A DNA stretch of 63,465 nt, counting the filler, from Globobulimina sp. (lineage: Eukaryota), in assembly GCA_003354225.1 (NCBI GenBank). It is 55 parts of 55 records of this genome, joined end to end, with 100 filler letters (N's around TTAATTAATTAA, not from the genome) between each part and the next. Parts side by side here need not be neighbours in the genome. Positions count along the whole stretch, not along the records: positions 60,101 to 61,155 come from PIVH01024706.1; 54 more parts are not named here. One strand, given 5' to 3'. Shown one piece after another: positions 1-63,465 of this stretch. A program made the position numbers and the translations under genes. Each line of letters opens with the position of its first letter. Position 1 is the first letter of the stretch. The notes beneath the pieces are model-generated. The model made no database searches. It saw nothing but the letters and a program-made list of their open reading frames with translations, and was not told where the DNA came from.

Positions 1-138
1 CCTGTCCCCAATTGTTGACTGTCGACGGTGTGTCTATTTGTCGACCTGTCGACAAGTATGTTTATTTGTCGACCTGTCCCCAATTGTTGACTGTCGACGG
101 TGTGTCTATTTGTCGACCTGTCGACAAGTATGTTTATT
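1..138. repeat. 72-bp tandem repeat rich in GTCGAC (~1.9 copies, truncated by contig start)
   Basis: 1-66 recurs at 73-138. Confidence 0.9.
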
Positions 139-485
139 GGCTATAACTAAAGGACGCGCCGGCGCGCCGGCTGTCGAATAGAACGTAGTCGGGCGCGCCA
201 CAAAAGTTTAAACAAACTGCGATATTTTAGACAAATTATTTTTACTTTCACCGAAGAAACACATATCGACAAATTAAATACTCCATTTATTCAAAAATTG
301 TAAATCATTTAATTTAGAAAAATTTACGCATGACTAATTTTATCCATAGAAAAACAAACAATATTGATGATTAGATAGCGAACAAAAATGTAATTTATGT
401 ACAGTATATTAATGTATTTTGCATAATGTATAACTATAAACAATGAATCATTAAATCAACAATTAAATGAATTTTCTCGAATTCT

Positions 486-746
486 TCACTTGTCTATACC
501 AAATTGTTCCCATAAATGTTTGGTATGTTCCGGAGTAAGTTGTTCATTGATTTCATCATCAATTTCCAACAAATGTGACCAGAAGTAGGGATATCTTTTT
601 GTTACACAGCTGTAACGAGCATGGCACAATCTTGTTTGAATATTGTTAGTGGAGGAATAGACGTTTTTTCCAGGAATCCAAAATCGTTCGTCATGACCTA
701 TGGCTATATCCTCTGGGGCTACAAAATTTCTTTCTGGAAATCGACC
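486..746 (-). CDS. Putative terminal exon of an uncharacterised protein (GRFPERNFVAPEDIAIGHDERF...CHARYSCVTKRYPYFW...FGIDK*)
   Basis: Hand translation: 86 open codons after a TTTTTCAG acceptor; absent from ORF track. Confidence 0.55.
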   Translation of the reverse strand, partial: GRFPERNFVAPEDIAIGHDERFWIPGKNVYSSTNNIQTRLCHARYSCVTKRYPYFWSHLLEIDDEINEQLTPEHTKHLWEQFGIDK

Positions 747-812
747 CTGAAAAATACAATTTCATTTATTGAAAATATGTGGGCAGACAACAACAGACAA
801 CAACAGGTATAT

Positions 813-1057
813 CAGTGCAAAAAATCAGCAGTAACCGTTCACTCAACTCTTAGTACGAAATCGCCAAACATTTCGGGTCGCGAAATTTTTGGAAAATTTA
901 CATCATTTTTGGCGATTTCGTATTCATTGTTGAGTGATCCGTTACTGCTGAATTTTTGTCTGCTGTTACGTTCAGACAACAGCTATAGCAGTGCAAAAAA
1001 TCCGCAGTATCCGTTCACTCAACTCTTAGTACGAAATCGCCAAACATTTCGGGTCGC
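813..1057. repeat. Direct repeat (period ~176 bp) with an interposed inverted copy
   Basis: 818-880 recurs at 994-1056; 908-958 is an imperfect reverse complement of 818-868. Confidence 0.85.
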
Positions 1058-1157
1058 NNNNNNNNNNNNNNNNNNNNNNNNNNNNNNNNNNNNNNNNNNN
1101 NTTAATTAATTAANNNNNNNNNNNNNNNNNNNNNNNNNNNNNNNNNNNNNNNNNNNN
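1058..1157. other. Artificial contig spacer N44-TTAATTAATTAA-N44 (first of 54; recurs every ~1155-1157 bp)
   Basis: Identical 100-bp block repeated through the window; contig lengths fall 1057>1056>1055. Confidence 0.99.
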
Positions 1158-1224
1158 TGTCGCCGGCACGATGTATTAAATCAGAATATAATTATGGACT
1201 GCGTGTGATTGGTGTAAACAGGTT

Positions 1225-1761
1225 ATGGTTGGAGTTGGCTTTACTGTCCAGCATGAAATACAAAATGTGTTTGGCATTGAAATGGATGTAAATGTAAACA
1301 GCTTTGGGCAAGTTTTTGGATTATTGAATTCCGCTAAACCTGATTCTCGGTTTTGGCGCCAACCATCAAACCGTAAACTTATTGATAATTATACTGTGGA
1401 AATGTTGCAAAGTGATGATTGGGAACATAGTGATTATTTAAGAATGTTCTTCTTTGACAATAAGGATGAAAGAAAGCAGGAAAGCAATATGACGAAGAAA
1501 GCAGTACGAATTAATTTACAGCCAAACAGGATGTATCGATTAGGATTTGCAACAAAAATTGACCTACCAATATTTTATTGGAGACAAGGAAATGTTATGA
1601 ATCAAATATTCAATCAATCAAAATCATCAAATGCAAAAATAGCATCTTCTTCTTGGGGTGCTTTTACAATGAAACGGACAAATCACGACAAAACGTATTT
1701 GTTTCAAGCAAAGAATATGATGCAGCATTTTTCATTGAATTTTAGGATTCTCATTGCTTGA
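1225..1761 (+). CDS. Hypothetical protein, probably 5'-partial
   Basis: 178-aa ORF, no recognised motif. Confidence 0.5.
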   Translation: MVGVGFTVQHEIQNVFGIEMDVNVNSFGQVFGLLNSAKPDSRFWRQPSNRKLIDNYTVEMLQSDDWEHSDYLRMFFFDNKDERKQESNMTKKAVRINLQPNRMYRLGFATKIDLPIFYWRQGNVMNQIFNQSKSSNAKIASSSWGAFTMKRTNHDKTYLFQAKNMMQHFSLNFRILIA

Positions 1762-1825
1762 TTTCGTACTTTACTTGAAAGGTTTTCACAGCAAGCAAAA
1801 CATCTAATATCTTATATCTGCAACA

Positions 1826-2214
1826 ATGGGTTCTTGCTTTTCCGTACAAGTATCAGAAGAGTATAATACAAAGGATGAGCAACCAAAGTGTATGGTCACA
1901 TATGATATTAAAACTAATTGGTGGGGTGAATATATTCGAATGTTTAAATCGATCGAATGGAACGGTGAAATACCACAATCTTTCGCTTATAATAAAGATG
2001 AAAAATTGCATAAGTTGATAATAGAAATCAAGAGAGAAACGAATAATAATCCCTCACATATCCGATCAAAAGAAGTTTTTATAGCAAAATTGAAAAATAC
2101 TGCTTTTTTCAAAGAAAACCAACAATTTATTATGACACATTTAAATATGACATTAGAAGAGGCACAAAGTATATTGAATAGTGCTACTCGTTCATCATCA
2201 ACCTCAACATCAAC
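1826..2214 (+). CDS. Hypothetical protein with N-myristoylation/palmitoylation-like start, 3'-partial
   Basis: Begins MGSCFS; open to contig end. Confidence 0.55.
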
Positions 2215-2314
2215 NNNNNNNNNNNNNNNNNNNNNNNNNNNNNNNNNNNNNNNNNNNNTTAATTAATTAANNNNNNNNNNNNNNNNNNNNNNNNNNNNNN
2301 NNNNNNNNNNNNNN

Positions 2315-3334
2315 GTACTTGGCTCATTAGTAATCGTTGGAACAAGTGTTGGAATAATTGTTGGTATTGATGTGGTGGGTGTGTTAGTCGTTGGTATCAC
2401 AGTTGTTGGAGTTAAAGTAGTCGGCATTGCAGTGTTTGGTGATGTAGTCGGCATTGATGAAATTGGTATTGCTGTGGTGGGTAACATCGTTGTTGGATAG
2501 TTAGTGGTTGGCGACGTGGTATATCCTTTACAAATATCGATTGTTACTGGTTTTGAATAATTGAATACATGGCATACATACCTATACAATACACTGTCTT
2601 TACTCCCTGCTGATAAAAGGAGACATCAATACTTGTCCCTTTCAATAATCCATTCCAAGGATCCTGTGACAAAGCCAATACAGAAACTGCATCACAACCT
2701 GTTGTATGCACATCATCACAAATAAAATGACCAGTCTGATGTTCATAATAAAAGTATACGCCATTAGATGATGCTTTATATACATTGGGTGCAACATGGA
2801 TATCAAACGTGGCTCCACAATTGTGAGTATTTGGCCATGACGTTGTGATCTCATCGCAATCCCATTCTGGACATGAACCAGAGGTAACTTGCATATTTGC
2901 ATCACTCCATTTATTCTGACAACCGCCAGTGGTTAATGGGTCAATAGAGTTTTGACAATATTCATAAATATGCCTATCATTAGAATCTAATTCATCTGAA
3001 ATTTCCCAGTGCTGTAAAACAGAATAATATAGAACAAATTCACCAGTATCGGAACATGTTGCATCGACTGTCATAGTGTAATATGGATAGTTGCTATATA
3101 TTCCAGAATATAAATATTCACCATTTATTTGGGTAGTTAGCATAGACTCCGCAGTCATTCCCCAGACACATATACTAGTATCTAAATATTATTATTATCT
3201 TATTTGATTATATACTTTTGGGTATAGATTCATGCATACTACAGATGAATCATATTTATATATTTTGCAGCATAAACTGAACTTTGAGCAACCATAGCTT
3301 TTATAAACATGTATAAAAGGAAAAACGAGACCAT
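2315..3334 (-). CDS. Secreted Cys-rich protein with Pro/Thr (PTT) repeat stalk, multi-exon, 3'-partial
   Basis: Signal-like MVSFFLLYMFIKAMVAQ exon, Cys-rich exon 2544-3158 and PTT-repeat frame; joins need two short inferred introns. Confidence 0.7.
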
Positions 3335-3474
3335 GATTACACTAAGATTGAAGTCACACTAAATGTAATGANNNNNNNNNNNNNNNNNNNNNNNNNNNNN
3401 NNNNNNNNNNNNNNNTTAATTAATTAANNNNNNNNNNNNNNNNNNNNNNNNNNNNNNNNNNNNNNNNNNNNAAA

Positions 3475-4527
3475 TTAAATAATTTTGTTTTTTATGTTTT
3501 GATTGTGAACAAGTTTTAATTTATGTTGAAATAATAATAATTGAATTTTATCAACTTGTTTTTGCATTTTTTCCTTTTTGATCTCCTCCATTTTAATTTT
3601 ATACTGTAACAAATTTAAGCTGTAATTTGCATATTTCTCAAATGACTGCGTTTTGTGCGAATTAACCAGAATGTCATCATTTGTTTGTTGCGTACTTAAT
3701 TGGTCGATATCTGCTAAAAATAGGCCAACAAAAACATTTGAAATTATAATGGTGACCGCAGTGATATAGGCAATGAAATAAATAGCAGCCATGGGATGAG
3801 TAGCAATCACATTGTAATACATTATTTCATGCCATCCTTCGCCAACCATCAACTGCAGCAACGCCAACATTGCATATGATAGATTATTAAAGTTGGTCTT
3901 TATCGCCGATGCTTGGTCGTAAACGCCGGGCGTTACAACGGCTGTGACATTATCACCAAAAATGGTACAGCCAACTCTCGCATATCCGTACATAAATAAT
4001 GCTAAAAATGCAAATAATGACAGAAATTGAGGGAAAACGCTAAAAATCACATAAGTCAATTTCTGATTGGATGGAATGAGAAAAAATAAGCGAAATAATA
4101 CACCAAATTGTATGAAATATAGCGCATATCTTTGGTTCATTTGTATGAAGTTTGATGAATCAATTTTTGAATAATAAATGAAAAAATATATTCTACAAAA
4201 CAGGAAGGCACAAAATGTGAGCCATATCACAACGAATTGCAATCTGTGTATTAAAGTTAATGTGGATTTTTCTAAAATGGATAAAGGTCGAATTGACGAC
4301 AAATTATTTTTTACCCAGCTTCGTTCCGACGAAGTCAGACGCACTATTTCCGAAATTGACTCATATTTATTGATCGCTGCAGATATATAATCCGGATTTG
4401 CATATTTTTGCAAATCGAAATATCTGTCAATGCCATATATAAAAACTACAAAATGTATTTCAAACATATTTAATAAAAAGAAGGCGTATAATGCATAATT
4501 TAAATACGTTTCACTGAAATTAGTTTC
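3475..4527 (-). CDS. Voltage-gated/two-pore-type cation channel domain, 5'-partial
   Basis: S5-P-S6 with pore LLQLMVGEGWHEIMY, S6 IISNVFVGLFL and C-terminal coiled coil. Confidence 0.85.
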   Translation of the reverse strand, partial: ETNFSETYLNYALYAFFLLNMFEIHFVVFIYGIDRYFDLQKYANPDYISAAINKYESISEIVRLTSSERSWVKNNLSSIRPLSILEKSTLTLIHRLQFVVIWLTFCAFLFCRIYFFIYYSKIDSSNFIQMNQRYALYFIQFGVLFRLFFLIPSNQKLTYVIFSVFPQFLSLFAFLALFMYGYARVGCTIFGDNVTAVVTPGVYDQASAIKTNFNNLSYAMLALLQLMVGEGWHEIMYYNVIATHPMAAIYFIAYITAVTIIISNVFVGLFLADIDQLSTQQTNDDILVNSHKTQSFEKYANYSLNLLQYKIKMEEIKKEKMQKQVDKIQLLLFQHKLKLVHNQNIKNKII

Positions 4528-4655
4528 CNNNNNNNNNNNNNNNNNNNNNNNNNNNNNNNNNNNNNNNNNNNNTTAATTAATTAANNNNNNNNNNNNNNNN
4601 NNNNNNNNNNNNNNNNNNNNNNNNNNNNGCAAATTATTGACCAAATTTCGAAGTG

Positions 4656-5654
4656 TCAGAATTGTTTATATTTTGCCATGTTTTTTGCAGAAACAGAAGG
4701 TTTCACTACTTTCAGATGTTTCAAAAAATCAGAAAATGAGTATTTTGTTTTGTTTTTTGTTTCGAACGTTTTTTGTTTTGTTTTGCACGAAATAACATGC
4801 TTGATTATCTCAACAATATCCGATGTACTAATACGTGATGTTTCCATTGCTAATCGACGATAATCCGACCAACGTAAATTATGTGGTACGTTTTTCAAAT
4901 GCGTTTCAAAAATAGCTCTTCTCATTGAAATAGCTGGCAATGGTACAAATAATCTTTTTTTTAATCTTCTTCTCACCGCAGGCTGTATATTCCATGGCTC
5001 TGTTGTAGTTCCCACAGTAAATACACCTTTCAAAGATCCATTCATTGCTTCCAATGATGGGATATACGGAGCTTCTCCATAAATGGGATCACCATTATAT
5101 TGCTTTGAAAGTCTAAATGCCTCAATGCCAGCAAACAACACTAATGATGGTTTTTTTTGTTCGGAGGCAAACTTATAAATTTTTTCCATTAAATCTTCAG
5201 ACGTTTTTAAATATCGATTGAACAAATCCTTAGTTGGTATTTCAAAAAATGTGATGCGATCTCCATGCTCAGAAGCTATGGCTCTGATCAATGATTTTTT
5301 GCCAACACCACGAGGGCCATACAATAGAACTCCGCCACTTTGAAAACGTCCATTTCTCCACTTTGAAAACGTTCGTATTTGTTCTGATAATTCCTGTTTT
5401 ACCTTGTCAGTGGTCACCACTTCATCCCATTTAATGTTTGGTTTTACAATTAATTGCTGCAAAGAAAAAGAAAAATAGAATGAAATACAAAGTTGAATGA
5501 TTTCTAATGGTGGATCTGTTGTGTCAAACCGACAAAATCCAAAAACTAATTTCTCTGATTTTTCATCAATTCGCATTTGTATCAAATCAATACTGATATA
5601 GCATTTAATATATTTTGCTCTTCCCGCATATTTCATCAACTTTGTTTTGATCAC
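4656..5654 (-). CDS. VPS4/katanin-like AAA protein with degenerate Walker motifs
   Basis: KPNIKWDEV, GVLLYGPRGVGKK, TTEPWNIQPAVRRRLKKRLFVPLP, C-terminal KPSVS. Confidence 0.85.
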   Translation of the reverse strand: MIKTKLMKYAGRAKYIKCYISIDLIQMRIDEKSEKLVFGFCRFDTTDPPLEIIQLCISFYFSFSLQQLIVKPNIKWDEVVTTDKVKQELSEQIRTFSKWRNGRFQSGGVLLYGPRGVGKKSLIRAIASEHGDRITFFEIPTKDLFNRYLKTSEDLMEKIYKFASEQKKPSLVLFAGIEAFRLSKQYNGDPIYGEAPYIPSLEAMNGSLKGVFTVGTTTEPWNIQPAVRRRLKKRLFVPLPAISMRRAIFETHLKNVPHNLRWSDYRRLAMETSRISTSDIVEIIKHVISCKTKQKTFETKNKTKYSFSDFLKHLKVVKPSVSAKNMAKYKQF

Positions 5655-5785
5655 ATTAAATGCTTTTGTATCTTTTTGGTATCTANNNNNNNNNNNNNNN
5701 NNNNNNNNNNNNNNNNNNNNNNNNNNNNNTTAATTAATTAANNNNNNNNNNNNNNNNNNNNNNNNNNNNNNNNNNNNNNNNNNNN

Positions 5786-6815
5786 AACTATTTTGGATTC
5801 CCGCCGTGTTGTAAATACGATCATATTCAATAATAATTCTTACAGTTTTTGATTCTTTTTCCTTTTGTAATAACTGCTGTTGTTTTGTTAATAAATTAAA
5901 ATTGATTTTGTTTCTGATAAATTTGTTTTTATATAAATAAAATTGTCTGCATTGCATCACATCGCTGTCTTTAATAAGTTTGCGACGATAATAATTGTCG
6001 ACTATGGCAGTACGGGTTTCGTATTTTGTGTGTTTGCCGTTTCTGATATCAATTACATCCCATCCACGCTCAATTAATTTGTTTGTTATAAATGTTTTGT
6101 TAATGACATAATTTCGCTTATTTGAGTTTGTAATCACTGTGTTTTGATACAATGATGATGTTAAACTCCGAATAATTCGTAGTTTGTCGCAATTGGATGA
6201 TGGCGTAGTAAATGGGAATGTTGACATTGGTTTAAAAAATTGTTTAAATGCGATTTTATTGTTTTTATAATCAAAATAAATCGTAATATTTGTGATATTT
6301 ATACATTTTTTTGATACAATGACTTCTTTTAATGGGATCTCGACATTTTGTGGGTAGAAGGATTGAATTTGTTGTTGGTGTATACAATTATTTGTGTTGT
6401 TGTCTTTATCAATCGTAATGGCGGCAATATCATCCATATAATGACAATAACATAAATTATATAATAATTGGATACGATTTTTATTCATAATTTCAGCGCA
6501 AGTAATAATGAGTCGACATCGTTTGCCGGCTCCTGCCAATCCTTGTATTTGTGTTGATTGTTGTATTAAATATTTACCTTTAAACGCGGTGAAATATGTG
6601 TTATGTTGATGCAAGTTTATAATTTTTAGGTGACACTCAAATTCAATGTCAGGGAATTCATTGTCGTCTAAATAATTTCTACAAAATGTGATGGCTGATT
6701 TTAAATAGGTCCATGAAAGCGTATTGTACATATCTTTCATGTCCGCATTAATTAATTTTAAATCATTTACATTGATGTTATTATTTGAAATAAATTGATT
6801 AGTTTTGATAATCAT
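5786..6815 (-). CDS. Hypothetical protein fragment
   Basis: Long ORF across an AT-rich contig. Confidence 0.55.
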
Positions 6816-7122
6816 AGATGTTAATTCAATGACATTTGATTNNNNNNNNNNNNNNNNNNNNNNNNNNNNNNNNNNNNNNNNNNNNTTAATTAATTAANNN
6901 NNNNNNNNNNNNNNNNNNNNNNNNNNNNNNNNNNNNNNNNNCAAATCTGGTTTGGACTGCAGCCTAAAAAACATGCGAGGCAGGCACTAACTAATACTAT
7001 AAAACAAAACTGTATTCCTCAATATTGTCGATTACATATAATTCTTTTACTGCTATTTTATTTGTATCCAAACTTAAAAGGCTTAAAAGTGAGTGCTTTT
7101 CAACATGATTCTAAATTATTAA

Positions 7123-7791
7123 TTGATACATTTGGAAATAATTTATATTTTATATGACGTGTCCAGTCAAAATGATCTTAATTTACAGAAGACAAATTTT
7201 GGTAAGTTGCAAGAATTGCAATTATATTTCCCAACAATTAAAACTATGAATGATATATTATTAACTGCTAAAAATTTAAAACAAATTTGTATTCATTCAA
7301 AGTCATTTATGAATTTAAAACCAAAGGAAACAAAACAAACAATGACAAAATTAATAACCTCATGTAAATCTTTACAATATGTTGAGTTCTTTATTAATTA
7401 TGTAGTTAATGATAAATTACTTGAACCAGTTTTGGATGGAATAGAAAATGGCTTATTTGAAACAAAAAAATGGAAAAGGGATCAATTCAGGATAGTAATT
7501 GGAGTCGTTTGTGGTGACACATTTAACCCAAACAACTCCGTGTCAAGTATTGGAAAAGTTGTTCATTGGTTGGATTACTTAGAAATAAATGATTTTCAGT
7601 TTGCATTCATATTTCGAGATTTGAGTAAGAAGATTGATAAAAATATTTTATTAAAAGAATTTAAATCAAAATGTTTATCAAAAAATGTAATGATGGAGAG
7701 TAAGAGTAGCGAATTAGAGACATTTGTTGTATTTACAAATGCAAATACTAATTGTAAAAATAATAGACTTTATGTTCCATCATTATATTAG
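7123..7791 (+). CDS. Expanded LRR-like family member, C-terminal part (paralog of 49751-50602)
   Basis: Shared blocks KLQE..PT.KT.N.IL, CKSL.Y, LDGIE.GLF..K..KR.Q, EINDF. Confidence 0.7.
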   Translation: MIHLEIIYILYDVSSQNDLNLQKTNFGKLQELQLYFPTIKTMNDILLTAKNLKQICIHSKSFMNLKPKETKQTMTKLITSCKSLQYVEFFINYVVNDKLLEPVLDGIENGLFETKKWKRDQFRIVIGVVCGDTFNPNNSVSSIGKVVHWLDYLEINDFQFAFIFRDLSKKIDKNILLKEFKSKCLSKNVMMESKSSELETFVVFTNANTNCKNNRLYVPSLY

Positions 7792-8097
7792 TGCGGTTTT
7801 CGAAATCTTGAATTAGTTACACCTTGTTACGACAAACTGATATCTCATACATTAAATGTTCCTAAAAAGTACGAGGAGAAACACTTTGTTGCTTTGGCGT
7901 TAATTCAGTTCACTCTCTACTCATAGTCTCATATTGTAATGCATGATTTACAATTTTTTACATGGTTATATTGTTTGCTTTGTTTCATGGTGTGAATNNN
8001 NNNNNNNNNNNNNNNNNNNNNNNNNNNNNNNNNNNNNNNNNTTAATTAATTAANNNNNNNNNNNNNNNNNNNNNNNNNNNNNNNNNNNNNNNNNNNN

Positions 8098-8739
8098 GGA
8101 GGCAAAGAAAATTTGAAGAAATATGCAAAAGTGCTTGATTTGGATGTTTGTGCAAAATCATTAAGCAAAAGAAAAGATAATTCCGTTCATGAATTAGGTT
8201 CACGACGATCCAAAAAAAGACGCAAATTAAATAAAAAAAATAAAAAAAATGGTGATGTCCATCAAACATTACATAATAATTATAATCATAATCATAATAT
8301 GAATGATACAGATTTTACTAATCTGCTTAGTGTGGATCCTCATTCATATTCAGAATATGATCAATATGCTGCCCAATTATTATTTTCATTATCTGCTATT
8401 CCGCCGGCTTTTAACCAGAATCAAATGAACCACCCGTTAGTTGATTGGAATGCTGCCGTTAAATCCGAACAAAATGATTCTATGCTGAAACCAGAGCAAC
8501 ATTATGATCCATTATGTGGTGCTGGTTATTATCTCTATAACTCAGCAAATCCATCATTATCAGCATCAGCATCAACAATATGGCAAGACCAACAACAAAA
8601 ATTAGATGGTAATTCCGAAGATATCTTAATGCCAAAACAAGAGCCAATATATTCTGATTTTGTAACAAATCCACCATATACACTGCCTTCATTTGATTCT
8701 GCATTATTAACAGTGCATGATTACAATCCCGCAGTGTGA
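8098..8739 (+). CDS. C-terminus of low-complexity nuclear protein with NLS-like basic patch
   Basis: RRSKKRRKLNKK, N/Q-rich tail, followed by UTR-like sequence. Confidence 0.55.
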   Translation, partial: GGKENLKKYAKVLDLDVCAKSLSKRKDNSVHELGSRRSKKRRKLNKKNKKNGDVHQTLHNNYNHNHNMNDTDFTNLLSVDPHSYSEYDQYAAQLLFSLSAIPPAFNQNQMNHPLVDWNAAVKSEQNDSMLKPEQHYDPLCGAGYYLYNSANPSLSASASTIWQDQQQKLDGNSEDILMPKQEPIYSDFVTNPPYTLPSFDSALLTVHDYNPAV

Positions 8740-9398
8740 TCCCCTAAAAGTTGTTCGGATTTGCGGTTATTTGCAAATTTTGTTTGTGAATGCCGCAGAG
8801 TGCTGAGAATAGCTCTCGTTCGGCACGTCAGTTAACAGGACAAATGTATGTCCCTTCAATTAACTGTTTGGGATTCATGTTGTCCTTAAATATGATGGAG
8901 GTCATGGTATATGGACTTATGGCACTACAACTATAAAAATTAAATAAACATTACACTCTGACATATGCATACATAAACAAAAAAGAATTAAACTTAAAAT
9001 ACAAATTATTTATTTATTTATTTCTAACCAGTTTCACTGTTTAGAAATTGAATGGGTAATGGCGGAACTTCAATCTTTTTGTTATTATTATTATTATTTT
9101 GTTGATCATCATTATTTATATTGATTTGATTGGTTGATGGATTGGAATATAATNNNNNNNNNNNNNNNNNNNNNNNNNNNNNNNNNNNNNNNNNNNNTTA
9201 ATTAATTAANNNNNNNNNNNNNNNNNNNNNNNNNNNNNNNNNNNNNNNNNNNNCCAAAACTGTGCGCAAATCGATAAAGGACAATTGTATGCAAATAATG
9301 TGAGGAAATAAGGAGTGGTATATGCTATCGGTAAAACATTTGATATTATCGACTGCTCAGCAAAAGTGTTACAGGGAACAAGCTTCAAGCGATGATTG

Positions 9399-10307
9399 CT
9401 ACAACTTCTGCTCTTCAGTTGTCACTTTATCATATTTTTTTTTATTATTTTCCCGTTCTTTCCTCTTTTCTGCAAATTTTTGCGATGGTTTCCACAATGC
9501 TTTATCAAACACGTTTGTATCGTAATGCCATAAAACTATACTCCAAAATAATGTGCCCAAAGACAGCGCAATCCAAAAATATCTACAATCATCATATTGA
9601 TCGTAATATACATCTCTTTCCTGTTCAGTATATTCTTTGCTTAATTCTCCAACGATTACAAACGAAGTCGCTTGAAATCCATTGTCGATACATCCCCAAA
9701 TGCCCAACGTTGTCGCTAAATATCTTTGTTTTACAATTAAGCCAAATGATGGCCAAATGGCAGACGCGCCCAAAGAATAACCCATTCCTAAACATATTAA
9801 GCCGCAAATCGGAATCGCAAGGGACCTCTCTGCAGTACCAATAAAACCTAAACATATATGTCCCAGCAATAATGACACAGCAGCTGCCATCATAAAAATG
9901 GTTCGCTTACCATAAATATCGCAAAGTATGCCATAAATGGGTGTGAATATAGCTGCGATCCAAAACATAATGGGAGCGATGGCGTTGCCTTCTTCAAAGC
10001 TAAACTTATATCTATTTTGTAAAAAGGCAGAACCTACGTTGCTGTACGCCAGATATGTCGAATAAAAAAATATTAATTCCAATCCTAATAACCACCATCG
10101 ACGGTCATAACCACCGCAGCACAGTCCCCTCAAATGAACCTTACCTCTGCCAATGTCCTCACTTTTTGCCAATCTTATGTAGTGGTCAACAACATCTCAA
10201 ACAACAATACTACAACGGATTAGGGAAGCAACGGATAAATCAGGCCATAACCTCAAGAAAAATCCGTTGTAGTGTTTTGGGCGGGGACTACAGCGGATGG
10301 GGAATGG
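9399..10307 (-). CDS. MFS transporter (MFSD1-like), C-terminal half
   Basis: Multiple TM helices, PIYGILCDIYGKR loop motif, ASAIWPS. Confidence 0.85.
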
Positions 10308-10569
10308 AANNNNNNNNNNNNNNNNNNNNNNNNNNNNNNNNNNNNNNNNNNNNTTAATTAATTAANNNNNNNNNNNNNNNNNNNNNNNNNNNNNNNNNNN
10401 NNNNNNNNNTTCTTTTTTATAATTCTCAAAATCATACATATCTGTGATGAATTATAATAAGTTGTGATTTACTGCGTGGATTTACACACAAACTGATATT
10501 AAAATAGTTGTATACTGTTAACAACAAAATAGTTGAGAGAGACACTAAAAACACTGTGCAGTGATACTA

Positions 10570-11463
10570 CTAAGTAACTAAAGAAAGATTAACAGAGTGA
10601 AGAGAATGACGTGTAATGTGGTTCAACAAATAGAGAGACAAAAAATTCGTATACGACATGCAAACATGTACAAAACAAAGGAGATGAAGGAACATACTGT
10701 TCATCATATATTGATGCACATCTTTTTCATTTATTTGACCGCCACTGTACTTTTTGACAATCTCTTCGGCTCTGATTTGATCGGATTTGTTAATTATGCC
10801 CGGATGGAAAAAGTCTAAACCGGGAGCTAAGGCTGCTTTGTTTGCCCCACCTATGTCTTTGCGCACTTTCTTTTCAATCGACCCGGCATTGTCAATCAAA
10901 TCTGTGCAGTGTGTTTGTGCCGCATTGTCAATGTTTCTTTGCAAATCAACGATCTTTTGTTTTCTTAATTCGATCTGTAGCTCTTTTTGCCGGTGTTTTT
11001 CATTCATTTTTTGCAGAAAAGTGGGCACTTTTTTGCCACTGGTACCAGTTTCGGGGATTTCACCGCCTAAATTCTCTAAATCTTTGCTCCATTGAGTCAT
11101 ATCGACGTCGTGTGAACTAGTCGCAGTTTGAGTGGTTTCTTCTGTCTCATTCTTGGAGTCGTTGTCATCGAAAGTTACTGCGCGAGCGTTGGTGTTCGCT
11201 TTTTTATTTATCTCAGCGATCAATTGGTTCGGTTCTAATATCGCTTTCTTGTATGCATTGAATGTTTCTGTGCTGTTTAAACCGCTCTGTAGCGATTGAG
11301 CCCACTCACCGATGCCTTTCCAATCAATTTTGAGTGATGCGGCTCTGTAATTTACTTTGGCTTTATGTAAACCAAAGTCTTTGCCGTCATACATTTCTAA
11401 GCTCGGGCTGTTGTTGATGGTCATATGGTTGCCAGCATTGGCAATCCAAGCATTGCATTGTAT
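10570..11463 (-). CDS. Hypothetical coiled-coil protein fragment; 3' end probably spliced
   Basis: 284-aa ORF open upstream to contig edge. Confidence 0.55.
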   Translation of the reverse strand: MQCNAWIANAGNHMTINNSPSLEMYDGKDFGLHKAKVNYRAASLKIDWKGIGEWAQSLQSGLNSTETFNAYKKAILEPNQLIAEINKKANTNARAVTFDDNDSKNETEETTQTATSSHDVDMTQWSKDLENLGGEIPETGTSGKKVPTFLQKMNEKHRQKELQIELRKQKIVDLQRNIDNAAQTHCTDLIDNAGSIEKKVRKDIGGANKAALAPGLDFFHPGIINKSDQIRAEEIVKKYSGGQINEKDVHQYMMNSMFLHLLCFVHVCMSYTNFLSLYLLNHITRHSLHSVNLSLVT

Positions 11464-11714
11464 GGNNNNNNNNNNNNNNNNNNNNNNNNNNNNNNNNNNN
11501 NNNNNNNNNTTAATTAATTAANNNNNNNNNNNNNNNNNNNNNNNNNNNNNNNNNNNNNNNNNNNNATTAGAACAAAAAGACTATTTGCCAACACAGACAT
11601 AAGAAGGAGCTTTATCCAGATTTTGTTGCATTTTATTTGCAACATAAAATGCACTAAATATACAATCCAAAAAAGCAACCAACAACAACAGACACACACA
11701 TATAGAATCTATAT

Positions 11715-12621
11715 ATGTATATAGCCATGAATTCGAATATACTCTCCTTATTATGCATATTTGTAACATTTACATCGTATATTCATATCACAGAAAACAG
11801 GCTATTAAGTCAAGAAGATTATACATTATATTTTGATGAATATCATTTTGATTGGGATAACGGCGAAGATTGGCATGTAATCACAGCGGATAATACTCAA
11901 AAAACAGGCGACGGCAAAAGCTTTACCAAAATTGTGGCCTGCACTCTTCATATAAAAGGATTAAAAAAAAACCTCTGTGTTCACACCAAATCTGAAGGTG
12001 GATTCACTTTGAAATTTCAAGATTTCCCACACAAATCCTCTTCATTCCCAGATGTTGCTATGCCCGCTGAGTCTCACTCTGCTCATTTGGATCTAGACAA
12101 TGATTTTGAAAACTTCTTAAAATCACAATATACTGTCAACGATGATGATATATATGACATAGAATTAGATTTCCTAAATGATGACGATTGGAGTCAAGTA
12201 AATGCCATTTGGAATTGGAATATAAATGATAACCAACAACAACATATACAAAATATAAACCAAAATACATATTACGATCAATATTCACAACATAAACGGC
12301 GGCTAAATGATGAAGATGAAGATGAAGAAGAAGAAGAAGAAGAAGAGGAGTTTTTATTTGGTTCTAAGGCTAAGCGTCGCCGAAAACGTAGTTACGTTTC
12401 TATAATCCTTGCACATAACATATAATTTGTTAATTTTATATTCTCCATAGGACGCGAACGTAGAAGACATCACCGCAGAAGATACGGCATGGGCGGCATG
12501 GGAGGTATGGGTGGAATGGGTATGATGGGCGGCATGGGAGGTATGGGCATGGGAGGGATGGGCATGATGGGTGGTATCGGCGGTATGGGAGGGATGGGCG
12601 GTAGGAGTGATATGGGTCGTA
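11715..12621 (+). CDS. Secreted protein with poly-acidic, Arg-rich and Gly/Met-repeat blocks; intron 12391-12450; 3'-partial
   Basis: Signal peptide; removing the 60-nt GT-AG intron gives KRRRKRRRERRRHHRRRYGMGGMGGMGG. Confidence 0.8.
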
Positions 12622-13877
12622 NNNNNNNNNNNNNNNNNNNNNNNNNNNNNNNNNNNNNNNNNNNNTTAATTAATTAANNNNNNNNNNNNNNNNNNNNNNN
12701 NNNNNNNNNNNNNNNNNNNNNAGTTGTCATGACAAAACTCCTTTATAGAAATAAGCACTTCGTTAGCTTATTACCCAGGAGGATTAAATAAATGAGTTGA
12801 CAAATTAAAAGAAAATAACTGTTATCATTGTTTTGATCTGAATAAAAAAGAGAATAAAACATGGGATGCATTTCAAACTAAAAAAGAATGTATCATTGCT
12901 TGTTTTATATTTCCTGTGTGTTACTTTTGGATGTTTATTTGTTTTATTTTAAGGAAATTGAATGTTGGTCGTTGGGATGTTTGATGTGATGAGTTGGCAA
13001 ATCTATAATATTATAATAATTAATTTATTTATCCGTTTAATTATTTTTCTTTTTTGTGAATTTAATGTTCTTTGTGATTTTTGCTTTGTGGTTTTTTTTT
13101 CTTTTTTGTTTTGTGTACACACCTGTTTACGTTAAATTAATCTAAAAATCTAATCTAACTTACACTTATTTGATTTGTTTTTTATGTTTTAATATCGCAC
13201 ATTTCCTTTCAATTAAACATTTTATAGCTTTGATGGTATCATTTGATGCCAATTTTAATTCAAATTCAGTATTATTATGCGGTAAAACGTTGATTATACA
13301 AATAGTGACATATATTGTCTTCGCATTGCGGTTTTGTGGCGAATTTGAATGTGATGATATTTCAAATGATGTATTTGTTGCAGGTATTGATTGAGGTGAT
13401 AGATTGTCAAAATTATGGCTGTTTGTACCTATATTATAATCAATTAATTTTTTATGACTTTCTAATAATATTTCATTAAATAATAATTGATATCCATCGG
13501 ATTTATATTTATATGATTAATAATATTTTGAATTGTGTCATAAACAGAAACTTTTACTCTCAATAATGAATATTCAATGTTTTTCTCATTTGATTGGATA
13601 TAAATAGTAATTAATGAGTGAGAATTGTTGTTTTTCCATTTGATTTGGTGACGGTGTGTTGATGTGACAGGTTTATAAAAACTATTTTGAAATTTAAACT
13701 TTTCCAACACAAAAGTTTTCAAAGTTGTTTTTTTATAAAACTCAACTTATTTTAAATTTAATTAACTCTGAAGAAGGNNNNNNNNNNNNNNNNNNNNNNN
13801 NNNNNNNNNNNNNNNNNNNNNTTAATTAATTAANNNNNNNNNNNNNNNNNNNNNNNNNNNNNNNNNNNNNNNNNNNN

Positions 13878-14933
13878 GGAGAGATATTTTAATACAATAT
13901 TTTTCGGGTTAAAGACAGAGGAATCATAATAATAAGAGGACTCCCAATAATCTTCACTGCGGACAAAATCCCATTCTTCCAAAGGGTCCATGAAAATGTC
14001 GCTCAACGTGTCGTTGGGGCCACCGATAGGAATCGGTTGTAGTTGCTGGCCACAGTCGGGATAAAACGCCAAACCATGTTTGGCTGTGTGTTTGTGTTAG
14101 AATGCAAAAGTTGTTTATATATTTAGTTTTGTACTTAACTAAAATGCACAGCGGAGAAACTATCGCCATCGGAAAGCACCCTACGACAAAAACACATTAA
14201 TGTTGTATACAGATAGCAACACAAACCACATAAACAGGAAAACACTAAACATTATCGGTTGTATTTGGTCCACCGTATTCGTAATGGATCCAAATCCATT
14301 CATTTCAATGTTTAACCATATTGGTACATTAGATGTGACTGGAAAATACAGGTTTGTGTCCACAGACAATAACCAATCTGACATATACTGCGATATCGTA
14401 CCAATGGATAGAAATTGTATATTATCGAGTCCATGAGGTATAAAATCAGTAAATACAGTGTCATAAATTAAATCCCAATCAGATAATCGGGTTTTATACT
14501 GGTTACATTCCGCAAATGGTATAGTCGCCGGAGCTGTCGGTGTCGGAGTCGGCTGTCCCGTCATTTCATAGGTTTGATTGATACATAAATTACTAAATCC
14601 CCAGTAAATGGTATTCATACTCTCCAACATTGGATCATTGAAAGATATCTGTACATCCAACGACACATCGGAGGTGATTTGCGTTAACGTAATATCTACA
14701 CAAACATTACTCATATTTAATATACTAAAACATAGATAAATAACATACGTTGACTGCAATACTCCACAATATCGCCAGTGAATACACTCCATCCATTATC
14801 ACATGTTACCACCTCCCCAAACGGTGCAAAAACAGGGCTCTGAACACCATCAATCATGATATCAAACATTGCTTCAAATGGATAATATTGCTGCGTATTA
14901 TTGACAAGAAAATACAAATCAAACGCAATGGTT
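13878..14933 (-). CDS. Multi-exon hypothetical extracellular protein fragment
   Basis: Several same-strand ORF pieces, QPTPTPTAP linker, Cys residues; exon limits unresolved. Confidence 0.45.
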
Positions 14934-15033
14934 NNNNNNNNNNNNNNNNNNNNNNNNNNNNNNNNNNNNNNNNNNNNTTAATTAATTAANNNNNNNNNNN
15001 NNNNNNNNNNNNNNNNNNNNNNNNNNNNNNNNN

Positions 15034-16089
15034 ATTAATATGAAGGCATATAATCATGCACAATACCTTGAAGATGAAATTGATAAAATTGTTGATGTTT
15101 TGTTAGAAGCCGGTATCATATCTTTATATCAAGGAGAATGGGCATCACCTACCTTAATTGTTGTAAATAATGACGGATCCACCCGACTCGTAGTCGATTA
15201 TACCCGCGTTAATTCCATAACTAAGGAATTAAGCTGGCCATGTCCTAATATCAATGATGAAATCATTAAATTTCACGGTAAACAAATATTCAGCAAATTT
15301 GACATAATCAAAGCATTCCATAACGTCCGAGTACATCCAGATTCTAAGAAATATACAGCATTCAAAACAAAGTCTGGAACGTATACATGGAATTATATGC
15401 CATTTGGCGGATGCAACTGTCCAGCAACATGGGCATTAGCCAGTGATATCGCATTCAAAGGTATGGCAGATTTAATTAAATATGTTGATGACTTCGTAAT
15501 CGCATCCGTTGACGAATCATCTCATTTGAAATCCATTGAAACATTCTTCCAACGCCTAGAAGATAAAAATATGAAAATTAAATTATCTAAATGCGAATTC
15601 TTTAAATCAAGCTGTACATTCGTTGGACATACCATTTGCAGCAAAGGTGTTTCTCCGAGTAAAAAATACATAAATGAAATATTACAGCTTCGTAAACCAC
15701 GCAATAAACCCGAATTAGGACGCTATATTGGTATGGTTGGATGGCTCGCTAAGTATATATTCAAAATAAAGCAAGCTTTAGCTCCAATCATGAAATTAAA
15801 TCGTAAAGGATCCAAATTTTCAGATTGGAATGAGAAACATGATAAGGCATTTTATAAAATACAAACCTTAATTAATAATGCCGACATATTAAAACACCCT
15901 GAAATGGATAAGGAATTTTTTATTTGGACCGATGCATCTATCCATGGAATGGGAGCAGTTTTGATGCAGCAAGATGACAAAGGCGAATACCAACCGATTG
16001 AATTCTACAGCAAAAACTTTGTCGGACCAGAATTTAATTGGCATATCACCACCAAGGAATTATTTGTCGTAATACGAGCCATTGAGAAA
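15034..16089 (+). mobile_element. pol: Ty3/gypsy LTR retrotransposon pol: reverse transcriptase + RNase H
   Basis: WASP, RLVVDY, MPFG, YVDD, KC.F, TDAS..GMGAVL.Q, KEL motifs; no interruptions. Confidence 0.96.
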
Positions 16090-16189
16090 NNNNNNNNNNN
16101 NNNNNNNNNNNNNNNNNNNNNNNNNNNNNNNNNTTAATTAATTAANNNNNNNNNNNNNNNNNNNNNNNNNNNNNNNNNNNNNNNNNNNN

Positions 16190-16348
16190 GCATGCTGGTA
16201 AGCAACATGTTAAACATGTTGTTCAACATGCAGGCATAATGCTGGCATATTAGATTTGGTGCAGCCAGCTCTTAGGCAACATGTTGAACATGTTACTCAA
16301 ATGTTCAACCCACAATTTTAAAACCCCTGAGAAAGTGTCCACACTCTT
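16190..16348. repeat. Dispersed repeat end with AACATGTT palindromes, related to 50711-50760
   Basis: 16330-16348 is the exact reverse complement of 50711-50729. Confidence 0.65.
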
Positions 16349-16484
16349 GCATTCTTATAATGAATACATTCAATTGCAAAAGAAATGGAATCCTATTGTG
16401 CAACATATGAATCAGTTAAATAACATCAGGTATTACAAATTTAGAAAACTATATACAAATAATCAAATAACAGTTACAAACAAC

Positions 16485-16970
16485 ATGTTTTCTTGGATTT
16501 GTAATACAATGTTTATAATATTTGTTATTTGTTTTTGTATACTGTTAATTATAAGAAGCAAACATGTGATCCATTTATTAAAGACAATATGTTCAAATAT
16601 ATCACAAAATCCTTCAAACAAAAAGTATCAGCGAATTGAATTGGAGGAAATATCAAAGAAATTCGGAAAATATGAAATATGTGTGACTTTATTATATGAT
16701 GTTGGTTTTATTAAATCATCATATGGCGGTCTAGAAACATTAGTATTCAATAAAAATAATGATAATATGTCATTATTGAATAAAATGAATCAAAAATTAA
16801 ATAATGAGCCATTGCATACAGAAGATCATAAAAATAATGAAAAGAAACACAAGAATTTTGTATCAATTGATGATTTAACCGAAAATGATACATTTGAACC
16901 AGTATCATATTTTGAGCATAGAATACATAGATTTAAATTGATGATTGGATCATTGTTCAAGACCATATAA
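16485..16970 (+). CDS. Membrane-anchored PUB-domain protein
   Basis: TM helix then LLKTICSNISQNPSNKKYQRI...LLYDVGF; start codon uncertain. Confidence 0.7.
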   Translation: MFSWICNTMFIIFVICFCILLIIRSKHVIHLLKTICSNISQNPSNKKYQRIELEEISKKFGKYEICVTLLYDVGFIKSSYGGLETLVFNKNNDNMSLLNKMNQKLNNEPLHTEDHKNNEKKHKNFVSIDDLTENDTFEPVSYFEHRIHRFKLMIGSLFKTI

Positions 16971-17345
16971 ATTTAATTTCGTCACATTATAAATTTTATG
17001 GCAAAGCACATTAAAACAACAATTTTATCCGAATTGAAATATAATGCATTAGAAAAAGATGTTTTTAATGATGAAAAAATTGATTACGAAATACAAATTA
17101 TATCAAAAACCGAACGTATTTCACAGGATATATATACTTATTATAATAAAGCCAAACTTTAAAAAAGCTGAAATGCGATATCTCGGGATTTATTGGTGCT
17201 ATAACATTCAAACTTTTTTATTCGGTTTCTTTGTTAAAAATGATTNNNNNNNNNNNNNNNNNNNNNNNNNNNNNNNNNNNNNNNNNNNNTTAATTAATTA
17301 ANNNNNNNNNNNNNNNNNNNNNNNNNNNNNNNNNNNNNNNNNNNN

Positions 17346-18401
17346 GTTCAACACCAGCATCGTTATAATCTGATGAGAATTCTTGATCTCGAAATACTGT
17401 CAAACCTTCTTTTAAACTCAATTGAAACCAGTCGCGACATGTCACTCTGTTGCCTGTGTAATTGTGACTGGCAAATGTTTTTTGAGTAAGTAAGTAAGTT
17501 TTTTTTTTTTGCAAAGCCAAATGAGAGAATCACTTAACAAGTATTCATGCGCAATCACGCGTTGTATGTTATGATAATCCGTATCCGTCGCAGTATCATT
17601 GGACGCCAACACATATTTTGTGTTAAATATGTTTAAAGACTTATTTTCCATGGCACCCATATTGAAATCATCCACGGCAACAATATTAAATAAATCCAAG
17701 TCGTATTCCAAACCAAATCTGTCTTCATCCCATTTCATAGCTTGTTTCACGGATTGCATGGCCCAGTCACACTTGTCAATATTATGAGATTCTGTATAAA
17801 TTCGTAAAATAACGTCTTTCTCCGATTTAAAAGTTGTAAATCTATCTTCAATGTATTCCAAATCACCGGCAATTAATGCAAACAAATAACATGGTTTACA
17901 ATATGGATCAGACCATTTTATAAAATGCCGATTTGAATCCAATTCATCAATTCCTGACTCTGTAACGTTTCCATTCGAGAGTAATATCGGATATTTTTGT
18001 TTATCCGCTCTTATAATTGTTGTATATGATGAGGTTACATCGGGTCTATCAAAAAAATATGTTATTTTTCTGAAACCTTCGGCTTCGCATTGTGTGCAAT
18101 AAATATTTGAACTTTTGTATAATCCTTCCAGCGATGTGTTGTCTTCCGGTCTTATTTTATTTTGCTATAAAATATGTACAAAAACACATAGAAACACTTG
18201 TTTTTTTCACAGATTATATATAAACTTAACAATGATAATTGGAATGTTGCTATTTTCATCGTAAAAGTGAGGTTGTAATGGTATTTGCAATGAGCCGTTG
18301 TCATTAATGGTATAATCGCACGAATTGCCGTTAACAGAAATACTTTGAATTTGCAATGATTTGTCGCCATCAAATAATATTGAATTGTTTAGGATATTTC
18401 C
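17346..18401 (-). CDS. pepN: M1 aminopeptidase N (PepN type), partial; introns 17468-17538 and 18151-18225
   Basis: [19 protein letters not shown], spliced [25 protein letters not shown]. Confidence 0.96.
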
Positions 18402-18824
18402 NNNNNNNNNNNNNNNNNNNNNNNNNNNNNNNNNNNNNNNNNNNNTTAATTAATTAANNNNNNNNNNNNNNNNNNNNNNNNNNNNNNNNNNNNNNNNNNN
18501 NAAATCCAGTAAAAAAATCTACATTTTTTTTTATGTGTGAAAAATATAAATAGAATTTTTTTTTTAGGAAATTCTTGTTTTTTAAAAAATCAAGTTTATA
18601 AAAATATCCATAAAAAACTTAGCATTTTTGAGAATTCTAGATCGTAAAATGTGGGTCACCCATCGCCAAGGGGATTCGGCAAAAGCTTGTATGTGATATG
18701 CTCTTATTATCATAAACTACTTTACTTCACTTTACTTCACATCATCCAAACATCCGCCCGCTAGCCTACTAGTAGCTAAACAAGAAAGTTTGACATAACC
18801 AAACCACACCACACCAGACATCCG

Positions 18825-19557
18825 ATGTTATTTTTATTAATATTAACAGTGATTGCTTGTATCACAAATTCGCAGCCTCTTCAATGTCTTTTGTCGCAAA
18901 CTGAATTATTTTATGAAAACGCTGAAGATTTAAATGATTGGATATTTGACACTGACGGAACAGCTGTGACTGGTTATCAGCCTCTGATTAATAATACAGA
19001 TTGGTGTTATGACGAAGCTACTTGTTATGGTATTATTGAATTAGATTCTGATTCAGTCACAACAACACCAAATTTCTTATCCAATTTAGGATTAATATCA
19101 ACAATCGGATTCACAGATATTACCATCAATTATGCATTAAGACATTTTGCGTTTAATTATACAGATGGAGACGTCGTAACCACTGCAAATGGAGAGTGCG
19201 GGACTAGTTATACCGTCAATGGAGAAACATTTTCAACCCTTGATTCACACGCTTCTGTCGCTGGTATCACCTTAGACGAATTCTACAACAATTCATCGAT
19301 GCTAATAATTACAGAATCACTCGGTACGGACGCAAGTAATACAGCAACACTTCAAATTCGATGGGGATTGACATCATTGTGGCCAATTAATTCCACCGAC
19401 AGCGGGAACCAACATCAGTGTGCAATCGATGAAATTAGATTATGTGGCACGGCCATTACAACATCAACGACTGCCACACCAACAACCACCACACCAACGA
19501 CGTATCACAGTGATTCGGGTTCTGGTTCTGGCGATTCCTCAGACAGTGCTTCAAAGA
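18825..19557 (+). CDS. Secreted acidic protein with Thr- and Ser/Gly-rich linker, 3'-partial
   Basis: Signal peptide MLFLLILTVIACITNS, beta-rich domain ending CAIDEIRLCG. Confidence 0.7.
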
Positions 19558-19879
19558 NNNNNNNNNNNNNNNNNNNNNNNNNNNNNNNNNNNNNNNNNNN
19601 NTTAATTAATTAANNNNNNNNNNNNNNNNNNNNNNNNNNNNNNNNNNNNNNNNNNNNATAAACTGCAAGCCGCACAACGTACAAAACAAAGTAGCAAATA
19701 AATAAATGATAACATCTGCTTTTGTCTGTGGCGAAATATTCAAGGACAGTTTTCCAGAGTTTTTTTTTTGAAGAAAAACCCACATCAACAAAATATTTGG
19801 TCAAGACATCCATGGTCCACGTCACTTGAACTAAACATTGATTGATCGGATCCCATCTAATACCAAATAGGCACACACA

Positions 19880-20713
19880 ATGTCTGTGAAATTACGCGAA
19901 TTAATTCGAGAGGTTCGACAATGTAAATCAGCCTCCGCTGAACGCGGAGTGATTGCCAAAGAATTAGCAAATATCCGTACCGCCATTAAGATCAAAGACA
20001 AATTAGAATATAGACACCGCAATGTCGCGAAATTAATGTATTGCGACATGTTAGGATACCCGACACATTTCGGTCAAATGGAAGTGCTCAAATTATTGGC
20101 CTCCAAACCTTTTGTCGAGAAGAGATTGGGCTATTTGGCATTGATGCAATTATTGGACGAAAACACCGAAGTCTTAATGCTGTCCACTCAGTCGCTAAAA
20201 CAAGACATGTGCCATGAAAACCCGTTCATCGTTGGTTTGGCCCTCTGTGCTATGGGCAACATCGCGTCGACCGACATCTCGCGCGATTTGGCGCGCGAAT
20301 TAGAGAAGTTATTGAAGCACAGCAACCCATACATTCGTAAAAAAGTTAAGAAATACTCGCAAAATCGCACCCATATCACACACATCATCCCCACACCAAA
20401 GGCGCTGTGCACCGCCATCCGAGTCATCAACCGCGTGCCCGAAATGTGCGAGGAATATTTCAAATGCGCGGTGGGCACATTGGAGGATTCGGGCCAAGGC
20501 CATGGCCCCACTGTGGCCGCGGTGCAGTTGATCTACGCCATCTGCAAGAAACGCAGCAAGCACATAAAGAAATTGCGCAAATGCTCCGGCCACATCATCT
20601 CCCGCTTGTCGTCGTTGTTGCGCTCGTCCTACGACCCCGACCACGACATCGCCGGCGTGAACGACCCTTTCTTACAAGTCTATCTCTTGAAGTTACTACG
20701 CCTCATCTCGACC
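19880..20713 (+). CDS. AP1G1: AP-1 complex gamma adaptin, N-terminal; in-frame intron 20345-20401
   Basis: LRELIR.VR.CK..AER, RHRNVAKL.Y..MLGYP.HFGQME, GV.DPFLQV. Confidence 0.96.
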
Positions 20714-20813
20714 NNNNNNNNNNNNNNNNNNNNNNNNNNNNNNNNNNNNNNNNNNNNTTAATTAATTAANNNNNNNNNNNNNNNNNNNNNNNNNNNNNNN
20801 NNNNNNNNNNNNN

Positions 20814-21290
20814 TAATTCATTAAATTTATGTAAATGGAATTTTAAGCCTTTGACAGATTGATATAATGTTAAATTGACATATGAATAATTTTGAATTGC
20901 TGTTAAATCTAATTTTTGTAATAAATTTGGTGAATTACATCCTAAAAAAATAAATCTGTTCGTTTTACTCAAATTAAGATTATCATTTTGATCTAAAAAT
21001 GAAGAGGTATAACACCAATTAATCGTTTTGGTAATTGATCTAATTTAATATTTTGTGTTGGAATCGGTTTGGGTTTTTTCTTTCGGGATAAAATAATATT
21101 TGATATTGTATTATTAATATTATCAGCCTCAGATTGTTGATTTGCCAATGTATTTAATATTTGATTAAATAATGCCTTGATAATAATGTTACTCTCTCCA
21201 TTTAATAATTTAGTAACAAATAGATATGTTTCGGATTGTGTTAACTGTGCTGCTAAAAATCGAAATCTTATGGCTTGGTTAAGCGACATA
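20814..21290 (-). pseudogene. F-box-like family gene with a frameshift near 21012 (or assembly error)
   Basis: IKLDQLPKRLIG continues as YTSSFLDQNDNLNLSKTNRFIFLGCNSP only after removing 2 nt. Confidence 0.6.
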
Positions 21291-21437
21291 ATGGAGGTTT
21301 TAGTAAGGAGTGAAGCACATCTTTTAGGAATATAGTTATTTGCTGGCACAACATTTGAAGAAAAGGACAACACATTCTTTAATGATAAATAGCAATGATC
21401 GACGTCATACAAACATTAAACAAAAACAAAAGTTAAT

Positions 21438-21869
21438 TCACAATGCAATTCTCAATATTCTTTGTCCAAATGGTGGTTTGATTGCATATAATCCCAATCC
21501 ATTGCATTGATGCGGTAATTCATTCTCAATCATTGTCTGTAACTTATTGATAATGCCTTTATTCTCAATGGGATACATCGGCTTTACTCTGATTCTTAAT
21601 TTCGACTTTTGCAACGATTTTGCAAATGGTTTATATAAATAATTCTCAGCACGAAGCAACCTTTGAGTGTGCGGGAATTTTGACAATGACTGTTTTTCAA
21701 ACACCAACATATCGCCGATTAAAAACCGCGGCACTTTTTTATTACTGTTTATATTATCAACCACCAATTCGCCACTACACAGTGTCCCGTCCATATATTT
21801 ATTATTCGCGCCATCATAGAAAATGGTGCCTGGAATATGGTAAATTCCGCCTAATTTCCCAGTGGATAA
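21438..21869 (-). CDS. Divergent mRNA-capping guanylyltransferase-like nucleotidyltransferase fragment
   Basis: GTLCSGELVVD (motif III), RFLIGDML (IIIa), IRVKPMYP, LPHQCNGL (IV). Confidence 0.65.
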   Translation of the reverse strand, partial: LSTGKLGGIYHIPGTIFYDGANNKYMDGTLCSGELVVDNINSNKKVPRFLIGDMLVFEKQSLSKFPHTQRLLRAENYLYKPFAKSLQKSKLRIRVKPMYPIENKGIINKLQTMIENELPHQCNGLGLYAIKPPFGQRILRIAL

Positions 21870-21996
21870 NNNNNNNNNNNNNNNNNNNNNNNNNNNNNNN
21901 NNNNNNNNNNNNNTTAATTAATTAANNNNNNNNNNNNNNNNNNNNNNNNNNNNNNNNNNNNNNNNNNNNGTTACGTGTAATCATTATACGTAAAGG

Positions 21997-23025
21997 GTGA
22001 AAAATATCATTTTTAAATACAAAAAACTAAATTTCGACGTGGACGGATACTGTGCGAGTTGTTCACTGTTAAATAGATCAAATAATATCAAAAACGGTAC
22101 CGGTGAATTAGAGAGGTACAATAACATCGATTATATCAATTTATTACGCACCAACGTCTCGGACAAAATACCTAATCAAATACTCGACGATTATACAAAT
22201 TTATTAGCTGAATATTACAAAATACTATGCACGACAAAGGACGATCGAGTTATTGAATTATATGAAAAATTATTAAACTTGGCGCCGAAAATCATTTTAA
22301 ACGAAAATAATCGCGGAACGGGAGACAGTGAAGAAAATAAAAAATTAGTTTTACATTTTATGCAGAAAAAATTGAGAGCATTTCGGGAATTAAATTTTAA
22401 CGAAATCATTAAAGCTGTGGCTTATACGGAGTGCGAAATGGAAAAAGTCCGTAAATCTATAGAAGCATCAAAAGAAAAATACAAATTATTGGACGACATT
22501 GAAATGGATATTAAATTACAAAATATGCGAAAAAATAGAATTGCAAAATATGCGAAATTAAATGATTTGAGCAAAGCTTACAAACAAACCGAATATGAGC
22601 CGGCGATGGAAATGACGGATCAAAAAATTAAAAAATGGCACAGTAAATTTATTAAAATGAAGCAGTATAAAAAGAAAATAAAATATATTAATGGATCGTA
22701 CAAATTTATTAAAATTGAAAAAGAAATCATGGATAAATTGGTAAATAAAATGAAAAAAGGCAGCACCGGCGGACCGGACCAACAGTCGGCATTTCATCAT
22801 CAACAATTATATAATCACAACAATGATGAATATAAGCACTGGTTTTGTAAATATATTGAGAGAATTTGTAACAATCAAATCACGCCGTTTCAAATACAAA
22901 ATATTATGACATCGAATGTGATTCCAATCCCAAAGAAAGATCCAACCGATTTAAGGCCGTTAATTTTAAATAAAATAATTATACGTTTAGCAAATGCATA
23001 TTCTGTGTATTCGGAGATACAACTT
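21997..23025 (+). mobile_element. Non-LTR retrotransposon ORF, N-terminal region up to RT domains 0-2
   Basis: KKGSTGGPD, VIPIPKK...DLRPL..IIIRL. Confidence 0.8.
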
Positions 23026-24477
23026 NNNNNNNNNNNNNNNNNNNNNNNNNNNNNNNNNNNNNNNNNNNNTTAATTAATTAANNNNNNNNNNNNNNNNNNN
23101 NNNNNNNNNNNNNNNNNNNNNNNNNATCGTGACTTCTTACTAGGAATGGTGAAGTACTAATTTAAGGACTAACAATAGTTTTAGCTTAGGGGCTTACAAT
23201 AGGGGGTATAATATGTCAATATACTACATTACTCCCTTTTTTTTGATTTAAAGTCCTTGAATTTTCTTAGTCTTTTCATCAAAAACAAAAACTTCTTTTC
23301 TCTGTCTCTGTCCTCGGCAACCATGGGTTCTTGGCTTTACGTCTTGAACCCGATTCATTCATTGATTGACTTGGTAATCAATTGATGTTTGAATCATCCA
23401 TCATCATGACCTCGATGGTCAGTCCAACAATGGGTCAATTCGCCGATCGCGGCAATTGTCCATTAACCATTTAATGAATCTGCCGATCGCGGCGATTCAA
23501 ATTCCGATTACGCAAAATCGCAATAATGGGCGATTAATTACAAAACGCATTATTTTACAAACTCATTATTTACAAATTCATTATTCGGCGATATTGGCGA
23601 TGGCGGCGATTAATTCGTTATTCATTACGGGCATTGTTCACGCACATATTTCGTCGTTGAAGAGGCAAATAAATAACAAATAAACAAAACTGTATCCATT
23701 GAGCCATGCGACGCTTGAGCGCATCCTGGCCATTGGTACGGTGTCATTGATCATTCGGTTCACATTCGCCGTAGTGCCTTCGTTTTGTGTCCATTGAAAC
23801 CGTTTATCGGTCACTCACTGCGCGCATACGTTCATGGCATTCGCTTTGTGGATTGGATCTGTAGCAATGTTCACTGTGCCTTTTGGTTCATTGTTGCTCG
23901 TTGCGTGGTCTTGGTGGATCACAGAAGCGCCCTATGCATGGGTTATATTGCCGGCTGCCTTGGGTAACCCTTCGCTTTGGGGGATCCTCGTGATATTTTC
24001 TGATTAAACGCATAATTACTGCAAATTTTTCAAATTTCAAGATATTTCAACATATTTTCAAGCCATTATCGCCATTATCGCGCATTCCTGGAACACTATG
24101 TACCGGACATCTGCGTATTGGTTATTTTCATTCGGACCGAATGGATTAATTCAATTTTCGCAGTATGATTAAATCGGGAACNNNNNNNNNNNNNNNNNNN
24201 NNNNNNNNNNNNNNNNNNNNNNNNNTTAATTAATTAANNNNNNNNNNNNNNNNNNNNNNNNNNNNNNNNNNNNNNNNNNNNTTTAGTTATCGCGAACAAA
24301 TTTTTTGGAAATTTTGTTTGAGCTTCACAATAAACAAGAAGTTTAGTGGCGAGAAAACTATATTTGTATTGATATAATGAGCACATTTGGAAAAATAACC
24401 AAAAACAAGGAATTTAACCTAAATAATTTGACGACTTGCAGCCAGTTCTGGGCAAATCACTCTCCTGTAGTCGCCCT

Positions 24478-25337
24478 TTAAACTTTTATTAACTTGAACG
24501 CAAAACAAAACACAATAAATAATATGAAACTATTTGGATAAATGGGTGCAATCTCACTTGTATCTATTGTTGGAGCGCCTGATGGAGCCGCTGTTGTTGG
24601 AATAACGGTAACAGTATGTTGATAATAGTCATTCATTACGCCCTGGGTCGAGGTAGGAAATCCACCGAATACATACCAAACATTATCCACCTCAATCAAT
24701 GCCACATCCCTTTGTCCTCGAATTAAATCGGAGTCAAAATAAATTGAATCATTAACACTCGCCGTATCAATAATATCCACAGAAGATACTGCTTCCTCTC
24801 CAATACTCAGAGAATCATCGTATTCTCCACCAACCACATAAATCAAATCTGAACCAGACAACACAACCGATCTATGACTTTCTCTCGATTGAGTTAAATT
24901 TGCTGTCATTAGGCTCCACGCGCCATTCACATCCGGTACTTGAGACACATCAATAGTCCATACATCGGACGTACTGAATGAGTGCGTACCGCTGTCCATA
25001 ATGCCACCTCCAATCAAATACAAAACACCATTCACCACATTGCACGAGGCGCGGCCTGTGCCAGTTGGGAGGCTCGTGCCCGTCGACCATGTGCCATTTT
25101 CAATATCATAAAGGGTGAATTTAGTGCCGAAGCCGTTATAATTATAAGCAACTAAGCCTCCAAGAATCATTAAATGTTGCTGATAATAAACCAAACAGCG
25201 ATAATTAAGTTGATCACCTTCACGAAGATGCCCATCTCCATAAATTGTCAATGATGGGATTCTTGCGCCGGCGGAACGGTTAAATACATTGATATTGACT
25301 GAACTGCTCGGTAGCATATATAATAAATCTCCATTTT
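24478..25337 (-). CDS. Extracellular kelch-repeat protein with PT linker, 5'-partial
   Basis: Repeated hhGG motifs (LMILGG, LYLIGG, IYVVGG, YVFGG) with W. Confidence 0.85.
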
Positions 25338-25441
25338 NNNNNNNNNNNNNNNNNNNNNNNNNNNNNNNNNNNNNNNNNNNNTTAATTAATTAANNNNNNN
25401 NNNNNNNNNNNNNNNNNNNNNNNNNNNNNNNNNNNNNTTAG

Positions 25442-25762
25442 TCGATAACAAATCCATACACTTTTGATGAAATCGAGATTTTACGCGAGAAAATATTACG
25501 CACCAAAGACGACGACGATGTTCCTATTGTGTTATGTGGAAATAAATGCGATTTAGAGAATCAACGGCAAATTCAAAAAGATCAAGCGCAGCAATTGGCA
25601 GAGCAATGGAAATGTCCATTCATGGAAACCTCTGCCAAAGAAAAAATAAATCATAAGGAGTGTTTCTTTGAAGTTGTACGTTTAATAAGGAAACCAAAAC
25701 CAAATAAGAAAGTCGTTGCTAAAAAGGATACAAAATTATTTTCCATTTGTAACATTTTATAG
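25442..25762 (+). CDS. Ras/Rap family small GTPase, last exon
   Basis: After AG acceptor: SIT..TFDEI..LREKILRTKD..VPIVLCGNKCD, ETSAK, polybasic tail, CAAX CNIL. Confidence 0.93.
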   Translation, partial: SITNPYTFDEIEILREKILRTKDDDDVPIVLCGNKCDLENQRQIQKDQAQQLAEQWKCPFMETSAKEKINHKECFFEVVRLIRKPKPNKKVVAKKDTKLFSICNIL

Positions 25763-25913
25763 AATTGTGTATGTTCAATGTTCATTGCGTTTGGATTGTA
25801 ATTAATACGTTAACACTTTATATCATCAACTCGTCATCTTTTCGTCGATCGTTTTCACACAAAATCAACAACATAAAAAATCATTTTCGTCGATCGTTTT
25901 CACATAAAAAATC

Positions 25914-26493
25914 ATGCTGCCTCATTTACTCATTGTGCATATTTTAATATTACACAACGCGAATGGTAATTTTAATTGCATATCACGTAAATCGAGCGTT
26001 TCGGCAGCTGGTGATGACAAAAAAATATCCATTGGCTGCATCACCACGTTTCCCACATTAATCTCATGCGGATTTAGGTATATTACATTCGTGCCTGTGT
26101 CCATACTGCGCATATATGCATTCCCATGCATTTATGCAGCACAAAAGACCATACAGAGGATGATTTAGATGGAGGTTTCATGTCAAGCTCAAGCTGTACT
26201 GCCCAGAATGGAAACGGGGGAGCTGGTGTTTATGCTCACGCGCGTTGCTGCAAATTCATTCCCAATGATGTACAATGTTTTGGGTTCCGCAGTGCGTCAT
26301 ATGTCCAGGGTGATGATGCAAAACAAGTAACAACTTGCGGGGAGTCATCATATCAATTTTTAACTGGCTGTTCTTCATTCTCGTCATGGACCTCTATCGA
26401 TGGACATTATCCTGGCACTACATCACCACATTCAGCCAATATAAAATATAATTTTGATTATAAAATTACGAAGCAAGCGTGTACTGCGGTTAA
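25914..26493 (+). CDS. Secreted protein of PCSK9 C-terminal-like Cys-rich modules; intron 26078-26139; 3'-partial
   Basis: Signal peptide; CTAQNGNGGAGVYAHARCC and LTGCSS; 62-nt GT-AG intron joins frames. Confidence 0.75.
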
Positions 26494-26709
26494 NNNNNNN
26501 NNNNNNNNNNNNNNNNNNNNNNNNNNNNNNNNNNNNNTTAATTAATTAANNNNNNNNNNNNNNNNNNNNNNNNNNNNNNNNNNNNNNNNNNNNATGACAA
26601 ATCTACCTATTTATATTAAAAAATACTCGTTCTAATTAATTCAATAGCAATTTTCTATTGCAAAATATATATGAAAATCATTATATTGTTGCCGCAAACA
26701 ACATTTTCT

Positions 26710-27649
26710 ATGATAAATAAACTACTTGCAAATAAGCTGTTTCCTGTATCCATTAAGTTAATTTCTCTTATTGCCTTTATTGCATTAATGATTATTGGAT
26801 TTTCAGCTAATTCAGACGATGCAATATTGCTTAAGCAACTAAGAAATACAAATACTGCAAATTTATTTGTATGGTCATACTGGTGGCCTTTAATAATTAT
26901 TGCTGCAATAGTCTTTGGCAGGGTTTGGTGTATGATTTGCCCTATCGAAATAATTACTTCAATAAGTGCCAAAATTGGTCTCAAACTAAAACGACCAAAG
27001 TGGTTGTTATCCGGTTGGGTAATGGCAATCTTCTATCTTCTAATACTTGTAGTTGGAATTAACATTTTTGCCATTCATCGAAACCCGGCTTATATGGCGG
27101 CATATTTGGTTGCTATATTTATTGTGTCAATTATAACAGGTTTTCTTTATGAGAAAAACACATTTTGTCGTTATGTTTGTCCAGTTGGACACTTGTTAGG
27201 TATTTACTCAAGGCTATCAGCTTGGGGTTGGCGAATAAAAGACAAACAGACATGCGAAACATGCAAAGACCAATCGTGCATTCATAAAAACTATCGTTAT
27301 GCCCAAAATTACAAGAGTTGCAATGTAGATCTTCATCCGGCAAAAATTGAAGATAATACCGATTGTATTTTGTGCGCCGGTTGTTTAAAAACTTGTAATT
27401 CATATCAATCAGAGCCAAATAAAAAACGACCAAATCCTGGATTTGTAAAAGTTGGGTTTGCAAATGGTCTTTTCAACAGTAAGCCCCTACGTACTGCAGA
27501 ATGGTTCTTCTTATTTGTATTAAGTGGATTTGTTATTTATGAAATCCTGTCGGAATTCAGCAGTGCTAAATCCATACTCTTATTTTTACCCAAAAGTATA
27601 GATAACTTACTTCATGTTGAAAATACTAAAATTGCCACCATTAGCATCA
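26710..27649 (+). CDS. Bacterial membrane-bound 4Fe-4S polyferredoxin (NapH/NosR/FixG-like), 3'-partial
   Basis: GRVWCMICP, FCRYVCP, CILCAGCLKTC; TM helices; intronless. Confidence 0.88.
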
Positions 27650-27860
27650 NNNNNNNNNNNNNNNNNNNNNNNNNNNNNNNNNNNNNNNNNNNNTTAATTA
27701 ATTAANNNNNNNNNNNNNNNNNNNNNNNNNNNNNNNNNNNNNNNNNNNNAACGAGCACCACCAACAGAAATAGCATTTTTATTTTTGTGAATTTTGTGAA
27801 TGCCGCCATTGTAACCAACGACTCAACAGTTCCTTTGACACAAACCAACGAACATCGAAC

Positions 27861-28675
27861 AATGAGTACTGAAGAGGAGAAAGAAGTACTCACCGAAGAA
27901 GAGGATGTCGAAGAAGAAGAAGAAGAGAATCCAGATGAGATGACACCGCAACAGAAATTATTTTATTTTTCAAAACGAGGCGATGTGTTAGGCATCAAAG
28001 AATTGGCAGAATACAAAAATGTTGACATAAACGGATCGTATTCCTCGCAAACCCTTGGTGGTCCTAAAAAAAAAACCCTTCCTCGCATTTCAACCTATAT
28101 TGGATTTAAAACCTATATTTCCAAAAATACAGCATTGCATTATGCGGTCCAATCCGGATCGTTGGAATGTGTTAAAGTTTTATATAACCTCGAAGCAAAA
28201 TTGGATGCTACCAACAAGTTAAAATCTATCCTATTATGATATAAATATGCGATTAGCCGTAATATGAACACAAACACACTTTTGTATTGCACATAGATTA
28301 AAATCAACGCCATTACACATAGCCGCATCGCTGGGACATTCAGAAATTGTGCAGTTTTTAATTGATATGAAGGCCAATGTTGAGGCTAAGAATATTATTC
28401 AAAATACACCACTTCATTGTGCAGTGTATGCAGGACATGTTGAAACGGTTAAGATCATACTAGCACAGTTAGATGAGCCTAGAGACTCCCTTTTGGAGCC
28501 AAACGGGGTCGGAATGGCTGCTGCCAAATATACGGCGCACGAAGATATGAAGGCTTTGTTAAGGACTTATTTTCCAAAAAGAAAAGCCAAAGAGGAATAT
28601 AATAATAATATTGAAGAGGAAGAGGAGGAGGAGGAGGAGGGCCAGGAGGCCCCTCCGACATATACCGTGCAATGA
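27861..28675 (+). CDS. Ankyrin-repeat protein with acidic termini; intron 28218-28296
   Basis: NTALHYA, STPLHIAA (after splicing), NTPLHCA. Confidence 0.9.
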
Positions 28676-29844
28676 ATGTAACCAAATTCAATGATAATTA
28701 AATTGTAAATGTACACGTATACTTTTTTTGTTTTTATTTCGTTTCATTATTTAATTGCTCTTCTATGAAGTTGTCCTATTTTTTTTTTGTTTGGTGCAAT
28801 GGCGANNNNNNNNNNNNNNNNNNNNNNNNNNNNNNNNNNNNNNNNNNNNTTAATTAATTAANNNNNNNNNNNNNNNNNNNNNNNNNNNNNNNNNNNNNNN
28901 NNNNNACACGGTCGTGGATAGTATCATTATTTGGATATTTCTACCATAACAATGTAATTACTTCAAAATCATGTTTAATATAATAAATTCTGATATTTAT
29001 CTTTAAGCAATTTAAATAATGATACATTTTCTTCTTTCTCTTCACGTTGATATAAGACTCTTGCCGTCATTGACGTGTCATTTAAAATTGTTATTTTGGC
29101 TTGATCTGCAAATTCTAATTAAAATCTTAGATAAGCAACTCAAAACAGGGGGGAAAAAAATCCTGACAAACTGTATAGTGGTATTTCCGTTCAGTACTGA
29201 TCCTATCGAACACCTGTTGTTGTGGATTTACAGATGCATAAACCTCACGTAGCTAAATTGTAAGAGCAATACACTGCTTTTATGCTGGAATCCAGGTTCA
29301 AATCATGGCGTGTGATATTGGCGGTACGTAGTGTTGGTAAATCTGTCGCACTGAACAAAGGTACTTTTATTACTGCACTTCATAATGCGATCTGATTGGC
29401 GCAGACAAAATAGTGCGATCTAATAGGTGCGCACCCATCAACGCTACGTATTGCTCCTTAACATATATCGAAGAATTAAAAAACAAGACACTGCACCATC
29501 GCGTAAATTTGCCGCAGTATTATCAAATATTCTGAACAATTAACAAATGTGGAAATAGATTAAAAAAGAATTGTGAATTAAATGAGCACATTTAAACAGT
29601 GCATTGGATCGAATACATTGTTTGCACACATAATTTCGTAATGATGGCAATGTCGTTGCAGAGCTCTACCACCGACAACAAAATTAATATATTTTGTTGG
29701 TACATTAGATTTAGAAAAAAACCTCACTAAAACTTAGTTAAGATTGAATCTGACACAACTCTCTGTTATTTGGTGGTGTTGAAAAACACCTGGTAAAAAA
29801 TAAAGAATATTTACAAAGATAAACAAGATGTGATTTACAAATAT

Positions 29845-29961
29845 TTAGTTTCCTCTTAATCGTTTCGCCAAAGCAATATCTTTTCCCATAATAGTAACGC
29901 GTTTGGCGTGGATAGCGGCCAAATTGGTATCTTCAAACATTGACACCATATATGCTTCGGT
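29845..29961 (-). CDS. H3: Histone H3 family, C-terminal 38 aa
   Basis: [38 protein letters not shown]; not in ORF track. Confidence 0.93.
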
Positions 29962-30376
29962 NNNNNNNNNNNNNNNNNNNNNNNNNNNNNNNNNNNNNNN
30001 NNNNNTTAATTAATTAANNNNNNNNNNNNNNNNNNNNNNNNNNNNNNNNNNNNNNNNNNNNATAATAAAATAGACATGTGGCTTCCCAATTGGACTGTGA
30101 TAATTGGTAGTTATCGTTGGATGTATACTCTTGGGAATATGTAATGGTGAAAACGCATAACAACCGTAAAAACGGTGACATGATTAAGAGCTTTACTTGC
30201 TTTTAACGACTTTTTTGGGATCATTATTTCATTATTAATGATGGGGGTTATGTATATTAAATGAGACGTCACGTATTTAATGAAAAAGTGAGATCCGCAG
30301 CTGTTGCGTTACAATGTTGCTCTTTTAGTCTCACTGCTATGATATTTACACTGTAATATTTATGAAAAAAAATAAA

Positions 30377-31117
30377 TTATTGTCTAATTTTTTTAATATG
30401 ATTTATAACTTTTAATCGATGTGCTTTCAATGCAATACCAATACTTTCTAAATCATTCTCATTATTTATTTCCCGTATCATTGCAAGCGAATCAAAACCA
30501 TTTTGTATAAATATATCATAATATCTAAGCAATCCAATTGAATCCAACCACAAATAAATCTCTTTTGCTCCATCCTCGTTAATATCATAATCAATCCCTT
30601 CAACAATATCATTCTCCGCATGTTTAGGCATACCTGGCTCATTTCCAATTATTTGTTTTGCTGCAAAACCGTCAAACATAAAATTATTTTCATTCGAGTC
30701 AACTTGTATAATTGGCTCCTTTCCAATTCTTTGTTTTTCTGCAAAATCACCAATATATCCACCATCAGTTTCAACCACATTAACACCATGTACATTATCC
30801 ATAATTCCAAAATCCGTGGAATTCACCATTTCTAAGACCGCATTGTCCACAGCAACTCCATCGTCATCACTATTACTTTGCACATCTACAATCTCAACAT
30901 CACTCATATTGATCATTCCCATATCTGTTTTATTAATAATTTCCACCAGATCACTATCATTATTATCTCCTGAATTATTCATAACGACTTCATCCTCACC
31001 ACTACTTTTTACATTCGTCATTTCGACATTACTCATACTTGAAACACGATCCTTTATAATTATTGAAATATTTCTTTGATTTTTCTTCCAAAATTTATAA
31101 ACAAATAATGCAGCAAC
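30377..31117 (-). CDS. Single-pass membrane protein, cytoplasmic tail with C-terminal SAM domain
   Basis: VAALFVYKFWKK TM end; WLDSIGLLRYYDIFIQNGFD...LESIGI..KAHRLK. Confidence 0.88.
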   Translation of the reverse strand, partial: VAALFVYKFWKKNQRNISIIIKDRVSSMSNVEMTNVKSSGEDEVVMNNSGDNNDSDLVEIINKTDMGMINMSDVEIVDVQSNSDDDGVAVDNAVLEMVNSTDFGIMDNVHGVNVVETDGGYIGDFAEKQRIGKEPIIQVDSNENNFMFDGFAAKQIIGNEPGMPKHAENDIVEGIDYDINEDGAKEIYLWLDSIGLLRYYDIFIQNGFDSLAMIREINNENDLESIGIALKAHRLKVINHIKKIRQ

Positions 31118-31276
31118 NNNNNNNNNNNNNNNNNNNNNNNNNNNNNNNNNNNNNNNNNNNNTTAATTAATTAANNNNNNNNNNNNNNNNNNNNNNNNNNN
31201 NNNNNNNNNNNNNNNNNCTTCGCAATTTCGCACCACAATACATATACATAACACATATATGCACCAACAACAAAGG

Positions 31277-32273
31277 CAGACACATCGTGAATCAATTAGG
31301 TCGCATGGGATCGCAAGTGATCTTACCATATCGCGGCGATGGCAACGAAATCAAGGACAGCAAATTAATGGGTGATTTGGGGCAAATCGTACCTTTGCCC
31401 TATCAAATCCGCGACAAACGTTCAGTGGAACGGGTGATCCAAGACTCCAATGTAGTGATCAATGCCATCAGTCGTCGACGCGAATCGCGCAATTTTTCCA
31501 TGCACGACACGCACGTCAATGGCACCCATATGATAGCACGGACTGCGGCAGAATTGGGGGTGGATAGATTTATACAGATCTCCGCGTCCAATGTGAGCGA
31601 AGATAGCGTCTCGCGCCAATATGCGAGCAAATGGCACGGCGAGCAGATAGCGAAGGCTTTTTATCCGGAAGCTACCATCATACGACCCGGCCAATGTTGC
31701 GGTAATTTTGATTGGTGGTTTGAGCGCTTTTCCTGGCAATGGTCGCTCCCTTTTCGTAGACCTACCATTGTTGGGCCAAAACAGAGGTTACAGCCATGCA
31801 ATTATTTGGATGTGGCTCGTGCCGTCGGAGTGTGTGTGTTGGATCCATTGGGCACTGCGGGTAAAACGTATGAGATTCATGGCAATATATGTGCGACAAA
31901 GGAACAATTCTTTGCCAGAATGCAAGAGGTGTTGTCCGGGAGACGCACCGATTTGAAACTTTACAGAGCATGGAATCCAAAGATATTGGGCGCAATCTTG
32001 AAACCGTGGTATCCGTTGCATCGATATATACAATTCTGGGGCGATTTTATTCGGCATTATCCCAATATGCAATTGAATACTCACGAATGTGTGATGCAAT
32101 GTGCAATTGATATGTTTCATGATAAGGAAAGGTTTGAGAGAGATGGATTGCATACATTGCAGGATTTGGGGCTTGAACCGGAGGATTATATATATTGGGA
32201 AGCACGTTCATTGGAGCCATATTATGATCGCTTAGTGCCCCTCATGGAACAAATTGAAATGAAGAGGAAAGAT
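31277..32273 (+). CDS. NDUFA9: Complex I 39-kDa subunit (NDUFA9), partial
   Basis: VNQLGRMGSQVILPYRG, KLMGDLGQIV, SNVVIN, ATIIRP. Confidence 0.93.
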
Positions 32274-32373
32274 NNNNNNNNNNNNNNNNNNNNNNNNNNN
32301 NNNNNNNNNNNNNNNNNTTAATTAATTAANNNNNNNNNNNNNNNNNNNNNNNNNNNNNNNNNNNNNNNNNNNN

Positions 32374-33389
32374 CCTCGATGGCCCAGCCAGTGATGCCAA
32401 TATCCGCCTGTTTGTACGGCAAAGGGGAGCCAGCGGAGACGTTAATCATTTCGCGCACCAAATCGATGCCGGTGATGTACTCAGTGACCGGGTGTTCCAC
32501 TTGTAAGCGGGTGTTCATTTCAAGGAAGTAAAAATTCAAATTCTTATCCACTAAGAACTCGCAGGTGCCGGCAGTCACATAATCGACGTGTTCCGCTAAT
32601 AAGCAAGCTTGCGATCCCATGGTCTCTCGCAATGAGGGCGTCACGATCACAGAGGGAGCCTCTTCGTATACCTTCTGGTTCCTGCGTTGTATGGAACATT
32701 CCCGCTCATTTAAGTATAGGTAATTGCCATGTTTATCGGCTAAAATTTGGATTTCAATGTGACGGGGATCTTCGATGAATTTCTCTACGAATAAACGGTC
32801 GTCGCCAAAGGAAGAGACTGCTTCGTTGGTCGCCAAACGAAAGGCGTCGCGGCATTCGCGATCGTCGTAGGCAATACGCATGCCTTTGCCACCTCCGCCT
32901 ATTTGTTTTGGAGTTAGACATGTTTGTGTGTGGCTGGCATGGACTGAAGTGAAGTGAAGTGAAGTAGAGTAAGCTCGAAAATGTGAGTTTTACATTTTTT
33001 AATGTTGGGACTTGTGGGAAACGATAAGTATAAGTACCTGCAGAGGCTTTCACCATTACAGGATAACCGACGGCATTTGCAACCGTTACGCATTCATCGG
33101 CATCTTTAATGACTCGGTTATCGCCAGGTATTATATTGACGCCCGCGGCAATGGCAGTTTCTTTTGATTTTATTTTGTCGCCCATTACTTCGATGGCATA
33201 TGAACCGGGCCCGATGAATACAACATTTTCTGCTTCCAAGGCAGCCGCAAATGTGTTGTTTTCAGATAAGAAGCCAAAGCCAGGATGGACAGCTTGGGCG
33301 CCAGTCATCTTCACGGCGTTTACAATGCGCTCGATTTGTAAATATGACTGTGCGGAGGCTGCAGGTCCAATACATATGGCGTCGTCTGC
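32374..33389 (-). CDS. PCCA: Propionyl-CoA carboxylase alpha (biotin carboxylase domain); intron 32899-33037
   Basis: [11 protein letters not shown], spliced [42 protein letters not shown]. Confidence 0.92.
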
Positions 33390-33529
33390 TTAGAGCACGA
33401 AATAACCCCCCGCATCTGCTTAGGAATGGNNNNNNNNNNNNNNNNNNNNNNNNNNNNNNNNNNNNNNNNNNNNTTAATTAATTAANNNNNNNNNNNNNNN
33501 NNNNNNNNNNNNNNNNNNNNNNNNNNNNN

Positions 33530-34537
33530 TTTTGCAACTTCACAGGTTTTAAATGGATGATCCTGATCAGGATGAAATGCACATTTATGTTTGAAACGTG
33601 CCTGAGGTCCCGGACCACATAATTTTCGCGGGTTGGTACATGAGCCCAATGCCCATTTAAACACGCAAATATCACTGGGGCACGACGTGCCATATTCTGA
33701 GACGCATTCAAATGTTGTGGTACGCAATAAACGTACATTGTCCTTAGATTCATAATACGAATTGGTTCGTGTTGATCGAGCATCGCTCTGTCGATAGTTA
33801 CTCGGTCGTCGATTATTGGCGTCATTTGGCTGTGGTTTCATGGGCCGGCGATTATCATTGTTGCGGTTGCCATGACCGCGATTATTATAATTATTATCGC
33901 CATAATTCGCCTTCGCATAATGATAGTTAGTATTCGGTGGTTGATTTGAATTGGAATTGGCGACATAGATATTAATCTTATTATTTTTATCATATTCTTC
34001 CATATTAAAGCGATTAAATGTACTCAATAAAAATTGGATAACATTGGCTCTGGGATTGGAATTGTTGAAGGACTGTGTATACGAATTATAGTCCATTAAT
34101 ATACAAATTGGGACATTGTTTTCAAGATAATATTGAAACATCTCAATGACAGTGGTCCAGAACACCACAACATTCCAATATGGCTTTCTTGCAAAAATCT
34201 GGATTTTAATATTAAAAATCTGAATATTGGCCTTCACCATTTGGACCCAATCGATTAATAAACGAATATATGGGGAATGGTCAGTAATTGAATTAAGCGC
34301 AGACAACACAAAATCCATTGTATCATTCCATGCATTTAAAATGAAATAGATGGAATGTTTAGATTTGAAGGCGGAATAAATTTCTTTGGACGGGGAACTA
34401 ATGTCAGATAAAACATATGTTGACGACAAATATTTTAACGTGGCATGCAACAATGAGGGGACGTCAATATAATCCGAGTTTGCAAAGCCAGTAAAAAATC
34501 GAATCACTGTGTTTCGTGTTTTTCTTTTCATTTTCAA
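33530..34537 (-). mobile_element. Putative gag-like ORF of a DIRS/Ngaro-type retroelement
   Basis: Helical N-part, N/R-rich linker, terminal C..C..C..H.C..H..H..C zinc cluster. Confidence 0.5.
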
Positions 34538-34831
34538 TCTTGATTTAACTATTTAATATATTATATAAATAAACCTTCGACTTTTNNNNNNNNNNNNNNN
34601 NNNNNNNNNNNNNNNNNNNNNNNNNNNNNTTAATTAATTAANNNNNNNNNNNNNNNNNNNNNNNNNNNNNNNNNNNNNNNNNNNNATTAAAAAAATAACA
34701 ACAAACAAATAATAATAAAAAAAAAAAGTGCAAGGAAGGAAAATAGTAAAATAAATTAAAAATAATATTAAAAAAAAAAGCATTTACATATAATAGCAAA
34801 TTGTAATAATCAAAAAACGAAGATTGACGAA

Positions 34832-35741
34832 TCAATATGAATATGGTTTATATTTATTATGTACAATCTGATTGGGATTAGGATGTATGTCATTATTACT
34901 ATACGCATGCGATATATTTGGAATGTCGCGATATTTATGTTTTTGTGGTTGTTGCTGTTGATAGGAATGATATTCATTGACATGCTGTCTCGGTGGTAAT
35001 CCCAATTCAGTATATCTCGCATTACTCATTGCTTTATTCTGTTTAGTATTTATCGAATTGGCGTAGGACGAGTCCTCACTGAACGGATTCACATTTACTT
35101 TGGATTTCCGTTTCTTTACTTTGTGGTTTTTATTGTTTTTATGGTTTTTGACTTTGCTGCTTTTATTTTTCTTTTTATCTTCTTTTTTATTATTTTTATA
35201 CTTATTGTTATTGTTATTAACATGTTTCGAATGATTATACACAATTTGTATTATAGTAAACAAAGTATCTATTCTCTGATCAAATGTGTGTTTATTTAAA
35301 TGTATGCGAATGTAATTCATCATCCAATCAACAAAAGTATCCTCGGCGATAAACACATGATTATAATCTATCTTTTGTTTGATTTTCTGCTTATTTATGC
35401 CCACTAATTGTTCAAATATTAACGGAATGGCAATGTGTGGACTTTCAAAATGGATATTACATTTATTCATTCCCGCCGCAAATCCGTTAAAATCCAAATA
35501 CGCCGAACCATTGCTCATAAATGCAAACTGGCACTCAAACAGATACTCAATGGCCGATAAAATGTCATTGCCGATCATATGGTGTGATATCATGGTATGG
35601 TAAAAGACATAAAATCGTAACTCATCATTGTGCAATAGCTCCATCAACGAATCAATAATACTGTTCTTAAAACATATCAGTAACCAGTCATTATATTCAT
35701 CCATACTCATCTTCATATGATTCATTTCTTTGCTAAGGATA
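34832..35741 (-). CDS. Hypothetical protein C-terminus, possible EF-hand-like region
   Basis: 297-aa ORF; NGSAYLDFNGF; Lys-rich linker. Confidence 0.55.
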
Positions 35742-35841
35742 NNNNNNNNNNNNNNNNNNNNNNNNNNNNNNNNNNNNNNNNNNNNTTAATTAATTAANNN
35801 NNNNNNNNNNNNNNNNNNNNNNNNNNNNNNNNNNNNNNNNN

Positions 35842-36696
35842 CTTTTCCTTTGCTCCAAATTCATTCATTAACACATCGATTTTACGACGTTCTTCATCGA
35901 CCACACCATTCAATGCTTCCTGGTCTTGCAATAATTTATCTTTTTCCTCCTGATACTCAGCCATACGATGCTTATATTCTTCTTCCATTAATCTCATATT
36001 AACACTCTTATTCTTCTCCGCTGCTAATTTTTTGCGTAAATCTTCGTTTTCATTGCGGATTTCGAGCATTTTATCCCATTCCATCTTATTCTCTGCCCGT
36101 AATTTTGTAATTTCTTGTTCTAAATTTTTTATTTTTATATTCAATGCAAATGTGGGATTATTTGTTGTGGCACATTGTAAAATATGTTTATTTATTAAAT
36201 CCGTTAATTTTCCTTTCCATTCACAGCTATTCGCATTTGATTTAAATGGTTGATTGCCTTCTTTTTCATCATTAATATTAATATTATTACCACCAAATGT
36301 ATCCATTATTTGTTGACTATTATTTTTTTGTAAAATATTTCTCATTTTATATTGTTGTGAATAGGGACAACTAACAATGGATTTCAATACGTGTCTTCTA
36401 TTTGCTTTGTTTGCAGTTATTTGTGGATTGATATGTGAATTAATAATACATTTATGCTCATTCTGTTGAATCAAATGCATTAAACATTGTTTGCAATATA
36501 AAAATATATCTTCATCATCGTTATGATCACAATCTAATTCGACTGCATCACAACATACCAAACCACAACTTGCACATAAAAAAACTGACATTTTATTTGG
36601 ATCATTAAATAATGTCATATTCCACCCTTTATTGTCGACTTTTAACAATGATAATAATTCTCTTTCCATTATTAATGTCTTTGCTTGAGAGGCCAT
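35842..36696 (-). CDS. RING/TRAF-type zinc-finger coiled-coil protein, 3'-partial
   Basis: CASC..C.H..CKQC..C; CPYS...CEWKGKL..H..C; coiled coil. Confidence 0.8.
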
Positions 36697-36997
36697 TCAA
36701 TTTGTGCTAGCTGCAAAGTTGAAGCAAAAGTTTTTTGGCATTACTTTTGTCTTCAATTATCGGACAGTCATCATCGAGGCCAATTGTTAAGAACTTTAGA
36801 ATAGGACCTGTTTGAAACACATTGTTTTTAAAATCCGCAAATTCGCAAGTCGTTTTGTTAGGAGATGGTGATGACCTCTCCATAGGTTTTAAAATTTNNN
36901 NNNNNNNNNNNNNNNNNNNNNNNNNNNNNNNNNNNNNNNNNTTAATTAATTAANNNNNNNNNNNNNNNNNNNNNNNNNNNNNNNNNNNNNNNNNNNN

Positions 36998-38053
36998 GTT
37001 TTTTGACCCCGGTCAGCAATCTGTTATATGGCTCGCATCAGCACGACTTTCATCAGTTGGATTTGGCCTTTCCTGTGGCGCCCACACCGGATATGATCGA
37101 ACAGCAGGAACTGTTGCAACAGCAGCGGTTTAAGAAAATGAAAATCCATTCGGATATCACAAAGCATGCATTCAAGCGGCAAAACTCCGACTCATTGCGA
37201 GCTATTTCACCGCCACACACACCGCCACAAGCCGAGGAATATAAAAATAACGAAAATAATGACAGCAATTCCTCCCCGAATAAAGCTGGTAAGAAATCAA
37301 AACGATTTTCATTGTCGTTTAGAGGGTTTAAACGACCGACATTGGGCAAAATGACCGGATTAACGTCAATTGGCATGAATTTGCGAGGACGGTCGGATTC
37401 GATTGAACCACCGATTAAATCTTATACCAATTCGCCGTTTGGTAGGCTGTTGAAAATAGAAAAAGAGGTCAAAAATAGAAACAAACCTAAACATAAACGT
37501 AAAATGAAACGCAGTCAATCTGAAACCTTATCAGAATTAGGCAATTCATTCAAAAAACAAGATTCTGGGCTTTCTGGCAACTTACAAGACATCGTGGAAT
37601 CGCCCATAAACGCAATGTTCGATGATGCAGCGGTACGCAATGGATTTTTGCGTTTTTGGCTATCCATATTTCGGTCATATCAGGAATGTGTGGTTCGACC
37701 CAATAACTACCACACCAACACTCTGCACAATCATAACGTATTAAATGTGAATTTAACAGAGCCAATCTATGAAGACTCAGCCACCAAAACCTTGGATAAA
37801 AAGAGTCCTATTCCCACCACAGAAGAGGAAGCCGCAGAGACCAAAAAAAACGCAGAATTATCCAAATCAAAGTCCGGTTCATCCAGATCTATGACCTCAT
37901 CCCTCCACAGCGCCAATAGCACGAATAGCGTAAACAGTGCCTTATTTGGGCAGAGCGTGGAGAGTATCTTTGATGAGGAGAAATTCTTAAAATCCTCACC
38001 TTCGCAATCCAGGCCATTTTTGACTATTTTCCTAGGCACGGAATCTTTTCACC
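36998..38053 (+). CDS. DENN-domain protein (dDENN region)
   Basis: VRNGFLRFWLSIFRSY ... FDEEKFLKS..SRPFL.IFLGTESF. Confidence 0.8.
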
Positions 38054-38153
38054 NNNNNNNNNNNNNNNNNNNNNNNNNNNNNNNNNNNNNNNNNNNNTTA
38101 ATTAATTAANNNNNNNNNNNNNNNNNNNNNNNNNNNNNNNNNNNNNNNNNNNN

Positions 38154-38462
38154 TTATGCGACTCAATACGACCTGACATATTCAATTGCTTATTAGGTCA
38201 ATATTTTGATTCAGGATTTATGACAAGCAGCGCATCATCAACTTATCCAATGGGTGACGGCTTCTTTGGATATTTTAAAACTTATTATATACACCAGTTC
38301 AGATTTGAGCAAGTTTCACGCATAACTACGGAAGATACCACTAACTTCCAATCAGATGTAGCGTTCCGTGATATAAATTTTGAAATTAGTGATATCATTA
38401 CTAACGATAACTCGGTAAAATTAACAGGTAGTGTGGATTTAGATGATGAAGAACTCAATTAA
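38154..38462 (+). CDS. Phage structural protein upstream of sheath (neck/tail-terminator position), 5'-partial
   Basis: Open from contig start; ends 11 nt before the sheath ATG. Confidence 0.55.
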   Translation, partial: LCDSIRPDIFNCLLGQYFDSGFMTSSASSTYPMGDGFFGYFKTYYIHQFRFEQVSRITTEDTTNFQSDVAFRDINFEISDIITNDNSVKLTGSVDLDDEELN

Positions 38463-38473
38463 AGGAAAAGAAT

Positions 38474-39209
38474 ATGACAACAATTAGTCAACCAGACACT
38501 AGTCTGAATATCGTCGCAGCGAAAACTGCGGTAGGTAATACTGAACAGCGAGTGTTGTTCATCGGCCAAAGAACGTCTGAAGGTTCAGTCGTAGCTAAGC
38601 AATTGGTTACTGATATCCAGAATGACAATTCATGGTATACATTATTTGGACAACGTTCTATGCTTGCCCAAGGTATTGCGGCTGCACGCAAATTGAATGA
38701 CACCGTGGTGTTTGACGCAATCGCTGTAGATGACCCGTCACTTTCACCGTCCTCTGCAACAGCAACTATTGCATTTGGCGGTACTGCAACTGAAGCAGGC
38801 ATACTTACGTTTTATATCTCATCTCGTAAAAACTTTGCATATCCTGTTTCTGTTTCAATAGGAGATACCGCCGATAACATTGCCACATCTCTTGGAGCGC
38901 AAATTGATGCAGATGACAGAGTGCCTGTTACACAAGGAACTGTAACATCAACAGTAACTCTGACTACTGCAAATCAAGGTTTGGAGGCAAACAGTACTCC
39001 AGTAGGTTACAGTGGTTCGGTTGCAGGCATCAACGTAACTCTAACTGCGTTCTCGTCGGGTACGGGTGTTGTTGATTTTACATTTGCGGAATTATCAGCG
39101 TTAATCGGCGACCAACGTTATCAATCCATTATCATGCCATACTCATATGGTGTTTCAGTATTAACAGATTTGTTAGACCCTCGATTCAATACACAAAACG
39201 ATGTTTTAG
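38474..39209 (+). CDS. Contractile phage tail sheath protein (Mu gpL-like), 3'-partial
   Basis: AAGGA RBS; RVLFIGQ, LFG.RSMLA, GTATEAG.L, V.V..GDTA..IA, IIMPY. Confidence 0.88.
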
Positions 39210-39414
39210 NNNNNNNNNNNNNNNNNNNNNNNNNNNNNNNNNNNNNNNNNNNNTTAATTAATTAANNNNNNNNNNNNNNNNNNNNNNNNNNNNNNNNNNN
39301 NNNNNNNNNTTTGCTGTTGTTCAATAAATAATCGTATTGAATTTTATCCTATTTCCACTTTATTTTATTTTGGATTCCTACTAGTCTCCATTTTATTTAT
39401 TAGCATTTTTTACT

Positions 39415-40365
39415 ATGACCACTATCAACAACATCACGATGTTGAATACTGTGCGATAAAAAGTAACATTTTCTTGCTTATCAACAATCCGTTTCCTTCA
39501 ATATCACTGCCTATACACATTGATACAAATATATCATCGTATATTGTGCTATTCGTATTGTTATGGGAAACTTTATTCAATTTTTACAGATTTTTCGATG
39601 CAAACTACGTGGCCACGTATCTTCGAAATGCATCCAAAATCACAATATTTGCCTTATTCTCCATTTATTCATTAATATTTTCCGCATTATATTTGGTGCA
39701 AATTAATTTCTATTTTGGTTTACTGCCAATCCTGGTTTTGATCCATTTCATATTCAATGTTTACTGCGCTGCGGGCTTTGTATCAATATTAAAGCGACAG
39801 CAACGACATTTATTGGAAGGAGGTATTTACACACTTATATATTTTTATTTTTCTCCACAAAAACGTTGTTCAATTCGCGCCAATTCAGAAAGTAAACACC
39901 TTCAGAATGGCTCAGTAATGAAAGAATTAGTTTCCATCATCCATCGCGTTCGTCGCTGCTCACTAATAACCACATTTATATCCACTTCATTTTTATTCAT
40001 AGTCACCGCCTGTTCCACCAGTTATACCATCATATTATTGCCTGTTTTCTGGATGATCTCATCCATTCTGTGGCTGCTAAATTTCTCCAAAAATAAATCT
40101 TGGATAAATAAGCGCTGTAAAAACCTAAAACGTACATATAAGCGGTGCTGTTTATGTAGCAACAAACAGTTGAAAGCAGGTAAAATCAGCAGCGTTGCAG
40201 CAGTGACTCCCGTCTCTGTGTCCATACAAATCCAGAATAATACTGCATATACTGCAGCTGTCAAAAAATTAAAGCAAAACACCACCGCACACATTAAAGC
40301 AAACCACCACCACCGCACACAAAACACGGCTTATACAGATATCCGTTTGGATGTGGAAGAAATCG
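39415..40365 (+). CDS. Multi-pass membrane protein, with probable in-frame intron 39823-39888
   Basis: At least five hydrophobic helices; 66-nt GT-AG stretch. Confidence 0.6.
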
Positions 40366-40467
40366 NNNNNNNNNNNNNNNNNNNNNNNNNNNNNNNNNNN
40401 NNNNNNNNNTTAATTAATTAANNNNNNNNNNNNNNNNNNNNNNNNNNNNNNNNNNNNNNNNNNNNAT

Positions 40468-41190
40468 CGCATCTTATGTTTATCAGATGAGATATATTCG
40501 CCATTAACGTTTGATAATTTGCAGCATCATTCGATCGCAAAATATTATCCTGAAGGCACGATAATATTAAATGGATTATCAAAATGGTGCGGAGTGGGTG
40601 GCTATAGATTGGGTGTTTTTATATTTCCACAAAATCTAAAATGGCTGCAAGATTCAATGGCAATTATTGCGTCAGAAACATTTTCTTGTGTTTCCGCACC
40701 AATACAATATGCGGCCTGCGCTGCGTTTGAAGGTTATTATGATTCCGAAATGCAAACTTATTTGGCTGTATCCAGAACAATATTAAATGCCTTAGCTGCG
40801 AAATCATATGACATATTAAAAGAAATTGATGGGTGTTATGTGAATAAATCCAATGGAGCATTTTATACATTTCCTGACTTTACAAATGTTTGTGGATTAA
40901 AGGAACTGTGTCCAGACAGTGAGTCGTTGAGCAAATTTTTGCTAAATGAATGTGGTGTTTCTGGTTTAGGCGGTTATTGTTTTGGTAGAGCTCCGAGTGA
41001 ATTGACCATGAAATTCTCTTTTGTCGACTTTGACGGGAAAACGATATTTAATGATTTAAAGAATATGCCACAAAATATCCAATCTCCAGAAATGGATAGA
41101 TTTCTCAGGAAACATTGTTCAAACACAGTTGAAGGATTTGAAGCGGTCAGAGATTTAATGAATAATTTGCAAAATGTAAAAACAATATAA
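40468..41190 (+). CDS. PLP-dependent class I/II aminotransferase, C-terminal half
   Basis: LSDEIY, GLSKWCGVGGYRLG, GAFYTFPDF. Confidence 0.93.
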   Translation, partial: RILCLSDEIYSPLTFDNLQHHSIAKYYPEGTIILNGLSKWCGVGGYRLGVFIFPQNLKWLQDSMAIIASETFSCVSAPIQYAACAAFEGYYDSEMQTYLAVSRTILNALAAKSYDILKEIDGCYVNKSNGAFYTFPDFTNVCGLKELCPDSESLSKFLLNECGVSGLGGYCFGRAPSELTMKFSFVDFDGKTIFNDLKNMPQNIQSPEMDRFLRKHCSNTVEGFEAVRDLMNNLQNVKTI

Positions 41191-41620
41191 TATGTATATA
41201 AATATATGTCCTTTATTTTTTTATTGGGTGGGTAAATTGTTTATTTTTTTGCGATCAAAGTGTTGGTCGCTTTTTGTATTTTAATACATTTCAAATATTG
41301 CGTTCTATTTGATTCATTTTGTTCTAGCGTTTTTCAGCGAGTCAAAACAAGCTATAAATATTTAAATGAATTGAGTTGACACCGATGTCCCATAAATCAG
41401 ATGTTGTTCTATCACTCAATGTTATAAAATATATGTTTTGCTTTAGCGCATAAAACAAAAGGTTCGGTATCCCAACGATAGAGAATGCGTCTGCGATTTC
41501 GGTCGTGTCTACAGGTTTACNNNNNNNNNNNNNNNNNNNNNNNNNNNNNNNNNNNNNNNNNNNNTTAATTAATTAANNNNNNNNNNNNNNNNNNNNNNNN
41601 NNNNNNNNNNNNNNNNNNNN

Positions 41621-42452
41621 CACCACCGACCTACCACAGTCACAACAATCAGAACAATATGCGCCGCTCAAAAACACCGACACCGTTTATACACAATGTG
41701 CAAACACCCACCAAATCCGCCACAACCCCTATTTCGGCGGCGAGTGTGCAAACACCTCCGTTGCCATCGTATACGATGTTGACATCGCTGACGCCACAAA
41801 ACTATTTGAATAATATGAACATTATTAACAATATGAACGCTATGACTATGAATGTAAATAATGTGAATGGATTGTTATCGCCGACTTCATTGATTTTACC
41901 CAATTTAGATATATTACAGACGCAAATGAACAAATCACAAACATCACCGATTGTTATCACTCCGTCCACCAATTTATTGCTGCAGCACCAAATTAGAAAT
42001 AAAACCATGGCCCAATCTCTGTCTCTATCTCCGCCCAACACGCAACAAAATTTTGTATATGTTAAGATATTTATTGCTAAAAACACCAGTTATTCAACTA
42101 TGAAAACACTCGTTTTTGACTATAGAATTGTTCGCCATTACAAGGACCATTTAATACGCCGCCACAACCACAAAAACGATTTGTATTCAATAATAAGCAC
42201 AGCAAAAAATCGCCATCACCATCACATTCCAGTCATTCCTGGACACAGAAAGAGGAACAATTAGGCAATAAATTGTATGAAATGATAAAACAAAAATATC
42301 CGCAACGTGCCACGAAAATTGTTGGCATGTTGTTAACTGCGAATAAAACGGAGGATATCGAGTTTATGCTCGGCAGACCGCACATATTAATGGCTCTGGC
42401 CAATGATTATGATCAACAGCAACGGTCAAAGGAACTTAATAAACACAAATAA
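41621..42452 (+). CDS. Low-complexity protein with C-terminal MLLE/PABC-like domain; intron ~42055 (or 42061)-42125
   Basis: Spliced exon reads KEEQLGNKLYEMIKQKYPQRATKIVGMLLT. Confidence 0.8.
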
Positions 42453-42775
42453 TGTCCATGTGCTGGCTCAACAAAATTAAATCTTACTGACTCACTTTTC
42501 TACAGTATTTTTACCTATTTTTTATGTTTATAATTGAGTTTGAATTTAAATTTTGCTATTTTTCCCCATTGTTTTTGCGTTTTTTTTTACATTAATCTCA
42601 TTTTTGTTATATCTTTTTTTTGATTTTTTTTTCGTGTGAATTAATGTTTGGATGGCATCAATATTGGATGATGTTNNNNNNNNNNNNNNNNNNNNNNNNN
42701 NNNNNNNNNNNNNNNNNNNTTAATTAATTAANNNNNNNNNNNNNNNNNNNNNNNNNNNNNNNNNNNNNNNNNNNN

Positions 42776-43829
42776 ATTTCTTTCATCACATTAGTTAATT
42801 CCTGCAATTTATAGCCAATCACTTGATCAATTTTATCATTTTCAAAGGTCTGCATTGTAAAAACTTTGGTCGACAGACAACTATAAACAAACGCAGCGGC
42901 ACTAATTAATGACGGCGCAGTACGGCATAATTTGTAACTCATTACACAGTGTTCAATGCAATACATAATTAAATCGGTAATAATTTTCATCTCTTTCTTT
43001 TTCTTTAGATAATAAGACGATATTTTTGTATATCTTTGCGAGTAATTATACACCGTCGGAACAGTCAAAGTAAACGACAATGTTTTTAGTATTTCAATCT
43101 CCATCGACATCAACTCGTTATCTCCAAACGCATTGTCTGAAATATATATAAAATCATCCATTTCCGGCGCATAAATCTCATGGTATTTGCTCGCAATCCA
43201 TAAACAAGTACAACCTAAACACAATTAATTAGGAATATATTAGATATATTTGCGAATTTGCGAAATTTTATATGCAATAATCAAATATACAAAATATACA
43301 AACCACAAAGTTGCAATTTTTTACGGTGTAACTGTCGTTTCGATAAATATCGATCTAAAAGATTAATAGCTAAAAAATAAGTGCATGGCAACAATTTAAA
43401 TTTCCGATGTACTTCGACTAACCAGTCGACCAAAACCGTTCGCATTCTCGCATTTACGTCGCGTTGCTCCCCCATAAAATCCAGACCAATTTCGAGGACG
43501 CAGCCATCGCGATTTAGGTCTTCATCCTGGCGTAAATTTGTCATAATATCACTGATATAATCAGTCACTGCTAAATCATTATCAATATCCACGTCATCCC
43601 ACACTGCCAATCCAACGTCGCAGATTATATTATCACTAATATCAATATCACTGTCTTCGTCTTCGTCTTTTACTTCTTTCACAATTTCGATTTCGATTTC
43701 TTTAATTACGCCTAATGCTGTTGTTGTTTTTGCTTTTTTGCCCACTTTACTCACTTTATTCACTTCAACGATTGCAATATTCTCATTTTGTCGCGATTGG
43801 TTTGTGATATCCGCACCAAATGCTCGATT
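42776..43829 (-). CDS. Mitotic cyclin (B/A type); intron 43215-43303
   Basis: RAFGADITN D-box-like, MRTVLVDWLVEVH, KLQLCG|CTCLWIASKYHEIYAP. Confidence 0.95.
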
Positions 43830-43971
43830 TNNNNNNNNNNNNNNNNNNNNNNNNNNNNNNNNNNNNNNNNNNNNTTAATTAATTAANNNNNNNNNNNNNN
43901 NNNNNNNNNNNNNNNNNNNNNNNNNNNNNNCAGATAGTTAACAATTAAATAAAAATATAATAAATACATAC

Positions 43972-44985
43972 ATGTATAGCATGGCCAGAGGTAAGAAACG
44001 TACCACGCGAAATACTTTACGGCGCGTAAATGAAGGAAGTAACGATGATGACTTTGATATTGTCATCGATAATGCACATAATCATAATCAGAGCAATGAT
44101 GCCGGAGCCAGTGCATATACACAATTATTATACCAATTGCAAAAAATTAATAACTTTACCCGTCCATTCATAGCTCGAACGGGATTGGATACATTACGTT
44201 AGATACTTGATGTGAATGATTATATTGATGCTAATATAGAGGCTCCAGACAGTTTGATCTTTGATAAAATAATGAATTCCATTCCGCAGCACGTACAACG
44301 TTATTATCGTAATTATATAATTGAGCAAAATCGTCAGTTGGTGGCCAATCAGAATCAAAAGAATCAAGATGATGATGATATTGATTTGTTACATCACAAA
44401 TCATTAAATACATTAAAGCAATGGGCGAAATACCAATATCCACCAACTCCGAATGTTGATACATTAATAAATAAATTAAGGCAAATCCAGTTCCGGTACA
44501 AAGAAAATCCATTAACCGTTTTTGATCGGTTTCAGATATTATGCGGCAATATTGCATTATGTACAAATTTGTTGAATGACGATTTGGCCGAAGACCAGCA
44601 ATTACCTCATTTATCAGATCGGGATAAATGGATCCAATTAAAACGTATATTTGTGACACAAAATAATGTCAATTCCTATAATAATGTTTCTAAAATAAAT
44701 CAGAGGGTCAAGAAGCACGTTGGCAATCTTAATCCGATCACTTTGCAGCAATTTGTTGATCTTATCATCTGTTTGCCGGATATTATTGTACCGCGCGTAC
44801 ATGCCGATGATCGTAATTATCACTATAAAATATATAAAGATGATCCAAATACAACATCTTTGTTTCGAGCCAACTCCCAGCCATTCAATAGAAATTTTAA
44901 TAGAGATCGCGGTGGATATAGAGGTCGCGGACGAGGCAGAGGTAGCTTTCGAGGTAATTTCCGTGGCCGAGGTCGAGGCAGAGGT
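43972..44985 (+). mobile_element. Gag-like ORF with RG-rich C-terminus, interrupted by one in-frame TAG at 44200-44202
   Basis: ORFs 43972 and 44212 share a frame; LRQIQFRYKENP..VFDRF resembles a gag major homology region. Confidence 0.6.
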
Positions 44986-45085
44986 NNNNNNNNNNNNNNN
45001 NNNNNNNNNNNNNNNNNNNNNNNNNNNNNTTAATTAATTAANNNNNNNNNNNNNNNNNNNNNNNNNNNNNNNNNNNNNNNNNNNN

Positions 45086-45421
45086 AAAAAAGAGAATAAA
45101 AACTATTTCAGTATTATCAGCTCCCTTGATACGAGTTTGACCAAGCTCAACCAAACAAGACAACTCATGAAACCAGTCATCATCAGCAATTTCGACAGTA
45201 GCCTCTGCGGAAGTTTCTATGGCAGATAGGATTCTCAATGCATATTTTTTCCAAGTTTTCACATCCGTTGAATGTTTTACTTCAATCCAAGCTTTGCTTC
45301 CAAAGAGGCTCTCAACGAGAGACTTCATTCCGTAGGCTTCTTCTAATTTATAATCCAATGATCGATTCCGTTTTAAAACATAACATTTTAATGTGTAGTT
45401 CTGTCCATCGTGCAGATTCAC
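45086..45421 (-). CDS. Bacterial hypothetical protein, 3'-partial
   Basis: ORF downstream of the terminator on a bacterial contig. Confidence 0.45.
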
Positions 45422-45603
45422 TTATCTAACTGAATATCATGGAAAAATGAATTATATCCAATCTGGATATGATCGATATCTGAACTTGAAAACCCATACC
45501 AATAATTGGGTGATATCTGCAAGCATAATGTTAACTTGGTATAAAGTTGATCGAACTGAATCGGTAAGGTAAGAGTTGCAAATTATTAATTAGAATTTGA
45601 ACT

Positions 45604-45631
45604 AAAAAAGCAGGGCCACTTCTGACCCTGC
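45604..45631 (-). terminator. Rho-independent terminator
   Basis: GCAGGGTCA-GAAG-TGGCCCTGC-TTTTTT shortly after the stop codon. Confidence 0.88.
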
Positions 45632-45659
45632 CTGGAAAATAAAATTAAATAAATTTTTT

Positions 45660-46140
45660 CTATTGTTTTCTTCTATTAGCTCCTGCAAGACCTAAAAGGC
45701 CAATTCCAAACAAGAACATGGTTGCTGGTTCAGGAACTGGGGCTGTCCCCTCACTTGGTGTATAGTCAGCAGTAATAGACCATGAGTTTAACGCACCAGA
45801 ATCACCACCATATTGATCGAAAATGTGCAAACGCCAGTCCCCCAAGATATCCATTCCAGCTGCCCAAGAACTCACATCAAAAGTTTGGACTATGTCATCA
45901 GTACCGGAGCCAGTACCGTTCCATAGTCTATAGGAAGACGTATCACCAGGGTTATACAAATCTATTAATAAATCACCTTGGTAAGTGTGAGAAATATCCA
46001 AAAATATTTCCATAGTATTAATGGTACCGACCTCAGCAAATGTTATGATTGAGTCAGGAACCATATGACCTGACGTTCCCGTTTCGGGAATTAATGTACC
46101 TGGAGATACTGATTCAGTTATAGTTGCTGCTGACACTACT
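45660..46140 (-). CDS. PEP-CTERM protein with proprotein-convertase P domain (bacterial), 5'-partial
   Basis: DISHTYQGDL.I.L..P, GDWRLHI.D...DSG.LNSWSI; VPEPATMFLFGIGLLGLAGANRRK. Confidence 0.95.
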
Positions 46141-46272
46141 NNNNNNNNNNNNNNNNNNNNNNNNNNNNNNNNNNNNNNNNNNNNTTAATTAATTAANNNN
46201 NNNNNNNNNNNNNNNNNNNNNNNNNNNNNNNNNNNNNNNNATAAAGCACCAATATAAAATCACCAGTGTAAA

Positions 46273-47295
46273 ATGGCGAATAGAAATGTACATTTTATAT
46301 TGAAGACTTACACTGGTGCTATTACACTGGTGCTTTTCGAAATTCCATTAACTCTTATAAATGCAATGTATTTATCCAATGCCGAATATGATTCGTATAA
46401 AAAAAATGAAATAAAAATCGAAATCGATGGTGAAAAACTGCAAGTTTTAGAACAAGAAGCAAAATTTAAATATTTGGGAGTGACATTGCAATTCAACGAA
46501 AACCAAAAAGAATTTGATTGGAAATATCATTTGAATAATATAGTCGGCGCAACATATGGAGCAATAATTGCAATACCAAATCAAATAACGAAATTAATCA
46601 ATATTAAAACAAAAATATTGATTTTAATGTCGAGAATGAATATCTATGGCTTAGCGATAATGAAAATGAATGAAGAGCAAATAATCAAATACGAAAAATG
46701 CATTACGTATGCAATCAGAAAATTAATGGGAATTTATTCAACTACCACAGGCGCAATAATACATATCTTATTTGGCATAAATCGCATAAGAAATATCAAT
46801 TATAAAGCCATGTTAAAATTTTATATTAAAATAATGAATGGATATGACAATACATTGAAGAATATGATAATAACACAACAAAGAATATTAAACAAGAAAA
46901 TACAAAATAAGCAAATAAAAAGGAGATTGGTCGAAAATAGGAATGTAAATAAATTCGATGTAAAACAAAAGAATCAAGCGTATTATTATCAAATTAAATT
47001 TGTTATTGACACATATAATTTAAAAAAGATACATATGAGTCAGAAACAAGTAAAACGAATGGAATATGAAAATATTATTGATTCAACATGTAAAAAATGA
47101 CGAAAATAATTTGGTTTTCTATGTATTCGATATCAATGAACAAATAATAATAAGTAAACAAGTAATTAGGTCATATCCAATGACATATATTGAAATAATT
47201 GATCAATTTGTCGAATTACATAAAATCACAAGTCAAGTAACTACGCAAATATTGAGATTTATAACAGGTAATCATCGAATTATGTGGGACGATGA
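46273..47295 (+). mobile_element. Non-LTR retrotransposon RT C-terminal/thumb region, probably degenerate
   Basis: I.IDGEKL...FKYLGV.L, AIRKLMG..TT...H..FG; frame change near 47100. Confidence 0.72.
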
Positions 47296-47395
47296 NNNNN
47301 NNNNNNNNNNNNNNNNNNNNNNNNNNNNNNNNNNNNNNNTTAATTAATTAANNNNNNNNNNNNNNNNNNNNNNNNNNNNNNNNNNNNNNNNNNNN

Positions 47396-48450
47396 CATTG
47401 GACATCACCATCTCAGACAATGTTGCCGAGTATGTCGACACTAATTATTTGGGCCACGCGGTCGCCAGCAATGCATTTGCGTTTCCTGTGAAAAAAACTG
47501 GCCTATACTATGGATGCAGAAATAAAATGAAACGTATATTCAACTTAACGGTGTTGGATAACATGGACACATTAAATAGATATCAGGCACACACGATCGA
47601 CTTGGCGTACATTTGGGACGTATTAGGTTACGTCATTACGGATATGCGCTGTTTAAAGCTGACGTTGATGAAATGTGACCCCATTTTAGCGAAATCCTGG
47701 TATTGCTCCACCAAACACTCGTTGTTACGTGGAAACTTATTAGATTTGCATCATTTATCCCCGTATTTGAACAGAAAAGAGGTGGAGTATATCCTTAACA
47801 ATGTGGCGCCCATTGAACCTGATATCCATATCATAAATTATGCGCATCCATATCAGATACATTCCAACGACCATGCCTTCAAATTCTCGTTCAAAAACAC
47901 GCCGCGCAATTTATTAGTTGGTGTCCCTGCAGCGGACTTGAATGACACCCTCCATTTCTATGCAAATAAGGCCCTGATGGCCAATTCCATGGTAGTCCTT
48001 GGCACCGAGATCCATATCACTGAGACCTATAACAAAGACATCGTAGCGTTGTCCACAATGCATTTACAGCTATCCAGCAGATGCCACTTTGGACCGTCCT
48101 ATTTTTGCATAAATCCGAATAAATGCAGTCATTACGAAGCGCGATTGGATGAGCTCAAAACCAAAATTGAGACCGATATGACCAGAGACGGAAAGAAGAA
48201 CGACGCCATCACTCGAACCCTGAATAAATTGCACAAAGTATCTATACAGAGCAAATGTGGGCATTTAACCGCAAAATGCAAAGGCTGCGCCATGGTACGA
48301 CCACAATATGAAGACGGCTTCAAAGGCATTCCCGGTTTGGGAAATGCGCCAAGCGAACATACCCTGATCACTTACTATCATTCATATGCAATATCCCGCA
48401 TCAAAGACCTCCGTATTGATGGCGAGCCGATAATATGGAATCAAATGGAC
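47396..48450 (+). CDS. Orphan Cys/His-containing protein fragment
   Basis: Open across the whole contig, intronless. Confidence 0.65.
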
Positions 48451-48550
48451 NNNNNNNNNNNNNNNNNNNNNNNNNNNNNNNNNNNNNNNNNNNNTTAATT
48501 AATTAANNNNNNNNNNNNNNNNNNNNNNNNNNNNNNNNNNNNNNNNNNNN

Positions 48551-49605
48551 CAGCAATTCCAGCCGTTCCAGCCGCCATTACCTGAATTTTCATCTCAGGC
48601 CGCTGTGCCATCCCCAAAAACGCATTTTTATTCTCCCAACAAATTTAATGCGCATAATGTTCATAACAAACAATCACAGTCATTTTCTCCGCTTCATTCA
48701 CCGCCAGCAATGCATCAGCAATCCAAATCTCATCCAAACATAGGATTACATGTCAAACATATAAACAATATACATAAAAAAAACCACCCCATCGTGAAAC
48801 AATTGGTTGATATGGGATTCCCTCAGAATTATGTCGAAAGAGCCTGTAAAATCTTCAAAGTTTATTATAAATTCGTTTTTATATAAATTCTGTTTCCAAC
48901 TTCTAACTGTATACTGCTTATCGTATACACAGAAAAACTTTGGTTCGAAGCCCTATCGATTGGAAGTTTTGACCGAAATCATTTTACGATTGCAACGCAA
49001 AGACGGCAATGTGAAGGGGCAATCGCTACATGTCCAACATCACCGATCTCACAACAAATCGCTCGAGTTATTGCTCAATAGACACAAAGACAAAATTGCA
49101 TTGGAAGACAGCACCACTGCTTTGATCAAAAACGATGTTAAATTCAGACGCAACTCAAATTCCTACATTATAAACAAGAATAAGAATAATTTAATTTTGG
49201 TGCAAGTGATAAGCGGTCCCTCCATCACCAAAACCATCAACGAAGACATTTGCGAAGTACATATCAAAGCAGATCAAACCTTGACTGATTTAAAGAGCTT
49301 ATTATCGCAATTAAATAAGAACGAATATATATTTTATCACGAGTCTGGATTCATATTCAACGACAATAACATCACCATTCGGCAATGTATGAATGATCTC
49401 AGTGCCGTCGGCTATATATTCGACGACAATACGTTGACCTTAAAAATTGGTATATTTGCACAGAGGAAATCTAGTAAAAAAAAACTGAAAATAAAGCCAT
49501 TACCACCACGTAACATGGCGTTGCCTGTAACAAACATGAATGTTATGGGCAGAAACCGCAGTAAATCGACCAAATTGGATATCATAAAATCGAAGATCCA
49601 GATCG
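48551..49605 (+). CDS. UBA-like domain protein; intron 48860-48932
   Basis: VKQLVDMGFPQNYVERA; 73-nt intron joins both ORFs in phase. Confidence 0.75.
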
Positions 49606-49705
49606 NNNNNNNNNNNNNNNNNNNNNNNNNNNNNNNNNNNNNNNNNNNNTTAATTAATTAANNNNNNNNNNNNNNNNNNNNNNNNNNNNNNNNNNNNNNN
49701 NNNNN

Positions 49706-50602
49706 TTTGGGACAGCTGTCGAGAGATGTAATAAGGATAAATTTTGGAGATTGTTGACACATTTTAAAATTAAAAATGTTGAATACCTTAAAATGATCGG
49801 TATTTTTCTTACTCCAAACTTTAAAAGTGTAACATGGCAGAAATTGCATGATTTAAACCCTATATTAAAGGGAATATGTGTTGGTGGAGGATCGTCGCGA
49901 ATGGCTAATGATTTTGTGAACACATTTGGTAATAATTTACAGTTTTTATCGCATTGGTTTTATCCTCCAAATGCTCATGTCATTGATTTTAATAACATTA
50001 ATTTCAGTAAATTACAAGAAGTCGCATTGTGTGCACCATCCACTAAAACAATAAACGAAATATTAAAATCTGGACAAAATATAAAAAAAGTTTATATTGA
50101 TCCATATGCGTATAATTTAACATCTCCGTCACCGCAGCATTTAAAAAATATTATTCCTCAGATTTTTGAATGTAAATCACTCGAATATTTTGGAATTGTG
50201 GTAGATGATGAAAATTATATGTCGATATTGGATGGTATTGAAGTTGGTTTATTTAAAAACAAACAAATAAAAAGAAAACAAATTAAAATTAGAATGAATG
50301 GAGCGAGAAAATCAAAAATTGATTTGAAAAGTATAATTTTTAATATTTCTCGAATTGTATTATTATTGTTGGAATCATCGGAAATAAATGATTTTATGTT
50401 TATTTGTGATATGAATAGAATGAATAAAAAAGATGCAAAGGAATTGGATGCAAATGACATTGTAAATGATTTAAATGAGATTTCAAGAAATATCAAAACA
50501 GCTGCAAATGGATTTTGTTTTGTAATTACAAATAGAAATTGTAATATATGCGGATGGAATGAACGTTGGTTATTTCCACTGTCGGATGTATGGAAACTTT
50601 GA
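49706..50602 (+). CDS. Expanded LRR-like family member (paralog of 7123-7791)
   Basis: Shared blocks with 7123-7791; ends VITNRNCNICG. Confidence 0.75.
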   Translation, partial: FGTAVERCNKDKFWRLLTHFKIKNVEYLKMIGIFLTPNFKSVTWQKLHDLNPILKGICVGGGSSRMANDFVNTFGNNLQFLSHWFYPPNAHVIDFNNINFSKLQEVALCAPSTKTINEILKSGQNIKKVYIDPYAYNLTSPSPQHLKNIIPQIFECKSLEYFGIVVDDENYMSILDGIEVGLFKNKQIKRKQIKIRMNGARKSKIDLKSIIFNISRIVLLLLESSEINDFMFICDMNRMNKKDAKELDANDIVNDLNEISRNIKTAANGFCFVITNRNCNICGWNERWLFPLSDVWKL

Positions 50603-50690
50603 AATCCAGAGATATGCCTAAAAATAATATTAAATTGTTTAACACAATTATTTTTTACAAGAAAAAAAAAACTCTAAAAGTAAGCATTAC

Positions 50691-50760
50691 AACACGTCCT
50701 ATTCTAAAGTAAGAGTGTGGACACTTTCTAAGAGATTTTCATTCTGTGGGTCAGCAACAT
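50691..50760. repeat. Two abutting dispersed repeats
   Basis: 50691-50711 = reverse complement of 59709-59729 (near match at 36793-36812); 50711-50729 = reverse complement of 16330-16348. Confidence 0.7.
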
Positions 50761-50860
50761 NNNNNNNNNNNNNNNNNNNNNNNNNNNNNNNNNNNNNNNN
50801 NNNNTTAATTAATTAANNNNNNNNNNNNNNNNNNNNNNNNNNNNNNNNNNNNNNNNNNNN

Positions 50861-51915
50861 CCGTCGAATATAAATACTTCGAGAAGTTCATCGATTGCTT
50901 GGATGCCATCGAACATTGGCTGTATATGATTGCCTCGCAAATCCGTTACTTATTAGCACTGAATAAATGTTTTAAATGCGATCAAATGGAACACTCACAA
51001 TTAACCACTGCAGATATCAATGACGACAACACATTGAACGAATCGCTCAACGATTTAAGTGTAAACGACGAAGATTGCCCCGACAGATTGCATACAATCA
51101 TCCCCTTTATGACCAATATCGCGCCCAGCGCCATATTTAAATTCGATCAGCTATTCAGTGCCACATTCGATTGTACCGTGGAAGAACGCGAACGCGACAG
51201 AGACGAACACGATGTATCGGTCTCTGACTATCTCTCCATGTCCTCCTCCTATTTAATGAGCGATCCACGCGACGGCATGCTTTATAATATGCTGTATATC
51301 CCTTCTCGCGGCCTTCCAAAACGCATCTCCTTATTCGCGACCTGGTTCACCTCTTCGTTGGACAACCGCGATAAGCACAAACTGTCCATCATGATATCGT
51401 CCCATTTGCAGACCTTAGGCCGTACCGTCATTATCGGCGACGACGAGCAAGAAATCGATCGCTATATCAGCACCTTGGCGTTGTTCAGTACCTCGCAGCA
51501 GAAAGCATTGAGTCGATTGAGTGTGAAAGCGGATAATTCGAGCAATTTGTCCTCGCATTACATCCCCGAGTTGTACTTGCAAGGCATTGTCATCCCCACA
51601 ATCAAAGCGCCATTCCTTCCCGATGTGAACGACAATAATTCGCCTTCATTGAGCGAGCATAATGGCATAACCAATGATTACACCGCAACTGTGGCATATT
51701 TGCAGTCTTCGCCGGCCATCAAACAGTTGCAAGAAGACTTGTATTTAGCGCCGGGACCATCGACCTTGGTCTTATTGACGGCGTCGAAGCATATCAACCG
51801 CGCGCATGAGGAGGAAAAGCAGTCGTTTTGGTGGATTCGGCAGACCGCCATGCCACATAAATTCAAACAGGAACAGCAATCCTTGCTATTTCAGAAATTA
51901 TTTTATTTGCGTAGA
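50861..51915 (+). CDS. C9orf72: C9orf72-like DENN protein fragment
   Basis: ISSHLQTLGRTVIIG..ISTLALF..SR..Y.PELYLQG..APGPST matches the C9orf72 core as recalled. Confidence 0.8.
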
Positions 51916-52504
51916 NNNNNNNNNNNNNNNNNNNNNNNNNNNNNNNNNNNNNNNNNNNNTTAATTAATTAANNNNNNNNNNNNNNNNNNNNNNNNNNNNN
52001 NNNNNNNNNNNNNNNATTCTATATATCTAAAAAAAAAAAAAAATTGGTATGAAAAAAAAAGGGAGCCATTACAATAAAAATAAAACATTGACAACACAAT
52101 GCAATGCAATGCGAATTGTTGCAATTATAAACAAACATAATATGTAAAACACAAAAGATCATGAAATTTATAATAAACATAATCAGTCAGTAAATATCTA
52201 TGAAAAAAACATATTAATTTCGGAAAAAAGAGTGGTGGATAGAAAATCATGTAACACAAACATCCAAAAAAGAACATTTCAATTACAGTTTGGAAATAAA
52301 ATTAAACAGTTTGGAAATAAAGTATTTCGCAATTTATTTCCGACAAAAAATCATTAAATACATAAAATGGATAAAAAGTGCGAAAGAGAGCAGGTTAATT
52401 CATATAAAATAAAAATAGTTTATAAATCAATACGGATTCGCAAAATTCTGTGACACAAACAACAAATATCTCACTCACAATTGCAAAATGGGAGAAATAT
52501 ATTT

Positions 52505-53070
52505 TCATGAACACCAAACTGAATTTAAATTTAATTTCTCCGCCGGTTGAAATGAGAAATTTTTGCCAGGATCCACAAAGGCGCCGTTTAGATCGTTGAA
52601 AGAATCGGACGAGTTTCTGGATAACGCGCCCATTACACCCAAGGTACTGAAGTCGTCGTTGAAGCCAATCATATTGAACTCGTTCAGATCATTCACGTTT
52701 TGATTGTTATTCCAGTTATACTCATCATCCATATCCATGGTAATGCTGTCATGCGTATCTACGCTGTGCATAGTGCCCAACATCGCATCTTTATGGTTAT
52801 TATCAGTCCGTTTGCCATTGCTATTGAACTGCGCCGAGGGCATAAATGCCGGCGACAACGAGCCATGTACTGGCATTGCACAGTTATTGTTGCTATTGTT
52901 TGTGTTACGGACCATATCATCGTCATCGTCGTCGGCATTGCACCCATTGATTATGATGGGATTTTGCACAGTTTTGGGGGTGCTAATCTCTGCCGAATTG
53001 TGTGTGTTATTCTTATTGGCTAAACGACGCGATCTGCGTCGACGAGAATTGCTATTATGCGCGTGCTTGG
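52505..53070 (-). CDS. Low-complexity N/D-rich C-terminus with long 3' UTR
   Basis: ORF open from contig edge, followed by U-rich tail. Confidence 0.55.
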
Positions 53071-53284
53071 NNNNNNNNNNNNNNNNNNNNNNNNNNNNNN
53101 NNNNNNNNNNNNNNTTAATTAATTAANNNNNNNNNNNNNNNNNNNNNNNNNNNNNNNNNNNNNNNNNNNNGGCTCATGTAACGGAACATAACCGTTATAT
53201 TAAAAGTACATGCATTTAGATAAAAAAGTCGGGAGGTTTTTGACTTACTTACTTAAACAAAACACAAATTTCCTCTCAACAAAC

Positions 53285-54085
53285 ATGCCAGCACCACAAG
53301 CAATTGTTTGCCATTTATGTAATGGTAAGTGAATATATTTATATTTATACATATACAGTGGCATGCATTTATTTCCATTGATGCACGATTAATAAGGAAA
53401 ATATTTCAAACGTTCCTGGCCGATTCATTTAAAACAATGCGAAGCAAAATGGAAGAAAACACATTCTCGCTGTGAATATTGTGGCAGTGCTGTTTCCAAA
53501 CATGATTGGAGTTTACTTAATTATTATTTTTTTTTTGTTGAATATTGTATTTAAAGTAATAATAAATTAATAATGTAAGGTGATCATCGCTCACATTGCA
53601 AACCAACAAAGCGTAAATTGAGTGAGCAGTCTCAAAATATACCATTACAAGTTCCGAAAGGCGATCATCAGCAATTACTCCCAACACTAAACAACAAAAA
53701 TCAACTCGTGGAATGCCAAGAATGTGAAACAGAAAATGCGAGCTGGCAATGTGTAGAATGCGAGCAATCATTATGTGCAATGTGTGAAGTTGATTTACAT
53801 CGAAAAGGTTCGAGATTGCGACATACGCGAATTCCGATGAATGCACAAGCATTGAAACAAGAAAATTTAGCACTTTTAACACAGAGTGATTGTAAACAAA
53901 CTGCGTTAACTCCCCCAAGTCAACAAAAGCCAGATCATCGCGCTCAGTGTAAATTTTGTTCGCGTCGTTTCAATCCGGAGCGAGTTGAAAAACATATGCG
54001 AATTTGTGCAAAAGCAATGAAAAAAAAGCGCAGAATCTATGACGGTGCAAAAAAACGAATTGAAGACACTCCATTTGCAGCATAA
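53285..54085 (+). CDS. C2HC zinc-finger plus B-box protein; introns 53325-53396 and 53511-53579
   Basis: CHLCNGKYF..IHLKQC; CQEC..CVEC..LCAMC..LHRKG..H.R; CKFCSRRF..H..IC. Confidence 0.85.
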
Positions 54086-54325
54086 GAATATAAACGATCT
54101 GCGACACCGCAAAAAGTGAAAGAGTGGAAAAAAAATAGTAGAAGATGGAAAAAGGAAAGTTGTCAATTACGCGGAATTGCTGCAATTGATAACGATGTTT
54201 AGTTTTGCTTTAATTGCATAATTTGNNNNNNNNNNNNNNNNNNNNNNNNNNNNNNNNNNNNNNNNNNNNTTAATTAATTAANNNNNNNNNNNNNNNNNNN
54301 NNNNNNNNNNNNNNNNNNNNNNNNN

Positions 54326-54982
54326 TTTGCCACCAAGTGTAGTGTACGAAGTATTTGTTCCAGGAAATATCGTATTATGCGAATATAAGCAGCCTTTGGG
54401 TGATCCAGTGGTTCCCGAAGTGAATACAACTTGATATGGATCAGAATTTGTAACTACATCATCTGAACTATTTGAACGTTGTTCATTTATATAATGGGCA
54501 GCTAACCAATTTTGTGGATCAAATTCAGGCGTTAATACAATACGATGTAGTTTGGGATCAATGGATCGAGTGTTTTCGTAGAATTCTGGCTCGGTTATAA
54601 TCAATGCTGGCTGGCTCATTTGTGATATGTTTGCTAACTCTGATGGATTAAGTGCTGGATTGATTGGCATGTAAATAATTCCTAATTGACTGCAAGCCAT
54701 AAAAATTGGAATATCGTCCATTCTCTGGCGAGATAAATGCATGATTTTATCACCTTTTTTTAAATTGTATTCATCTGTGAACATATAGCTGATTGAGTTT
54801 ATTCTTCCATTCAGTTCATCATAGGTTATTCTATCATCATCTTGAATGATTGCAATATTATCTTTATATGTTTCTAAGTTTTGTTGCCATACAGAATTAC
54901 ATCTGGATACCTCACTTGCTGCAATGGAGGAAAAACAGAACTTTCTCTGCATTGCTTTTGCAAAACGGATAAATAATGCCAT
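54326..54982 (-). CDS. AMP-binding acyl-CoA synthetase with mitochondrial-like presequence, 3'-partial
   Basis: ITYDEL, LKKGDK, PINP, FTSGTTGSPKG. Confidence 0.9.
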
Positions 54983-55047
54983 GCCAAAAAGTGGTTCCAG
55001 TACTAGTAGGTTTATTTTTGTCTAAAACAAATTATAGCGCATTCAAA

Positions 55048-55344
55048 ATGATGTTGTTCTCAATTATGCTAACCATAATGGTCAAACTGGTGTCATCCTG
55101 TAGATCAGTGCAGAGTCCCGGATCCATTGTATCATATCCTATGGACGCCTGTGTTGGTGCATCGTCCTCTTCTGCAGAGCCATTCAGTTTTTTATTTGCA
55201 TGTCAAGGAGCTGAAGCATTTGTATATTCATTTAAAACTGGCAATTGTCAAGGCCCATATAATTCATCCAGCCTCGATGCTGTGATTCAGGATGCAATAT
55301 ATGATTGTGATGCAGAACCATGTGCTTATGTATCGGTATGCTAA
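55048..55344 (+). CDS. Secreted Cys-rich protein, probably first exon
   Basis: Signal-like MMLFSIMLTIMVKLVSS; six to seven Cys; GTATG donor near end. Confidence 0.6.
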   Translation: MMLFSIMLTIMVKLVSSCRSVQSPGSIVSYPMDACVGASSSSAEPFSFLFACQGAEAFVYSFKTGNCQGPYNSSSLDAVIQDAIYDCDAEPCAYVSVC

Positions 55345-56664
55345 AATACTTGATTTTCAATGACGGAGCGCTCCTTCATANNNNNNNNNNNNNNNNNNNN
55401 NNNNNNNNNNNNNNNNNNNNNNNNTTAATTAATTAANNNNNNNNNNNNNNNNNNNNNNNNNNNNNNNNNNNNNNNNNNNNTCCAAATTATTTCAATAATT
55501 GCTCTAAAACGAAAATCATATTTGATTTGATTATCTTTACTATATTTCTTAACTTCATATAAACATTTTAAATGAAATCTTTGTATAGTCAAAAAATCTT
55601 CATAATCACATCATAATCGTTTCATAATTTCATAATTGAAGAAAAGCCTCGTTGCCATCAAAACTTTTTGTTTTATGCATACAAACAGACGGAGATTTTC
55701 ACAGCAAAGCAAAAACTTGATGTCATGCTCAAAATTATAGTGTATATTTATGAGTTGAATATTGCTTATTTTAAAGACATTGACAGTAAAAATGTAAATG
55801 CAAATAACTTCAAAAAACGGTTTATTTGTCAACTGTAAAATCAGTAAAGAAGACGATGTAAAAAGTAAAATGATACAACGCGACCATAAAAGACAGCGAA
55901 CAGACACTGGGAAACAATGAAATGGTGTTTTGCTATTTCTTTTGCATCATAAATACATTAACAACAAATAAAGCGTTTATCTGTACAACTATGGATTTTA
56001 TTATTTTTATATATGCTGGGTGGATAATAATAATAATAACACTGGCGATTAAATGTCAATATATAAAGCAAATGATGCGTATATTTGCTATGGTATATGT
56101 TACATATTTAACCGTATGAATAAACGGTGATTGCGAAGTGGATCGCGGCTGTGATTGTGATGCAGTTAATGGCCGGACTGGCTTTATTGGGTGTGCATTG
56201 GCAAAAGATACTCAATCTATAAATGTGACAAATGCAATGATAACGAATTTGCATTGTATTTGTATGATAACATGGTTGATAAAAAAATGTGTTGTTTCAG
56301 TGCATTGAATATTCATTAAGATGTCGTATCCAATGAATTAATAATTTGGATGACGATTCCAATAAAATACACATTACCATTAAGTAATGTAATTTACCAA
56401 ATACTAATGACGTTTTCAAACATTACTAATCAAAATCATCAGTAATTCTATCCATAATTGTGTGCATAATAAATATATATAGGAGTTGGTATTTAAAACA
56501 ATATATTGGGTACACATATAGGAGTTGGTGATGGANNNNNNNNNNNNNNNNNNNNNNNNNNNNNNNNNNNNNNNNNNNNTTAATTAATTAANNNNNNNNN
56601 NNNNNNNNNNNNNNNNNNNNNNNNNNNNNNNNNNNACAAGAATGTCTCTCGGATATTAATAAAA

Positions 56665-57258
56665 TTGGCAGCTCAACGATGTCAAAGATACACGAAAATG
56701 AAATGTATTCAAGTGGAATACAGTAAAAATCACAACAAAAAAATGGCTCCGACGCCATCTTTTCATTACGGAATTAATAAATGGATGCAAGAGGAGAATA
56801 ATGATATTGTGCGATCATTGACCATTAACAGCAATGTTTCGACCGTCGAAAGACAGAAAACGATAAATAGTTTTGCTCCCAATGTGTTTGAGGATTCCTG
56901 TAAAAAGCAATTTATATTTAGAATAAGAGCATTAATCCATAATGATATCGATAGAAAGAGCGCTGTGGGCAGATGGAGATTGATCCGGTTATTTGTCACA
57001 AAGCAAAAAGCATATTGTAAAAGGTCTCAATACTCAGAAATAAAAAATACAGAAATAAAAAATGCAGTATTAAAGCGTACGCAGTCAGCTTCAAATCTGC
57101 AGAAAGCGGTACATGTCAATGTCCACTTAATTCGCGCAGATACACAATTGGAAGCCGCTGAATTTCAAAAAGCATTAAATGTCGTTCTGAAAGATACACA
57201 AAATAGAGAATGGGTACAAAACGATGCTTGTGTACCAAGAGCAAGTTTTTGTTCTTGA
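56665..57258 (+). CDS. Hypothetical protein C-terminus
   Basis: 197-aa ORF. Confidence 0.45.
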   Translation: MAAQRCQRYTKMKCIQVEYSKNHNKKMAPTPSFHYGINKWMQEENNDIVRSLTINSNVSTVERQKTINSFAPNVFEDSCKKQFIFRIRALIHNDIDRKSAVGRWRLIRLFVTKQKAYCKRSQYSEIKNTEIKNAVLKRTQSASNLQKAVHVNVHLIRADTQLEAAEFQKALNVVLKDTQNREWVQNDACVPRASFCS

Positions 57259-57790
57259 TGTGTTTTGAAGCATAAATAAATAAACTGTTTAATACCATTG
57301 ATGTAATCTTGCCTTTTCGCACTTTGTTTTACTAACAACGATCATATAACTACAGAGTTTTCCTCTTTAATACTGAAAATTTCTTACTGTTCAAAAGTAA
57401 TGGTGTATGATGGAAATAAAAATTATTTCCTCCGTCTTCTAAAAAAAGAGAATTCTACACAGATTTTAATATTTCGTTCAATGAAGAATTAGATTTTATA
57501 GAGATCACTATGTATAATTAATAATTATATGGTCAGCGGGTTTCATCAATATTCTCCGGTTAAATACTGCTTTAACACAAGCAAGCCTTGAACGGGACAA
57601 TACGTTGGCAATGTATGGCCACAATATTTCACTGTTTCATATGTAATGCCATCATAAACAATTACAGAGCCAGCAACATCCCCATATAAANNNNNNNNNN
57701 NNNNNNNNNNNNNNNNNNNNNNNNNNNNNNNNNNTTAATTAATTAANNNNNNNNNNNNNNNNNNNNNNNNNNNNNNNNNNNNNNNNNNNN

Positions 57791-58845
57791 TCGTTGTAAG
57801 ATATCCGGTGGCGAGGATTCAGTCAAAAAAGTGTTTAAATATTTAAACTCCATGTTACAATTTCATGTGACATTTTTATCCGTAATACGCGAAACAATAT
57901 CAATAATACCAGATTTATACAAATATATCGGTTTTATAACAATGTACGATGACTATTTACATAATTATGATAAAATAATCCACATATTTTCAACCTGGCG
58001 ATCTATGGAATTTCGAGAATTTATTACAATGCGATTAAAACATAAAAATGTCAAAAAAAATATTATTGATCGATTAGATTCTTTGCCGTGGTATCTCTAC
58101 CGACCATTTGATAGAATCAAAGAATATCATCGATTCTTGAAAGACATCGAGAAAATCACAAATAAAACACATGATAATTATGCGTTCGTTAACAAAACGT
58201 TAATCAAAATACGTCCTTTGTATAAAAAAATAAAATCTCGTTAAGTTTATATAATAAAATATATTATTCACTATACGCAATATCGCATCGCATCGCATTG
58301 TCTTTACTTTGCAGACGAAAACAGGTTACAACAAAAAACACGTTTATTAGAGGTACAACTACAGATTCATGGATATAATAAGCCATTGGTAGAGGATGAT
58401 AGATTTTTTGTATATAACCGACAATGTCAAATGAAAAGGCGTGGTTTACCCGGCAAGAAATACAAACATATCCAAATATATTTATTTAATGATTTATTTT
58501 TATGGGTCTCTGCCAGAGGAAGGTTTAAAGGCTCTTATTCATTCTATAAAGAGAATTTAGAAATATTTGTACCTCCACACAGCAAGAAAGGCGATGCTAT
58601 TTTCAGCATTGGCTTAAAAACAGAAAAACATAAACGACTCATTATCTGTGCCGATGATATGCAAAGAGATAAATTAATGAATACCGTATTAAAAACCTAC
58701 AAACAATGTCAACAAAAATACATTAAAACTCTAAATGGCAGCGATACGGATTTAATTAAGCAGATGAAAAAAAAGCAGGTGCGCGAGACCATGGATAATG
58801 CGCAAATTGCGCATCAATTATCAAGCATCAATATCACAGTCAAAA
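57791..58845 (+). CDS. RhoGEF DH-PH protein fragment; intron 58240-58314
   Basis: YLYRPFDRIKEYHRFLKDI..T...H; PH strand IYLFNDLFLW. Confidence 0.85.
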
Positions 58846-58946
58846 NNNNNNNNNNNNNNNNNNNNNNNNNNNNNNNNNNNNNNNNNNNNTTAATTAATTA
58901 ANNNNNNNNNNNNNNNNNNNNNNNNNNNNNNNNNNNNNNNNNNNNT

Positions 58947-59510
58947 TTATTAGTAAAGTTAATAAATTATAAATTATCCTCATCCAAATCAATTGAAACC
59001 AATTCACCCTCACTTCCACCATATATTATACATATTTTTAATCATATTTTAAAATCAGTTACTTTCATAAATATTAATGTTGAATTATTTAAAAAAGAGT
59101 TAGTTTATACAGATAAAGTTCGTGGTCCCCAATATGGATATTTTAAGTTATTTTCATTATTTATGCATTCAAATAATTGGATTCGTTTCAAGGTTTTCCA
59201 TAAATTGGTTCCTCAAATAAGTCAAATAGTAATTGTGTGTATTGAATATTCATCAAATAATAATTATAAATATTCCCCATCAATAATGATAACAGATGCA
59301 ATTTTATTGGATATTTATAAGGTTTTATCATATTGGCCATTAAAAGGAGGTATTTATATTTATTCACCATTAAATAGTTTGTCATCATTAAGATTATTAA
59401 TAAAGAAATACAATGACAAATTTTTAAAATGTGGATATAAATTACAAATTAGAAAACAGAATGATGTTCAATATGGAAGTTGTGATGCATTTCGGATAGT
59501 AAAAGAATGA
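58947..59510 (+). CDS. C-terminus of the ART-like family (paralog of 60101-61155)
   Basis: LVKLINYKL, LPPYILHIFNHILKS...ININ, YGYFK, SI.I align with the paralog. Confidence 0.65.
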   Translation, partial: LLVKLINYKLSSSKSIETNSPSLPPYIIHIFNHILKSVTFININVELFKKELVYTDKVRGPQYGYFKLFSLFMHSNNWIRFKVFHKLVPQISQIVIVCIEYSSNNNYKYSPSIMITDAILLDIYKVLSYWPLKGGIYIYSPLNSLSSLRLLIKKYNDKFLKCGYKLQIRKQNDVQYGSCDAFRIVKE

Positions 59511-59838
59511 TTTTTGTTATTTATGTAAAATATATTTCCAATTCAATGTTTCAGACCAGAGCTGACTTTAACTCTTAATTGCTTGGAGTGTGACTTTAAA
59601 ACAAAGATACTGTTAACACTAAAATACTCAGTTTATTGATTAGAAAATGTTTTGGTTTTGTTAAATTGTTGGAACTTGGAAGGCAATAAAAAATTGTTTT
59701 TGAGGTAATACTTTAGAATAGGACGTGTTTAGAATATTGCCTTCTGGCAATTTTTGATGTATAGAATATTACATTCATACGCCCGTAGGCTATAAACAGG
59801 GCGTGTTTCAAAAACTAAATGTTTTGAATTCAAACTGT

Positions 59839-59905
59839 AAGAGCATCCGGTCTTCAGCGTCTGATTTTTATTGGGGGCAAGGTATACGCAAACCGTTTCT
59901 GGTGA
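59839..59905. repeat. Left end of MITE family, shared with 61425-61490
   Basis: About 66 bp near-identical: AAGAGCATCC.GTCTTCAGCGTC.GATTTTTATTGGGG..AAGGTATA.GCAAACCGTTTCTGGTGA. Confidence 0.85.
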
Positions 59906-60100
59906 ACGGCGTTTTTGATCCACAATGGTTTCGGTTAAGTTCGTCAGACATTGTTGAATTTGCAAACATTGAGTTTGATTTTCTATTTTCCGTTTTCTTT
60001 NNNNNNNNNNNNNNNNNNNNNNNNNNNNNNNNNNNNNNNNNNNNTTAATTAATTAANNNNNNNNNNNNNNNNNNNNNNNNNNNNNNNNNNNNNNNNNNNN

Positions 60101-61155
60101 GCATTGACTGGATTTACAATTATAAATTGATTAAATATCTTATTACTTTTATTTAATAATAACTCAAAACATACAAATATTTCTTGTAAAAAATTACTAT
60201 CCAAACTTATTGATGATTCATATGGTTTCCATCCATGATTAAATATTGTTATTGTTTCTAAATTCTTCATTAATCGCATAAATAATGTAAAATTAATGGT
60301 ACTTTCATCCGATTGAATAAATATTGGACGGAATTTCTTAAATCCATAAACATCACAATCAAAATTCTTATCATGATAATCAAAATGTAAACCCATTCCA
60401 TCCATATTAATCTCAACTTTTTTTTTACTTTTTAAAAATTGATGAAATAATAAGGCGATATATTGTGGTACGACTGAATCATAGCTTGTTTCATAAATAT
60501 CACCATTCAATTCACATTTTATTAATTTATTTAATGATTTAAAATCACGATTTAACGGTTTAATGCCAAATAATGGAAAACCTTTAAACATCTCAGAACA
60601 AATATTTATAACTTTTACTAATTCTTTGTAATGTTCTTGCTTTGGGATATCATGAATGTCCATAAATTGCAATGTATTACGACAGCCAACAAATAATTTT
60701 TCATCTTCATTGGTATAACAAGTCCAATAATTACAATCAAAATATATTGACGCACTTTTCATATTTCTAATATCTAAGACAATGCCGGTTGCACCGAATA
60801 TCGTCCATGCGATTGTAAAATCTGATTATAATTAAAAAATAAACGATCTGCGAATGCGAGTGCAAAGATAAAAATAAAAAACTGGAAGTAAGAACTAACT
60901 CAAAAACTTCAAAAAAGAATGGCTGTTATCTTTCAAATTCATATGTCAGTGAAGAACTTTATAACAATGTAAACAAAACCCATGGAAGCTACTCGATGTT
61001 CGCTTTTCCCAAAGGGGATAAAATTAATATAAATGTAACAAACCGCGTGTAGTAGAAATTGGACCATTGATACGAATACAAGTGCTCTCAAATAATAATG
61101 TTTTAGAAATGCCATGATAGAATACAGAGATATTACTATTTTGCATACCAATGCC
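60101..61155 (-). CDS. Mono-ADP-ribosyltransferase-like protein; intron 60822-61043
   Basis: Spliced: VFYHGIS...GPISTTRDFTIAWTIFGATGIVLDI...YFDCNYWTCYTNEDEKLFVG. Confidence 0.7.
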
Positions 61156-61423
61156 NNNNNNNNNNNNNNNNNNNNNNNNNNNNNNNNNNNNNNNNNNNNT
61201 TAATTAATTAANNNNNNNNNNNNNNNNNNNNNNNNNNNNNNNNNNNNNNNNNNNNTATTGTGGATTATTATCAATTGCATGTATTTAGTGTTGTGGATAA
61301 AGGTAAGGTATTGTTTGTCGTCCAATGCAAATATTATTAATAAATCAAATCGGTCCCGTGATTAGATAATCCGTGCCTGTAAAACCAATTGCAAATGTAG
61401 TATTCACTTGGCAAACACAATGC

Positions 61424-61572
61424 AAAGAGCATCCTGTCTTCAGCGTCAGATTTTTATTGGGGTAAGGTATAAGCAAACCGTTTCTGGTGACTGATAAAGG
61501 TAAAAATAATATAGGTTTGCCTTCGTTTCTCAGAAACAATAAAGATATGACGCTGAAAACCGGATGCTCTTT
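61424..61572. mobile_element. 149-bp MITE-like element with 25-bp terminal inverted repeats
   Basis: 61424-61448 vs 61548-61572, 23/25 complementary; left end also at 59839. Confidence 0.85.
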
Positions 61573-61655
61573 TCTTTGCATAAATCATAACAAAATTAAA
61601 ACTCATCGTTAATGCTAGCTTAATTTGCACAGTATAAAAAGTTTTAACTAAAAAC

Positions 61656-62310
61656 ATGTCTTTTGATTCAATTCTAGCCAAAGTTAAATTACGCCATTTT
61701 GCATGTGCAATTGTATTTTTTACATTGCACTTTTGGTATGCAAACTACTTAAATATTAATCATAATGACATTGGATTTGGAACATTATCAATTAGTGGTG
61801 CAACCTCTCAACAATCACAACCAAATACTACAGATACCAATTATATTAATGATATCGATACTAATACATTAGGTTTTATTTATGTTCCCTGGCCACAAAA
61901 TAAATTATCAACATTAATTGTTCAAAATTCTGACTATAAAATCATTGATTTGGCCACAAACATTGAAGGGATAGATGCCATTGATTGGCCACTCCAATTA
62001 GATGGCAATAATACTAATTATACCAAGAGAATATTTAATGAATATTTACATAATGAATCGACAAGGACTGATAAATTATTTTGTATTGTACAAAATCCAT
62101 ATTTACGGGTGATTTCTGCCTTTGATATAACATCAAAGAAAAAGTGCCATCCAACTGTTTTAAATCGCGATATTGAAAAATGGAGTAAAGCAATACCAAA
62201 ATGGAGGAATGTAGAATTTGATAATTTTGATTTTAACTCATTACCGCAATATTTATACATAAATATATCAATATGTGACGATATATTATATTATGATACA
62301 TCGGATATCG
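61656..62310 (+). CDS. Type II membrane sulfotransferase-2-like protein, degenerate, 3'-partial
   Basis: N-terminal TM, FIYVP, FCIVQNPYLRVISAF, LPQYLYI. Confidence 0.7.
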
Positions 62311-62410
62311 NNNNNNNNNNNNNNNNNNNNNNNNNNNNNNNNNNNNNNNNNNNNTTAATTAATTAANNNNNNNNNNNNNNNNNNNNNNNNNNNNNNNNNN
62401 NNNNNNNNNN

Positions 62411-62656
62411 AGAGATATTTTGTAGTTTAATGTCTTTGCATAAAATGGGAAATGAGATACATGTGAATTGGAATGGTGTTAGATTTTGTAAAGGTTTATC
62501 GATCGCGAATGTGTTTGATATTGTAGCTACAGACCCATTCTCAATAAGCATCATGTAACGGGAATTCATGAAAATGAAAGCAAAGCTGAACGAGATAATG
62601 ATGCCATTCAATATACCAATTAAGGTTTTATAACGAAGGAGAACATGCTTTGTCAT
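62411..62656 (-). CDS. Type II membrane protein N-terminus
   Basis: Basic N-terminus then hydrophobic helix; open to contig edge. Confidence 0.5.
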
Positions 62657-62781
62657 TTTCTTATTCGTTATTTTCTTATAACATTTATTCTTTGGAACAT
62701 TTAACACTTTCAACAAACAAAAAACTGTAAACTTTACATTTCTACTTTCGCAGAATTTAACAACACCAAAAAGAGTCCATC

Positions 62782-63462
62782 ATGTATCGAAAAATTATTA
62801 CCCGACATTTCATTAAAACCACAAAACAACCATTTTTTGTTGCATCGCGTTCAGTTGCGTATGAAAGACGTAATAATTGTTTTATGCAATTAACCAGCGA
62901 GCATATTAAAATTAAAGCAACCTTGCAATCATTTGAGCGAATGTTAAATGGTATGAATAAAACAGCACATACCGTCTCAACAGAGGCCACAAAAGATATA
63001 AAAAATTACATCAAATTTATAACGCAGTATCAATTCATACACCACGAAAAAGAAGAGTATGTTTACTCGATATATGAACCTAAACGAGAGCCATGTTGTG
63101 TTGTTCGCATCGCGGAAGAAACTGTGCGAGCTGAACATGAAGACGTTGGTTTTGATTTTGCCGCACCTGGCAAAATGATGGCGTGTGGCTCAAAAGTAAT
63201 GAATGGAATATATGATTTACTTTCTGCAGAGGCAAATATTGATGTTAACCATGATATTATTGGAAAAGCATTATATTTTATAAAAAAAACCATTGAACAC
63301 ATGGACGAGGAGGATGATGAAATATATAATGATATTGAAGATAAATTAAACGCAGATGAAATTGAAAAAATTGATAATTTTTTTGCTGAATGTAATGCTA
63401 ATAAAGCAGAGGAAATTTATGAAAGTGAAAGATTAGCTGATGAATTACAACAAAAACATTAA
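62782..63462 (+). CDS. Hemerythrin/HHE-domain protein with mitochondrial-like presequence
   Basis: EH, HHEKEE, EH, H..EED..Y ligand pattern; first ~27 aa basic/hydroxylated with no acidic residue. Confidence 0.85.
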   Translation: MYRKIITRHFIKTTKQPFFVASRSVAYERRNNCFMQLTSEHIKIKATLQSFERMLNGMNKTAHTVSTEATKDIKNYIKFITQYQFIHHEKEEYVYSIYEPKREPCCVVRIAEETVRAEHEDVGFDFAAPGKMMACGSKVMNGIYDLLSAEANIDVNHDIIGKALYFIKKTIEHMDEEDDEIYNDIEDKLNADEIEKIDNFFAECNANKAEEIYESERLADELQQKH

Positions 63463-63465
63463 AAT

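Follow-up and report, generated by a model that had tools for sequence, protein, structure and literature searches.

Bacterial arginine-type effector ADP-ribosyltransferases (ARTs) carry the canonical Arg, and we know of no ARTC-type enzyme in animals that acts anywhere but outside the cell. By catalytic triad, ARTs fall into His-Tyr-Glu, Arg-Ser-Glu and His-His-hydrophobic clades in the grouping given by PMC7955679; Table 1 of the same source lists the motifs of human ART1 as RGV/SAS/EEE and includes 2 ARTC-type proteins that are without the Arg of motif I, ARTC3 (K-L-V) and ARTC4 (G-S-E). We describe here a large foraminiferal ART-like family, apparently undescribed, with His in place of the NAD-binding Arg. 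It was not found in the literature on foraminiferal or Reticulomyxa ADP-ribosylation and on H-S-E ARTs, as covered by titles and the starts of abstracts, a scope outside which the survey of Aravind et al. 2015 falls.

Compared to the vertebrate ecto-ARTs (ARTC, PF01129; ART2.2, PDB 1gxy/1og3/1og4), the family, as judged from the predicted structure of a homolog, shares the whole domain of ~270 residues, including its N-terminal helical part, as well as Ser-Thr-Ser/Thr and Glu-x-Glu on the same strands. In contrast, the foraminiferal family has a first-strand His instead of Arg, and its proteins are 650–1,200 aa long, because the ART domain is flanked by a lengthy N-terminal region on one side and by an extra C-terminal domain of ~210 aa on the other. 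Sequence identity between ART2.2 and the predicted structure of the homolog P0021 is 14–15% in the structural alignment. The bacterial effector ARTs (Tre1-type 6drh/6dre, XopAI 6k94, HopU1 3u0j, ExoS/ExoT 6gnk and 6gnn) have a similar layout of Ser-Thr-Ser and Glu-x-Glu, but these are secreted or injected proteins, whereas the foraminiferal members are spliced eukaryotic genes with His and other flanking domains. The diphtheria-toxin/PARP clade resembles the family in its first-strand His followed by Gly (HG[ST] in PARPs, according to PMC7955679, and HG[IV] here), and differs from it at the second strand, where the clade has Tyr and the family Ser-Thr-Thr.

A spliced gene fragment on the minus strand

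The window, a stretch of 63,465 nucleotides from Globobulimina sp., is made up of 55 unlinked contigs, each ~1 kb (about 1,055 bp), joined by spacers of the form N..TTAATTAATTAA..N. One whole contig, at positions 60101–61155, carries a two-exon gene fragment on its minus strand, with an open frame that reaches both contig ends. In the spliced fragment, the motifs VFYHG, GPISTT and NEDEKLF follow one another in this order, which confirms the reading of the first-pass annotation. Exon 1 is partial (61155..61044, minus strand) and encodes 37 aa (GIGMQNSNISVFYHG...GPISTTR), followed by a single base that opens an Asp codon. It covers the ART domain from its first to its Ser-Thr-Thr strand (61044..61155, minus strand), with motif I, VFYHG, at 61111..61125 (minus strand; His codon 61116..61114) and motif II, GPISTT, which represents the second-strand Ser-Thr-Ser/Thr, at 61048..61065 (minus strand). 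The homolog P0017 matches this exon with 58% identity over 36 aa (tblastn, E 4e-08).

Exon 2 (60821..60101, minus strand) likewise stays open up to the end of the contig and matches its best homolog, P0001, with E 5e-68 by phmmer. Its first part (60631..60821, minus strand) encodes the remaining ART strands, the loop before the Glu (FDCNYWTCYT) and motif III, NEDEKLF, at 60691..60711 (minus strand), with Glu-x-Glu at 60708..60700. The second part (60101..60630, minus strand) encodes the family-specific C-terminal alpha/beta domain, which the contig end cuts so that roughly 45 residues are missing. The fragment starts at the first catalytic strand and contains the last third of the ART domain and the greater part of the C-terminal domain.

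The 2 exons are separated by an intron of 222 nt (60822..61043, minus strand; GT..AG, phase 1), and without splicing the frame of exon 1 reaches a stop after ..TTRGLLHLY. The junction proposed earlier, 61044/60821, proved exact: joined contigs were found in 3 of 4 public runs, and P0001 reads CPVSTTRDFIIAWSIFG unbroken across this point. The joint 60821->61044, which skips 222 bases (CT..AC on the plus strand), occurs in 2 contigs of X4, and in 1 each of X6 and X7, where the shorter side measures 61 and 59 letters, respectively. It was absent from X1, the run in which the sequence is best represented, the contigs of which read through the intron. The runs that show the joint are without an RNA record, X6 and X7 being RNA by guess, and the joint may also stem from an intron-less DNA copy. 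In X4, depth was 279–1,469 in exon bins vs 8–119 in intron bins. In X1, a high-copy repeat within the intron (60841..60934) had a summed contig depth of up to 1,637, compared to 14–95 in the exon bins flanking the intron, and loose contig ends begin at 60841 in X1, X6 and X7; no second copy of this repeat was found in the window. Rfam returned 0 matches on the whole window. A chance motif in the place of a real gene was ruled out, since the frames are open, contigs joined across the GT..AG intron exist and 221 homolog clusters were recovered, as reported below.

Family members and predicted fold of the ART domain

When 1.84 billion representatives were searched by phmmer with exon 2, 221 cluster representatives were recovered at E ≤ 1e-3, 77 of them at E ≤ 1e-10 and 15 at E ≤ 1e-30, and within the window the family is present on 2 of the 55 contigs only. 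A word-index protein search with exon 2 scored 0 of 320 candidates. Of 30 members looked up, 10 are unnamed ENA/Logan records, and the 20 that carry names all come from 3 EukProt transcriptomes of Foraminifera (1 from Globobulimina turgida, 6 from Nonionella stella and 13 from Bolivina argentea). So far, the family has been seen only in Foraminifera and environmental assemblies.

Full-length relatives (650–1,200 aa) consist of 3 parts: a variable N-terminal region of ~300–600 aa that has no Pfam family of its own, an ART domain of ~270 aa of the cholera-toxin/ecto-ART (Arg-Ser-Glu) type, and a conserved alpha/beta domain of ~210 aa that closes the protein. Some members carry MYND (zf-MYND), SAP or TPR modules in the N-terminal region, or near the C-terminus in the case of P0150. 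With Pfam PF01129, 3 of 71 members scored above the 22.3-bit cut-off (P0119, 25.4; P0121, 24.0; P0155, 26.2), and one further relative among those scanned reached 15.7 bits. For exon 1, exon 2 and the second copy of the C-terminal domain in the window, Pfam gave 0 families at E ≤ 10, the exons being scanned apart and holding only the last third of the domain; NCBIfam contained nothing relevant for 7 proteins. No ART was recovered from the PDB by sequence or profile with exon 2, the A1 profile, P0119, P0155, P0121 or the A3 profile, and the link to ARTs therefore comes from the predicted structure of a homolog together with the 3 weak Pfam matches. The matches that these searches did return were MYND only for P0119 and one chance match each for P0121 and the A3 profile.

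The structure was predicted with AlphaFold2 from a 146-row alignment (pLDDT 94.0, pTM 0.92), and the model is that of the homolog P0021, 33% identical to exon 2, rather than of the window fragment itself. It shows the ARTC-type fold, with a split beta-sheet core and an N-terminal helical region. Motif I lies on a strand at residues 187–192, motif II on a strand at 209–212 followed by a helix at 215–222, and motif III on a strand at 253–256 with the second Glu at its start; the ART domain ends at residue 276, and Tyr277 is aligned to the Tyr of HYKELV. The best Foldseek match was ART2.2 (1gxy_A, E 1.3e-05). VIA-align on the Foldseek candidates placed ART2.2 at Z 13.9 (rmsd 3.2, 190 of 223 residues, model range 10..276), and each of the 50 entries in its list is, to go by the title, an ADP-ribosyltransferase or an ADP-ribosylating toxin. 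In an unbiased VIA search of 48,161 chains, the rat ecto-ART ART2.2 again came first (Z 13.3), with 189–190 of 223 residues aligned over the 2 VIA comparisons. Ranks 2–17 of this search, which we take to be arginine-type ADP-ribosyltransferases or toxins, comprise Tre1-type 6drh, XopAI, HopU1, ExoS, C3, Certhrax, Vis, iota-like, SidE, VIP2 and C2-I; over the 2 VIA comparisons, the bacterial effector ARTs stand at Z 9.5–11.1 over 154–185 residues. Compared to ART2.2, the match to the diphtheria-toxin/PARP clade was weaker, with diphtheria toxin at rank 18 (Z 6.9, 93 residues) and PARP16 at Z 4.2; neither the second-strand Tyr nor the diphtheria-toxin or PARP fold as closest structure, both of which mark the His-Tyr-[Glu/Asp/Gln] clade, was found in the family or the P0021 model. 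These results agree with the ART-like fold anticipated in the first-pass annotation.

Two observations were made in the ESM Atlas. The ART part of P0021 retrieved PF01129-bearing clusters from a haptophyte and a rotifer at 0.89, which we treat as leads only. The FAD_binding_5 clusters obtained with exon 2 (best score 0.80) were rejected as noise level.

Active-site motifs and probable function

Motif columns were counted in the 146-row alignment, in which the window's own 3 rows are included. The first-strand column of motif I holds His in 43 of 53 rows, the others having Cys (3), Ser (3), Thr (2), Met (1) and Phe (1); Arg occurs in 0 of the 53, and the [FY]-R-G-[VI] pattern of the Arg-type clade is absent from the family alignment. 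The Gly column of the same motif is conserved in 48 of 51 rows. In motif II, the successive columns are Ser (51/58), Thr (49/58) and Thr (43/58, or 54/58 with Thr or Ser taken together), and in motif III the 2 Glu columns are occupied in 117 and 118 of 119 rows, which brings the conservation of Ser-Thr-Thr and Glu-x-Glu across the family to 74–99%. A conserved F-D-C-x-x-W-S-D-[FY] precedes the Glu-x-Glu. The 10 rows without His comprise 8 that retain both Ser-Thr-Ser/Thr and Glu-x-Glu, 1 without the Ser column and 1 that is degenerate. The residues of the window agree with the conserved columns, and the motif set of the family reads HG[IV]/STT/EDE. Conservation of the motifs among paralogs is thereby upheld in the alignment. 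Two features of the Arg-[Ser/Thr]-Glu clade are present, namely a second-strand Ser-Thr-Ser/Thr with a helix behind it, and a [Gln/Glu]-x-Glu that comes after the recognition loop and opens the fifth strand.

Judged by sequence, the active site would be a hybrid, with His in place of the first-strand Arg and with Ser-Thr-Thr and Glu-x-Glu retained. The place of this His on the first strand, its [FY]-x-G-[IV] context and its spacing suggest that it occupies the Arg site. In P0021, His and Glu are 63 residues apart; the Arg-to-Glu spacing of ART2.2, whose E189 is named in PDB titles, is presumably also 63, with R126 taken as the motif I Arg. Our preferred reading, to which we give slightly more credence than doubt, is that of a divergent, probably cytosolic, multidomain enzyme of the ARTC type with a His-Ser-Glu site that is probably active. 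The domain would still bind NAD+, with His taking the position, and possibly the role, of the His in enzymes of the diphtheria-toxin/PARP type, and the conserved upstream arginines R144 and R158 (P0021 numbering) may help to hold the phosphates. The second Glu would catalyze the reaction, in which one ADP-ribose is transferred, and the analogy to Glu-x-Glu enzymes points to arginine on intracellular proteins as the likely acceptor; the C-terminal domain could select the target or regulate the enzyme.

Since Arg is absent at motif I and substitutions of this Arg cripple several toxins, activity could be low or lost. The protein would then be a pseudoenzyme that keeps the ART fold, has lost catalysis with the Arg, and would act within a signalling protein either as a scaffold or by binding NAD+, ADP-ribose or protein. 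Besides the count of 0/53, this is consistent with ARTC3 (K-L-V) and ARTC4 (G-S-E), which PMC7955679 and PMC9027952 regard as inactive. However, inactive ARTs known so far have lost several motif residues, and ARTC3 and ARTC4 are single genes, thought inactive in the account of PMC9027952, whereas the foraminiferal His is conserved family-wide and the other 2 motifs are kept. The pattern of Glu-x-Glu (117 and 118/119), Ser (51/58) and His (43/53) indicates selection on a working pocket. Moreover, His is native to the first strand of the diphtheria-toxin/PARP clade, as that clade is outlined in PMC7955679, and is therefore compatible with NAD+ binding. We consider loss of catalysis unlikely.

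A changed phosphate-binding residue could also shift the outcome of the reaction, and the ART fold is common to NADase effectors such as Tne2 (Z 4.6). The enzyme might then be an NAD+ glycohydrolase instead of a protein transferase, and could switch metabolism or death by consuming NAD+ (or by forming cyclic products or ADP-ribose). This appears decidedly unlikely, given that the nearest structures are protein-modifying arginine-type ARTs (Z 9–13 vs Z 4.6 for the NADase). A loop before the catalytic Glu, with aromatics and Glu-x-Glu, is a substrate-recognition feature of transferases, and here the loop with its aromatics is conserved along with Glu-x-Glu. The large conserved partner domain and the fusions to adaptors would likewise suit targeting.

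The altered motif I, together with a C-terminal domain without an assigned fold, leaves specificity open, and an active ART could have an acceptor other than protein arginine, whether a different residue, some small molecule or a nucleic acid; the C-terminal domain weakly resembles methyltransferase-like nucleotide-binding folds, at a level below noise, and this would be a lead only in that direction. In the ARTC, C2/iota, ExoS and HopU1 types, arginine specificity is associated with Glu-x-Glu as opposed to Gln-x-Glu, and the family has Glu-x-Glu. The nearest structure, ART2.2, is moreover an ARTC, a family that modifies mainly arginines as described in PMC9027952, and we regard a different acceptor as highly improbable.

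As to location, a crude Kyte-Doolittle scan of 32 long homologs starting with Met, which are relatives of the window gene, gave a signal-peptide-like N-terminus in 0 of 32, the largest 12-residue mean in the first 40 residues being 1.54. In contrast, mammalian ARTCs are described as GPI-anchored or secreted in PMC9027952. Because of the missing signal peptides and the fusions to MYND, SAP and TPR, intracellular signalling is the better guess. The first-pass annotation had proposed a toxin-like ART repertoire for defence or signalling; the ART-like part stands on fold and motifs, while its toxin-like, defensive part gained no support from the same signal-peptide scan and fusions. The least probable reading, and a very remote one, is a toxin or defence effector that would be secreted or delivered to act on prey, symbionts or pathogens. 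Many structural neighbors are indeed bacterial toxins and effectors, and strong expansion, as in this family, is frequent among conflict genes. Against this reading, signal-peptide-like starts are absent from the 32 long homologs, MYND, SAP and TPR are intracellular modules, and the top structural match is an enzyme of eukaryotes and no toxin.

Beyond the cytosolic ARTC-type enzyme that we prefer, a broader proposal is tentative and in our view rather doubtful: Foraminifera might run a large intracellular arginine-ADP-ribosylation network based on ARTC-type enzymes with a hybrid His-Ser-Glu site and a new C-terminal alpha/beta domain that chooses the target, the many paralogs of which carry MYND, SAP, TPR or lipid-anchor adaptors. 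A myristoylation-like start (MG...[C/S]) is seen in 5 of the 32 long homologs. If true, the family would exemplify ARTC-type enzymes acting within the eukaryotic cell, and a large, conserved arginine-type family with His in motif I would test the exchange of the first-strand residue between clades. The family is mostly missed by Pfam (3 of 71 members) and carries a conserved domain of ~210 residues without an assignable fold.

The C-terminal domain and its second copy

With the model of the second copy of the C-terminal domain, described below, Foldseek gave no match at E ≤ 0.001, the best being a methyltransferase (2.5e-03, TM 0.27). VIA-align against 48,161 chains, for which the stated noise level is about Z 8, reached at best Z 5.6 (COI1), followed by Z 5.3 (TIR1) and Z 5.0 (methyltransferases). 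The resemblances to leucine-rich-repeat and methyltransferase-like folds thus all lie below noise.

The second family member in the window consists of the C-terminal domain only (187 aa) and lies on an unlinked contig at 58947..59510 (plus strand), with its TGA stop at 59508–59510. Pairwise comparison of the C-terminal domain of 60101–61155 with 58947–59507 gave 28% identity over 126 aa (E 9e-07), and P0119, an independent member, matched the same region with 36% identity over 171 aa (E 3.8e-19). The AlphaFold2 model of this copy has a pLDDT of 92.9, and its order of helices and strands is that of residues 303–489 of the P0021 model. Together, the 2 matches and the shared order substantiate the recurrence of the domain on this contig that had been noted from the sequence. 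The C-terminal residues of the window also fit the conserved columns of the domain (Tyr, Gly, Leu, Pro, Tyr, Phe, Gly, Phe, Ser and Pro).

A spliced fragment of a foraminiferal gene family

The contig under study (60101-61155) carries a two-exon gene fragment on its minus strand. Exon 1 (61155..61044, minus strand), open at the contig end, encodes GIGMQNSNISVFYHGISKTLLFESTCIRINGPISTTR, and exon 2 (60821..60101, minus strand) encodes DFTIAW...NEDEKLF... followed by 196 more residues before it runs off the contig. They are separated by a 222-nt GT..AG intron (61043..60822, minus strand); read unspliced, the exon-1 frame meets a stop six codons into the intron. Among contigs from four public sequencing runs aligned to this sequence, those of X4 (2 contigs), X6 (1) and X7 (1) joined 60821 to 61044 with 222 bases skipped, and X1, the run with most of the words, held the intron-containing form. 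The summed depth in X4 was 279-1,469 in exon bins compared to 8-119 in intron bins. Since X4, X6, and X7 are not on record as RNA, the joined form is best termed transcript-like. The closest database protein (P0001), which is independent of the run contigs, reads ...CPVSTTRDFIIAWSIFG... unbroken across the same site; together with the joined contigs, it shows the 61044/60821 junction of the first-pass annotation to be exact. A high-copy repeat lies inside the intron (60841-60934), where X1 summed depth reached 1,637 while the exon bins flanking the intron had 14-95; loose contig ends from 60841 occurred in three runs, and no second copy of the repeat was seen within the window.

A fast word-based protein search gave no family match. 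Using exon 2 as the query, phmmer run exhaustively over 1.84 billion cluster representatives returned 221 matches at E≤1e-3, of which 77 had E≤1e-10 and 15 had E≤1e-30; the top match was 51% identical (E 5e-68). Taxonomy was looked up for 30 of these matches, 10 of which were ENA or Logan records; all 20 with an organism name came from EukProt foraminiferal transcriptomes (Globobulimina turgida, 1; Nonionella stella, 6; Bolivina argentea, 13). Full-length members have about 650-1,200 aa, with the part matching the window at the C-terminal end. The family was present on only 2 of the 55 window contigs, and its proposed multi-copy nature is borne out by the 221 cluster matches and by the second copy, on the unlinked contig region 58947-59510. 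On this 1-kb stretch, 45 X1 contigs aligned (13 at ≥99% identity, 18 at 95-99%, and 14 at 90-95%), a spread consistent with that sample containing several closely related copies or variants.

Predicted fold and catalytic motifs

No Pfam family matched the window pieces, and the Pfam ART model PF01129 scored above its cut-off (22.3 bits) in 3 of the 71 members scanned (P0119, 25.4; P0121, 24.0; P0155, 26.2). We modelled a 490-aa homolog (P0021), 33% identical to exon 2, with the 146-row family alignment, obtaining a pLDDT of 94.0 and a pTM of 0.92. In the PDB, Foldseek ranked the rat ecto-ART ART2.2 highest (E 1.3e-05), with XopAI, HopU1, ExoS, a Tre1-type toxin, and C3 next. VIA-align on the Foldseek candidates superposed 190 of 223 residues with ART2.2 (model residues 10-276; Z 13.9, rmsd 3.2), and all 50 entries among the matches listed were, by title, ADP-ribosyltransferases or ADP-ribosylating toxins. 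ART2.2 also came first (Z 13.3) when 48,161 representative chains were searched independently, with ranks 2-17 occupied by further arginine-type ARTs; diphtheria toxin did not appear before rank 18 (Z 6.9), and PARP16 had a Z of 4.2. The predicted fold thus agrees with the earlier assignment as ART-like, and the modelled domain lies structurally on the cholera-toxin/ecto-ART side of the superfamily rather than the diphtheria-toxin side.

In the P0021 model, F-H-H-G forms strand 187-192, T-S-T-T forms strand 209-212 and is followed by a helix, and a conserved loop leads into strand 253-256, whose first residue is the second Glu of E-D-E. Motif columns were counted in the family alignment with the window's own rows included. 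At motif I, 43 of 53 rows had His and the others Cys (3), Ser (3), Thr (2), Met (1), or Phe (1); none of the 53 had Arg. The next column was Gly in 48/51. Motif II was Ser (51/58), Thr (49/58), and Thr or Ser (54/58), and the motif III glutamates were found in 117/119 and 118/119 rows, so that the H-STT-ExE motifs first noticed in the window hold among homologs. Eight of the 10 rows without the motif I His retain both Ser-Thr-Ser/Thr and Glu-x-Glu, and the window residues match nearly all columns of at least 70% conservation. This His is predicted to take the place of the canonical Arg because of the strand it sits on, the motif residues around it, and the spacing. For ART2.2 we take the numbering to be R126 / S147; its E189 is borne out by PDB titles. 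Conservation equal to that of the motifs was seen in the helices preceding the first catalytic strand (P0021 numbering), at R144 (34/38, within a Y-T...T-[FY]-R helix motif), E150 (97%), R158 (97% of 40 rows, or 39/42 among rows occupied at that position), and E171 (95%). With no Arg at motif I, R144 or R158 might take over its role.

Compared to human ART1, whose motifs are listed as RGV / SAS / EEE in Table 1 of PMC7955679, the foraminiferal family has HG[IV] / STT / EDE. It retains the fold and motifs II and III of arginine-type ARTs but differs by the first-strand His, a residue typical of the other, diphtheria-toxin clade. The domain would work like the ARTC/PF01129 enzymes, to which the model is structurally closest; however, because the motif I Arg, a defining feature, is absent and most members fall below the Pfam threshold, it is not a plain member of that family.

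C-terminal domain, fused modules, and proposed activity

A domain conserved across the family begins at about residue 65 of exon 2. As the first-pass annotation had proposed, it recurs on the unlinked contig region 58947-59510 (plus strand), up to the stop codon (28% identity over 126 aa, E 9e-07); an independent member, P0119, matched that region at 36% over 171 aa (E 3.8e-19). The model of the second-contig copy (pLDDT 92.9) is alpha/beta with a terminal beta-hairpin and gave no Foldseek match at E≤0.001. The best VIA-align matches, to leucine-rich repeats (COI1, Z 5.6; TIR1, Z 5.3) and to methyltransferases (Z 5.0), were below the noise level of VIA-align, and the model thus appears to have no convincing structural relative among the solved folds searched. 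Because conservation falls mainly on hydrophobic or structural residues, we tentatively read the domain as a recognition or regulatory module.

A crude hydrophobicity scan found no signal-peptide-like N-terminus among 32 long homologs starting with Met. Five of them (P0083, P0115, P0137, P0139, and P0154) start with MG...[C/S], the Cys or Ser falling within a few residues, a start resembling a myristoylation/palmitoylation signal, by which some paralogs may be anchored at the cytosolic membrane face. Members carry Pfam fusions to zf-MYND (P0119, P0150), SAP (P0100), and TPR (P0095), with weaker SH2, CUE, and PUB matches below cut-off. The lack of signal-like N-termini and the MYND, SAP, and TPR fusions point to a probable location in the cytosol or nucleus, in contrast to mammalian ARTCs, which PMC9027952 describes as GPI-anchored or secreted. 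Pfam had no family covering the long N-terminal regions (P0003, P0017, P0049, P0088, and others). A Cys-x(2-5)-Cys...His-x(3-5)-His pattern is common there, occurring in 27/32 long members, although so loose an expression could often be matched by chance, and some members have an acidic E-E-Y-D-T-D motif.

The first-pass observation stands, and the core of its interpretation gains support: the ART-like family is spliced, occurs in multiple copies, and carries His / Ser-Thr-Thr / Glu-x-Glu; its enzyme activity is predicted. Glu-x-Glu goes with arginine as the acceptor. We lean, by a modest measure, towards an active mono-ADP-ribosyltransferase in which NAD+ would be held with the first-strand His, the second Glu would be catalytic, the acceptor would likely be protein arginine, and the C-terminal domain and adaptor modules would choose the target. 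That the family is a pseudoenzyme is unlikely, its Glu-x-Glu being near-invariant, and a role as NADase is less probable still. We give little credence to an active enzyme whose acceptor is a residue other than arginine or not a protein at all. Least probable is a secreted toxin or defence effector, against which stands the lack of a secretion signal in the crude scan of 32 long homologs; the ART-like part of the earlier toxin/defence proposal stood, and its toxin or defence part was unsupported. No description of the family was found in the accessible parts of the literature on foraminiferal/Reticulomyxa ADP-ribosylation or H-S-E ARTs; a key ART-family review, Aravind et al. (2015), might mention it. 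Its weight lies in the unusual catalytic triad, the apparently intracellular setting of an ARTC-type domain, the large lineage-specific expansion, and a conserved domain without a fold match, and is limited by an enzyme fold already known and a window gene that is a fragment only.

Composition of the window

The whole 63,465-base window consists of 55 contigs of 1,055-1,057 bp each, ordered by length with N..TTAATTAATTAA..N spacers between them, and adjacency is therefore uninformative on linkage. Because 60101-61155 is exactly one entire contig, its neighbours are unlinked and gene context is unusable. GC is mostly 26-46%, and other contigs gave Pfam matches typical of eukaryotic genes (Adaptin_N, RhoGEF, Cyclin_N, ankyrin, and Ion_trans). 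An ORF at 45663-46139 (minus strand) encodes a proprotein-convertase P domain and then a PEP-CTERM motif (Pfam E 4e-12 and 5e-09); as PEP-CTERM is a bacterial sorting signal, this contig may represent bacterial contamination or a transferred gene. A 233-aa ORF at 62761-63459 (plus strand) has a weak hemerythrin HHE match (26.3 bits; cut-off 25.3). A 56-nt stretch with 93% identity is common to two unlinked contigs, at 59850-59905, downstream of the second family copy, and at 61436-61490, on the contig next to the one under study, and is probably a dispersed repeat.
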